From Cyanophora paradoxa CCMP329 (Eukaryota > Plantae > Glaucophyta), in contig QPMI01000272.1 in assembly GCA_004431415.1 (NCBI GenBank), positions 30,367 to 94,366 of the forward strand: DNA of 64,000 nucleotides, written 5' to 3'. The translations under genes were made by a program, and so were the position numbers. The notes beneath the pieces were generated by a model. It saw only the letters and a list, made by a program, of their open reading frames with translations, did not search any database and was not told the origin of the DNA. Shown here piece by piece: positions 1-64,000 of this stretch. Numbering within the stretch: position 1 is the first letter of the stretch; every line of letters starts with the position of its first letter.

Positions 1-660
1 CGCGCGGCGGCGGCGCCGCCGTAGGCACCTGATCTGGCCGGCGCGCGCCTCGCCGAACAATCCGGCGGCGCTCGAGAGGACGTGCAGGACCTCGTTGGAG
101 AGCCGCTGCATGAACCGCTCGAAGCGCCCGAAGGCGCTGCCGCACCCGCTTGCCGACGCCTCGCTGAAGCTGCGGTGCCTCTCGAACGCGTCGAGCTCCT
201 CGAAGGAGACGTCTGCTCCGTGCTCGGACTCATCGTTCAGGAGCGAGTGGAAGGACGAGGTCCGCGACAGCGAGCGGCCCGGCCAACCACGCCGCGAGCC
301 TGCGCCACAAGGCGCTCAGATCTAGAATCGGGCTGCGCCAGCGGCGCCTGCACCGCACCGCCCTCGCTGAAAATGAGCGACTGCGCGTCGTCCGGGGCCG
401 CATCCTGATCGTCGAAGCCGTCCGGGCCGGGCTCGCTGATGGTGTCGCCAGCCAGGAGCTCCTCACCTCCTGGATCGGGCGCCATAGAGCGCGCCACGCG
501 CTGAAGGCTCTTGGAATCCAGCGGGCTGAGTGAGATCCCCAGCTAAGGCGTCGTGGAATGCCGCTGATTGCCTTCGAATTCGCCGATTGCCGGACGGCCT
601 CGGAAGGGTGCGAGCTGGCGAAATCTCCGATCGACGGGTCACGTACGCAAGCTTTTAGGT
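1..660 (-). CDS. Hypothetical protein, 3' part runs off the window start; start codon uncertain
   Basis: Exon ~360-497 (..GGEELLAGDTISEPGPDGFDDQDAAPDD..), GT-AG intron ~300-359 with CTGAG branch-like site, next exon SRRGWPGRSLSRTSSFHSLLNDESE..FERFMQRLSNE; no recognisable domain. Confidence 0.4.
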
Positions 661-1450
661 ACGCGCTCGCGGCTGATGTGGATCGCTGATGTGAGCCGCG
701 GCCGACCAGGGTACACGAGAATTCGAGTTTCGAATTCTCTGCAGCTAGCGCTAGCGCTAGCGCTGGCCGGCGCCGCGCCGGCGTCGGGCCCACGTTTCGA
801 CAACGTTAGCACTATATGTATACGTATACATATATAGCTACGGCTTACATCGACTAAAGTATTAGATCTGCGCATGCGGCGCCGGCCGGCCCGCGAAAGA
901 GCGGGGCGATGGCGGCGGGGGCGGCGTCCGCGGGCCGGAGCCCGCCGGCGTCGCGCAGCTCGCCGAGTCGAGGGCCGCCCCCGCCCCCGTCCGCCGCGCA
1001 GCCTCCAGGAGCGCCCTCACGACCTCCCCCCGCCCGCCGGGCCGCCCTGCGCGCGCCGCAGCGCTAGCTCGGCCGAGAATCGAGATCGCCGAGTCGAGCT
1101 CGCGCGCAGCTGCAGGGCCGGGGCCCGGCCGGCGTACCCTGCAGGCGACGTGGAGCGGCGTCGCCCCGAGCCGGTCCTGCGCGCCGAGCGCCGCAGCCGC
1201 AGCTCGAGCTCGAGCTCGAGCCCCGCCGCAGCTCGCCCGCTTGCCGAGTCGGCCTCGCTCGGCCGTCCCATGACGTCGATCAAGCGCTTGCGCCCCGCTT
1301 CAGAAGCTTTCAATCTATTCTGGTATCGTTCGCAAAAATGGGGCAGCTCTGCGGCAGTCTCGAGCCGCGGGGGCGGGGTGCAGGGAGCACGGCAAGGGTG
1401 GCGGAGGGGCGGGGTTGGGCGGGGCGAGAGGGGCGCGGGGCGCGCGACGG

Positions 1451-4400
1451 CTATCTTGTCGGCCTGTCCTTCTTCACCGACGCGAACTTGTCGAGGATGA
1501 ACCTGGCAGGGGGCCGGGTCTGTCAGCCCGGGCGGGGCGGGGCGGGGCGGGGCGGGGCGGGGCGGGGCGGGGCGGGGCGGGGCGGGGCGGGGCGGGGCGG
1601 GCGGGGGGCACGGGGGCGCACTTGGCGGCAGAGGCGACGTACTCGTTGGAGGAGGTGCGGAGGTACTCGAGGACGGGGAGGCCGTTGGCGGCCTTGATGG
1701 CGCGCCGGCCCTCGCTGCTCGACGCCAGGTACCGCAGCGTCCCCACCGTGTACATCTGCACCGTCTCGTTCCGCGACTGCAGCAGGCCCACCAGCGGCGC
1801 CACGCCCCCGCACTCCCGGATCAAATCCTTGTTCCGGTCTGCCCGCACGCCCAGAAATCATCGAACCAGCACGGGCGGGGGCGGGGGCGGTGGCGGGGGC
1901 CGGCACCGTTGGCGGCGAGGTTCTGGAGGGCGCCGGCGGCGCAGCCCTGGACGGTCTCGTCGCGGGAGGTGAGGAGGGCGACGAGCGGGGCGATGCCGCC
2001 GGCCTCGACGATGAGCTCCTTGTTCCGGTCGTTCACGCAGAGGTTGCACAGCGCGACCAGCGGGCCGATGCCCCCCGTCCCCTGCTTGCACGAGGCGAGC
2101 AGCCCGACCAGCGGCGGGATGCCCCCCGCGTCCCGGATGATCTCCTGGTTGCGGTCTGCCGGCCGGGCGCCCCGTGAGCCGCGCGGCCGCAGAGGCGGCG
2201 GGGCGGGGGCCCCACCGTTGACGGCGAGGTTCCCGAGGGCGCCGCCGGCGTTCTCCTGGACGGTCGGGTTGGGCGAGGAGAGGAGCTTGACCAGCGGGCC
2301 GATCGCCCCCGCGCGGACGATCAGCTCCTTGTTGCGGTCTGCGGGGAGGTAAGAGGGGCCGGGGCGGGCGGGCGGGGCCGGGGACGGGCGCGGGCGCGCC
2401 GTTGCGGCCGAGGTAGCGGAAGGCGGCGGCGGCCTTCTCCTGCACGCGCTCGCTGCGGGAGGAGAGCAGCTGCACCAGCGACGGGATCGCTCCCGCGTCC
2501 CGGATCAGCTCCTGGTTCTTGGCTGCGAGCCGCCCCCGCGCGTCGGGCCGGGGCCGCGGGTGCAGGAGACGCGGGCGGGGCCGGGGGCGGGGCGGGGGCG
2601 GGGGAGGCGCACCGTTGGCGGCGAGGTAGGCGAGGGCGCCGGCGGAGTTGCCCTGGACCATCTCGTTGGGGACGGTGAGGAGGCGCACCAGCGGCGGGAT
2701 GCCGCCGGCCTCCCGGATGTGCTCCTCGTTCCGCACTGGCCCCGGGCGCGTTGGCCGGGGGCCGGCCGCAGGCGGGGCGGGGGCGGGGCGGAGCCTCACC
2801 GTTGGCGGCGAGGTACCAGAGGGCGCGGGCGGCGTTCTCCTGCACGGCGAAGTTGTCGACCGTGAGGAGGTTCACCAGCGGCGGGATGCCCCCCGCGTCC
2901 CGGATCAGCGCCTGGTTCCGGTCTGCGGCGCCGGCGGCGGCTCGAGCGGCGCGCCGGAGCGGGCGGGGCGGGGCGGGGCGGGGGCCGCGGGGGGCACCGT
3001 TGAAGGCCAGGTTCGAGAGGGCGCCGGCGGCCATCTCGGAGACCTTCAGGTTGGGCGACTGCAGGAGGGTCACGAGCGGCGGGATGCCGTTCGCGTCGCG
3101 GATCAGCTCCTGGTTCTCGTCTGCGGCGCGGCGCGGCGCGACGTGGCGTCAGAGCTCCTGCGCGGGCGCGGCGCGGCGGCGCGGCGGCGCTGCGGGGCGC
3201 ACCGCGGACGGCGAGGTTGCCGAGGACGGAGGCCGAGTTCTCCTGGATGACCTCGTTCATCGAGCCGAGCAGGTTCACCAGCGGCACGATCCCGCCCGCC
3301 TTCCGGATCAGGTCCTTGCACTTGTCTGCCCTCGCCCTCAGCCGCGCCGGGCCGCACGGGCGGGGCTGGGGGCGGACCGTTGACGGCGAGGTTGGCGAGG
3401 AGGGAGCCGGCGCACTCGACGACCGGCTCGCTCCGCCCGCTCAGGAGCGCCGTGAGCGGCGCGATGCCGCCCATGTCCCGAATCGTCTCCTTGTCGCGGT
3501 CTGCGCGGCGCCGGCGGCGTGAGCGGCGCGGAGCCGCGGCGGCACTGGGCCGGGGCCCGAACCGTTCAGGTTCAGCTTGGCGAGGGTCTGGCACGAGAGC
3601 TCGCGCAGCGTCTGGTCCGAGCTGAAGAGGACCTGTACGAGCGGCTGCACTCCGCCGACCGCCCGCACGACCTCCTTGTTGCGGTCTGCGCGGCCGGCTC
3701 TCAGGAAGGAGAAAAAGAGGAACGCCGCTCGGCGCTCACCGTTCTCGTTCGCTAGGTGCGCTAACTGTTCCATCGCGGCCGCTTGCTCTTCGTACGAAAG
3801 GTTCTTGGTGGACAGCTTCGCTATCAGGGCCCTGCGGAAAGGATCAAATCCACGTCCGCATTCTGCGCGAGGGCTGCTCGCACCGAATCCGGTTCGCGGC
3901 CTCATCGTTGCTCGAGCGCGGGGTGCGCTCGTCATCGCTGTCCAACTCCGCGCCCGGCGCCTTGCTCTCCAGGGATTGGAGAAGGACGGAGATGTCGGTC
4001 GTCAGCTCCTGGAAGTGGCGAATCGCAGTGTTCTCATCGGTATCCTCCGCGCCGGAGAATCCTTTCCCGAACTCGAAGCTGCGCCCGGTAGAAGCGCGGC
4101 CCTTGCGCTTGATCGGCTGGCCGGGGGTCTTGAACTTGGATGCAGGGACCTGGAAGCAGCAGATCATCCTGCTCTCGCCGCGTTCCGACGCGGCCTTCTG
4201 TGTACCGCCGATAGTCTGCATGTGCTGTGTGACTTCGCCACCCAGCTGCTGCCTGCGAACGGCAGCGACATTAGAAGAGGTCGAACGGAAGTCAAAACCG
4301 ACGCACAGGTGCATGAGTAACTTGGCTTTCATTTCGGTCTGAAGTGCCCTCCGAACCAGACGATTTGTGCGCTTGTCGTCCGATGTGAGCCCCAGTTGCG

Positions 4401-4461
4401 CCGCCGAACGCGGTGTAAGCCCGCTGCCGGCAGTCCGAGGAGACGGCCGCGCGCCGTCCAT
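1451..4461 (-). CDS. Armadillo-repeat protein (Vac8/importin-alpha-like fold), ~12 ARM repeats
   Basis: Spliced exons give repeats of consensus D-RN(K/Q)ELIR-AGGIPPLV-LL---NE-VQE-AA-AL-NLA-N; GT/GC-AG introns restore the frame; TAG at 1451-1453 (3' end less certain). Confidence 0.9.
1530..1603. repeat. (GGGGC)n microsatellite, ~14 units, inside last ARM-gene intron
   Basis: Direct tandem ggcgg/ggggc run. Confidence 0.9.
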
Positions 4462-4731
4462 GCTGAAGATGATGATGCGGCCTCCAAGCTATGCAGCGGC
4501 GGTCGAAATGCGGTGTAATCAAAAGGCCACGCCCAGGTCAACGCCAACGAAGAGCGAGCAACCCCGCTCGCCCCGCTCGGTCAGCCCGGTACGGGCTCGG
4601 TTCTACGATCTGAATTTGGAAGCCGCGCAGCGACACCCGCGGCCCTCTCCGTGTTGTCTTGGGGGTACAGGCTCCGAGTCGAGCAACGGCATCCCGGCAC
4701 CTCCTCGCTCCGAGCCTCGCCCTCGAGCAAA

Positions 4732-7700
4732 ATGGGGCCTAGGAGCGTCGCAGATATGAGCGTCGCCGGCTCGCAGGCGGGGCTCAACAGCCAGCAGCAG
4801 CGGGAGCTCCTCCAAATGAACCAGGCGGCCGCCCTTCAGGATCTGCTTCAGGAGGTGCGTACAGCGGGACGGCTCAAGTAGCGCATGGGGGAAGCTTAGC
4901 TACGCACTTGGGATCGTTAGCTAGGGCGGCAGGGCTGATCGCCGGCGGCAGGTCGGAAACCTCAAGAAGGTCGTGGCGAACCTGAGCCTGAAAGACGAGG
5001 CAGCCAAGAAAACGCGCTTATCGAAGCTCGACGAGCTTCTGGGCAAGAAGGAGATGCCGAAGCTACCCCCGAAGAGTGCGTCGCCGAACGACCGGCCCGT
5101 GCCGCCAGCTCACGCCGTGCCGCAGACATCAAGGAGCCCGTGGCGCTGTCTGTGGACGAAAAGGGCTTCGTAAGAGTCGTTCCGGAGGACGCGTATGCTC
5201 AGGTGGGCACCCCGCCTTGGCGCGAGCCCGCCGCGAGCACCGCCGCGTCACACGGCCGGGCGCGGGCGCGCGCAGTCGGCGGACCAGCTGGTGAAGTTCA
5301 TGGTGAAGGCGCCGGACTTCACGGACCAGGACATCTTCCAGGCGGTGCGGCAGCGCACGGCGGCGCAGAAGAAGGCGAAGATGCGCGCCCTCGCCGAGAA
5401 GGGCCAGAAGCTGCACGAGGTCAGCGCGCCGGCCCCGCCCCGCGCGCGGGGCGCTCGTCGAGCGGGGCGGCGCAGGCGCCGCCGAGGTCGGCGAAGAAGC
5501 TGTTCCACCCGCTGGGCCCGGCGAAGGCGGGGAAGGCGAAGGCGGACGAGGACCCGTGGGCGGCGGCGACGCGGAAGCCCGGGATGGAGCTGCTGGTGCC
5601 GAACCGGGAGGCGAACGCGTGGAAGCAGCGGCGGCGGGCGCTGAAGGCCTTCCAGCGCAACGTCGAGCTCTACACCGTCGAGCCCCTCCACGTCCGCTCC
5701 GACGAGGAGGCCTCCACCGACGAGGAGGGCGCCCCCGGCCGCCCCTCGACGCTCTTCAGCTTCGCCGTCTTCGGGGCGCGCCGGTGGCGGCGGGAGTGGT
5801 ACAAGGGGGCCCGCTTCGCGGAGGTGCGGGAGCGACAGCTGGCGATGCGGCGGCGGCTGCTGGGGACGGACGGGCACCGGAGCGACCACCGCATCCGGCC
5901 CCGCGAGGTCCCCTACGCCCTCCGCCTCGCCCGCGGCGCCTCCAGGCCCCCCCAGGCGAGCCCCGCCGCGTCCCCCGCGCCGCGCCCCGCCGCGCCGCGC
6001 GGCGCTCACGGGGCGGCGGCGAGCAGCACCTGGAGCTGGAGCTGCTGCGCTCGTGCGTGTACGCGGCGACGGACATCCGCGAGGCCGCCCGCGCCGTCCT
6101 CCCCGGCGCCTACCTCGCCACCCGCTTCCACCGGTCAGACCCCGCCCGCCCGCCCGCCCCCCTCTTCCTCTTCCCCCGCCGACTTCTGACCGGCGCGCAG
6201 CGTGGTGGAGGACGCGTCGCCGGACGGGCGGTACGCGCACTTCCGGACGGGGCGCGCGGACTACGAGAAGCTCTTCGCCTTCCCGTTCGGCTTCGCGCTG
6301 CCGCCGCGGGGCGCGCCCGTGCGCGTGCACCTCGACGTCCGCGCCGCCGCCCTCACCCCGCGCAACGTCCTCGCCTTCGGCCTCTCCGACGGCGACACGT
6401 CCGCCCCCCCGCCCGCCCCCGCCCGCCCGCCCGCCGCTCGCCGGGGCGGACGCTGAGCGCGCGCGCGCAGCTTCGTGGGCTTCGAGCGCGGCTCGGCGAG
6501 CGACGGGGTGCTGGGCTGGGCGGTCTCCGGGGTGGACGACGGGGCGCGGCTGCGGAAGGCGGTGGAGCGCTCGACGTACCAGGGGACGGAGCGCCTGTGC
6601 GAGAACTTCGACGTCGACATCCTCATCGTCGACGGGGCCTCCCCCGAGCACGAGACCGACGTCTACGTGCGCCCCGGCTGGTCGGCCCGGGCGAGGCCGC
6701 CGAACCGCGCGCGCAGGTGGGGGCGTGGGCGAAGGACGTGCCGGCGCGGGCGCCGCTGCTCCTCAAGGGCCACCTGAAGCGGGGCCGGCCCCTCCAGCTC
6801 GCCTGCTTCGCCACCGGTGCGGGCGCCCCGTCCTTCCCCTCCCCGCGGGCCCCCGCCCACTCGGGGCCAGGGCGGCACGAGGAGTACGCCGTGCGCGCCG
6901 TCGCTGTCAACGTCTTCGTGCCCCGTGCGCCCGGCGCTTCGTGCCCCTCCTCGCGCCATCTGACGGCGCTTGGGCAGACGGGGGCGGCGCGCGGGTGCCG
7001 CACCTGGACGAGCGGCCGGACAAGCGGCTGCCCGAGTGGGTGCTGGACTACAAGGGCAAGCGCAAGTCCAACCGCGAGCGCAACGGCCGCCTCCGCGCCG
7101 CCCCGGCCCTCCTCGCCTCCGCCCCCGCCGGCCTCCCCTCCGCAGCCCCCTTGAACCCCACCGGCGCCGGCGCCGGCCCCGCGGCCGCCCCGGCCGCCGC
7201 CCGGGCCGCGGCAGCCGCCCGGGCCGCACCGGACCCCGCGGCGGGAGCGCTCTTGTCGTCCGGGCCGGGCCCCGCTGCGCCGGCCGCGGCCTCCTCCTCG
7301 TCCAGCGCCGCGCCGGCCCCGCGGCAGGCGGAGCCGGCGGCCGCGCCGGCCGAGGGCGACTACGACATGTTCAGCGGCGTGAACGACGACATGTGGCGGC
7401 CCGGCGGCGGCCCCTACGACGCCGGCATCGGCGTCGCGTTCCCCGAGCCCCACGTACCCCCGTGCGCGGCTGCGGAACGCCCGCGCGTGCTCGGGGGCTG
7501 ACGCGGGGCCCCCTCCAGGCGGGCGCAGGAGCGGAAGGCGGCGGCGTGGGCGGCGGCGGCCCCGCGGGCGTCCTGGCCGGTGTCGGACGGGCGCGGCTGG
7601 GGCTCGACACCGGGCGAGGGGACGGCCCCCTCCGCGCTGCGGCCCCAGGTGACCCTCGACCCGTGGCGCTCGCGCCTCAACGTGCACGGCGAGAAGGTGT

Positions 7701-8237
7701 ACGAGGTGCGCCCTTCTCCCCGCCACCCGCCCTGTCCCCACGCCGCCGACGCGACGTGGCGCCGCGCAGTTCCCCGGCGGCTCGAACGTGCGGGCGGGGC
7801 AGCCGTGGGCGGAGCAGCCGGAGTGGCACCCGGCAGACGACGGGCGCGGGGCCCTGCCGCTCGCGCAGGCGCCGCGTGGCCGCGAGTACTTCGCCGGCCG
7901 CTACGCCCAGGAGGCCGAGGCGTACTGGCGCGGCGAGGGGTACGGAGGCTACGGCGCCCGGGCCCACGCGCACGCCCCTGCGGCGCCGCACGGGGCCCGG
8001 GACCCGTGGAGGGCGTACCCCCACGAGCCGCGGCACCGGCAGCGCTCGCACCACGGGCACGGGCACGGGCACCACGAGGCGGCGAGCCACGCGCCGCACC
8101 CGGAGGACTACGGCCGCCACGACGGTTACGAGCCGCACGCCTACCACGAGCACGGGTACCGCCCCGAGTACGGCCAGGGGTACGGCCCGGCGGCGGGGTA
8201 CGACCATGGCTACGACCAGTACGACGGCTACCAATAG
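4732..8237 (+). CDS. Multi-exon protein of unknown function: coiled N-terminus, central beta-rich domain, His/Tyr/Gly-rich tail
   Basis: ~13 exons joined by GT/GC-AG introns with C/G-ending codons, e.g. SADQLVKFMVKAPDFTDQDIFQAVRQR, YAHFRTGRADYEKLFAFPFGF, FDVDILIVDG; TAG at 8235-8237. Confidence 0.7.
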
Positions 8238-8598
8238 GCGTTTCAAGACATAGCAGCGCGCGTTTGTAATTGCGTTAATTCGATCCTCAAGTGTACATAC
8301 ACGCTCCATCGCCAGATGCGCCCGAAGGGGTGGGCGCGCGGGGGCCGCATATCCTCCTTATATTCCTCTTTTCCCCCTACTTTCGATCAAATATTAATCT
8401 CTCGAGCTCCTACGTACAGGCGCCTTCGATCCGAGGTTCGATATCGCCTCTCCTATATAGCTCGCGTGGCCTATATATATAGCTCTAGCTCCTCTTTAAT
8501 CAATTTGTTCCCCTTCGAAATCTCTTCTTTCTCTTCCTCAAATGCAGGGCCTTCTAACATCTCTCCTTAAATTTATCGAGCACTTTAGTTCCTTCCCG

Positions 8599-11500
8599 AT
8601 GGATCAGCGCGTCGTCGACGTCGCGCTGCGGGCGTCGGCGCTCCTCGGCCTCTCTTCGTCGAGCTGCAGCTGCGCGTGCGAGGCGCGACGTCTCCCGCCA
8701 ACAGGCGAGGCGCAAGCCGGCGATCGCGAGGAAGGGCCCGCGCGCGCGCCTGAGCCGTCAGCGGCGATCGGGTGCGTGCGCATTTCAGAATTCTGCGCCC
8801 GGCATCGCGATCGCGCGTTCTTCGCCCCGCGAAATGATTACGACCCGCGGCCGCCCCGCTTTCGCATGCAGGTGCAAACTCGGGCTCGTGGCGGAAATGC
8901 TGGAAGAGACGCTCGAAGCGGACCGCGCCTTCGTGCTGCACATTTCGCGTGCCACACATGACGGTCGCGACGCTGAAGCGGGCGCCGCGCCTGCCATCAT
9001 GTTCGACGGGTCAGTTCAATATTCGAATTCTTTACTATAGTGAAAGCTTAAAGTGAACGCGTGGCGCAGAGAATTCGAATATCCGGTTGAGCTCGCGCGA
9101 TTCGCCTTCGCTAATCTCTCAGAGAGCGAGCCAGTCTACTCCGTTCAAGATGGACGCGCGGCGCTCATCGGGCGCGGCGTTGAGCCGGAACTCGCGAAAG
9201 AAGTTGCCGATGAAATTAACGCCGGATCCTGCATCTGGCGCCTCTGCTTCGCATTTGGCAAGGTGCCCAGTTGCCGCATATATAGCCGTGAAATAATCTG
9301 CTTAACCGCTCGTCCGGTGGGCTGGGCGCAGCCGTGGGCCCTCGCCGCAGTGCACTCGAAGGAAATTGGTCGGGCCTTCACCGTTGCAGATCGTGACGCG
9401 CTGAGTGCGATTGCGGATTGCGGTGCGTCGACTTACTCGCACGGTGCTCTGTGGCGCATGCTGCATGCTGATCATGACTGGCTACGCTTGCGCCCGTCCA
9501 GTCGGCATGTCGCTCGCACTCGGCTTGCCGCAGCCATATGCATGGGCTGCGCGCGGAGAACCCGATAGATCTGAACAGCGACCGCAAGAGCTGACACATT
9601 CATCCGGATCGAGGGAGGAGAGCATGCGTTCACATTCGCTCGAAGACATGTCGTCGACGGTGCAGACTCTGCAGAAGCAGGTTCGCCGCAATTTGCGAAA
9701 TTGGAAGCATAGGTATAGGCTTCGCTAAAATCGCTTTTTCGCGATCTCAAACTCGTCGTGCATTAATATAAGAACTGCTAATAATATAACATTTCATGCG
9801 CAGCTGGCGGAGCGCACGGAGCTGCTAGACAGATGGCGTCTGTGCGAAGCGCTTACTCGGGATATTGACCGCGGAATGCGATTGTTCGTCTTGCAGACCT
9901 CGTTTAATTTCCAACCGATAGCCAATTCATCGATTTGTCTCGCAGACAACTGACTCTTAACGAAATTCTTTGCAACGTGGCAGGACGCGCCCGAGACCTG
10001 TTTCAGGCATGCTCCCTCCCCAGCCCGCGCCCGCGATCAGTTGAATAACAGCGAATGATGTGCAATAAAGTTTATTATGGTCTCTAAATCTTCCGATTTT
10101 ATGATCGCATTGTACAACTGACGCGTAGCCAACCAGGCGGACGTCGTAGCGATCCACGCGGTTTCCGAGGGAGGTGTGGCGGGGGAGGGCCCAAACGGCG
10201 GCTCCGAGCCTTTCGAGCGCTATGTCCGTCCCCATAGTTTAGACCCCCCCCCCCCCCCCCCCGAAAAAAAATCCGCGTGCGCCCTTAAGCTTCCGGACCT
10301 CGCCCCAGTTCGTGCTGCGCTCCGGGGAGACGGAGGTCACGGAGGAGGTCCTCACGCCGAGCTCTCCCGCCGTCTTGCGCCGACTCGCGGTGCGCGAATT
10401 CGAGCTGCGGCGCAGTCTAGTGCAGCGCGCTGATCGATATCATGGCCATGGCACGTTTCCAAAGCGCTCGCTGGCAATGGATGGGCACACGTCCTTTTAT
10501 TGCAACATAGGCGAATTTGTGCAGGTGCACTCGGTTGCAATTGTTTCATTCCGAGATTGCCATGAATAGTCAAAGTTTTTTTGAAATATGCGTATGCATC
10601 GATTTATTGGATTATATTAACATAGCCGATCGCGATCGCGATCTTGAATTCGAACAGGACGCTGCAGAGGATCAGGCGAACGTCGCCCGCTGGGCTGCGC
10701 CCTTCGGTGTCCGCTCCGCCCTCGAGCGCGCGTTGGACTTGGGCGAACAGGTTTGATTCCGACAAACCAAATTTAATATCGTTAGCGTATCTGTCTCATG
10801 AACACACGGTTCCGACCCGCGGCCGTAGGCAACGGGTCTGGCCATGGTGACGATCGGGTGGACGCAGCCGCGAACCATGCCGCCGGACGAGATTCCAATC
10901 TTTCAAAATCTCACGTGCGCTGCGAATTTGAAATGCATCAATATTACTGCATCCCACTTCACTCTTGCAATCGTCTGACGCGCCCGTCTAATGTGCACAG
11001 AAATTATCTGGGACACGCGGTAAGTCAGCGGTGCTGGCGGATCGCGATATCATGCATATGTATCATGCGCTTGAGTTAACGTTACCGATTGAAACATTTC
11101 GGGATTCGAATGCGTACGCGTGCCGCAGATCAGTCAGGAAAACCTCGTTCGCAAACTCGAATCACGCAATCGGCTTCTGCAGAGCGAAGTGCGCTTTTTA
11201 TAAATTTAAGTTAAATTCTACGTATATACGTCAATGTCGAAGTCGTTCTTTAATTTCATTTCCGTGCGTGCATCGCAGCTTTCGCGGGCAAAGCTTCTGC
11301 GATCGATGACGCAAGACATTCGATCCACGCTCGAAACCAGAAGGTTGGCTAACGTTAGCTATAGATCTAGATCCCGGGCTCCCGAATGCTGTACACGCGG
11401 GTATAACTTATAATTATGTGCGTGTCCTCAGGGTGATTGAGAAGACAGCGAGCCTTCTAAGGGACGCGTACGGGGCCGACGCGGTGGAGATCATGGCAGT

Positions 11501-14500
11501 CGGCACGAAGACGTCGGTACCGAAGGGCGCCCGCGCCCGCGGCGAATCGGACGTGCACCTGGAGGGCGGCGAGCTGTGCATCACGGACGTCGCCATGTCT
11601 CCCGAGGGCGCACCGGACGAGACTGCGCCGGCCCTCTGGCCAGTCTTTCGCGGCCGTGTCCAGGTGCGCACGCGCGCTTAAGCTCGCTAATTACAAGTAC
11701 GCGCATGTGCATGTGCGAGCCCCCATGGCCACGCGCAAATATGTCACCGTCGATAAAATGAAATCAAATCGGTTTCGCGCGCTCACGTGTTCGTCGTGTT
11801 TTCGTAGGCGCTTATGAACAAACGGCCGTTCGAGACTGTGCAGATACTCGACGTTCTGAAAGCCCAGGCGCGTGCAGAAGTGAAGCGCTAGCGTTGATTG
11901 TGAGCTTCGAGATTGTGAGTTGATATATTTTAATGTCAATGCGGCAGGACTGGGCTGGGGAGGAGCCGCGCGGTCCGGAGGGCCTCGCGGAGGATGCGAT
12001 CGTGCAGGCCGCTCAGAAGCTCGGCGTGCGCTCCTTGCTCTGGCGCACCACATCGTACGCGGGCAAGGTCCGTGCATTCGATCAACTGGCATGGACCGCA
12101 ATCGATATCGCCAGCTAAACGTTGCGGTCGCACCACGAACGTCCTGACTTGCGTGCCTCGCAGATAAACGGATGCTTTGCGGTGCGGCTTCAGTCTTTGG
12201 TCAATAGACATGCTACCGCCGAGCACTGCGGATGCACATGCGTGTGCCTTCAATTTCGCGGCTGACCATGAGTGCCGGCCGCCGTCCCGACGCCGCACAC
12301 GTGGCGCCGGCAGTTGCGGTGGCGGGAGCCGGGCCGCGCCTTCAAGCCGTCCGAGCTCGTCCTCTTCGAGGACGTCTGCGAGGCGCGCCCCCTGCCCGGC
12401 CCGCCCTTCAAGAGACTCTAGATCTGTGAATTATAATTGAAAACTCGCGCTCGCGCTCGCGCGCAGGCGGTTGGGGTCGCGCTGGAGCACGCGAACCTCA
12501 TCCAACAGGTGCGCATGCGCATGCGCGGCCCTATATATGCCTGGATCTACGATCCGCACGGCGGATCGGATTCCGAGAGAGTTGAGCTTGTAGCGTTCGC
12601 AGGCCCAACAGGACGCCCGCGCTAAATCCGACTTCCTGTCCGGTCCGCGCCCTAATTTCTTTCGATTTAATCCTGGGCATGGAATCCAAAGGCATTGATT
12701 GTGATCCCGCGATCGCGGGCGGGCACGCGCGCGCGCGCGCAGTGATCACGCACGAGATGCGGACGCCGATGCAGGCGGTGATCGGGATCACGGACCTGCT
12801 GCTCGACATGAAGCCCTCCATCGAGCAGCGCGAGTACCTCTCCGTCATCCGCTCCTGCGGCCAAGCGTCCGCCCCGCCCGCCCTCCCCGCCTCTCCCGCT
12901 GCTTAGATCACTCCGGGATCCGTTCGCGTTCGGAGCAGGCTGGTGGACCTGGTGAGCGAGGTGCTGGACTCGAGCGCCGTGGAGCGCGGCAACCAGCTCC
13001 GCATCGCCGTCGCCCCGATGGACCTCCGCTCCTGCGCCGAGGAGGTCATGGACATGATGCGAGCACCTTCCTTCAATTTAAATCAATTTAGAGCAGAGCG
13101 TCGGAACGAATTACAGGAGCCTTTGCAGGTGGCCCGTGGCGTCGCGGAACAACCTCGCACTCCAGCTTCGGGCGAGTCGACGCCGAATTTATATTCGAGC
13201 GCTCCCTTCTGCCCGCCGGCGCCGCCCTCATGCACCGGGGCGCCTCGTCAGATGGGCGCTCGGGTGCCGCGCTTCATCGTGTGCGACAAGAGCCGCATCC
13301 GCCAGGCGCGAATTCGAAATGCACCCCTCTAGCTCCGATTCATTACTCGCAATATTCTATAATTGATTATAATGTAATTCATGCTCCCGAGCTCCCGAAA
13401 ACGTCGAATTCTTTGCTATTGATGCGCATGCTTCGGTCGATTCAGGTGGCCATCAATCTGGTTGGCAGTGCGTTGCTTTCGAATTCATTATACAATACTA
13501 ATATTAATCACGGTCGACGTTGCATTTTCGAATCACGTTGCTATTTCGCAGACAGCACGAAGTTTTCCGAGGAGGGCCGGGTCATCATGGAGGTGCGCAA
13601 CAGATACATCGATGTCGATTTATATGCATTTAGATGGAGATGTCGATCTTTTATGTTTGTAACTGATCTAATCGACACTTTCTGTGGGCAGATCGAAGCG
13701 GAGGGGGCGCCGGGGGAGGACGGGCGCACCCTCTTCCGCATCACCGTCACCGGCGCGCCCCTCCCCTCTCATCTGCCCCGCTCCGGATCCTTCGAGTTAA
13801 CAGGCCGCCCTCCCTTCCTCTGCCCGTGGCAGACACCGGGGCCGGCATCGCGGAGGCGGACCAGCGGCGCCTCTTCACGTTCTTCACGCAGCTCGACTCC
13901 ACCAAGAGCCGCCGGCACCGCGGTGCGCGACCGCGGGCCGCTCCAGCAAGACTCCAGCAAGAGCCGCGCACCTGCGACCACTGCAATTGACAGCTGCAGG
14001 GTCCGCTGCAATTGACGACCTTGTTTGCGCAGGCACCGGCCTTGGACTCTTCATCTCCGTGCGCAAACCATGCATTAATATTATTTATATCAATGGAGAT
14101 GCACATGAATTCGAGCTCGAGGCCGCGAGCGCATGAAATATTTAATATTGCGTCGACGCGTCGCCCGCAGCTGCACATCGCGCAGGGGCTCGGCGGGGGG
14201 ATGGAGGTCCTGTCCACCCCCGGCACCGGCAGGTCTGTAGACATCGATACCCGCGCCAGTACTCGTGCCCCGTTCCCCCTCCAGATCCGTTCTTTTCACA
14301 CTGCGGCCGGCGCCGGCGTCGCGCGCGCGCAGCACGTTCGCGTTCACGTTCCGCGCGGCGGTGGTGGAGGCGGCCGACCCGCTTCTGCCCCTCCTCCACA
14401 AGACCGCCGTCCTCGAGGCCTGCCCTTTACAACTTTTCTCCGCTTCAGCGCTCCTTAATATAACCAACGGGTGAGACAGGGGGACGCGGTGCTGCGGGGC

Positions 14501-16845
14501 AAGACCTTCATCGTGGCGGTGGACGAGCCCGTGTGGGCGGGCACCATCGCCGTCGACGCCGAGCGCTGGGGCATGCGCGTCGTCGAGGTCGCCCGGGCCC
14601 CGGCCTGCTCTCGAGCTCGCCACCGGCCTCGCTGATCATCGGATCACGACACTCGGGCAGGTCCGAAGCATCGAGGGCGCAATCGCGGTGCGTGTGCAGA
14701 TCGAGAGGAGACGCGTGAACCCCGGCCGGCGCCGGGGCCGGGGCGCGCAGGCGATCGTCTCGCGCGCATGCGCAGGCGGTGCGGGGGGAGGTGGGGGCGG
14801 GGCGGGGCGGCGACATCGGGGGCCTCCTCCTCTACATGCCCTCCACCGTCCCCAAGGAGAAGACCGGCGACGCGGTGCGCCCGCTCGGGCCCCGCTGCTT
14901 TAATTTGATCCGACAGCGAAGAGCCCAATTTCGAATTTGCTTGGAGACCCGGGCGTGATCGCGGGCGGGGCGGCGCCGGCCGCGCGCGTTCGCAGGTCGA
15001 GCTGCTCTGCGGGGAGCTCGAGCGGGCGAAGGGCCCCGGGGACCTCGCGCCGGCCCCCTTCATGCCCCTCCGCATCCACGTCCCCCTCGCCCCCTGTGCG
15101 CCCCGCCCCGGAGCTCGGGCCGGGCCCCGAGCGTGCTTTACAGGCTTCGGATTCTAATTTCGCACTAATGTTTAAAAGTTAGAGGTCTGATCATGAGCGG
15201 GGCGCAGGGGCGCGGCGGGAGAACGTGTACTCGCTGCGCCTCCCCATCGCCGAGCAAAACCTCCACGAGTGCGCCCGCCCGCTCCGCTCCGCGCCGCGAA
15301 ACGCGAAACGCGACCCGATCGCGAGCGGCCGGCGCAGCTGCCTGGTGCAGGGGTTCCGGGCGCGGCGGGACGCGAGCGTGCCCCGCACCATCCCGACCGC
15401 GGCGGCGGGCAGCTGCAGCGAGGCCGAGGTGCGCGCGCGCGGGGCCGCTCCAGGCAGGCCTAGGGTCGCGATTGAGGGCCGACCGCGGTGCGTGCGCGCG
15501 GCTGGGGCCTGCGGGGGCAGATCATGCGGAGGGCGGACACCCTCGCCCCCGCCTTCGACGAGCTCGAAGAGCCGCTGCGCTCGGCCCTCTCCGGCTCCGC
15601 CGAGGCGGCCCCGCAGCCGTGCCTTCCGCGGCCGGCCCCGCACCCGCAGCCGGCGGACGCCGCCACGCGAGGGGAGCTCGAGCCGGCGGCGGCGGCGGCG
15701 GCGCGCGGGGCGCTCCGCATCCTCTTCGCGGAGGACACGCCGGCGCGCCTGCCCGCCCTTCCCCTGCAGCCGGCCGCTGGCCCGCCCCCGCCCTCGCCGC
15801 GAAGTCACGATCGCGGGGCGCGCAGACGAACGCGAAGATCGTGATGGTGCAGCTGCGCAAGCTCGGCTACGCGCGCGTGACGCACGCGGGGGACGGGCTC
15901 GAGGCGCTGGAGGCGGCGCGCGCCGCCGAGGCCCGCGGCGAGCCCTTCCACGTCCTCCTCTCCGGTGCCCGCGGCCGAGCTCCAGCGAGCGTTCTCCAAT
16001 TGCAAGCTTAAATAATATACACCAAGCCCATAGATTGAGAGCGATGGCGCAGATCTGATGATGCCGCGGATGGACGGCCTTGAGTCGCTGCGACGGATGC
16101 GCGCCGAGCTGCCCCCGGCCTGCCTCCCCTACGCCGTCGTCATCTCCGGTGACCACTGATTTTCCTGATAAAAAATTCAAGTTTCCTGAGTGTCGCGGGC
16201 AGCGAATGTGGGGGCGGCGGACCGCGCCGAGTGCGCCGACGCCGGATTCGATGCGTTCCTCGCCGTGCGCTTCTCTCCCTCCCTCCCTCCCCCCCCCTCT
16301 TCCCCCCTCCCCCCCCTTCCCTCCCCCCCCTTCCCCCCCCCACTTCCCCGGGGACCCTCCTCCCCTTCTTCCTCCACTCAGCCCCCCAGCCCTCCACGTT
16401 ACCCCCTTCTCCTCTTCCCCTCTTCCCCGGCTCCCCCCCCCTCTCCCCCCGCCCCCGCCCCGCCCTCCTCCCGGGACCCCTCCCTCCCTCCCCCCCCCCC
16501 CCCCCCCCCCCCCCTCCCGCCCCCTCCCTCGGCCGCCCGCCGGCGCCGACGCGAGGGCGCGCTGGTGAGCAGAAGCCGGTGCGGGGGTGGGACCTGGAGG
16601 GCGCCCTCGGGGTGGCGGCGGAGTGGCTCGCCGCCCGCGACCGCCGAGAGCCCGCAGCCGGCCACGGCGAGGAGCCGGCGAGCGGCCCCGAGAGGGCCGC
16701 AAGCTCGCAGACCGGGGGTACCCATGGCCAGGCGCGCCGAGCGGCCCCCGCCACGGCCCGCGGCGTCCATCTGGCCTCTGACCGTCGGACCTCGCGATTG
16801 CGCATGTGGGGCCGCGGCCTGGGCAGGCGTGCATGCAAGAGATGA
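8599..16845 (+). CDS. Hybrid sensor histidine kinase: 2-3 GAF domains + HisKA + HATPase_c + degenerate receiver + receiver
   Basis: H-box VITHEMRTPMQAVIGITDLLL (12741-); N-box RIRQ|VAINLV..STKFS; G1 DTGAGI; F LFTFFTQ; G2 GTGLGL; receiver LRILFAED, DLMMPRMDG, AGFDAFLA|KPV; GAF ends AVHSKEIGRAFTVADRDALSAIA and LRWREPGRAFKPSELVLFEDVCE|AVGVALEHANL. 5' exons uncertain. Confidence 0.85.
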
Positions 16846-17399
16846 CGGAGGCGGAATCGTAGTCTTCGACGTCGACACCGATGTACTCAAGCTTGTCGAC
16901 GGCCGCCGGGCGACTCGACGCCTTACTAAGCTGGCCTGTACATAATTGTGATCATGCATGCATCTGATCATGATCATGAGCGATCATGATCACGTATATA
17001 TACATTATTCGATTCAATGACCTGTCTTGTATAAATAATTGTGAGCAGCTCGCGATCGCGAATCGACATGTACACAACGTACGTACAGACTGCAGCTGTC
17101 ATGATCACCAGCTGCAGTGCGCCCCCGTTGGCCAGATTCGAGCGAGCGAGGACTCGCCGAGGAGGCGGCTAGCCGCTGGGCGATGGCCATGGCCCATGGG
17201 AGACACGTGCACATCTTCATGACACTGTATATAGCTAGTACTTCCATTTCGAACTTGAGTTGACGTTCACATGATCATGAGGTCTAGATCTAGATCTAGC
17301 GTAGCCGAACGGGGATCCGGAGCGAGTCGACAGTCGACGTCTGCGTGTGCGCAGTTAGCTATAGCGAGCTCGCGCCGGGCGCCAAATATTTAATGCACA

Positions 17400-18130
17400 T
17401 CATAATCGATAGGGAGAGCGGGCCCCCAGGGCGGCGGCGGCGGCAGGACCGAAGGTGCGGCCGAAGACGCACCTCTCGTCCTGGACTTTCGCGTGCGCAT
17501 GCGCCGGGCTTTCGAGGAGCCTCCAGATTTCGAGAGCCTCCGGGCGTCGGCGCCCCACACGCGTACGCACAGACGTACGCGTCGACGGCGGCCGCGGGGG
17601 CAGCGGCGTCGGCGGCGAGACACCTACGGCTTCGTTGACGAGCGGGGCGAGCGGCCTGCCGGCGGCAATGTCCGCTAAGAGCTTCTGGCCCACCGCAAGC
17701 TCGCCCGCGAAGCGCGCCATCGCATCCTCGCGCATCTGCCACATGCACATCAAGGGTTCCTCGGTCGCTGACACGACCACGAGGGGCTGCAGCTGCACAC
17801 AACCATTAAACGAACGTCGAACGCGAGCGCGTACGGGCCTCGAAGCGAAGGCCACGAACCTTGACGTCAGTGAGGCGGAAAGGGCAGACCTCGGGCGCAG
17901 AGTTGGTGCAAGCGTACGTACGCGTCGCCTCGCTCAAGCTCGCCGACATCGAAAGGGCCGTGCGGCGGCGGAACGAAGCCAGCTGCAGTCGACGTCCTTC
18001 GTCCAACAGAGGTCCTCCGGAGCAGCTCGTGCACGTGGAACAGGAATGTTGCAAGCGGTCTCAGGCTAGCTATAGTCGTGAGATCGTCCTGGGGGCCTGC
18101 GGGCTGCGGGCGGCAAGTCGGCACGGAGGA
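17400..18130 (-). other. Possible small hypothetical gene or gene remnant
   Basis: Exon-like stretches (GFVPPPHGPFDVGELERGDAY; LQPLVVVSATEEPLMCMWQMREDAMARFAGEL..) with plausible splice sites; no domain recognised. Confidence 0.25.
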
Positions 18131-18716
18131 GCTGCGGGCTACTCCTCGAATGCATCATGCGAGTGCGCGAGTGAAGGAGCCTCCGAATGTACAGTGAAGG
18201 CAGGTCTACCTACGTATCCCCCCCCCCCCCCCCCTGCAATTAGTGATCGGTCGCCCGCGATCGAGCTCTCCCTTGATCGATTGTCGCGCTTTCCCTTCAC
18301 CCCTCCCTTGATCGAGCTCGCCCGCGGCCGGCCGCCGGGCCAGGCACGGGGCTCGAGTGATGCCTCAGGGCCTCGCGGCGGAGCCGTGCGGAGCCGTGCA
18401 GCGGAGGGACACGAACATGAGCATGAAATAACTGAATCATAGGCTAGCGCTAGCGCTCCGTCAGGTGCGCGCTAGCCAGATTGGAGCGAAGGCGTGCACG
18501 TGGGCGCGCGGGACCCGGCGGGGCTGGCGCTAGCGCTGCCAGGCTGGGCGGGCGAGCTCCGGATCCAGGCCTGCGCTAGGCGGCCTTGCGCGCGCGGGAC
18601 TTTGCGGCGACGGCGCCGTAGCCGAGGAGGCCGGCGACGGGGGAGAGGAGGAGCGGGAGGACCCGCTTGTAGCCGAACGCGTACAGGTACCCTGCGTCGC
18701 GCGCGCCCGAACCGAA

Positions 18717-19740
18717 TCAGAATCGGCCGAACGGACGAGCTAGAGGGGTCCGGATGGGCCCGAAGGCGGGGGCACCGAGGAAGGGCACGGCGCCGAGCAT
18801 GTCCTGGTACACGTAGCAGTCCTCCTGCCTCACGACCTTTCCTGGGAGCGGGCGGCAGGCCGCGGGGTCAGGGGCAGGCCGCGGGGTCAGGGGCAGGTGG
18901 GAACCCAGGCGGGCCAAGACCTTGGTCGTTCAGATCGATCTTCAAGATGATACGGACGGGGAAAGAGATGAACGGCAGCCCGCGCATGTAGTACCGCTGC
19001 GCATGCAGGACCCGGACACGACAATCAGCGCGGGTGTGCAAGAGGCCCAGCTGCAGGACGGCCGCAGTGCGGAGTCCTAGGCCTACGCGCCTGCTTCGTG
19101 TCGATAAAGAGACGGGCAGGGCTGCCTGGGGGCGATCCAGCGACGTGCACGATGTCGACGTCAATGCGGGAGAAGATGCGCGGGAGCATGTAGAACTGGC
19201 GGCCCACGCCCGCGCGGCCCGACACTGCGGCGTAGGATACAGATCAGTGAAGTCGAGCGCATGGCAGCGAGGAGAACTCGTCACCGTTCATCCAAGGATC
19301 AGACCACAAGCATGACTCTGAAAGCGATGGAGTGGGAACGGCGTGAGAGAGGGCGTGATGGAATTGAGCGCGGAGAGGGCCAGACTTTGACGCGCACCAT
19401 CGTAGTGTTTCTCAAAGACATGGCGCTGCTGGTTGACGTCGACCGTGTACGCGGCAACGAGGTGCCGGGCCAGCGCAACGAGTCTGCGAAGGAGCGAGCG
19501 CGCGGACTCGAGACGCTCGCGGGCGAGCGCATGCGGATCACGCACGCCTCATCGTACGCCATCGTATTGCCTCCGGCCGTCCGATCGCAGCAGCGAGTGG
19601 CGCCGAGTGACGGCGAGTGTGCCGGCCGGGGTACCGTTGATCGATGCCAAGTTTCGTCTGGCTCTCCTTGTACGCAAGGAGGGCCTCGGCGGCGCTGCCG
19701 GGGTGGCTCGCGAGCTCGCCGTTGCGACCTAGACTCGCGC
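18717..19740 (-). CDS. NTF2/SnoaL-like fold protein (start uncertain)
   Basis: Spliced peptide ..HVFEKHYD..FQSHAC..VGRQFYMLPRIFSRIDVDIVHV..LFIDTKQ|RYYMRGLPFISFPVRIILKIDLNDQG|KVVRQEDCYVYQDMLGAVPFLG; the C-terminal 'G-K-V-x-x-Q-E-D' strand is typical of SnoaL-like proteins. Confidence 0.55.
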
Positions 19741-19834
19741 AGCTGCGGCCGGCACGAGCGATCGGCTCACGTACGCGATCGCCCGCACGGCTGCCCGCCA
19801 CGGCTCACGGACGTCACTGCAGCCCTATTCCAAC

Positions 19835-22800
19835 ATGCTCGAGTTTTCCTGGGGTCGAGGACGCGTCTGGTCCGCTTCGCCGCCGATCACGCTGGCTCAC
19901 GGACGCCAGTCGTGGGCGTCGCTGCAGCGCCTCACAGCGGTGCTTCCCCGCGTTGGTCCCGCATCTTTGGCTATTGCAGCTAACGCTGCATTCGCAGCAA
20001 GGGTCCGCCCGTCGACCGCGAAGCGAAAACAGGCAGGAGAATCGACGCCGTCGCCGCCCCTACCTCCTTCGCCCGCGCCCAGGCGCCGCGAGACGAAGCC
20101 TGCGGCCAAGGATGCGGCGAAAGCGGTCGCGGGCACTTCGCTGAAGTCCGCGGCCGACGTCACGCGGGAGGACTACGCGTGGCTGTGCCGCGAGGTCTGG
20201 CGACACAACCGGTTGTACTACGACGAGGCGCGTCCCGAGATCAGCGACGCCGAGTTTGACAGGCAAGCGGGCGAGGCATCCGCTCGTTCCGCGCCGGAGC
20301 CGCCGCTGACGGGCGGCGGCGCAGCCTCCTGCGGACGGTGGAGGATGTGGAGGGGCTGCACCCCGAGTGGGTCCTCCCGGACTCGCCGACGCAGCGCGTG
20401 GGGGAGCGCCCGACGCCGCGCCCGGGCTTCCGCACCGTGCAGCACGAGTCGCCGATGCTCTCGCTCGCCAACACGTACTCCAAGGCGGAGCTGGAGGACT
20501 GGCTGGAGAGGCTGCGCAAGGGCCTGAGCGTGCCGGACGGGGAGCCCGACCCGAGCCTCTGCATCGAGCTGAAGGTGGACGGCGTCGCGATCTCGATCAC
20601 GTACGAGCGCGGAGTCCTCGCGCGCGCCGTCACCCGCGGCGACGGTGCGCCCCCCGCGCCGCTCCGCGCTTCGATACGCGCTGAGCGTCCTGCAGGGTCC
20701 GTCGGGGACGACGTGACGGAGAACGCGCGGGCGATCGCGGGGCTCCCGTGGCGCCTGGAGGGCGACCCGCCGGAGCGCCTGGAGGTCCGGGGCGAGGTCT
20801 ACATGCCCGTCGCCGCCTTCGAGGCCCAGAACGAGGCGCGGCGGGCCGAGGGGCGGCCCGAGTGGGCCAACCCGCGCAACGCCGCCGCCGGCTCCCTCAA
20901 GCTCCTCGACCCCTCCCTCGTCGCCCCGTGCGCTCCCGGCCGCCGCCCCGCGTCGCTCCCTTGCGGCCCGCTCACGTGCCCGGTCGGCAGGCGCGGCCTG
21001 CGGGCGGTTCTCTACGCGATCGCGGGCGAGTCGGGGCGGGCGCCGCGGCGGCAGGCGGAGGCGCACGAGGCCATGGCGCGCTGGGGCCTCCCCACCCTCC
21101 CCGCCGACCTCACCCTCCCCGACTGCCACTCCCGGGACGAGGCGCGCCCCTCGCCGCCCCTTGCCGCCCCGCCCGCCGCTCACGCCGGCCGCCCCGCGCA
21201 GATGTGGGCGTGGATCGGGCGGGTGGAGGCGCGCCGCCCCTCGATCCCCTTCCTCATCGACGGCGTCGTTCTCAAGGTCCGCCGGCGCCCACCGCTGCGG
21301 GCGGGGGCCCATCGCGTCCCCGCCGACGGGACCGCCGGCGCAGGTGAACGACTCGGCGAAGCAGTCGGCGCTGGGCTCGACGGCCAAGCACCCGCGCTGG
21401 GCCATCGCCTACAAGTTCGCCCCCGCCGTCGCCCGCGCGCGGTGCGGGGACGCCCCCCTCCCGCAGCGAACGCGGGGCTCACGCCGGCGCGGCAGCGTGC
21501 AGGCGATCGTGGTGCAGGTGGGGCGCTCCGGGGTGCTGACCCCCGTGGCCGAGTTCGATCCGCCGGTGGCGCTCGCCGGCTCGGTGGTGCGGCGGGCCTC
21601 GCTGTACAACCTCGCGGAGATCGCCCGCCTGGACGTCCGCGTCGGCGACGAGGTCCTCGTCGCCAAGGGCGGCGACGTCATTCCCAAGGTGGGCCCCCTC
21701 GAAAAGGAGGAGGAGGGGGACGCGCGCCTCAAGAGGGGGCCGCAGGTGCTGGAAGTCGTGGAGCAGCCGGGGGAGGCGCGGGGGCCGGCGTGGGAGCCCC
21801 CCTCGGAGTGCCCGTCGTGCGGCGGGCCCGTCCGCGTCGAGGCCCTCTCGCCGGGCAGCGCCCCGACCCTCCGCTGCGTCAGCGCCGTGCGCGCCCTCCC
21901 TCGCCTCCCACCGCGGAGCGCCCGCCCGCCCGCCCGGGCCGCTCACGGCGGGGCGCAGGGCCGGTGCGAGGGCCACCGGCTGCAGCGGCTCGCCTATGCG
22001 ACGGCCCGCGACGCCCTCGACGTCCACGGCCTCTCCGCCGTGCGGGCCCCGCGGCCCTCTCCCTCCCTCCGCCTCGCAGCGCTGACCTCGGGGCGCGCAG
22101 GGCGTTCTGGCGAAGCTCGTCGAGGCCGGCCTCGTGGACCGCCTCCCCGACCTCTTCGCCCTCGACCGTGCGCGCCTGCCCCCGAGGGGCGCGCGCTGCC
22201 CCGCCTGAGAGCGGAGCAGCGGAGCGGCTGGCCGGGCTGCGCGGCCTCGGGCCCAAGTCGGCGGGGAAGCTCGCGGCGTCCCTGGAGCGCGCCCGGCGCT
22301 CGTGCGACCTCACCCGCCTCCTCATCGCCCTCGGTGCGGTCCCCGCCCCGATTAGCAGATTGGCGGCTCGGTCTGATGCCGCCGGGGCCCAGGCATCCCG
22401 CGCGTCGGGCGGCAGACGGCGGAGGCGCTGGCGGCGGCGCTCGTGCCCGGGCGGGCGGCGACGGCTCGCGAGGCGGCGCACTCGCTGACCCGGATGAGCC
22501 CCGCCGCGCTCACCGAGCTCGCCCTTTCCGTCCCCGGCATCGGCCCCGTGCGCTCTGCTCTCTCTCCTCCCGCTTGCGCCTCCGCGCCTCGCCCCCCGCC
22601 CCCCTCTCACGTGTGTGGGCGCAGCTGACGGCGGAGGGCCTCGTGACCTTCTTTGGCGCGAAGGAGAACCGCGGCGACCTGCGGGCCCTCCTCGAGGCTG
22701 GCTTCCTCTCCGAGGTGCGGGGGGGGGGGGGGGGTGGGGGGGGAGGGGGGGGGGGGCTAGGGGATACGTGGTTCTTTAGCGTTCATGGGGGCCGTGGCGC

Positions 22801-23475
22801 GGCCGGCCTCGCTCGGGGCTCGCCCCGAAGCGACAGATGGCCGGGCCAGCGCGGCGCGGGGCGGGTCTTCCGTCCTTCGCCGCGTCCGCGCTAAGCCGCA
22901 CCGTCCCCTAGAGCCCGATGCACATCATAGTACGCCGCGCCGCGTCCCATCGGCCGTGCGTCTCCATGGAGCACACATTCCACTTATTCCCTGCCCGTAG
23001 CGCAGAGGCCTAGCTAGCCTCGCCGCGCCTCTTATCCCCAGGAGTCACAGCGGCGGGCATCTGACGCTGGCCCGGCAGGACACGGCACCCCGGGCGGCCG
23101 CGCCAGCCGCGCAGGAGGCGCCGGCGGGGGAGCTGCCGCTGGCGGGGCTGAAGGTGCTGGTGACGGGCCGCGTGCCCGGCCTGTCGCGGGCCGAGGCCCA
23201 GGGGCGGGTGCGCGAGCTGGGCGGGCAGCTCTCCTCCGGCGCGACTGTCACCCGCGGCGTCTCCCTGCTCGTGAGCGCTCCTCTGTGCGCTCCTCTTGGC
23301 TCCGCGTCTCACGCGACGGCGACAGGTGGTGGGCGAGGGCGCGGGCGCCGCGAAGCTCGAGAAGGCGGCCGAGCTCGGGACGCGCGTCCTCCCCGCTGAG
23401 GAGTTCGCCCGTCTTCGGCCCGGCGACAGGCTCCCCGCTTCCGAGGCCCCGCCGGCGCCCCCGGCCTCCTCCTGA
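19835..23475 (+). CDS. ligA: NAD+-dependent DNA ligase with N-terminal extension, ~14 introns
   Basis: Domain Ia HNRLYY..PEISDAEFD; motif I ELKVDG; TRGDG, EVRGEV, WANPRNAAAGSL, IDGVVLK, PRWAIAYKF; OB VGRSGVLTPVA..KGGDVIPKV; Zn finger CPSC..C..C; HhH; BRCT LAGLKVLVTG..GAAKLEKAAELG. Confidence 0.95.
22787..23017 (+). repeat. ~200-230 bp structured dispersed repeat, copy 1, inside ligA intron 22715-23078
   Basis: Near-identical to 23671-23926; contains hairpins such as tcgct-cgggg-ctcg-ccccg-a-agcga. Confidence 0.85.
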
Positions 23476-23670
23476 GGCCGCTGTACCATCACGCCCTTTC
23501 TCCTTTCTTGAACTTCGCGCGCTTTCTCGCATTGCTTTTTCGGATGTCTTGCTACACGCCCCTTGTACTTTACTATATGCATATGCAGAACTGTCTCCAA
23601 GGATTGCGCCATGCTTTTCTTTAGACGCCCGCCAGACTTCGACATTGAGCTCTTTCATTTGATCTTTTTG

Positions 23671-23926
23671 GGGGGCCGTGGCGCGGCCGGCCTCGCGCGG
23701 GGCTCGCCCCGAAGCGACAGATGGCCGGGCCAGCGCGGCGCGGGGCGGGTCTTCCGTCCTTCGCCGCGTCCGCGCTAAGCCGCACTGTCCCCTAGAGCCT
23801 GATGCACATCATAGTACGCCGCGCCGCGTCCCATCGGCCGTGCGTCTCCATGGAGCACACATTTCCCTTCCCGAACTCACCCCTCGTAGAGCGTTATTCT
23901 TCCCCTGCCCCCGGAGGCCTAGCTAT
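23671..23926 (+). repeat. Structured dispersed repeat, copy 2, just upstream of the rubredoxin-like gene
   Basis: Only a few substitutions versus copy 1 over ~193 bp, then gapped similarity (ttattc..ccctgccc..gaggcctagcta). Confidence 0.85.
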
Positions 23927-24067
23927 AGGCCCAGCTGGGAGAGCACAGGCACCGCCGCCGGACTCGTGGGGGCCCACGTGCACTGGGGGGGCGCTACACA
24001 GCGATCGGTAAAAGGGCAAACCGCTCCATCCCCCCTGGGGGGCAAGCCCGCGGTACATAATTCGGCC

Positions 24068-24949
24068 ATGGCGTTCGCAGCGCCCTGCTTCGCGGCGCGT
24101 CCGCAGGCGACGCCCAGCGTCCGGCAAGCGTCTAGCTCGCAGCTGCGCAGCCAGGAGCCCGAGCGGAGCCTGCTCAGCTCCCGTCAAAGCGGGCTCTTTG
24201 GCGCGAACCTGCGGCGGTTCGAGTCGAATGACAGCATCTCGTGGCATGCGGATGTCACTTGTATGGCCAAGCCGGCGCCGTCCTCCACTCCATCCACGTC
24301 GGCACCGGCTGCGGGGGTCCCCCCCGTGCCTCTCATCGGCGCCGGCATTGCTATCGCTGCCGCTGCATTCTACGCGTACAAGAACTGGCCCGAGAGTGAG
24401 CACGTCCCCCATTTCCGCGCAGGCGATGCTCTAGAGCTTTCCCGGCGACGCTCACCAACCGCAGTCCAGGAGAAGATCAAGAAGGGCGAGCTCTTCAAGG
24501 CGGCCCCTCCTCCGGGCTCTGTCGATGAGGACGACGACGGCGAGCCGAAGAAGGGCCCCGTGCTCTACAACTACGAGTGCACCAAGTGTGGCATGGTCAT
24601 CTTCCCGGCGCCCCACGCGAAGATCTGGACCAAGGTCCGGGCGATCCCTGGAGATCCTTACCGTCCCCCGAGTGCATAGCTGACTGGCGTCCGATCCAGT
24701 TCATGGACGAAAAGACCGGCGAGCTCCGCGAGGACTTCAAATGCACGAACCCGAAGTGCGGTGCGGGGCGTGAGTCTTTCGTGAAGAAGATACCGAAGAA
24801 GGTGCGCGCGCCTTTCCTCTTCCTCTTCCGGCGCTCACTTGCTGCTGCAGTTCGATCCGTCGCGCCCGCCGCCGCCGCCGCAACCCCGCGAGGCGCCCGC
24901 GGCTCCCCCGGCCGCCCCGACCACCGACGCTTCCGGCGAGTCTGCATAG
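24068..24949 (+). CDS. Plastid-targeted membrane-anchored rubredoxin-like protein, 4 exons
   Basis: Ser/Arg-rich presequence MAFAAPCF..VTC/M; TM helix PLIGAGIAIAAAAFYAY; YECTKCGMVIFPA..EDFKCTNPKCGAGRESF; three GT-AG introns; TAG 24947-24949. Confidence 0.8.
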
Positions 24950-25517
24950 CTTTCTCTTTTCCTCGCCGGCAGCTATGAAACAGTTTTGATAATGGTTCCT
25001 CCTGGGGTTTCTTTTCTTTCACTGTAACACGTTTTTCCTTGTCGTGGCTCTCTTGGATTAGTGTGAGTGCATTCTCATGATCAGTACATATGCTTCTAGC
25101 TTGAGAATGAACTTCGGAATTCGAAAGCTTCCTAGACTCCGAGGCTCCAATTCAAACATGGTGCCACCCGCGACTCGGCGAGACGGGCAGTGGTTGGGGC
25201 GACGCCGGGCCCCCGAAAGGAAGGAGAGGCCTAGGGAGGAACCGGGCAGATGGAAGCAATCGAAGTTTGATGCATATGGCGGCGCGCACAGGGGGCTGGC
25301 CACGGGTCCGCGGCTCGACTCCAGCCGCTTCCACTTCGAGCTGGGCTTAAGCACTGCGGCATGCGCATGCGGCTCGAGCTCATCGTCTTAGCTAAGCGCG
25401 CCAACCATAGCTAGACCCGCTTGCGCAGGCGCTGAACACTGACAAAAGCCTATGAGTTGGCAGCCAACGCAAGTTAGCCTTCGGACTTAGCTAGCAACCG
25501 GAGATAGCGAGGACCAT

Positions 25518-28500
25518 ATGGCAAACGCGTACGATAGCTACAGCTATCTCAGCGACACCCGAGGGCCGAGCGACTGGGACTTCGAGGCGTCTGGCTACAC
25601 CGGCCAGTCCGGCCTGTCGAGGGCGCGCTCGGCCGTTCCATCGGCACTTCGGGCCGCTTCCAGCCTCGGGGCCTTGATCGTCCCGCCCGCTGCCGGTCCG
25701 CAGCGCTGCCGCGCGCGCTCTCCATCTTTGCACTGACGGCCGCGGTCCCCTGCGGATGCTGCGCAGAGAGGCCAAAGACGACTACCGGCGGGCTGCGCGG
25801 GAGGGCGATCGGCGCTTCAAAGACAGGAGCCTGGGTGGGCCGCGACGGCCACGTCGAGAGCAATGTCCACTTCAAGAAGCGCTCGCAAGGAGCGCGCCTG
25901 GGCGCCAGCAGCTCGGCGGGGGGTGCCCGGCTTGCCGCCCCCGCGCTCCTGCGCCGCTGAGGCGTGCGCGCGCCCGCAGCGCTGCCGGCGGTGCCCCCGC
26001 TGATGCACCCGGAGTGGAACCGGCCCTCGACCAGCGCCTCGGCCCTCTCCATGCGGCAGCAGCTCTTCACGCCGAGCGGCACCGTGCGCCCGCGCTCGCC
26101 CCTCGCGCCCGCCGCGCGCCGACGCCCCCGCAGATCCGGCCGGCCTCGCGGGCAGCGCAGAACGCGGGGCGGCGGCGCGTGCTCCTGGGGCGCGACGAGG
26201 AGGAGGAGCAGCGGGTGCGGGGCGCCCCTCCCTCGGGCCCCCCCGTCGCCCCTGACGCCCCGAGACGCGGCAGGCTTCCTCCGCGGCGCTGCAGCTCCTG
26301 CTCCCGCCGAAGACGCCGGGGCCCGGGGCGCGCGGGGGGCCCCGCTCGGGGCCGGAGAAGCCGCCGGCCAGGCGCTCGGGGTTCGACCCGCGGAACGCGA
26401 TCCAGCAGGCGCGCCCCGGCGCCCCGCCCCGCCCCGCCAGTCTGACTTGGCGCAGATGTGGGACAAGGAGTTCGCGGCGATGATGGCCGAGTCCGAGGTC
26501 CGCGCCCCCCGGCGGGGCGACACGAAGCAAAGCGGGGCCGAGGCGGCGGGGGCGGCGGGGGCAGGTGGAGGCGCAGAAGATCGTGGACCTGCGCTCGCGC
26601 CTCCTCTCCCAGATCATCGACGAGGAGGGCTTCCACCTCGAGAAGGCCCCGCGCTCGCCCGCCCAGCCGGCCCGCGGTCGCCCCTGGGCCGAGCGGGCGG
26701 GCGGGGGCAGGTGCGGGGCGCGTTCGACGGGACGGAGGAGGCGGCGGTCGAGTTCCTCGAGGGCGCCGAGGAGTGGCTCCAGGTCGGGCCGGGCCCCCTT
26801 GCTCCACGGGGCGCCCCGCCTGTTCTGAGGGGCGGGTGGCGGGGGCAGCGGAAGGAGGACGAGGTGTGGGCGGCGGCGGGGCTGGACCCCGAGGAGCCCG
26901 TCTTCGCCCGCGAGCGCGAGCGCGTCCACTCCGCCGCCCTCGCACGCAGGTGCGGCCCGCCCCGCCCTCGGGGAGGGGCGAGGGGGCTCTGAGGGCGGGG
27001 CGGCGCGCAGGGACGAGATGGAGCAGCGGCGGGCGCTGCGGGGCGTGCGCAGGCTCAACGAGGACCCCTCCGCGGCGGCGGGCGCGGCGACCGGCCGGCG
27101 CCGTTCCAGCTTCGGCCTCGGCCTCAACGGCGGCGGCGGTCCGCTTTCGATCCCCCGTCCTCCTCCCCCTTCTCCTCCGCGACGTGAGCGGGGGCGGGGT
27201 GCAGGGGCGCGGGTGCGGCGGGGGAGCGTGATGATGCTGGAGCGGCCGGAGCCGCCGCCGCACGACGCGGGCGAGGACGCCCTCCAGCTCTCCCGCTCCT
27301 CCCTCCTCCAGGCGCGCACCCCTCCGCCCCGGCCCCGGCCCCGGCCCCGCTTCCGCCCGCCCTCGGCCTGAGCGCCGCGCGGGCAGGACGCGCTGGAGCG
27401 GGCGGGGGCCCCCGCGGACGGCCGCGAGGACACCGCCCAGGGCCAGAGGTGCGCGACCCCGCGCTTCTCGGCAGCTCGGCAGCTCGGCAGCTCGGCCTCG
27501 GTCCCTGAGGCTCGCCCGCGCGCGCCGTCCCGCAGGCAGTGGGCGGTGGAGAAGGAGATGGAGCCGGACGACCGGGCGCTGGAGCTGATGACGGCCGCCG
27601 CCGCCGCCGCCACACGCCGCGCCCTCGACGAGCTCGAGGAGCTCAAGGAGCGACGCCGGGCGGGGCACCCCGTCACCGTCCGCGTCTGCGTCTCCTGCAC
27701 CACGCGGGCCCGCCATGCTTCCGCCCCGCCCTGCCTCTTCCGCCCCTCCTCTCACGCTCTCGCGGGGCAGGACACGCACGGGGAGCGGCAGTGCCTGCAG
27801 GAGGCGAGCGGGATCCCGGCCCGGCCCAGGCGGGGCGGGGGAGGGCGGGCGGGCTGAGGGCGGGGCGGGGGCGCAGGAGGTGGCGCCGGCGCTGGACGCG
27901 TGGGGCGCGCAGTACGGCATCCGCTTCGAGTTCGTCGACGCCGCCACCCGCGGTCCGCCCCGCCCCTGCCCCGCCCCCGCCCGCGCCTGCCCTTGACGAG
28001 GCGGGCAGCGGCGCGGACGCGGGCGGAGCGGGCGCCGGAGGTGAACGCGATGTACGACGCCCTCGACCGCGTCGACGCGTGCGCCCCGCCCCGCCCCGCC
28101 CCCTCTGCACGAAGGAAGACCCCGATCTCGGGCGGGCGGGGCGCAGGTGCCGGCCCTTCTTCGTGGGGATCGTGACGCAGCGCTGGGGCGAGGTGCCCCC
28201 GCGCTACACCGACCAGCCCGGCGGCCCCGCGGCGCCCCACGCCCGCTGGCTCGACCTCTGGAAGCCAGGCTTCTCCGTGCCCGCCCCCCCGCCCGCCCCG
28301 CCCGCCCCGCCCCGCCCCGCCCCCCTCGCCTGACCCGAGGGGCCGCGGGGCAGTTCACGGCGCTGGAGCAGGTGTACGGGGCGGTGCGGCTCGGGGCGCA
28401 GCTGGCGAGCCGCCAGCACGCCTTTGTCTTCCTCCGCCACGACGGCTTCCTCCAGCGCGCCACCCGCGACCAGCACGACTACTTCCGGCGCGCCCCCCGC

Positions 28501-31500
28501 GTGCCGCTACCCCCTGGAGGGGGGTACGGCGCTCTGACGGGGGCGCAGGGACCCGCCGGAGACGCGGGCGCTGGACGAGCTCCGCCTCGACAGCCTCCGC
28601 CGCTTCCTCAAGCAGTCCCCGGGGTGCGCCCCGTACCCCTCAACCGCCGCATTCCTGTACCCCCGTGAGGTTGACCGCTGCTGTAAGGGTGGAGTGCTAC
28701 GGGTACTCGTGCGTCATGGACGACCTCTGGGACAACCTCGGCCGCGGCGGCTGGCGGTATCCCCCTTCCTCTCATCCTCCTCCCCACTTTCCAACTTTCG
28801 GCGCAGGGTGACGGGCCTCTCGGCCTTCCGCGAGTCGGTCATCGCGTGCATCAAGCGCTCCGTCATCGCCGAGTTCGCCCTCCAGGCCCGCCCCGCCCCC
28901 CCCGCCCCGCCCCGCCCCGTACCCCCCTCCCAACTCATCCCCCCCCCAGGACCTGCCGAAGGAGCACCGGATGGAGCGGGCGGCGCAGGAGGCGTTCATG
29001 CGGGAGCGGGCGGCGCCGTTCTTCGGGCGGGGGGACGCCCTGCGCGCCGTCGCGCAGTTCGTGCACCACTGGGCGCACCCCCACGGGCCCCACCAGCGCC
29101 CCGGCGACGCCGCCCTCCTCCTCGCCGGTCCGGCCCCCGCCCGCACGCCCGCCCGTGCCCTTCCGAGGCTTATTCCAGGCGGGGGGCAGGGGAGGCGGGG
29201 ATCGGGAAGACGGCGACGCTCGCGCGCTTCCTGCGCGAGGCGTGCGACTCCCGCACCGCCTTCCCCGGCGTCCGCGTGCGCGTACCCCCCCCCGTCTTTC
29301 CTCCGCATGTGCCCCCGTTCTCCGCCCCTCGAGCGCCCCCGGCAGGTGGCGTACGTCTTTGTGGGGGCCTCGGTGCAGTCCTGGTACGCCCGGGACGTCC
29401 TCAATGTGCGTAGCCCCCCGACCCCTCGCTCCCCCCGCCGTCCTGCTCGCCTCAAGGGCCGCCTCGCCTCAGTGGCTGTGCGAGGAGATGGAGGAGAAGC
29501 CGCGGCGGGCGGTGGAGACGAAGCTCCTCGACGACCGCCGCGCCCGCCCCGCCTCCCCCTCCTTCCTCGCCGCCAACCCCACCTTCGTGCCCCCGCTCCA
29601 GGCCCGCCCCGCCCCTCGCCCCTAGGGGAGGCCGGCCTGAGCTCGGGGGGCCCCGCCGCCGCGCAGGAGGTGCGGCGGCCGCAGTACGAGGAGCTGGCGA
29701 CGCGCTTCCGGGAGCTCGTGTGGCGCTACGACCAGCAGAAGCTCCTCATCGTCCTCGACGGGCCCGCCCGCCCGCCCCCGCCGCCCCGCCCCGCCCTTTC
29801 GTTCCGCTGTTCGAGCGGGGTGCGGGGCGGGGCGGGGCAGGGCGAACCAGATGGTGTTCGGGCAGGACGACTCGCCGACGGCGTGGATCCCGCACTGGGC
29901 CGACGTCTCCGGCTTCGTCAAGATCGTCGTCTCCTCCATCGACCCCGCCCCCTTCCTCGGCCGCGTCCGCCCGCCCCCATCCCCTCCTCCTCTGATCGCC
30001 CGCGCGCCCTTCTTCTGAGGCGCGGGCAGCTGACGGAGGCGCCGACGAAGTTGGCCCGCGCGCCCCCGGCGGCCCCCGCGCCGCACGGGCAGCACCAGCA
30101 CCACCACAACGAGGAGTCGAACGTGGTGGTCCTGCGCCCGCTGCTCAAGGCCGAGAGCGAGGCCCTCCTTCAGGCCGTGCGCTGCCGCCCGCCGCTCCTC
30201 CCGCCTCCGCCTCCGCCTCCGGCCCCCGCCCCCCCGCCCACGCCCACGCCCGCTCGCAGGACGAGGTCGTCGCGTCGGACAAGGACGCCGCCGTGCGCCC
30301 GCCCGCGCCCCCGCCGCGCCCACGGGCCCCCAAGGCTGAGGCCGCGCGCAGGCGATCGGGGAGGGGGCGGCGGCGAAGCGGGACGGGGGCAAGCCCCTCT
30401 ACCTGCGCCTCCTCGCCCGCGAGCTCGCCGCCACCGCCGCCCCCGTCCGCACCCTCCCCTCCCACCCCTCTCCGTTCTTCTTCTTCTCAGGGTGGGCGGG
30501 GCAGGGTGCGGGGCTGGGGGCGGCGGCGGCGGGGCTGCCGGGGACGGTGGACGGGCTGCTGGAGCGGGTGCTGGCGCGCCTCGAGTCGGTCCACCGGCGC
30601 GACGTCGTCCGCGGCACCCTCTGCCTCGTCGCCTGCGCCCGGTCCGCCCCGCCGCGCCCCGTCCAGAAGAAGACGAAGAGGCTAACGAGGGGCCGGGCGG
30701 GCGGGCGGGGGCCAGGCACGGGGTGGCGGTGCGGGACCTGCGCGAGCTCCTCGCCCTCCTCAACTGCCCCGTGCCCCAGGAGGCCCGCGCGGACGGGCGG
30801 CGGGCCGCTCCCCTCTGCGCTGACGGGCGGGGGGCAGGACCTGGACGAGCTGCTGGCGCCGGGCTCGGCGGCGGGCCTCAGCGCGCTGCTGCGGCGGAGC
30901 CCTGGGCGCGAGGAGGACGGCGGCGACCACCTCGCCTTCATCCACAGGCGCGCCCGCCCCCGAGGACCAGAGCTAGAGTCGGAGCCTCACGGGGGGGGGC
31001 GGGGCGCGCAGGGAGGTCAAGCGGGCGGTGCGCTGCCGCTACCTCCACGCCTGCACGGCCGGCGGGGACAAGGACCCCAAGGCCCGCCCCGGCCCCAAGG
31101 GCCCCCCGGGCCCCGGTGCGCCCCCCCCCGCCCCCGCCCCCGCCCCCGCCCCCTCCTCTCAGGGGCGGGCGGGGCAGGGTGCCTGGAGTACCGGGCGGGG
31201 GACGCCGACTGCGGGCACCTCGCCCCCTGGAGCGGCGCCGTCGTCCTCGGGCCCTGGGAGGACAAGGGTGCCCCCGGCGCGCCCCCCGAGCTAGCTCGCG
31301 TGCGCCGGCGCCGACGCGGGGGCGGGCGCCGAGCAGAGGGGCGCGTGCACCGGGCGTTGGCGCGGCTGTACCTCTCGCGGGCGGTGAGCCCGGCGCGGGA
31401 CCGGCTGTGGCACACGCGGCGGAGCGCGGAGTGGGTGGAGCTGCGGCGCCACCTCGCCCTCGGCCTCTCCTGGGACCTCGTCTACCGCGCCGAGAACGCC

Positions 31501-33736
31501 CTCGGTCCGCCCCGCCCCCCGCCCCCCGCCCCCCGCGCCTATCCGACTCTCTCTCTTTATATCCGACCTCCGCGGCCCCGCAGCGATCAGCGGAGCGGCG
31601 ATGGACCCGCACGAGGTAGGCCCCCGCACCCCTCGCCGGCCCCCCGCCGCCCCCTCCTCACTCCCGCGCCCCTCTCTCGCAGGTTTGGGTGCGCGGCCTC
31701 GAGCCGGATCGGCTCTCGCGTGCCCCGCGCCCGTAACCCTCCGCTTTCGCCGCAGTCGATCGTGACGTCGCTCCACCGGCGGGCCCCGTTCCTCGCCGGT
31801 CCGCACCCCGCGCCTCGGGCCGGGACCCGGGGCCCGCCTCACGCGCCCGCACGCAGGCTTCCCGGGGTACTCGCACGTGCCGCCGGGCGTGCCGACGCCG
31901 CGGGAAGCCCTCGGGAGCCGCGCGGCCGCCCCCGTCGCGGGCCCCGGCGCCCCGGAGCGGGAGCGGGACTCGCCGCCGCGGGCGCGCCCCTCCAAGTCCG
32001 TTGGCATCAACTCCCGCCTGGACCTCGGCCCCGAGGCGCGGGGCGGCGGCGGTGGCGGCTCCGCTGCCGCGCCCCCCTCCTCCTCCCTGAACCTCGCCGG
32101 CGCCGGGCGGGCCGCGGGGGCGCCCTCGAAGCCGCGCTCGACGCTGGGGGTGGGGGGCGGGGCGGCGGGGCGGCGTGCTGCGGCCGACCTGCGCCCCGCC
32201 TACGCCGACGAGCCGGGCCTCCTCCGCCTCGCCAGCCTCCAGTACCCCGTGCGCGTCCTCCCGCTCCCCCCCCCCCCCATGTACCCCGGCCAGGCTCCGA
32301 CGCCCCCGGGGGCACGGGCAGTGGATCGGGGCGGACGCGCGGGCGCTCTCGGGGGCGCTGGCGGAGGACCTGCCGCTCGCCCTCCTCGACCTCTCTGGCA
32401 ACCCCGCCCTATCCCGCGAGCACGTGCGCACCCCGCCCCCCCACCCGCCCCGAGCCCCGACCGTTTGCCCGGCCGCCGGCCCCGCGCGCCGCTCTGACGC
32501 GGGGGGCGGCCAGCTTCGGGAGATCTTTTCGTCGCTGCGGGAGAACCGGACGCTGCGGACGCTCTGCGTGGCGGGGACGCGCCCCGGGGAGGCGGCCGTC
32601 GCGGAGCTCGCGTCGGCCCTCGCGGAGAACGGGACGCTGACGGAGCTCGACCTCTCCGACTGCGGCCTGCGCGGGGAGGCGGCGGCGGCGCTGGCGCGGC
32701 CGCTGGAGAGCCGCTACTGCGCCCTCCGCTCCCTCCGCCTCTCCCGCTGCGCCATCGCCGACGACGGGTCCGCCCGGGCCCCCACCGGAGAGGCGCCTCT
32801 CGCGCTGGGCTCTGAGGGGGCGCGGGGGCAGGTGCGCGGCGCTGGCGGGGGTGCTGCCGCGGGCGGCGCGCCTCACGGCGCTGGACGTGTCGGCGAACGG
32901 GATCACGCACCGGACGGCGGTGGCCCTCTTCAAGGCCCTCGGCGAGAACGCGACCCTCAAGCACCTCGCCCTCGCCGCCAACCCCATCGGCGTCCGCCCC
33001 GCCCCGCCCCGCACGCCCCGCGCGGCGCGGCCGGCCGACTCGGGGCGGGGCAGGACGAGCCGCTCTCGTACCTGGCGGCGAGCCTGCGGCAGAACGGGAC
33101 GCTCACGGGGCTCGTCTTCGGGAGCCAGTCCGCCGGCCACGCCGGCATCGGCTGCACCTCCGAGGCGCGGCCCCCTCCCCCCCCCCCCCCCCCCCCCCCG
33201 CCCCCTCCCCGCCCCCGCCGAGGCCTGGGGCGCGGGCGCAGGGGGCGTCGGCGATCGCGGAGGCGCTGGAGCAGAACCGCGCCCTCACCTCCCTCGACCT
33301 CGACAGCAACGGGGTGGACGACCGGGGGGCGGCCGCCTTCGTCCGCGTCCTCCGCTGGAACCGCTCCATCATTCACCTCGACCTCACCGTCCGCCCCGCG
33401 CCCCGTCCCCCGCCCCGCCTCCTCGCCCCATGCCCGGCGCAGGAGAACCGGTGCGGGGAGGAGGCGCTGGCGGCCGTCCGAGACGCCCTCCGCCTCAACC
33501 GCGAGTCCGCCCCGCTCCCGCCCCTCTCCAATCCGCTTCGGGCCCTAACGGGGCCCCCCAGGTACTTCTGGCGGCGGGACGCGCAGCGCGGGGCCGCCGG
33601 GGCGGTCCCCTCCGCGAGCCTCGCCTCCGTGCGGCGCCCCTCGGGGGCCTCCCGCCCCTCCTCCCTCCTCGCCCTCGGCGCCCCCCAAGCGTCCCGCCCA
33701 TCTTCCTTCGCCGCCCTCGGCGCGCCCCAAGCGTAG
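25518..33736 (+). CDS. DUF4062-like + TEP1/NWD-type NACHT (STAND) NTPase + RI-type leucine-rich repeats (NLR-like architecture)
   Basis: DUF4062 VRVCVSCTTR|DTHGER..FEFVD..CRPFFVGIVTQRWG..FTALE (27670-28400); Walker A GEAGIGKT (~29190); Walker B LLIVLDG (~29741); GKPLYL, LPGTVDGLLERVLARLE; ~9 LRRs such as LAENGTLTELDLSDCGL and LEQNRALTSLDLDSNGV (32330-33500). Continuity of the N-terminal exons is less certain. Confidence 0.8.
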
Positions 33737-34392
33737 GCTGCAGCGTGGCTGTGACCGTCTCGGCTCCCGCCGGCCGGGCTTGTTCGAACGTTAATGGAAC
33801 CGTGAGAACCTGAGCCGCTGCAGGCCTTGGGTGCATGTGCACGCGCAGCAGGTGTTCAATCAGTGTTCGTAATTGGCAAAAGCAACACATTTTTGAATTC
33901 GATTGCCGAGTTCAAACCTGGTTCTAGTCACTGATTTTCGAGTTTAGTCACTGAATTTGAAGCTGAATGCCGAGATTTGAAGGCCGAGATAATGCCGAGG
34001 TGACAAGAACGGAAATTCGAATGAGGTGTAGGACATCGGGATCGATATCTTGACATAATGAAATCGGGATTCCGCGATGACCTAACGCTAACTGCAAGCT
34101 GAGAAGCCTTAGTCACATAGAAGTTACAAGATCATAGTCATGATCGCTAATCACAGCGCAGCAGGTACTACGTTCAAAACAAGCTCTCTCGTAACTTTCC
34201 GATGATAATGCTCTAGTGACAGAGGGAATAAATTTTAGATATAGCAGTCACCGAGAAAATCGTTACCGGATGAATGAGAAGCCGTAATAAGGGAAGCTGC
34301 AGCCATGAACTAGTTGAAATGCGAGGTACGATAGGGGCTTGGGCGTGGAAATGCATGGAAAGCGTCGGGGACATAAATTGCAGCGGCGGGCG

Positions 34393-36194
34393 CTAGCCGG
34401 CGACGTGGCGGCGCATGCCCGAGGGGGAGGCGCCGCCCGAGGCGACAGCGATGGCGCGCTGGGCGGGGTTGAGGGGGGCAGGGGCGACGAGGATCGGCGC
34501 GGGGCTCGAGCCGCTCGCCGTGCGCACGGTGGGGGCGTTGGTGGGGGTCGTCGGGGCGGAGCCCGGGGAGGGGTGGGGGAGGATGGAGGTCGGGGTGGGG
34601 ACGCTGATGGAGAGGCCGTGGTCGAAGGCGACGCTCGTGGCCGCCACGACGACCGAGGCCGCGTGGGGCGTCCCCGGCGTGTTCCGCCCCGAGCGCGGGC
34701 TCCGGCTCGAGCCCCGCGCCGCCGCCGGCGACACCGGCGTCGTCATCCCGACCTGGGGCGGCACGGGCGAGCCGCGCGCCTCCACCTGCGCGCCCCGCCG
34801 CACCTCCTGCGTCCTCGCGTCCTCCTGCGACTCCTGCTTCGCCTGCGGAAGGGCGCGCCCCGCCGTCAGAGGGTGCCGCCGGGGCGGGGCGGGGCGGGGC
34901 GGGGCGGGGAGGTCACCATGAAGGAGCTGTAGAGCTGCGAGGTGAGGTCGAAGCGGCACGTCGGACACGCGAGCTTGAGCGTGAGCCACGAGTCCGTGCA
35001 GCTCTTGTGGAACCTGCCCGCGCGGTCGCCGCCGGTAAGGGCGCGCGCGCGCGGGGCGGCGGGGAGCGGCGGGGGGCGGGGCGGGCGCACTTGTGGCGGC
35101 AGGGGAGGATGCGGACGTCCTCGCCGACCTCGTACTCGCTGAGGCAGATCGAGCACGTCAGGTCGTCCGGCGCCGCCTCCACCATCGCCCGCGTCAGCTT
35201 CGTCGCCTCGCAGCTGTCCACGAGCGCTGCGGCGCCCGTGAGCGCGGGCCCGGGACGGTGGAGGGGGCGCGCGCGGCCGGCGGCATGCGCACCTTGCCTC
35301 CCGAGCAAGTGTACGACCTTCACGTGCGAGTGCGCGAGCGCCAGGTCCAGCGGCGTCTCGTTCTTCTTGTTCTTCACTTTCGGGTCGGCGCCGCGCAGCA
35401 GGAGCCACTCGCACACGACGTCCTGCCCAGTCGCTGCCGCCACGCTGCGAGAAAAAAGGAATCAACGCCAGAAAACCGCTATCCGGGGTCGCGCGTACTG
35501 TAACGGCGTGTCTCCGTGCTTGTTCGCTATTGCGACGCTGGCGCCGCGCTCCAGGAGCAGTTGTGTGCACGCGTGATGCCTGCGAGAGATGTGAGGCATA
35601 CGAAACGTGCGGATCGAGCCGGCACGTACCGGTAGCACACGGCGCAGTGCAGCGGGGTGCTGAATCGGGCGTGAATTCGATGCGAGAGCGAGGGACCGCG
35701 GATAGCACGCACTTTCCCTTCTCCTTTTCACGAATGTCGATCTTCACGTTGGACTGATCAAGAATGAACTTCGCACAAGATAGGGACCCATATCCGCAAG
35801 CTGCAGAGGTGTGATCAACGCGGTATCAAGCGGGCGCCGCGCGGGAAGCTACCGTAGTGCAGAGCGCTTGCACCAAACATGTCTGGATGGCATATGAGCG
35901 GCGCCCGGGGCGGCGCGCGCGCGCGAGCAGCGCTTACCATACTGATTCACGTTCTTCGATTTTGCGACCTCTTTCTGCAGCCTTGCGAGGTCATCGTGCC
36001 TGAGAAAGCAGCATGAGTAAGGGCGATCGTGGGGAGGCTGCGGGGAACTGCCCGCAGCCAGATCGATTCGACACGCGCCCAGGGGTTGCGCGGCGAGCCC
36101 CGCGCAACCGCGGCGGCAGGGGGATGAATACGCATGCTTAAATGGCAAGAGCGACTCACCGGCAAGCGGCGTGCATCGACCCGCTGGCGCCCAT
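34393..36194 (-). CDS. Ankyrin-repeat RING-H2 E3 ubiquitin ligase with N-myristoylation-like start
   Basis: MGASGS start; ankyrin motifs ASALHYA, STPLHCA, GDTPLHVA, NETPLDLA; RING CSICLSEY..LPCRHK|FHKSCTDSW..CPTCR. Confidence 0.88.
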
Positions 36195-36408
36195 CGCTGG
36201 GAGAAACCAATTGGGCAATTACGACCTCCGAGGCTTTCAAGATGCTGCTGCTCTGAGGGCAAAGCTAAATCCCGGAACGGCAGCTCAAATGCAGGCTTCG
36301 GCCGAGGTTTGCGGCGCGCCAAAGTCGGATGTGCCCGCCACGCGCTTGTAGTCGCAATGAAACCAGTACCCCCAGACACCCCGGATAGCTAAGGGCGCAT
36401 TGTGAGCG

Positions 36409-37257
36409 ATGCTGGTGTTGAGATGCAAGCTCATTATCCTCGGTGCGACTTTCTCCGAACTGCACACGCGCCCACTTTGAACGCGCCGCGGCAGGCGACG
36501 CGACAGTCGGAAAGAGCGCACTGACGCAGGCTTTCCATAACAACCATTACCCAAAGAACTACGTTATGGCAAGCCGCTCCCGCCTCGCCTCGTGCTTAGC
36601 TACGCAGCTGAGCCGGCGGCAGACCGTGGGCGTGGACTTCTGCGTGAAGCAGGTCGTCATACCAGATGCGAACACTACCGTGGAGCTGTACATATTCGAC
36701 ACTGCCGGCCAGCCGCTCTTCCGGGACAGTGCCCCGAAATACGTGCGCCGCCTTCGTGGGCTGCTGGAACGCCCCTAACGCCGGCCGCAGTGGGACAACG
36801 CGGCATGGGTCATGCTCGTGTACGATGCGAGCAACCCGAAGTCGTTCCAGAGCCTGAACGACTGGCTGGCGCTCTGCAAGAAGGTCCGGCCCAACATGCC
36901 CGGTGCGCTCAGCCGGCCCCCGCGCGCCCGCCGCGGCGCCCGCCGAGGCCGGCGCCAGGCGTGATCGTCGCGAACAAGACGGACATCGAGGAGCCGGGGG
37001 CGGTGAAGCCGCAGCAGGGGCAGGACCTCGCGCGGCAGCACGGCTTCGGCTTCTTCGAGTGCAGCGCGGTGCGAGCGAGCGCCGGCGCCGCGCCGCGCCG
37101 GGCCGCGCCGCGTCCGCCGGCCGCGGCCGACCTGTGCGCCGCGCGGCAGATGAAGGGGATGGACGGGCACGTCGACGCGCCGTTCAACTACGTGGCGAAC
37201 GAGTTCTACAAGCAGTACGAGGCGGCCCGGGAGCGCTACGCGACGCGCGTGCGATAG
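36409..37257 (+). CDS. IFT27: Intraflagellar transport protein 27 (RABL4 small GTPase)
   Basis: MLVLRCKLIILG|DATVGKSALTQAF..YPKNYVM|TVGVDFCVK..ELYIFDTAGQ..ANKTD..FFECSA..VDAPF; no prenylation motif; 5 introns. Confidence 0.92.
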
Positions 37258-37368
37258 CCGAGGGACAGCGAGGCATGGTCTGGTGCAATATTGATAGCAG
37301 CACACTGATTCGGTTCGACAATGCGTCTGACGAGGCGGGGAGGGGCCGCCGGAGAGCCGCCTGCAGGC

Positions 37369-40300
37369 TTAGATGGTGTCGTCCTTCTTGCCGAGCAGGT
37401 CTGCGCGGGCGTTCGTGAGGGGCGGCGCGGCCGGTCGCTCAAAGAGGGGCACCGTCGAAGGGGTTCGCGGGTGGGGCCGGCGCCGCCGGGGCGGTGGGGG
37501 TGGCCGGGGCCGCGAAGGGGTTGACGGGCGGCTTGGGCGGCGTCGGCAGGGCCTGCGGGCGGCGCGCCAAGTCAGCACAGCCGCTGTGGCAGACACGCGG
37601 GCGGCAGAGGCACCCGCGGGGGCACGGGGGGCAGGGGCGTGGTGGGCTTGGGCGGGAGGGCAGGGGCGGGGCGGCGGTCGGGGTGGAGGGGGCGACGGGC
37701 GGGGCGGGGGCGGGGGTCGCCGGCATCGCCGGCATCGCGGGGACCGGCGGCGGGGCCGGCGCCGCCGGCATCGCCGGCATGGCCGGCATGGCGGGCATGG
37801 CGGACATGGCGGGCATGGCCGGCATGGCCGGGAGCGAGTCGAAGGGGGACGGCGCGGGGGCGGCCGGGGCCGGGGCCGCCGGCGCCGAGCCGAGCAGCGA
37901 GTCAAAGGGCGAGGCCGCCGGGGCCGGCGCGGCGGGCGCCGCCGGAAGGGCCGCCGAGAGGGAGCTCAGGTCGCCGAGGGCGGAGGAGGCCGGGGCGGCG
38001 GCGGGGCGGCGGGGGCGGCCGGCACGGGGTCGCCGAAGGGGTTGAAGTCCTCGGCGGGGGCGGCGGGGGCGGCGGCGGCCGGCTGGGAGGCCTGCGCGGC
38101 GAAGCTGGCCCAGTCGTCGCCAGCGGTCGGGGCGGCGGCGGCGGGGGCCGGGCCGGGGCCGGGGCCGAGCTGGGCGGCGCCGGGAAGTCCTCGAAGCTCA
38201 GGTCTGCGGGGCGGCCGCCCGGCGGGGGCCGCTCAGGCGCGACGCGGCGCAAGGCGGGCGGGGCGGGGCGGGATCGCACCGAGGAGGTTCTGGGGGGCCG
38301 GCACGGCCGCCTTCGCCTCGTCAGAGCCGAGCAGGTCCACAGAGTCCGCCTGCCCCGCCAGTCACGCCCCGCGGGGGCCGCTCCGAGCGGGGCGGGGGCG
38401 GGGGCGGACGGCGGGGGCGGGGCTGTCGCCGAAGAAGCCCTCCTCCGCGAAGACCTCCCGGATGACCTGGTCCCGGACCTTGTTCTGCTTGTCGCGGTCG
38501 ACGTGCTTGACGGAGCAGCGGAAGAGGGCCGAGACGGGCCGGTGGTCCGACGTCCGGATCTCCGTGCGCCCGTACTTGAGCAGCTTGACGCCGTCGGGGT
38601 AGTTGGAGCGGTAGAGGACGCGGTCCGTCCAGGAGGGCGTGCGCGCCTTCTTGTCGAGGCTGTACTGGTCCGAGTTGGGCTCGTACTGGTACGAGGGGTT
38701 CCAGTCCAGCGCCCCCTCCTTGAAGCCGTAGAAGGGCGAGCTCTTCTGCTTGAGCTGGAGGCAGAGCTCCTCGCGCTCGACGAGCGGCGCGAGGTTGCCG
38801 TCGCGGATCATGCGCCGCGCGTCGTCGTTGGGCATTTGCACGCGGAAGTTGAGGTCCCCGAAGACGAACGAGTGGTCCTGGTCGAAGATCGAGTCGGCCT
38901 TGGCGTCCGCCGTGCCGGCCACCTCGTAGTTGACGCCGGCGACGATGTCGCGGAAGTCCTCGCAGCGCTTGACGAGCCGGTCGGGGTCCTTGCCGTGGGT
39001 GAGGATGCAGCCGACGAAGGAGAGCGGGGTGTCGCCCATAAGCATGCGGACGCCGATGGCCTTGAGGCCGCCGGCGAGGCCGCCCAGCCCCGCCTTCGTC
39101 GCCGACCGGTCCCGCACGTCATCCCCCAGCAGCTCCACCGACTGCGCGGCGGCGAGGGGCGTCGGCTGGAGAACGAGCGGGCGGGCGGGCGGCGGCTCGC
39201 AGCGGGGCGCACGGTCATCTTGACGTAGACGCCGAGCCAGAGGTTGACGAGGGGCTTGGAGACGACCTTGCGGTACTGCGAGCCCTGCGCCCCCGCCCCG
39301 CCGCCCGCCCGCCCGCGTCGGCCAAGGCACAGGAAGCGGGGCGGGGCGGGGCGGGGCGGGGCGGGGGGGGGCGGACGAGGACGTGGTCGCAGTGCTCCTC
39401 CCAGACCTTGTGGGCCACCGGATCCGTCTGGAAGATCGAACCCTGCGCGGCGCGGCGCGGCTCGAGCCGTCCGGCGAAGGCGGAGGCGGGGAAGGGGGCG
39501 GGGGCGGGGCACCTGAGAAAGGGAGACGAAGCCCTGCATGGTGATGGCGACAACGTCGGGGGCGTCCTTCAGCATCAGCCAGCCCGCCAGGCTCTCCTGC
39601 GGCTTCGAGCCGCCTGCGCCGCGAAGGTCGGGCGGGCGGTGGGGCGGGGAGGCGGTGGGGCGGGGGGCGGGGGGGCGGGCGGACCGACGTGCCAGGTGGC
39701 GCAGAGGACGGTGATCTCCTTGAAGGAGGCGTACTCGGGCTCCCGCTCCCGCATCTTGAACTGCACCTGCTCCAGCCGCTTGTCCCGGTGCGTCCGGTCC
39801 ATCTTCGTCACACCGAGCAGCAGGTCGATCGACTCCTGCCGCGCCCCGTCGCCGATCACCGTGTTGTACATCTGCCCCGCCCCGCGTCAGGCCGGAGCGC
39901 GGCGGGAGCGCGGCGGGGCGGGGCGGGGCGCGGGCGCGGGCCTTGACGGCGGCCTTGGCGGCGTCCTGCGCCATGCCCGTGATCGAGCGGGCGCCCGAGC
40001 GCGTGAAGTCCGACTTCAGCGCCCCTGCGCTGGCGTCAGCGCGGCGGGCGAAGCAGGGCCGGGCGGAGCAGCGGGGCGGGGCGGGCGGGCGGGCCTGTGC
40101 CGGTGTAGAACTCGGAGATGGCGTCGCCGTTGGCGGACCAGAGGAGCTTGAGGGCGTTGTCCAGCGCCGTCATGTCCGGGTCCACCGCTGTGCACCCGCC
40201 CGCCCCGCCCCGTCAGCCCCGCCGCCGCCGGGCGGCTGCGCGGGGCGCCCTCGCTCCGCGCACGGGAGACGAGGCGCATCTTGACGTTCGTCAGGCGCTC

Positions 40301-42813
40301 GACCTGCGCGGCGGAGGCCGGCTCGCTCGCGGGGCGGCGTGGGGGCGGGGCGGCGGCGGCAAGGGGGCGCGCCTGCAGCTCGAGGTAGGCGCGGGCGAGG
40401 AAGCTCTGCACGATGTTCGAGCGCGACAGGCTGCGCAATGGTCGGCCGGCTCGCGGGGCGGGGCGGGGCGCCGCCGGCAGCGAGCAGGGGGGGCGGGGGG
40501 TGCGCACCAGTCCATGCAGGAGACGCGGAAGACGCCGGCCTGCGTCGACTTGACCGTCCCGTTCACCTGCCGCCCGGCCCCGCCCGCTCGCTCGCCCGCC
40601 CGCCCCCGTCCCTCGTCCCTTCCTCGGGCGGGCGAGCAGACGCGCACGTTGGAGAAGTAGTTGAGGCGCTCGAACTCCTTGCGGGACTCGAGCTGCTTCC
40701 GCAGGTTCAGCACGTTCTCGTACCTGCCCGCGAGCCGTCAGCGGCCCCCGCGCGGCGCCGCGCGGGGCCGGCGGGGCCGGGGCCGGGGCCGCGCACTTGC
40801 CGCCCGCCGTCGCCGCGTGGAAGTCGAATGTGACGTACGCGACCTGAGCGGGCGCCTCAGGGGCGGGGCGGGGCGGGGCGGGAACGGGCGAGGCGCGCCT
40901 TGGGGTTCGCGAGGGTGCGCCACATCGTCTCGTAGGCGTTCGCCAGGGTGTGCTCGTTGCCCTGCTTGTCCAGCAGCGAGAGCGCGACCTGCGCCCCGCG
41001 CCCCGCGCCCCCACGTCGGCGGCGGCGGCGGCGGCGGCTCGCCCCGGCGCCCCCGCGCACCACTTCCTGGTACTGCTTGATCATCTCCTCGAAGTGGCGG
41101 CGGAAGGCCACCGCTTGGACCTGCGCGCCCCCGTCGCGCCGCGCGCGGCGCGCGGCGCGCGGGCGGCCGGCGGCCCCGCGGACCTCGGTGGGGGCGCTGA
41201 GCTTGGGGGTCGGCTTGAGCTCCAGGCGCGAGCTGTTCTCGGTGAAGAGGGTCCAGTAGAGCGGCGCCGAGCCGCGGATGAGCACGACCGACGCGATGTT
41301 GCCTGCGCGCCGCGTCAGCCGCGGGCCGCCCCGCGCCGGGCCCGAGGGCGCACTGTCGTCGGTGCACACGATCTGCTCCGTCTCCACGAAGTTCGCGACT
41401 GCGCTAGGGTCATCGAGGGCGCGCGGGCCGCCGGCTCGACGGGGGCGCGGCACCGTTGCCCGAGTCGTCCGTGCCGCGGGTCACGCTCGCCACGCCGGCG
41501 TGCATGATGGAGCTGCAGGCGCGTTAGGATAAAGATACGCGCGACCGGGACGAGCGCCAGAACAGGCAGGCACGGACCGGCGGCTGACGAGGACGTACTG
41601 GAAATCCTTGCCCTCCAGCGAGCAAGCGACCTGGCGGGGGAAATGAGAAGGAAGGAACATCGGCGACGGCGGCGAGCGTGCGCCAACCTGGCCGGCGAAG
41701 CCCTGCAGAGCGCAAGGTAAGCAATAGAAGCAGCGCGAGCAGCGGCGGGGCGGCGCACGTTGATGATGGGGAGGATCCAGTCGTGCGCGTCCGCGGCGAT
41801 CAACTTCTGGACGAGGGTGCGGTTCCAGAAGTAGGCGGGATCGGCGCGCTTCCACAGGGGATCCGACTGGCTGACGTTGACCGCGCGCTGGGCACTGCGT
41901 GTCAGGTCGTACTCCCGCGAAAAGAAGAAGTTGCCACTGCGAGAAGAAGGAAACGCGCGGTCAGCTCGGTCGTGCGGAAGCCGCCTGAGATCGTGGGGAG
42001 TGCGCACGTGTCGAAGAGCTGTTCCATGCCCTGGAACTCTCCGCGCTGACGAGCGGGTGTCAGGAAAGCACTTCCAGGCGGTACGCTCAGGCCGCACCAG
42101 CTCCTCATCGGCGCCGCGCTTGAACGGGATGAAGATGGACTTCTGGACCTGCGAGCGTGTGAGAAAGCGCCCTCGAAGAAGCTGAATGATGCTGGCGCCC
42201 ACCTTGTAGACTTCGGCCTTTCCGATGTCGGCCGTGTGAAGCGCTTCAGCGATGACACCGAGGAAAGCGTTGCCGGCTGGCGACTCGTAGATGCCGAGCA
42301 GGCCGTACAGGTCGCGTGTCACGGCACTCTTCTTCTCGCGCGCCTCATCCGAAGAGAGCTCTGCGCCAGGGAGGTCAGCGGGGGCCAATGAACGCGCGAA
42401 AGAAAGGAAAGCCGAGCATGGAATGACCCGCCCTCCAGCGCACCACGAACAGACACGTAGCACGTACGGCGGTCGATGACCAGAAATTTGCCATCGCCCT
42501 TGGGCGGCAGGGCCTCGAGGACGAGCAAGTTCGAGGCTTGGAGGGAGTAAAGGCGCGCGAGGGGCGGCGGCTGCGACGGGAATGAGGATGTCAGCGAATG
42601 TGGTGCGTATTCTGCGCCGCAGCGCTGCCGGAGCGCCGGAGCGCACGAGAGCCTTGCCAGACGGCCCCACGTAGCTATTCGCTTGCTGCGCAATGGACCG
42701 CCGTCAGCGGAGCGGGCCGAACGCGGCGCGGCCGGACGCACCGCGACGCCCTGCTGCTGGCGCAGCGTCGCGACCTCCTTCGACCCTCCTCCACCGAGTA
42801 GCTTCTTGAACAT
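37369..42813 (-). CDS. Synaptojanin-like protein: Sac1 domain + inositol 5-phosphatase domain + Pro-rich tail with 3 NPF motifs
   Basis: Sac: FFFSREYDLT, YFWN, VANFVETEQI, IRGSAPLYW, FDFH, RVSCMDCLSRSN, LWSANGDAIS..YTGT; 5-phosphatase: FGDLNFR, PSWTDRVL, SDHRPV; tail FNPF/VNPF/ANPF and (AMP)n. Confidence 0.92.
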
Positions 42814-42889
42814 CGCCGCTGCTTCCGGCGTTCCGCTAGCACCTCAAGCTAGCCGAGGGCCAAATATCGTACCCAACAATTTCGTTCGC

Positions 42890-44886
42890 ATGGCCGCGCC
42901 GAAGCTCTGCCCCGCTGCCGCGGCGCTCGCGAGGAAGGCCGCGGAGGCTGCAGGATCCGCAAGCAGCCCAGGTCAGAGCGCGCCTGCCCCGAAAGAAGTG
43001 CCGCGCCCGCGCAAGCCTCACCCCGCGCGCCAGATGAGCGCTGTCCAGTCACGGGGCTCACCCTGAAGGAGGCAATGGACAAGGAAGGTGCACTCCCCGC
43101 GCGCCGGCGGCAGTGGTCAAGATTCGATCCGAGCGCACGGTCCAGGGCGCGCGGACCCCGCACAGAGCGGGAAGGCGCTCGGTGGCACAGGCGACGCAGT
43201 ATCGAAGCCTGAGAGCGCAGCGGGAAGCTCGGGCGGTGGTGTGCATGGCCCGTCGGCTCTGATTATGAGCTCACGCGCGCCCGCACGCGGCCGTGCCTCG
43301 CAGCCTGCCCGTACGGGTTCAAGTCGAATGCAAAGGTTGCGGCCTCCCTCGATCCTTACACGTGCCCGGTGTGCAAGAGTCTCTTCTACGAGTGCTGCGA
43401 CGTGCTGCCGTGCCAGCACTCGTTCTGCGCGGGCTGCCTCCGGCGCTTCCGCGACTGTCCGATGTGAGCGCAGTCAATCTCTCATGTCATTCTTGGTACC
43501 TGTCGATGCGCTCACACCCGCCCCGCAGGTGCGGGCGCGATGTTGAGGGCGCCAAACCGAATGAGGAGAAGCAGCGGCTGATCAACGCGTACTTGCTAGG
43601 CGCGCCGGGCCCTCGCTCGCGCGCGCCTCCGCTTCTCTTACGCTGCGGGCGCAGCGCACGCGCATGAACACAAGGTGGAGACGGTGGGGCCCTTCTCGGG
43701 GCTCGAGGCGCCGAGCGGGAGCAGTGAGACCCCCGAGCGGATGCACAACCGGGCGGTCTTCCACCTTCAGTTGGCGCTCCGCGTGCGCCGCGCCCGCCCG
43801 CGCGCGCTCGCTTCGCAGCTGAAGACAGGCGCGCGCAGGCGCACGCGGCGGGGAACCTCGGCGCGGCGGCGGCGAGGTGCCAGGCGGCCAGGACGCACAT
43901 GATGGAGCTCATCGCGATGCTGAAGACGCCGCTGGACATCGAGCAGGCCCGTCCCCGTCCCCATCCCGGTCCCCGCCGCGGCCGCGCCCTCGCAGCGAGC
44001 CGGGGCGCGCAGGCTCAGTACGAGCTGGGGGTCGTCTGCGGGAAGCTCGGCGACGTGCGGGCCGCCGCGGGGGCCGCGGACGACGCCGAGCGGTGGTACA
44101 GGGACAGCCTGGCGGCCCTCCACGCCGCCGGGTCCGCCCCGCACATCACGCAGGCCCTGACGGTCCGCCCCCGCCCCGCCCCGGCGCGGCGAGGCCCCCG
44201 CGCTCAGCGGCGCGCGCGGGGGCAGGTCTCAGCAAACAAGCTGGGCGACCTGCTGTACCGCTGCGGGGTGCTGGAGGGGCGCGCGCGGTGTACGGGCACG
44301 CGCTGCAGCTGCGGCGGGGGGCGCTGGCCGCCGCGCCCCCGAGCGGAGGGACGACGCCGCCGTCGACGTCGCGGTCCGCTTCCCTTCGCTCTGCGCCCGC
44401 CCGGGGCGGGGCGGGCGCGTGAGCGGGGCGGGCGCGGCGGGCGGCAGGTGAGCCTGGGGAAGCTGGGGGACCTGGAGGGGCGGCGGGGCGCCCCGCGGAG
44501 GCGCGGGCGGCGCTGGCCGAGGCCCGGGGATCCTCTCCTCCCTGCGCCCGACCTGCGCTCCTCCGAGAAGGTCGGGCCCGCCCCGGCGCCCGGCGCGCGG
44601 CGCGGCGCGCCTCTGACCCAGCGCGCGCGCGCGCTGCCCTCAGTGCCAGCGGTACCTCGGCTTCTTCGAGAGCGCCCTCCGCGCGCTCGACCTCGACGGG
44701 CCCGCCTCGACCAGCGGCCAGTCGGCGTCGACGTCCGAACCGCAGCCGCAGCCTGCAGGAGAGAGCGCCGGCCCCGCCGCCGCCGCCGCCACCGCCGCCG
44801 CGGGCTCGTGCGCGTCGCCGCCCCAGCCGGCGCTGGGCCTCGGCCACGGCCAGGTGCCCCTAGGCGTCTCCACCAGGGTCTCCTAG
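42890..44886 (+). CDS. NCA1: NCA1-like RING + TPR protein (catalase chaperone family)
   Basis: CPYGF..TCPVCKSLFYECCDVLPCQHSFCAGCLRRFRDCPMCGRDV; TPR-like LGVVCGKLGD, ITQALT|VSANKLGDLLY, VSLGKLGD; needs a 1-nt correction near 44278, possibly another later. Confidence 0.8.
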
Positions 44887-45702
44887 GCCTACTTATGCTT
44901 GTACATGTACAGCTAGCTATATATAGCTGTAGCGCCTCGTGCGTACGTATACTTGCAATTGTAGATCTAGATATATATAGGTATAGTCGACGTCTTGATC
45001 ATGACTCTCCAGCCGGCGCCGCAGCTGGCAGCGCTCAATTGCAACGCCGTGACGGCTAGCGACTCGGCGAGCGCACGCATGGGCGATTTCAAGTTTCAAT
45101 TAATGAACATACATATGTTGTCATATCGAGGTCGTAGTATCGATGGATATACTATGATAAGCACGTTGATCATGATGTCTATTAAGTCTGGTCCATACGT
45201 ATACTGGCCCAGTGGTGCAGGATCCACTAGTTGACGTCAACTGATGAGCAACACGAACTCTAGATCTAAACACGCGCAATGCACTCGATCGAAAAATTTA
45301 AATGTGCCAATTTCTAATCGAAACTTAGGCCTGAGGGGCTTGTAAGGCAGGAAATCAGTAACTCTCGCACGCTGATTTGAATGAAACGGGTGTGGTGGCC
45401 CGATCTGACGACGAACCCGGAAAAAGTCGCCCAAAGTCGAACTCGGAAGGCAGCTGAAAACTCGCGGGCCTACATGTAAGCTGAAGGCCTAGGCCTGTAC
45501 ATGTCCGCAAAACAGACGAATCTCGAATTTCGAAATGTACCTGCGTTGAAACTAATTATAATGCTAAGCGGGGAAAGACAATCTGTAAATTGGTCGACTG
45601 TGGTTGGAAGACCAGCACTGCCATGGTACACTGAGCTAACTTTGGCACCTGGCGCTTCTACAGCTCTACCTAGCTGGTCAATGGGAAGCCCGGTCCGCTG
45701 AG

Positions 45703-48342
45703 CTATCTAGAGAAGTCAAAGCTGCTGCACAGGTCCAGGTGGCGCCGAACCACGCCGGAAGACCCCGAAATCGCACTCAGAGGCCAGCGGCGCAGGCGAG
45801 GGCCGCGGGGTCGGGGGCGGGCCCCCGCGCGGCGTAGCGCAAGCCGGTGGCGCAGGCAAGGGCCGCGGGGTCGGGGGCGGGCCCCGCGCGGCGTAGCCCA
45901 AGCCAGCGGCGCAGGCGAGGGCCGCGGGTCGGGGCGGGCCCCGCGCGGCGTAGCCCAAGCCAGCGGCGCAGGCGAGGGCCGCGGGTCGGGGGCAGGCCCC
46001 CGCGCGGCGTAGCGCGGGATAGGGGCTGGCGAGAGCTCCACCGGCACCAGCGCTGCGACGAGCTGGACCTGGGAGGGGCGGGTCGGCGGGGCGGGCGGGT
46101 GGGCGGGGCGGACAGGGCGGGGCGGGCGGGGGCGGACCTTGCGGACGCAGGTGCCGTCGGCGGGGACGGAGGTGAGGGCGTTCAGCCAGTCGCCCTCGCA
46201 GCGGAGCGGGGCCCCGCCGGGAGGCTCAGCTGCAGCCTCCGCCCGGCCGCCTCCGCGGGCAGCAGGGGCCCCAGGGCGGCGCGGACCTCGGCCTCGACGG
46301 CGGGGAGGGCGGGGCGCTCGCCGGGCAGCCGGAAGCGCACCATGTGCTCCCGCACGTCGCCTTCACCAGCACCGACGCCTGCCCCGCCTCCTCCGGCCCG
46401 CCACCCGCGCCAGCGGCCTCCCGCCGGCTGTGGCGGCTTCGGCGGCAGATCCGCCGCCCTCGCCGGCGGGGGCATCGACAAACGCGGCGGGGCGGGGCGG
46501 CCGCGCGAGTCGGCGGGGGCGTGGCCGAGCGCGAGGGTGGATCGGAGGGTTCGGCGGCCGGGCGCGCCGGGGCCGCGGCGGGGCGGGGGCGGGGCGGGGC
46601 GGGGCGGGGCCGGAAGGGGACGCGGGGCGGGAAGGAGAGGGTGACGGGGACGGCGCCGGGACGGGAGGCGCCCGGGCAGCGGGGCGCTGACGAGGATCGG
46701 GGAGGGCAGCTCGACGCCGGCGATGAGCCGCTCGTACGCCGCCGCCGCCGCCGCCAGCGCCGGCCCAGAGGGACCCCCCTCCTCCCCCCGCGCCGCCTGC
46801 TCATCCCGCTGCTGCTGCTGCTGCCGGCTGAGGGGGCCCTGCACAGCGATGGGGAGGGGCACGGGGACGGGGATCGCGTTCGGCGGGAGCAGGAGCCCCG
46901 GGGGCGGGGGCAGGCACGCGGCGAGGCTCCACGCCGGGGCGGCGGAGGCGGGTAGGATGGAGCGGGCGGCGACGGCGGCGGCGGCGCGGGCGGCCTCCTC
47001 GGGCCCGGCGCCGGCCTTGGCGGCAGCGCGGGCGGCGGCGGCGACGGCGGCGGCGAGGCCCTCGGGAAGGGCGGAGGCGTCGGCGGGGAGGTGCGCGGGG
47101 AGGCCGCAGGGGAGGCTGAGGGGCGAGGCCGGCCGGCTCCCGCACACGGAGGAGCCGCCCGAGGGCGCCGGCGAGCGCGGCGACGCCCCCGAGGACGAGG
47201 AGCCCGCGGGGGAGGGCAGCACCCAGCTCGACGGCGATGGCAGAGCCCAGCGCCCCGCCTCCGGCCCCGGCCCCCCGCTCCTCATCGTGAACGACTCCGG
47301 GGCCTGCGGCGGCGCGTCGGCGGCAGCTGCGTGGCCCCGGGCGCCGCGGCGGTCGCGAGGGCGCGGCACCTTCCGCATTCCGCTCAAAGATCGAAGTTTC
47401 CTCCCGGGCTGCGCGAGGGGCGGCGCGAGGGGCGGCGTTAACCCCGCGCTCCGCCGTGCGCCACTGCGGGGAGGAGAGAAGGTACCCAGCGGTGGATCCC
47501 GTACAGCCTGCTGATCTTCTTCAGGGTCTGCGCGGCCGGGCGGGCGGTTGACGTGAGCGGAAGCGCTGGCCTCTGCGCGCGAGAGCTGTCGGCGCACCGT
47601 CAGGGAGACCTCGAGCTTGCGGGCGGCAAGCAAGACGGGCATGGCGAAGCACTCCTCAATCGCGTCGTACGTGATCGTCCGCACCCGCTGCACGCCGCCG
47701 CCCGTCAGCGCCGGTCCAGGAAAGGAAAGAAAGAAAGAAAGAAAGAATGGAAAAGAGGGACTGCACCTTCTCGCCCGGTTTTGTGCACTGGACCAGGAAC
47801 TCCTCGTCCGGCGCAAGGAGCCTTCGGGGCTGGGCCTTCACCTTCTTCGGCCTTTTCACCGACAGCCGGGGCGCGTGCTGCCCCGCCGGCAACGCTGAGG
47901 GGCTCCCGGGCTCGCTCGCAGGCGCGGCGGCCTCCGTGTCGAAGTCCAGGTAGATGATCTCGTCGTCCAGCTCGGAGACGGGCAACCGCTCGGATACGTC
48001 TGGAACTTCTGCGTCTTGAGGCAAAGCACAGCACGCGCCCTCATCCTCAAACGCGCTGCTCCAGAAGAAGTCGTTCTCGCCGTCCTGCGTAGCGTTCAAA
48101 GAGCAGGGACGAGAGCGGGCGGGGGCCGCGTACGATATCGTCGACATCAAACTCTGATATGCAGGCGAGGGATTCTGCGGTTGCGAGGGGCCCTGGGCAG
48201 AACGTTGCGGATCAATTGTAAGACAGCAGCCAGGACCGGGTGACCCACCCGGCTGGACTCCGCCGAGCGCGGAGAGATGCAAAGAGAAGTCGAGCGCATC
48301 CCCTGAAGCGGTCGACGGGTCGCGTCCTGAAACGGCCTCCAT
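45703..48342 (-). CDS. RWP-RK transcription factor with a possible C-terminal PB1-like domain
   Basis: ITYDAIEECFAMPVLLAARKLEVSLT|TLKKISRLYGIHRW|PGRKLRSL; C-terminal MVRFRLP..EGDW (after an apparent 1-nt slip ~46218); 3' end uncertain. Confidence 0.8.
45783..46015. repeat. ~56-60 bp tandem repeat x4
   Basis: Unit ccagcggcgcaggcgagggccgcggggtcgggggcgggcccccgcgcggcgtagc(g/c)caag repeated. Confidence 0.9.
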
Positions 48343-49540
48343 CGCGATCCGCGACGGGCTTTGACAGGTCGACTGTTGTGAAGGGGAGCACCTGGGAAGA
48401 AGGAAGCAAGTCAGAGGGACACGATCTATCGCACAGACATCGAGAATATTGGCGTGGGAGCCCCCGCCCCTCGCTCCCCCAACCGCGATTTCGCAAGCAG
48501 CGGGGGGTCAGAATGAGCTCGCCGTGGCCCGTACGCCAATATGCCGGGACGTACAAGGCGTTCTCAGCACAGCACGTGCGCAGCGCACGGCCAGAAGCGC
48601 TGCTAGGCCGCCCCCTCGATCGCTGGCGAATGGATCACGCACGGTCGGAAGCGTCGAGGCGGCAACTGTGTGTTATAGTGAACTTCCCAAAGCACGGGAC
48701 GCCGCCCGTCGGAGCCGACAATCGGAAGCGGCGGAGCCGGCGGCGCCAAACCAGCGGTACCCCGGCCGGCTGCGAGGGGTTAGACAGGCCGGTACTACGG
48801 TAATACTAGCGTTCTAATGCGCCAATCCTATGAAGTATGTATATGCCTTGTGTGTATCGAGTGCGGGGCGCAGGGGGCGTAAATATGCAAGCAGGAGTGG
48901 TGTATGGCATGCTGTACATCTATTGCAAATGCGCGGGAGCTCGCCAGCAGTGGTCATCCCATATACGTCGCGGCGTCCGCGTGCTGCTCAGCACTGGGGC
49001 GCTTACGGCGGGTCTAGCGAGCAAGGCGTGCATGCGCGGCGCATATGCGTTCTTTTGCAGCCACAAGCTGGGGCCCGGCGCGGTCCCCGTCAGCTGCGGG
49101 AGCTGGCGAGAACTGATACCCCCCCCCCTCGGCAAGCCGGCAGCATTCGTCCGGGAGCTCGGTAGGCAGAAGGTGCCTCAGCCAACTCGGTAAGCAGTTT
49201 CCAGCCAACCAGCCTCAGCGAGCGACACAGGTTGCGCCGCGAGCGCGCGAGCGCTGTGCGCGAGCGGCGAGCTCGAGCGCGCGAGCGGAGCCACGTGCTC
49301 ACAGGTGGCTGTTGCGCCGGGCCACGCGGACGTCGACTGCGGGCAAGCGCGAGCTCGAGACCCAGTGTGAGAACCCGCGCGCGACCGACACCCGCGCAAT
49401 GCTCCCGCCAATTCCGATATGGCTTCCGTTGCGCCCGCGCGCAACGAGCTTGCAATTGCGCTCCCGGGCGCCGGCCCGCGCGCTCGCGCGCTGCCCAAAT
49501 CTCGCCCGTCGAGGCCCGCCGAGGGCCCTATAGCTACAAA

Positions 49541-50069
49541 CGCGCGTCGACGGATAGAGATTCTAAATATGGCCTGAGTCTGACCGCCGCGCGTGCAGGG
49601 ACCCACCCCCTGCCCCCGCCGACCCCTGAACGCTGTACCCCTGGTGCGAGCCCCGGGCCGCGCTCCCCGCCAGCCGATGGCCCGGCGAGGGCCCTTCAAG
49701 CGCGCGTCGACGGACAGAGATTCTAAACATGGCCTGGATCTGACCGCCGCGCGCGCAGGGACCCACCCCCTGCCTCCGCCGACCCCTGAACGCTGTACCC
49801 CTGGTGCGAGCCCCGGGCCGCGCTCCCCGCCAGCCGATGGCCCGGCGAGGGCCCTACACGCGCGCGTCAACGGACAGAGATTTTAAATATGGCCTGGGTC
49901 TGACCGCCGCGCGCGGAGGGACCCTCCCCCTGCCCCCGCCGCCCCCTGAACGCTGTACCCCTGGTGCGAGCCCCGGGCCGTGCTCCCCGCCAGCCGATGG
50001 CCCGACGAGGGCCCTACACGCGCGCGTCAACGGATAGAGATCCTAAATGTGGCCTGGGTCTGACCGCCG
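49541..50069. repeat. Satellite array A, 160-bp unit x3.3
   Basis: Units start at 49541, 49701, 49861, 50021 (cgcgcgtc(g/a)acgga(t/c)agagat..). Confidence 0.95.
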
Positions 50070-50070
50070 A

Positions 50071-50889
50071 GGCCGGGGGGCAGGGGGCGGGCTCACTGCG
50101 GCCGGGAATTCGATGTCAGGATTAAAGCGACGGCGACGACGCGCGGGGCCCGTCGCTAGCGCGCCCGAGGGGCCGAGCCCAGGGAATGACCCCGGCCGGC
50201 AGCGCCCAAGGGGGGTACCTGGTTGCGGGGCGGCCGGGGGGCAGGGGGCGGGCTCACTGCGGCCGGGAATTCGATGTCAGGATTAAAGCGACGGCGACGG
50301 CGCGCGGGGCCCGCCGCTAGCGCGCCCGAGGAGCCGAGCCCAGGGAATGACCCCGGCCGGCAGCGCCCAAGGGGGGTACCTGGTTGCGGGGCGGCCGGGG
50401 GGCAGGGGGCGGGCTCACTGCGGCCGGGAATTCGATGTCAGGATTAAAGCGACGGCGACGGCGCGCGGGGCCCGTCGCTAGCGCGCCCGAGGGGCCGAGC
50501 CCAGGGAATGACCCCGGCCGGCAGCGCCCAAGGGGGGTACCTGGTTGCGGGGCGGCCGGGGGGCAGGGGGCGGGCTCACTGCGGCCGGGAATTCGATGTC
50601 AGGATTAAAGCGACGGCGACGGCGCGCGGGGCCCGCCGCTAGCGCGCCCGAGGGCCGAGCCTAGGGGGGGACCCTGGCCGGCAGCGCCCAAGGGGGGTAC
50701 CTGGTTGCGGGGCGGCCGGGGGGCAGGGGGCGGGCTCACTGCGGCCGGGAATTCGATGTCAGGATTAATGCGACGGCGACGGCGCGCGGGGCCCGCCGCT
50801 AGCGCGCCCGAGGGGCCGAGCCTAGGGGGGGACCCCGGCCTGGAGCGCCCAAGGGGGGTACCTGGTTGCGGGGCAGCCGGGGGGCAGGG
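50071..50889. repeat. Satellite array B, ~161-bp unit x5
   Basis: Unit ggccggggggcagggggcgggctcactgcggccgggaattcgatgtcaggattaaagcg..ggtacctggttgcggggc recurs every 160-161 bp. Confidence 0.95.
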
Positions 50890-51939
50890 AGAGGGGGGCG
50901 GGCCCGGTGCGGATGGGTTATTAAGAGAAGGAAGCAAGGAAAGTATGCAATTAGTACCGGCATGCGCTTTTGTTTGCCGGTTGATCGCGTTGCGCCGTGA
51001 AAAGGCTCGCTTGTCTAGATCTGTTCAGCTGCTGTGTGGCCAATTGGCCACACGCCACAGAGAGCGATTGGATTAGCGCTGCGAGCAAGTTAGGCAGTTT
51101 ATGTAGCTTCAAAGTAAGGCGACTCACAGTGTTATATGAGCTGCTAAGTGTCCGGCTCTCGGCTGCAAGTTGCAGCTGCTGCGCATGCTGTGTCGTCAAA
51201 TGACCACGCGTATACGTATACTATGATACGTACGTGCACACGCGAGAGGGGGGCAAATGCGCGCGTGTAGCTAATATAGATTCCTTATGCTGTATACTTG
51301 TTCTAGCTCTATAGTGCGCTTGCCGCTCCGCGTCCTAATCATAACGAGCTCGAGGAGGAGCTCGCGGTTTTCAAGCAGAGCTGCTCACGATCACGTGCGT
51401 GTGGCCGGCCGCACAGCTGCTCACGTGCGGTGCTAGCGCTGCGCCTGCAGAGCCCGACGGTCTGCGGGCGCAACGTTAGCTGCTCGTCGTGCTTGCTGGC
51501 TGCAATGCGTACCCCCCTTGCTGGCCGCCTGTCGACGTCGTAGCGCCCGATGTTGGGCGCCGCAAGCAACGTAGCTCATCGTAGCTGGTCAGCTAGGTCA
51601 GCTCGCGACCGGCCGCGGGCGTGGCTCGTACGCGTACGCGTTGCGCATGTGAGCCAAATGTCCATGTCCACGCGCAAGGCGTATAAGGAGCTGAAACGCG
51701 TTCGAATTCGTCAAGCTCCCGGGCTTGGCGCCGGCCGCGGCCGGTGCTCGCCGACAAGTACGCTGCGCTCCAACCCGTCGCTTTTGCAATTGGGGCCCAA
51801 TTTGGGGGGCTGCGCGGCCTGCGGCCCTGCGCCGTCGAGGCTTAAGGGCCTGTATACATGCGCGATGAACACTTCGGCTAGGAGGCTCTCGAAATCGCTG
51901 TAGTCCCCCCCACCAGATCATCGTAGCCCCCGAAAGCAA

Positions 51940-53750
51940 ATGGACCCGACCCGCGCCGGCTACGCCGGTTACGCGGCGACACCACAGGCGTATCCCGCAG
52001 CTGCCTACGCGTTTGCAGCGGCCCCCCCACCGGCTGTCGCTTACCAATACGCGATGCCGACCCCTTATGGCTACGGTCAGCCCGCGGCTGCCGGCTACCA
52101 GTATTCAGCAGCAGGACGCGGTCGCGGTGGTTTCCGTGGCGGTCGCGGCCGCGGAGGGTACTTCGGCGGTTCTGACCGCAACGAAAGTCGCGACGACGAG
52201 AGAGATTATTACAACGGCGAAATCGGGCCCGTAGGACCACCACGAGACCGTGCTCCGTGCGCCCTTGCTCCGAGCCCGCGCGCCGAATGTCCCGTCACTC
52301 CTCGCACCAGTCCGAAGCCGGGCAAGGACGGGAAAGGACCGGACACGCTCTTTATCTCCAACCTTCCACCCGAGCTCATCGACGACCGATGTGCGACGAG
52401 CCTTTCGGCCCCCTTCTCCTCTCCTCCACTCATTCTGGTCGCAGTGGAACAGGAGTTGCGCGCCCGCGGCGTAGAACGATTCCACAACTTGATCATAAAG
52501 CGCCAGCCGGACGGGAAGTCGAAAGGTCCGCTCCTCGAAGCTTCTCGCCGGCCGCCCATGTTCGGCCTCCGACCCTCCGCGCGCGCGCCCCAGGCTACTG
52601 TTTCCTGGAGTTCGAGCACCACGAGGAGGCCGAGGACGCCCGCGTGAAGCTCAACGCGTGGATCATCGACGGGAAGAGCATCAGCGTCAAGTGGGCCGAG
52701 TTCCAGAGGGCGCGCCCCGCTCCCCTCGTCCCCGCGCGAGCGCGTGCTGCTCGCGGCCGCTGAGGCGCGCGCAGCTGGACGAGGAGGCGCTGGCGAAGGT
52801 GCGGGTGGTGTACGTCTCGGGCCTGCCGGGGAACACGACGGAGGACGACATGCGCGGCATCTTCCTCAAGTTCGGCGCCCTCGAGAAGGCGAGCGCCCGC
52901 CCGCGCCCCGCCACCCGCGCGCCCGCCCGCCCGCCCGCCCGCCCGCCGAGCGCGCGCTGAGGAGCGCGGGCGCAGGTGACGGTGCCGCGCAAGTACGGCG
53001 AGCCGAACGTGGCCAAAGGCTTCGCCTTCATCGACTTCGTGGTGCGCGCCGCCCCGGCGCCGCGCGCCGCCCCGGGGCCCTGAGGCGCGCGGGCGGCAGA
53101 AACGGGAGGACGCGGTGGCGGCGGTGAAGGAGGTGAACGGGAGCGTCTTCAAGGGCGTGCGCATCGCCGTGGAGCTGGCGCGCCCCGACGGCAAGCGCGC
53201 CCCGAGCGCCGGATAGGGCCCGAGGGCCAGGGCCGCGGCGGCGGCTTCGCCGGCGCCCGCGGCGGCGGCCCCGGCAGGCCGCACCCGCGGGGCGGGTACG
53301 AGCGGGACGGGCGGGGCGCGCCGGGCCTCAGCGAGGCCGAGGCGATCATCGCCGCGGAGCTCAGCGGCGGCCGCCCGGCCCCCTACTACATGTCCGTCCC
53401 CGTCCAAATGGCGGTCCGCCGGCCCCGCACGCCCCCTTCCCCCTCCGCTCACGCCCGCGCAGCCGATGATGGCCCAGGGGTACGCCTACACGTCGGCGAT
53501 GCCGATGGCCTCGTACGCCGCCGCGTACCCCGCCGGCGTCGACATGAGCGCGTACGGCATGTACGGCTCGACGCCCGTCGTCCCCGCCGCGCCGGCAATG
53601 TCCGCTCCCCTACCCCCCCTCGCCTCCCCCGGCACCGCGCCGCCGCCGCCGCCGCCTCCGCCCCCTCCGCCGACCGTAAACGCCGTCCCCGCCTTCGGAG
53701 CCATGCCCCGCCCCAACTACAACAGCGCCGCCCGCTTCGCGCCCTACTAG
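51940..53750 (+). CDS. hnRNP Q/R (SYNCRIP)-like RNA-binding protein: Y/A-rich and RGG regions, 2 RRMs, C-terminal PY-NLS-like end
   Basis: RRM1 TLFISNLP..KGYCFLEF..ISVKWAE; RRM2 LAKVRVVYVSGLP..KGFAFIDF..VELARP; ends RFAPY*; apparent 1-nt slip ~53200. Confidence 0.8.
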
Positions 53751-54783
53751 CCCCGCGCCGCCGACATGTACATCGATCCCGGTCCGGTGCGCGCGCTTCG
53801 TGCAGCCTCCTCGCGCTTAATCGAAGCCCCACTTATCGCTAACTGTCACTCCAGTGCACAGCTAATTTATAACAGAAAGCGCGCCACCTAAATTTCAAGA
53901 AATTACACCCTACGCATACGAATTGGCCGGCCGATATCGCCTCGCCCCGCTTGTCGACTCGATAGCATGCTGATAGGCCTTAGTCTTAGCGCCCTAAGCT
54001 TAGACTTGGTTTCAAGCTTGAATGGCTCATAAGTCATCCGTGCCCGAAAAGAAGCACTGTAAAATCCGGCGCTCGGTAATAAGGACCCTAGCAGTAAATG
54101 CGATATTCTCAGACGACAACGCCGCTCAGTGGCCCTACTAAAGGCTAGTGCCCGATCGCGAGCGGTAAGAGCAAGATTAAAGGCAACTACGCTTACGACT
54201 TGGCAAGCTGCCACCCCGATAAGACGGAGCACGCATATCGAATATCGGCGATTCATGTCTATGAGCTCCTTCAGAGATTCCTGCCCCGAGGCTCCGGGAT
54301 CCGTGCCCCGGCCCCCGGCACTGCGGCCTGCAATAGATCGTCGCTGCTGGCCATGGGCAATAGCGACAGTCACTAAACTAGATTGCATTAATTGCCCGCT
54401 CGGCACTGCGGTACTGTGTGTCGCCCCGCGGCCGGCGGTCCTCTGCCCGTGTGGCTTCGACTTTGTTCAAGTTGCAAATTTACTTGCAATTGGTTGCTGC
54501 CCGTGCATACGGGCGGTGCGTAATCGTCAGCTCAGAGGCTTGAAAATCTTGAATTTGCAATTCAAAAGCCTTGATCGAAAGTACTGGTTGCAAGATAGCT
54601 ACAGACGAACTTCGAAATTCGGAAGCTGCGAGCTCCCAAGTGCAACTGCATCGATATCTCAGAGTCTGGCAGACGGAGCTCGAGCTCGAGGCCTAGGGGC
54701 GAGGGGCAAATATTGTTAATGTACATGTGCAGCTGCATGCAGTAGCACGAGGCGGTCTCTCGAGCTCATGTTCACTTTCAACA

Positions 54784-56054
54784 GGCGGCGCTCCCCTCGG
54801 GCGAGGCCCTGGCGCGGGGGCGGGGGCGGGCCTTGACGGCGTTCTGGACGGCGACGAGGCGGTCGTCGGGCCGGATGTGCGCGATCTCCTTCGCCTTGAG
54901 CACCCGCTCGTACAGCATCTGCCGCCCCGGGCCTCGGCGGGGGCGGGCGGGGCAGGGCAGGGCGGGGGGCGCACGTGGTGGAGGCGGAAGAAGATGTAGA
55001 ACTTGTTGTCGCCGTAGAAGAGGCGCCGCAGGGGGCGCGAGCGCCCCGCCGCCCCGCCCGCCGACCCGCCCGAGGCCACCGACGAGGCCGAGGCGAGGCC
55101 GCCCCCGGACGGGGCCGCCCGGCGTCGGGCGTCTCCGAGCGCGGGCGCCGGCCTCCTTGGCCTCGCCCTCCTTGCGCTCGGCCGCCGGCTCCTCCTCCTT
55201 CTTGTCAGTCTCCATCTTGTCGGCGGCCTCCTTGGCCGCGTCCTTGGCCTCGTCGCTGGCCACCTGCGTCCGCAGCCGCGCCACGTCGTTCGGCTCCAGC
55301 CCCGACGCGTTGAACGGCGGCGGCGGCGGCGGGCCGGCCGGCGGCGGCGCCGCGCGCTTCGGCACGACCGGCTGCCGCTGCCCGTGGCCCGGAAGGGAGA
55401 CGAAGGGCGAGGGCGGGCAGGAGGCGTCCGAGGGGGCCGGCGAGGCCGGCACGGCGCCCGTCTCGCCGGCAGCGGCCGCCGCCTCGCTCTCCTCCACCGA
55501 GAAGTACGAGGCCACGAGGCTGCTCCAGAAGCTCGTGAGCTGCCGCCGCACCCGCGTGTCAGTGCGCGCGGCGGGACGGGGCGAAAGGGGCGCGGCTGGC
55601 GAGGGGCGCACGAGCTGGCGGTTCTTCGTCTTGTCGTCCTCGTGGGCGTTGATGTTGATCTGCTCAGCGGCGAACATGACGATGTCGGCGACGTCCTGCG
55701 CGCCGGCCGCATCAGCGCGGTGCCGGGCGGGCGGGGCGGGGCGGGCGGGGCGGCGCGCCTGGTGGATGGAGTGGTCGGGGAAGGACAGGCGGAGGGTGCC
55801 GGGCTCCTTCTGCTCCTTGCTGGCCGGGGGCAGGCCCGTCACCTCGGGGCCGATCGGGTCCTTGCGCACCGGCTCCGCGTCCCGCTCGTCCTCCTCCCCC
55901 GTGATCGCCGCCATCAGCGCTGCCCCCCCGCCCCCCTCAGCCATCGAGCGCAGGGCGCGGGGCGCAGAGCCGGCGCGGCTCGGGCACCCTTGGTGGAGAG
56001 GGTCTTCTTGTCGGTCTGCTTGAAGAAGAAGGAGCGGTGGTTGAAGCACTCGAG
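54784..56054 (-). pseudogene. Partial direct duplicate of internal Sin3 exons and introns (copy of 58574-59847)
   Basis: Near-identical ~1.27 kb including introns; lacks the PAH and HID exons and the 3' exons. Confidence 0.85.
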
Positions 56055-56964
56055 CGTGAATCCCGCAGGTCATGTACCCACAGCAACACCCGGATCAGAG
56101 CGCGAGTCCATGGAAAGTAGCGCGCCTGCATTTCGAGATGGAGGCCAGCCCGACACCAGCGCGAGAACGAGTGGTCAGCGGACGCAGCCGAAGGCGGCGG
56201 AAAGCGCTCAAAGCCTCGCACCAGTACCTGCTCCCGACCCTCCTCCAGTGCCTGCCTCCGACCCTGCTCCCGAGCCACCGCCACAAGAGCGTCCACCTGC
56301 GGCCATGTGAGAAAGCGAGGATTGCGAGCGCGTTCCGGCGCTCGCTTGCAGCGCCGCCGGCACGCGTGCGGCACCTGTGCTTGCGTGTACCGGCGCCCGC
56401 TTGCAGAGCCGCCGATACGCCTGAATCAAGATCACGGTCAGCGGCGGAGCGCAGCGAGAACTTTAGTGCACCTTGAGCTGTGCGACTGCGAAGGAGGTGC
56501 TTCACGCACTGTTGCGATCCCCTTCGCGCGCGATCCCATGTTCGCGTGCTCCTAGGCCTGCGGTTCCGACTGCGGCAGCAATTTGCGCGGTGGCGCTCCG
56601 CGCCTTTACTGAACGGCTTGATCCAGGTTGCGCCAGCAATTTGCGCGGTGGCGCGCTACGAGGCCCTAGGGGGCTTCGCGCCAGCCGCTGAGCAGGTTGT
56701 TCGAGGGTACACGTTATCCGGGGACGGCGGCTACGCGTACGCGTGCGCATGCCCGTTTTGATGCCACGGATGCACACTGAATTCGAAAGTATAACTTGTT
56801 CGAAAACCGGGACAGCGCGAGCGCGCGCCTCACCCCCCCGCGGGCACGGCCAGCGCTGTCGAATAGTTCACTTCTCATCGATTCGCTTGCCTACGCTCCT
56901 GCCCTATGAACAAAACGGGGCCGCTCCTGGGGCGGCGGGGGGACCGGCGCCGCGCGGGCGGGGG

Positions 56965-59900
56965 CTATGCGTCGGAGAGGTCGGCGGCGGCGGCGGCGGC
57001 GGCGTGCTCCTCGGCGCGGGCGGCGAGCCAGGCCTTGTACGCCTGCTTGCGCTCCTCGAGCTTGCGGCGCACCTCCTCGACCTTGACGCGCAGGGCCGCC
57101 TCCAGCGGGCCCCCGGCCTCCTTCCCCTTCTTCTCCTTGCCCTTGGGCTGCTTGCCCGGGGCGCGCAGGGCGGCCGGGGTGAGGATGCGGGAGTGGCGGA
57201 CGACGAGCCAGTCGGTCGTCTCCATGACGAAGCCGATGGAGGAGGAGTTGAGGTCGCGCGGGCGGACCTCCAGCCCGTTGTGGAAGTCCACGGTGATGCG
57301 CCCGTACACCGTCTTCGGCTCGGCCGCCTTCTCCTTCTCCTTGTCGGCGGCCTCCTTCTCCTTGGCCTCGTTCTTCGTCTCGGCGGCCTCGTCCCTGGCC
57401 TCCTTCTCCTTGGCCTCCTTGTCGACGTCCATCTTGTCGCCCTCCTTGGGCGACTCGGCGGCCCCCTTGCCCTTCTTCTTCCCCTCCGGGCGCTCCTCGG
57501 CCTCCCCGTCGGCCTCGGGCGCGAGGTGGCGGAGGCGGTTCGCCGTGAGGCGGAGGTTGCGGCGGAGGAAGACGCGGCGCTCGCGCGGGTCCACGTCCTC
57601 CGCCGGCGTCTCCGGGTCCAGGTAGTTCATCAGGTACTCCATCCACCGCTCCTCCGCCCCCGCCTGCGCCCCGCCCGCGTCGGCGCCGCGGCCCGGGCCT
57701 GAGACCCGCGCGGGGGCGGGCGCCGGCACCTCGTTGGAGTCGCCGCCGCTGGCGATGAGCTTGATGACGAGCTCGTGGCCGTCGGCGCTCTGCGGCGCGG
57801 CGGCAGCCCCGCGCTCAGCGGGGCACGGGGCAGGCGCGGGGCGAGGCGGGCGCACGAGCTCGGTGCGGAAGACGTTGTCGCCGTCGAGGAGGCGCATGGC
57901 GCGGGTGCGGTACTCCATCTCGCTCTGGGCCGAGGGCGGGCGGGAGCGGTAGGCGCGGTAGTAGCCGAGGAGCTGCGTGGAGGAGTCGACGGTGTAGAGG
58001 AGCGGGAGCTGCTTGAGCAGCTTGAGGATGAGCTTGTCCAGCGTGAAGAGCACGTACGACTGCGCCCCGCCCCCGCCCGTTCGCGCCCGCGCCGCGTGGG
58101 GCGGGAGGCGTGGGCGGGGCGGAGCGGACCTCGGTGTTGCCGAGGAGGCCGCGGGTCTCGTCCTCGTAGCTGTTGTAGTCGCGGGTGCCGTCGAGCCACT
58201 CGCGGAGCAGCTTGAGCCAGCCGCGGTAGCGCTCCTCGCACGACATCTGCTCCGGGCCGACGACGCTCGGGGGCGGCGGGAGGAGAGTGATGTGGTCGGG
58301 CGGCAGCGGGTCCTGCTCCTCCTTCTCCTTCTTGACGTCCGCGGCGGCGGGGGCCGGCGAGGGCGTCGGCGGGGCCGCCGGCGACGGGCCGTCCACCTCC
58401 ATGGCGCTCGGCCCGGGCGAGCCGCCGGGGGCCGCCGCGCCCGGCGCCGGGGCCCCCGAGGCGGGGGCGGGGCGGGGAGGCGCCGGGGCCGGCGGGGCGG
58501 GATCGGGGAAGCGGGTTGGCCAGCGCCGGGGGCAGGAAGGTGGAGGAGGCGGCCTGCGGGGCGCGCGGCGTCAGGCGGCGCTCCCTCCGGGCGCGCGAGC
58601 GGGCGGGGGCGGGCCTTGACGGCGTTCTGGACGGCGACGAGGCGGTCGTCGGGCCGGATGTGAGCGATCTCCTTCGCCTTGAGCACCCGCTCGTACAGCA
58701 TCTGCCGCCGCGGGCCTCGGAGGGGGCGGGCGGGGCGTGGCGTGGCGGGGCGGGCGGGGGGCGCACGTGGTGGAGGCGGAAGAAGATGTAGAACTTGTTG
58801 TCGCCGTAGAAGAGGCGCCGCAGCGGGCGCGAGCGCCCCGCCGCCCCGCCCGCCGACCCGCCCGAGGCCACCGACGAGGCCGAGGCGAGGCCGCCCCCGG
58901 ACGGGGCCGCCCCGGCGTCGGGCGTCTCCGAGCGCGGGGCGCCGGCCTCCTTGGCCTCGCCCTCCTTGCGCTCGGCCGCCGGCTCCTCCTCCTTCTTGTC
59001 AGTCTCCATCTTGTCGGCGGCCTCCTTGGCCGCGTCCTTGGCCTCGTCGCTGGCCACCTGCGTCCGCAGCCGCGCCACGTCGTTCGGCTCCAGCCCGACG
59101 CGTTGAACGGCGGCGGCGGCGGCGGGCCGGCCGGCGGCGGCGCCGCGCGCTTCGGCACGACCGGCTGCCGCTGCCCGTGGCCCGGAAGGGAGACGAAGGG
59201 CGAGGGCGGGCAGGAGGCGTCCGAGGGGGCCGGCGAGGCCGGCACGGCGCCCGTCTCGCCGGCAGCGGCCGCCGCCTCGCTCTCCTCCACCGAGAAGTAC
59301 GAGGCCACGAGGCTGCTCCAGAAGCTCGTGAGCTGCCGCCGCACCCGCGTGTCAGTGCGCGCGGCGGGACGCGGCGAAAGGGGCGCGGCTGGCGAGGGGC
59401 GCACGAGCTGGCGGTTCTTCGTCTTGTCGTCCTCGTGGGCGTTGATGTTGATCTGCTCAGCGGCGAACATGACGATGTCGGCGACGTCCTGCGCGCCGGC
59501 TGCGTCAGTGCGGTGCCGGGCGGGCGGGGCGGGGCGGGCGGGGCGGCGCGCCTGGTGGATGGAGTGGTCGGGGAAGGACAGGCGGAGGGTGCCGGGCTCC
59601 TTCTGCTCCTTGCTGGCCGGGGGCAGGCCCGTCACCTCGGGGCCGATCGGGTCCTTGCGCACCGGCTCCGCGTCCCGCTCGTCCTCCTCCCCCGTGATCG
59701 CCGCCATCAGCGCTGCCCCCCCGCCCCCCTCAGCCATCGAACGCAGGGCGCGGGGCGCAGAGCCGGCGCGGCTCGGGCACCCTTGGTGGAGAGGGTCTTC
59801 TTGTCGGTCTGCTTGAAGAAGAAGGAGCGGTGGTCGAAGCACTTGAGGGCGTTGCGCTCCTGCGTCTCCCGCCACGCCTTCTTGCTCTCCTGCTTGAGGC

Positions 59901-62900
59901 GGCCCCACTCCTCGTGCTTCTGCCGCAGCCGGGGCAGCAGCATCGGCACCACCACCGCCGGCTTCCGCTGCAGCGCCCGCAGCACGTCGTTCCCCCTGAA
60001 AGGCGCGCGTCAGCCGGCGTCCGGGGGCGGGCGGCGTGCGCGCGCGAGCACCGGTCGAGGTAGAGGCGCTTGAGGGAGCGCGGGTTGCACATCCGCAGCT
60101 CGTCCTCGTCGAGCTGCCAGTGGCGCCGCTCGTCGTCGGGCATGCGCTCGAGCTTGATCGCCAGCCGCTCGAAGCCCCGCAGGCTCGCCGCGTTGTTCTC
60201 CAGGCAGATGTCCAGCTCGTACATCTCGTCCTCTGCGCGGGCGTGGGCGGCCGGCGGGGGGCGCGGGGCGGGCGGGGCGGGGCGGGGCGGGGCGGACCGA
60301 TGCGGAAGAGCTCCTGCTCCTGCTGGTTCTTGCGCGAGTGCTTGAAGTCCTCCGAGCCCTGCGCGCGGCCCCGCTCGCCGCTGGAGGGGCGCGCAGCGGA
60401 GCGGAGGCGGCGGCCGCACCGTGGGGACGGAGACCCAGACGTCGTTGACGACCTCGTCGCAGAGGCTCGTGCGGCCCGAGCAGATCGGGAGCGGGAACTG
60501 CGCGGCGGCGTGGGCGGGGGCGGGGCGGGGCGGGCGGGGGAGGCGGGCGGACGTTGCGGGGGAGGGCGCGGTAGGAGGGGGTCCCCTGCTTGCAGTTCTC
60601 GTCGACGATCTCGAAGAGGGGCTTGTCCTTGTACTCGCTCGGGTCCAGGATCGGCCCGTCCGCGTCCTCCGGGTAGAACGGCGCCGCTGCAGCACGCCGC
60701 TCGCACGCCGGCGCCGCGCGGGGCGGGGGCGGGCGAAGGCGGGGCCGGGCGGACCGCAGGCGGGCATGTGGCGGGGGAAGAGGATCTTCTTGATGCCGTT
60801 GAGGAGGTCGGGGTGCGGGCCCAGCAGGTCCTCCACCAGCGCCATCAGCTCGCTGCGCCCCCGCGGCGTCAGCGGGGCGGGGCGGGGCGGGGCGGGGCCG
60901 GCGGGGCGGGCCTGCGGGAGGAGATCTCGAGGTTGTAGAGGTTCAGGCACTTGAGGAACTCCGCGTAGAGCTCCTCGCTGCGCCCCCTCCGTGAGCCGCC
61001 GGGGCGGGAGCCCCCGCGGCGCCCGCCCGCCGCACCTGTTCAGCGCCTCCCGCACCCGCTCGAAGTAGGCCCCGGCGCCGCCCTTGCGCGGCAGGGCGGC
61101 GCGGCCGGGCTTCGGCGCCGGCTTGGCCGGCTCCTTGGCGGCGCGACCGGCTGGCGGGGGGCGTCAGGGCAGCGCGCGGGGGCTCGCGCGGAGCGGCGCA
61201 CTGGAGGCGGGGCGGGCGTAGTCGGCGTTTTCGTCCGAGTCGCGGCCGGTGTCACGGTCGCGGTCCCGGCTCGACTTGGAGGCCGGCGGAGGCGGCACGT
61301 CCCGGTCGTCCCCGCCCCGCCGCCCCGGCTTGCGCTTCGCAGCCGCCGGCTCCGCCCGCGCGTCGCCCGCCTTGGCGCCCCCCTTTGGCGGGAGCGCCCC
61401 GGGGCGTCCGCCGCGAGGGGGCGACAGGGCGCGGTGGCCGCTGCCCGGGGCCGGTCAGCGGGGGCGCCTGAAGTGCAGGGCGGACGTGCGGACCCCTTGG
61501 CGGGCCGGGCCTGCGGGGCCTCGTTGGCGGGGTCGGGGAGGAACTGCGTGAACTCGTGGAGCAGGTCCGTGTGGTCGCGGAAGAGGCGCGCCACCTGTGC
61601 CCCGCCGGCGTCAAGGGGGCCGCGCCAGCGCCCCGGGCCAGCGGCGCACCTGGTTGTACACGTCCTGGATGGACTTCTGCTCGCGCTGGTACGTGTGCAG
61701 GATCTCCAGGAAGGTCTTGTACACCGCCGGCTCCGACACGAAGCGCGTCTGCGGGACGCGTCGGCGATGGGGGCGGCGCGGCGCGGCGGGGGCGGCGCCC
61801 GGGCCCGGCGCACCTTGATCTTGTTGACGTAGCTGATCGCCTGGTCGAACTCGATCGGGGGCTTGGCCGCCATGCTCGGCGGGCCCCCGAAGCCCGGCTT
61901 GCCCATCTCCGGCTTCACGGGGTCGCGCGGCGGGCCGGCGCCCGGCCCACCCGGCCGCATCATGTCCGACTCGGTCGGCGGGCCCGGGTGGGGCGGCGGC
62001 GGGCGAACGCCGTGCATAGGCGCCATCGGCGGCCCCTCCGGGGGCGCTCCGGGCATGCCGCGGTACGCCCCCGGAGGCCCGGGGCCCCACGGAGGCGGCG
62101 CCGCGGGCGCGCCGCCCATTGGGAAGCCCGGAGCCGGCCCAGGGCCAGGCGCCGGCGGGCGCGGGACGCCCGGCGGGGCCGCGTAGGGAGCAGCCGGAAC
62201 GGGCGCCTGGCGCTGCATGGTAGACTGCGCGCGAGCGCGCTTCTCCTCCTCCTCGCGGGCGATCGACTTGACCATGTCCTGGTGCAGGCGCGACACCTCG
62301 CGCATGCCTTGCAGGTGGCCCGCCGGCCCGAACGCCATCAGACCCTCGTCCTGGCGATCGACGGCGGTCAGGTTACGGCGATACGCATTCAAGCAGCACG
62401 AATGCACACCTTGTCAACCTCAATCTTGTATCCTGGCGGCAGGAACGTGTTGAAGCCCAGGATCAAATTGCGATGGCCCGCAAACAACCTCGACACACGG
62501 ATGATGACACCCGGAGTATCGATACTGCGAGGACGCAAATACGTGATCTGCCGAGCGACGCGCACGATATGACAGGATCACGAACGCTGCCGCCTTGAAG
62601 TCCTTCATGATGTCGAGGAAGTGATTGTAGATGAAGGGGCGGTCCTGGAACGTGGTTTTGACGTGTTCAAGATACGCGAGAGCATCCTCCACTTTGAGTT
62701 GCCCCGAGTGCTGCTGAGACGCGGGGGGTGCTGACGGTGGAGCGAGCGGGACCCCGCCAGCGGGCGGTGGCGTCGGTTGAACACCCGGAGGTGGTCTTGG
62801 AGCATGTTGGGGGGGCGCTGGAGCAATCGGGGCGGGTGGGTTCGCCGGCTGGGGTGGCGCGGGTGCGACTGTTGGACCGGGAACCGGAAGTGGTGGGCCA

Positions 62901-63194
62901 GGCTGAGCGATCGCGAGCTCCGGGGGGCTGCGAACGCGAGTTGCATCAGCACATACCGCGAAGAACGGAGAACTCGCGAGGCAACCCCACGGAGAGCCCA
63001 TGGAAATTGATTCCGGTTCAGGTGCGACCATCGACGACTAAGCGACTCCCAGCGAGTGGGCAAGTTCGCGGAACGGAAAAGCACGATCAGGATGCGACGC
63101 ACTGAGGCTGTGGGGGCCCAACTGCGGGCGCCGGAGACAGGCGCTTCGCTGGGTCGGCCCCGTCCGGCGGGAGGTCTTCACGACCTCTTTTCAT
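56965..63194 (-). CDS. SIN3: Sin3 transcriptional corepressor (PAH1-3, HID, Sin3_C)
   Basis: MKRGRED start; PAH1 [25 protein letters not shown]; PAH2 [22 protein letters not shown]; PAH3 [11 protein letters not shown]; [33 protein letters not shown]; [11 protein letters not shown]. Confidence 0.95.
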
Positions 63195-63561
63195 GACGTT
63201 GTGCGCCGAAGGTGCACGAGTTCTACTCCAGATTCGCCCGGCGTGGGGCTGGCGCGCCAAGCGAGCTGCCGGCTGCTGACCTGCTCGCCGAACACGCGAC
63301 CGCGCGTGCCGTCGAGCTGCTAACTGCGACCAACACGCGGCGACCAGGACCTACGCCGGTCGGGCGAAAGGTGGTCGGGTCTCGTATTCCTTTGATCTGC
63401 TACCCCAGCCTGCCGTGCGCGTACCCCTCCCAACGAGCGCTTCAACGCCCGTTTCCCGTGGACCCTGCTAGCCGCCGGGAACAGCTGTTCCTAGGTTGCG
63501 CGGTTCGTTTAAGCAGCCGCAGCAGCCGGCATCGCGCGACGCGCACCGCGCACGGGCCGAA

Positions 63562-64000
63562 ATGTTCAAGAACTTCAAGGCCGGTCTCACGAAGGCCATC
63601 GACAAAGCCGCGGCAGCTACGCAGAAGGTTGCGAGTCAGGCTCAGCAGCTGGCGAACAACTATGTCTCCGGCGGCGAGACCTCGAAGCCCCTGGTGCGCG
63701 TTGCGTGGGCCTCGGTCGCTCTCGCATCTGGATGAGCCTGGCCACCCCGCGCGCAGCCTCCGAAGGTGGCCCGCTTGTCGGCGCTGAACAGCACTATGGT
63801 TTTCGTGCTCGAGTACCTCGACGAGAAGGGCGAGGTGTCGACCACCAAGCAGCCTCTCCGCATCGACAGATACGACGGGAGTGTTAGCGTGGGTGGTGCG
63901 GGCGCCCCCCCACGCCCGCAGGCCTTCGCAGAACGGATCGCTGACGCGCGCCTGCAGGCTTGCGCCCCAACGAGATCAAAGAGAAGGGCGACCGGAGCCT
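63562..64000 (+). CDS. 5' end of a second Sac1/synaptojanin-family gene (truncated by window end)
   Basis: MFKNF..ANNYVSGGETSKPL|PPKVARLSALNSTMVFVLE..LRIDRYDGSVS aligns with the N-terminus of the 42813 gene, and both have a phase-0 intron after K-x-L. Confidence 0.7.

Follow-up and report, generated by a model that had tools for sequence, protein, structure and literature searches.

A single gene of 48 exons and 47 introns, with a product of ~1,711 aa, occupies positions 25518-33736 (+) of the analysed window, a 64,000-nt stretch of the Cyanophora paradoxa CCMP329 genome. We consider it very probable that this is one spliced, expressed gene encoding, in order, an N-terminal extension, a DUF4062 domain, a NACHT domain, a helical and low-complexity linker and ~10 RI-type leucine-rich repeats (LRRs). 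The first-pass annotation had proposed an independently assembled effector-NTPase-sensor protein. This is the best reading and it is supported, because the parts share one transcript, the NACHT is of the DUF4062 type, the relatives of this module end in TPR or WD40 repeats, the LRRs are of RI class and DUF4062 represents a TIR-like NADase family. The gene is present in public annotation (EukProt).

Gene structure and transcription

The gene was rebuilt from RNA joints together with a splice and codon dynamic programme. The coding sequence extends over 5,136 nt, from the ATG at 25518 to the stop codon at 33734-33736. Introns are short (47-90 nt, median 64), 35 of them with GT-AG and 12 with GC-AG borders. 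All 15 listed RNA joints correspond to GT/GC-AG introns and maintain a single frame, and exonic lengths fitted the RNA contig coordinates exactly in three checks (674, 102 and 320 nt). The EukProt model tig00001155_g7326.t1 (P0001; 1,749 aa) is nearly identical to ours: it contains 46 of the 48 exon peptides exactly and differs in keeping intron 30445-30504 as coding. Exonic GC3 is 0.97, and the host alga is very GC-rich.

Spliced RNA contigs from three runs of two studies tile the gene from the DUF4062 exons through NACHT and the LRR exons into the 3' UTR. Record 6 of run X6 (3,590 nt) covers 28055-32018, while record 2 of X1 (2,473 nt) runs from ~30223 to 33739 and 148 nt further, giving a 3' UTR of at least 148 nt beyond the stop codon. 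From 28078, record 1 of X1 continues upstream for 1,698 exonic nt, a length sufficient for the N-terminal part. Since the contigs run from DUF4062 to the 3' UTR, the LRR exons are not a separate gene, and the claim of one transcript for all three domains is borne out.

The N-terminal DUF4062-NACHT module

The protein begins with an acidic, helical-looking extension of ~460 aa (25518-27677), the exon borders of which come from the model only and the peptides of which are shared with P0001. It has no recognisable family and no Pfam match. The DUF4062 / TIR-like domain follows at 27678-28487 (P0001 ~464-620), on exons 27536-27707, 27771-27818, 27877-27952, 28009-28078, 28147-28276 and 28354-28487, and was identified by BLASTP, alignment and a structure model. 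A four-exon linker (28549-29127), collinear with that of DUF4062-NACHT relatives, leads to the P-loop. The NACHT domain takes up seven exons (29190-30292; 674 nt), as supported by the length of X6 record 6, HMMs and Foldseek. Three further exons (30352-30782), defined by joints in three RNA runs and by alignment, encode the PLYL helix and the winged-helix part.

Exon by exon, neither DUF4062 nor NACHT was detectable by profile search. Even in P0001, DUF4062 scored 16.9 bits (Pfam cut-off 24.7) and NACHT 17.0 bits, also below its cut-off, while AAA_16 (33.1 bits) and AAA_22 (28.1 bits) exceeded theirs. With the Pfam scores sub-threshold, the identity of both domains rests on homology to family members. 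BLASTP aligned P0001 collinearly with the DUF4062-TPR protein P0022 over 364 columns (DUF4062, linker and P-loop; E 2e-17), and PF13271 was present in 39 of 39 word-search relatives of the N-terminal module, most of which also carried PF05729. The NACHT part alone gave 62.7 bits with an HMM built on the relatives' NACHTs, compared with 3.1 bits for one of the NLR group. Of 128 columns with a conservation of 90% or more among DUF4062-NACHT relatives, P0001 agrees at 62. Judged from these alignments, the N-terminal module combines a DUF4062 that has diverged strongly with a downstream NACHT of the type found alongside this domain, much as the first reading of a DUF4062-like domain with a TEP1-type NACHT had it.

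The AF2 model of DUF4062 (pLDDT 77.9) matched DUF4062 clusters with TM 0.72-0.81, and NDT and TIR folds only with VIA Z of 7.3 to 5.2. Foldseek of this model against the PDB returned no match below 1e-3. For exon 28148-28276, the best match in the PDB was 11gz_A, which is the TIR-like domain of TEP1 (E 0.16).

Through this PDB chain (offset 893), residues of human TEP1 could be mapped onto this candidate receptor. Glu581 (P0001 numbering; codon 28366-28368), the invariant Glu of S-x-T-x-x-E in both DUF4062 alignments (A1 and A2), is the equivalent of the catalytic E1008. Arg473 (codon 27705-27707, in S-C-T-T-R-D) and Arg545 (codon 28181-28183, in Q-R-W-G) are the equivalents of R908 and R976; R908, R954 and R976 all fall on Arg. 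DUF4062 has been described as a TIR-like NADase family, in agreement with the TIR-like link made in the first-pass annotation, and mutating E1008, R908 or R976 of TEP1 abolishes or reduces NADase activity (10.64898/2026.05.01.722283). All 15 invariant DUF4062 columns are retained in the receptor, and its domain is predicted to cleave NAD. Its relatives' nearly invariant DLRWG is replaced by VDAATR, the Phe of V-F-x-S-S (the position of Eva01 F11, highlighted in the Evangelion preprint) by Cys, and the first Glu of T-E-L-E by Ala.

The motifs quoted for the NTPase and winged-helix parts (GEAGIGKT, LLIVLDG, WIP, PLYL and LPxTV..LE) are all present on the + strand in the order claimed. Walker A GEAGIGKT lies in exon 29190-29275 (Lys761, codon 29207-29209). 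Walker B LLIVLD (Asp877, codon 29757-29759) reads LLIVLD|G across exon 29667-29761 and the exon starting at 29841. The W-I-P motif occurs as AWIPHW in exon 29841-29964, and the domain also holds a VKIVVSS strand. Downstream, KPLYL is encoded by exon 30352-30444 and LPGTVDGLLERVLARLE at 30505-64; motifs of this part are KPLYLRLLAREL, LPGTV..LLERVLARLE and LCLVACARHGVAVRDLRELL. The winged-helix part aligns to the relatives' consensus NPLYLKILLDELR / ARRGLTE.EL, and its Atlas lead is WHD_NWD1 (0.88). The NACHT model has a STAND fold, and Foldseek (E 1e-7 to 1e-5) matched it with Apaf-1, Cdc6/Orc1, plant NLRs and NLRP2/7. In the NACHT tree, the branch leading to the receptor NTPase is very long (3.78 substitutions per site), and no placement was obtained.

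The C-terminal half

After the winged helix comes a helical region without a family match in Pfam (30838-31798), delimited by RNA joints and containing a 6-nt micro-exon (31683-31688; GTTTGG, Val-Trp). A Gly/Ala/Pro-rich low-complexity linker (31857-32218) then takes up most of the 392-nt exon 31857-32248. The LRRs (32219-33564; P0001 1404-1692) are encoded by the exon ending at 32248, by exons 32322-32423, 32514-32767, 32832-32991, 33054-33164, 33242-33388 and 33443-33504, and by the start of 33562-33736. Unlike DUF4062 and NACHT, they are evident in profile searches: LRR_6 scored 31.4 bits on the exons alone (cut-off 23.4) and 53.6 bits on P0001. Their PDB matches (E 7e-16 to 1e-7) include designed RI-like LRRs, ribonuclease inhibitor, NLRP14 and NLRP1. 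The RI class assigned at first therefore stands, while the ~9 repeats of 28 residues become ~10, of 28-29 aa and one of 35. A Ser/Ala/Pro-rich tail with the stop codon (33565-33736; RNA) closes the protein.

Relatives and known systems

TEP1, NWD1, NWD2, NPHP3 and bacterial DUF4062-NACHT-TPR proteins resemble the receptor in the N-terminal TIR-like DUF4062 with its collinear linker, in the Glu and two Arg that are candidates for catalysis, and in a NACHT with GxxGxGK[S/T], hhhhD, W-x-P, (N/K)PLYL and a winged helix. They end in WD40 or TPR repeats, as had been said of such modules, whereas the sensor of the receptor consists of RI-type LRRs. The receptor further differs in its additional N-terminal extension, in 23-32% identity, in the missing DLRWG and in sub-threshold Pfam scores. 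LRRs were absent from all 39 retrieved DUF4062 relatives, the C-termini of which were TPR or WD40, and DUF4062 was absent from the LRR relatives retrieved by word search. None of the other proteins or papers searched showed DUF4062, NACHT and RI-type LRRs in combination.

Animal NLRs (NLRC3, NLRC5 and the NLRP family) share the order of effector domain, NACHT and RI-type LRRs, and the receptor's repeats match those of NLRP14, NLRP1, NLRP3 and fish NLRs. Its NTPase, however, falls outside the animal NLR lineage, with the low NLR-group score given above and no BLAST match; modules of NOD2_WH or NLRC4_HD type are missing, and the effector is a TIR-like DUF4062 instead of CARD, PYD or BIR. NACHT with RI-type LRRs had been taken for the animal NLR layout, which holds for animal NLRs but not exclusively: Cymbomonas CYMTET_36420 (P0074), P0064, P0078 and P0093, predicted proteins from algae, protists or metagenomes, also combine them. 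These differ from the receptor in that they lack DUF4062 and their NACHT belongs to another lineage: they show no similarity to P0001 400-1390, and their scores with the DUF4062-group NACHT HMM do not exceed 8.3 bits.

The bacterial DUF4062 proteins Swarozyc and Evangelion, which act in anti-phage defence, share a DUF4062 core with a conserved catalytic Glu and an accessory sensing region thought to activate it. Unlike the receptor, they have compact auxiliary domains, without NACHT or LRR. The receptor has no equivalent of Eva01 F11, and no PADLOC defence-system model matches it.

Alternative explanations

Less probable than an NLR-like role, yet the strongest of the alternatives, is that the protein serves as a STAND scaffold or regulator outside immunity, i.e. 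a lineage-specific NPHP3/NWD1/TEP1 relative in flagellar, ribonucleoprotein or metabolic assemblies, with a catalytically silent DUF4062 and LRRs binding a fixed cellular partner. Its nearest relatives are indeed NPHP3-like and NWD1-like proteins, and NWD1 and NPHP3 have been linked to non-immune roles. Purified human NWD1, NWD2 and NPHP3 carry DUF4062 yet showed no NADase activity in vitro, and both DLRWG and the conserved Phe are missing from the receptor. Furthermore, the host alga is biflagellate, RI-type LRR proteins are common in axonemes, and DRC5 and LRRC34 were among the PDB matches. On the other hand, the residues required for TEP1 catalysis are kept. No paralogue or orthologue of the same layout emerged when 5.8 billion proteins were covered by two word searches. 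This speaks against a conserved housekeeping gene, the widespread orthologue that the first-pass annotation had named as a possible refutation.

Decay or rapid drift of a lineage-specific gene, in which transcription and an open frame persist although selection for the ancestral activities has ceased, is rather improbable. The very long branch, the sub-threshold DUF4062 and NACHT scores and the long low-complexity inserts (exon 31857-32248 and the tail) are what decay could leave; against it stand the frame unbroken over all 48 exons, the high exonic GC3, the intact invariant DUF4062 columns and Walker A and B, and spliced RNA in three runs. Finally, fusion of an adjoining DUF4062-NACHT gene and LRR gene by gene prediction or chimeric RNA contigs is very improbable: X4 and X6 contigs break or enter unlike sequence in the GGC repeat (~32018-32150), which X1 record 2 alone crosses, and Logan contigs may be chimeric at repeats, but the break lies inside the single exon 31857-32248, which runs uninterrupted in the genome and is matched without differences by X1 record 2 (31856-32248), the frame is open across this exon and all junctions on either side, and no stop, intergenic GC drop or separate start occurs between the NACHT and LRR parts.

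Proposed mechanism

Returning to the effector-NTPase-sensor reading, the receptor could operate as a molecular switch in the manner of NLRs. Its LRR arc would keep NACHT ADP-bound and closed, and would bind a ligand or guarded partner; release would allow nucleotide exchange at the intact Walker A/B site and oligomerisation, gathering the N-terminal TIR-like domains so that they form an NAD(P)+ hydrolase that is active. NAD+ depletion or a nucleotide signal would be the result, controlling defence, stress or cell death, and an immune role may be supposed. For the layout and this switch taken together, our confidence is evenly balanced. Most likely, such a protein would have originated when RI-type LRRs replaced the TPR or WD40 sensor of a DUF4062-NACHT gene.

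In plant TNLs (RPP1, ROQ1), a TIR-type domain that cleaves NAD stands at the N-terminus, followed by a STAND switch for oligomerisation and, at the C-terminus, an LRR sensor; the receptor would share this logic. It differs from them in that its DUF4062 is not a canonical TIR, its NACHT is not an NB-ARC and its LRRs are RI-type, not plant-type; the likeness, compared by fold matches alone, is one of analogy, not membership. We infer that this layout, drawn from unrelated TIR-like and NTPase lineages, may be functionally analogous to that of plant TIR-NB-ARC-LRR receptors.

Transcript evidence and gene model

The gene at window 25518-33736 (+) lies in a region of about 80% G+C, which falls to 53-65% at both ends of this interval. 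Since all reading frames in the region are open over hundreds of codons, ORF lists were uninformative and the gene was rebuilt from evidence. The stretch was represented in seven RNA-like runs and in one unspliced DNA-like run. Four of these were aligned to window 27740-33739, namely X1, X4 and X6, which contained spliced contigs and came from two studies, and X8, which was unspliced. All 15 listed joints corresponded to GT-AG or GC-AG introns of 50-79 nt, each shifted within its stated ambiguity.

The first-pass annotation had proposed a single protein combining a DUF4062-like domain, a STAND NTPase and RI-class LRRs, and contigs spanning these modules place them in one gene. One X6 contig (record 6, 3,590 nt) extended from the DUF4062 exons into exon 31857-32248, with a depth of 70.6 common to all joints from 28078 to 31856. 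As for the possibility that the LRR exons form a separate gene, X1 record 2 (2,473 nt) links position ~30223, in the exon preceding the one with the PLYL motif, to every LRR exon and continues 148 nt past 33739. Another X1 contig (record 1) reaches further upstream, with 1,698 exonic nt before position 28078. The X4 and X6 contigs break within the GGC-rich middle of exon 31857-32248; because this exon is unbroken, with zero differences, in both the genome and X1 record 2, the break reflects assembly rather than the end of a gene.

The gene model was obtained with codon and splice-site scores trained on the RNA-verified parts, followed by a frame-keeping dynamic programme; exons upstream of 27740 are predicted by the model. 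It comprises 48 exons (5,136 nt, ~1,711 aa, exon GC3 of 0.97) and matches the exonic lengths implied by contigs, which are 674 nt in 29190-30292, 102 nt in 32249-32513 and 320 nt in 32992-33561. The 47 introns (window 25607-33561) have a median length of 64 nt (range 47-90 nt) and 82% G+C, with 35 GT and 12 GC donors, a donor consensus of G|G(T/C)(G/C)CGCCC and an acceptor consensus of GGGGCGCAG|G. A C-rich 5' half combined with a G-rich 3' half was present in only 17 of them. A micro-exon of 6 nt (GTTTGG, Val-Trp) at 31683-31688 (+), between introns 31616-31682 and 31689-31755, exactly accounts for an odd RNA joint, 31617>31755, that has 'TTG' inserted.

The gene is already present in public annotation, as the EukProt protein tig00001155_g7326.t1 (here P0001; residue numbers below are those of this protein). 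It was found, 100% identical and 1,749 aa long, by an exhaustive search of representatives whose query was the two-exon read-through of window 30352-30639; the same search gave no distant relative, its other matches being low-complexity matches to the translated intron. Exact peptides of 46 of the 48 model exons, as well as the micro-exon, are contained in P0001. The differences are intron 25607-25663 treated as coding, nine extra residues (147-155), two shorter exon ends, and residues 1011-1030, which represent intron 30445-30504 (60 nt) kept as coding and spliced out in three RNA runs. Exon references, in-frame read-through references and P0001 were all used in searches, and P0001 served for analyses of the complete protein.

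Several features of the sequence and its surroundings were also recorded. X8 carries one extra C after 29284, within a C-run of an intron, which means that the X8 sample and the window assembly differ in length here. At the GC-rich low-complexity stretches 29620-29790 and 32018-32060, the alignment of many RNA contigs is incomplete and leaves loose ends, from which we conclude that other transcripts of the genome share similar sequence; these may be paralogues or merely repeats. A tblastn search with P0001 detected no second copy of the gene in the 64-kb window. Upstream, open frames at window 23678-24979 (+) include a Cys-rich, zinc-ribbon-like stretch and gave no Pfam match. Downstream, an ankyrin-RING gene whose product resembles an E3 ligase is located at 34866-35750 (-), with a RING-H2 finger (zf-RING_11, 31.4 bits) and ankyrin repeats (Ank, 27.6 bits).

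Domains of the encoded protein

The C-terminal part is the most readily assigned. LRR_6 was significant both on the exon references (31.4 bits) and on P0001 (53.6 bits), and the LRR exons matched designed RI-like LRRs, ribonuclease inhibitor, NLRP14, NLRP1 and NLRP3 in the PDB (E 7e-16 to 1e-5). RI-type LRRs follow the NTPase as had been claimed, with ten units of 28-29 residues (residues 1404-1692) in place of about nine. Neither the N-terminal 460 aa nor residues 1100-1400 matched any Pfam family.

Pfam scans of single exons and stop-free pieces gave a weak P-loop signal and LRR_6 and nothing else; DUF4062 and NACHT were missed exon by exon because the exons are too short. On P0001, DUF4062 (PF13271) was found at residues 465-551 with 16.9 bits (E 0.0075), below the gathering cut-off of 24.7. 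Despite this sub-threshold score, the relatives of the region identify it as DUF4062. A word search of 5.8 billion proteins with residues 455-1260 yielded two matches, swamped by low-complexity words, and the query was hence narrowed to residues 462-700. This retrieved 39 proteins, every one with PF13271, the best match being the WD40-bearing P0023 (E 1e-11). Nearly all of them combine the domain with NACHT and TPR (NPHP3-like, many from bacterial metagenome bins) or with WD40. By BLASTP, P0022, a DUF4062-P-loop-TPR protein with a DUF4062 score of 52.5 bits, is collinear with P0001 over 364 columns (E 2e-17).

In an alignment of 40 sequences, P0001 kept 15 of 15 invariant DUF4062 columns. Nearly invariant motifs are altered: V-C-V-S-C-T-T-R-D stands for V-F-V-S-S-T-F-R-D, V-D-A-A-T-R for D-L-R-W-G, and T-A-L-E for T-E-L-E, the last change being shared with P0025, a bona fide DUF4062 member. 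According to a 2026 preprint, DUF4062 is a TIR-like NADase family in which TEP1 requires E1008 and loses part of its NADase activity upon R908A and R976A mutation, while purified NWD1, NWD2 and NPHP3 were inactive as NADases (10.64898/2026.05.01.722283). Equivalents of E1008, R908 and R976 are all present in P0001, as E581, R473 and R545. The residues were mapped through the PDB chain of the TEP1 TIR-like domain (11gz_A, offset 893 to TEP1 numbering); this offset puts an Arg at each of R908, R954 and R976 and makes E1008 the latter of the two Glu in T-E-M-E.

The AF2 model of the DUF4062 part (pLDDT 77.9) had as best VIA matches nucleoside deoxyribosyltransferases (NDT, Z 7.3) and the TIR-type proteins TIRAP (6.6), MyD88 TIR (6.1) and ThsB (5.2), all under the level of 8 that VIA regards as safe. 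Its TM-scores of 0.72-0.81 against DUF4062 clusters arise partly by construction, as DUF4062 proteins made up the alignment behind the model. A Foldseek search of the PDB with this model yielded generic Rossmann-like matches at E ~1e-2 and none below 1e-3. PADLOC returned no match for the protein. One of the relatives, P0032 (1,155 aa, Logan assembly), has canonical TIR domains (PF01582, PF13676) alongside DUF4062 and NACHT in its precomputed Pfam list.

For the NTPase, Pfam on P0001 passed the cut-offs of AAA_16 (33.1 vs 32.6 bits) and AAA_22 (28.1 vs 27), did not pass that of NACHT (17.0 vs 26.7) and did not report NPHP3_N. Walker A (GEAGIGKT), Walker B (LLIVLD), W-x-P (AWIPH) and PLYL (KPLYLRLL) lie in family columns that are invariant or nearly so, the winged-helix motifs also align to the family consensus, and of 128 highly conserved columns P0001 agrees with 62. 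By Foldseek, the model of the NTPase (pLDDT 69) matched Apaf-1, Cdc6/Orc1, ZAR1, NRC2/4 and NLRP2/7 (E 2e-7 to 1e-5, 430-480 aligned columns). The predicted structure shows a STAND fold with nucleotide-binding, helical and winged-helix parts, a match that does not separate NACHT from NB-ARC.

The affinity of this NTPase was addressed in two ways. In a quick ML tree, P0001 joined P0022 and P0023 among the DUF4062 proteins (SH-aLRT 97 and 99). However, its branch is very long (3.78) and the AU test did not reject a grouping with the NLR set (p 0.59), so that the placement is indecisive; we therefore do not rely on the tree and used a two-profile score test instead. Residues 690-1215 alone scored 62.7 bits (E 1e-21) in hmmsearch against a NACHT profile of the DUF4062 group from which P0001 was excluded, as opposed to 3.1 bits when the profile was built from NACHT-LRR proteins. 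The latter proteins themselves reached at most 8.3 bits with the DUF4062-group profile. Together with the aligned motifs, these scores argue for a STAND NTPase of the TEP1 type, as originally suggested.

Comparison with other architectures

The combination of modules was sought from both sides. LRR_6 was present in none of the 39 DUF4062 relatives and DUF4062 in none of the 36 LRR relatives; the searches for the same combination were word- and length-limited and do not prove the absence of other cases. They recovered no paralogue. The closest Atlas clusters contain DUF4062 and NPHP3_N without LRR. In the literature, we found no paper on a single protein with DUF4062, NACHT and LRR, and none on NACHT proteins in Cyanophora.

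The protein resembles the animal NLR family (NLRC/NLRP) in its LRRs alone, as it lacks the NLR-lineage NACHT with its helical and winged-helix modules. The first-pass annotation regarded NACHT followed by RI-type LRRs as the animal NLR layout. The likeness to the LRRs of NLRs holds, but the layout also occurs in predicted non-animal NACHT-LRR proteins (Cymbomonas CYMTET_36420 and three others), whose NACHTs are in turn unrelated to that of P0001. The Cymbomonas tetramitiformis protein, a predicted green-algal protein of 3,060 aa, consists of TCAD9, NACHT and more than 15 RI-type LRRs. The proposal of a single gene with an independently assembled architecture is supported.

Possible function

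What the protein does can be approached from its retained residues and from the biology of the family, which make a receptor function with NADase output a reasonable inference. The DUF4062 domain has diverged so strongly that a non-catalytic scaffold is a serious rival. Taking the receptor reading further, it is conceivable, if rather doubtful, that this glaucophyte evolved a functional immune receptor of its own, with TIR-like NADase, NACHT and LRR parts, through the independent addition of RI-type LRRs to an ancient TEP1/NWD1-type module. Such a protein would be a third, convergent case of the design known from plant TNLs and animal NLRs and one of a diverse STAND repertoire, and might mediate pathogen-triggered NAD+ depletion or cell death in a unicellular lineage.

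We know of no NLR studied in the glaucophyte lineage. If the receptor reading were true, a three-part design in which a STAND switch stands between an LRR sensor and an effector that cleaves NAD would have been reached from a third start, the DUF4062-NACHT module known from TEP1 and NWD1, and this in a deep-branching unicellular archaeplastid lineage. The gene would then offer an experimentally simple test case for whether eukaryotic DUF4062-NACHT proteins besides TEP1 are ligand-activated NADases, and it would be one more argument that the STAND receptors of Cyanophora paradoxa are unusually varied.
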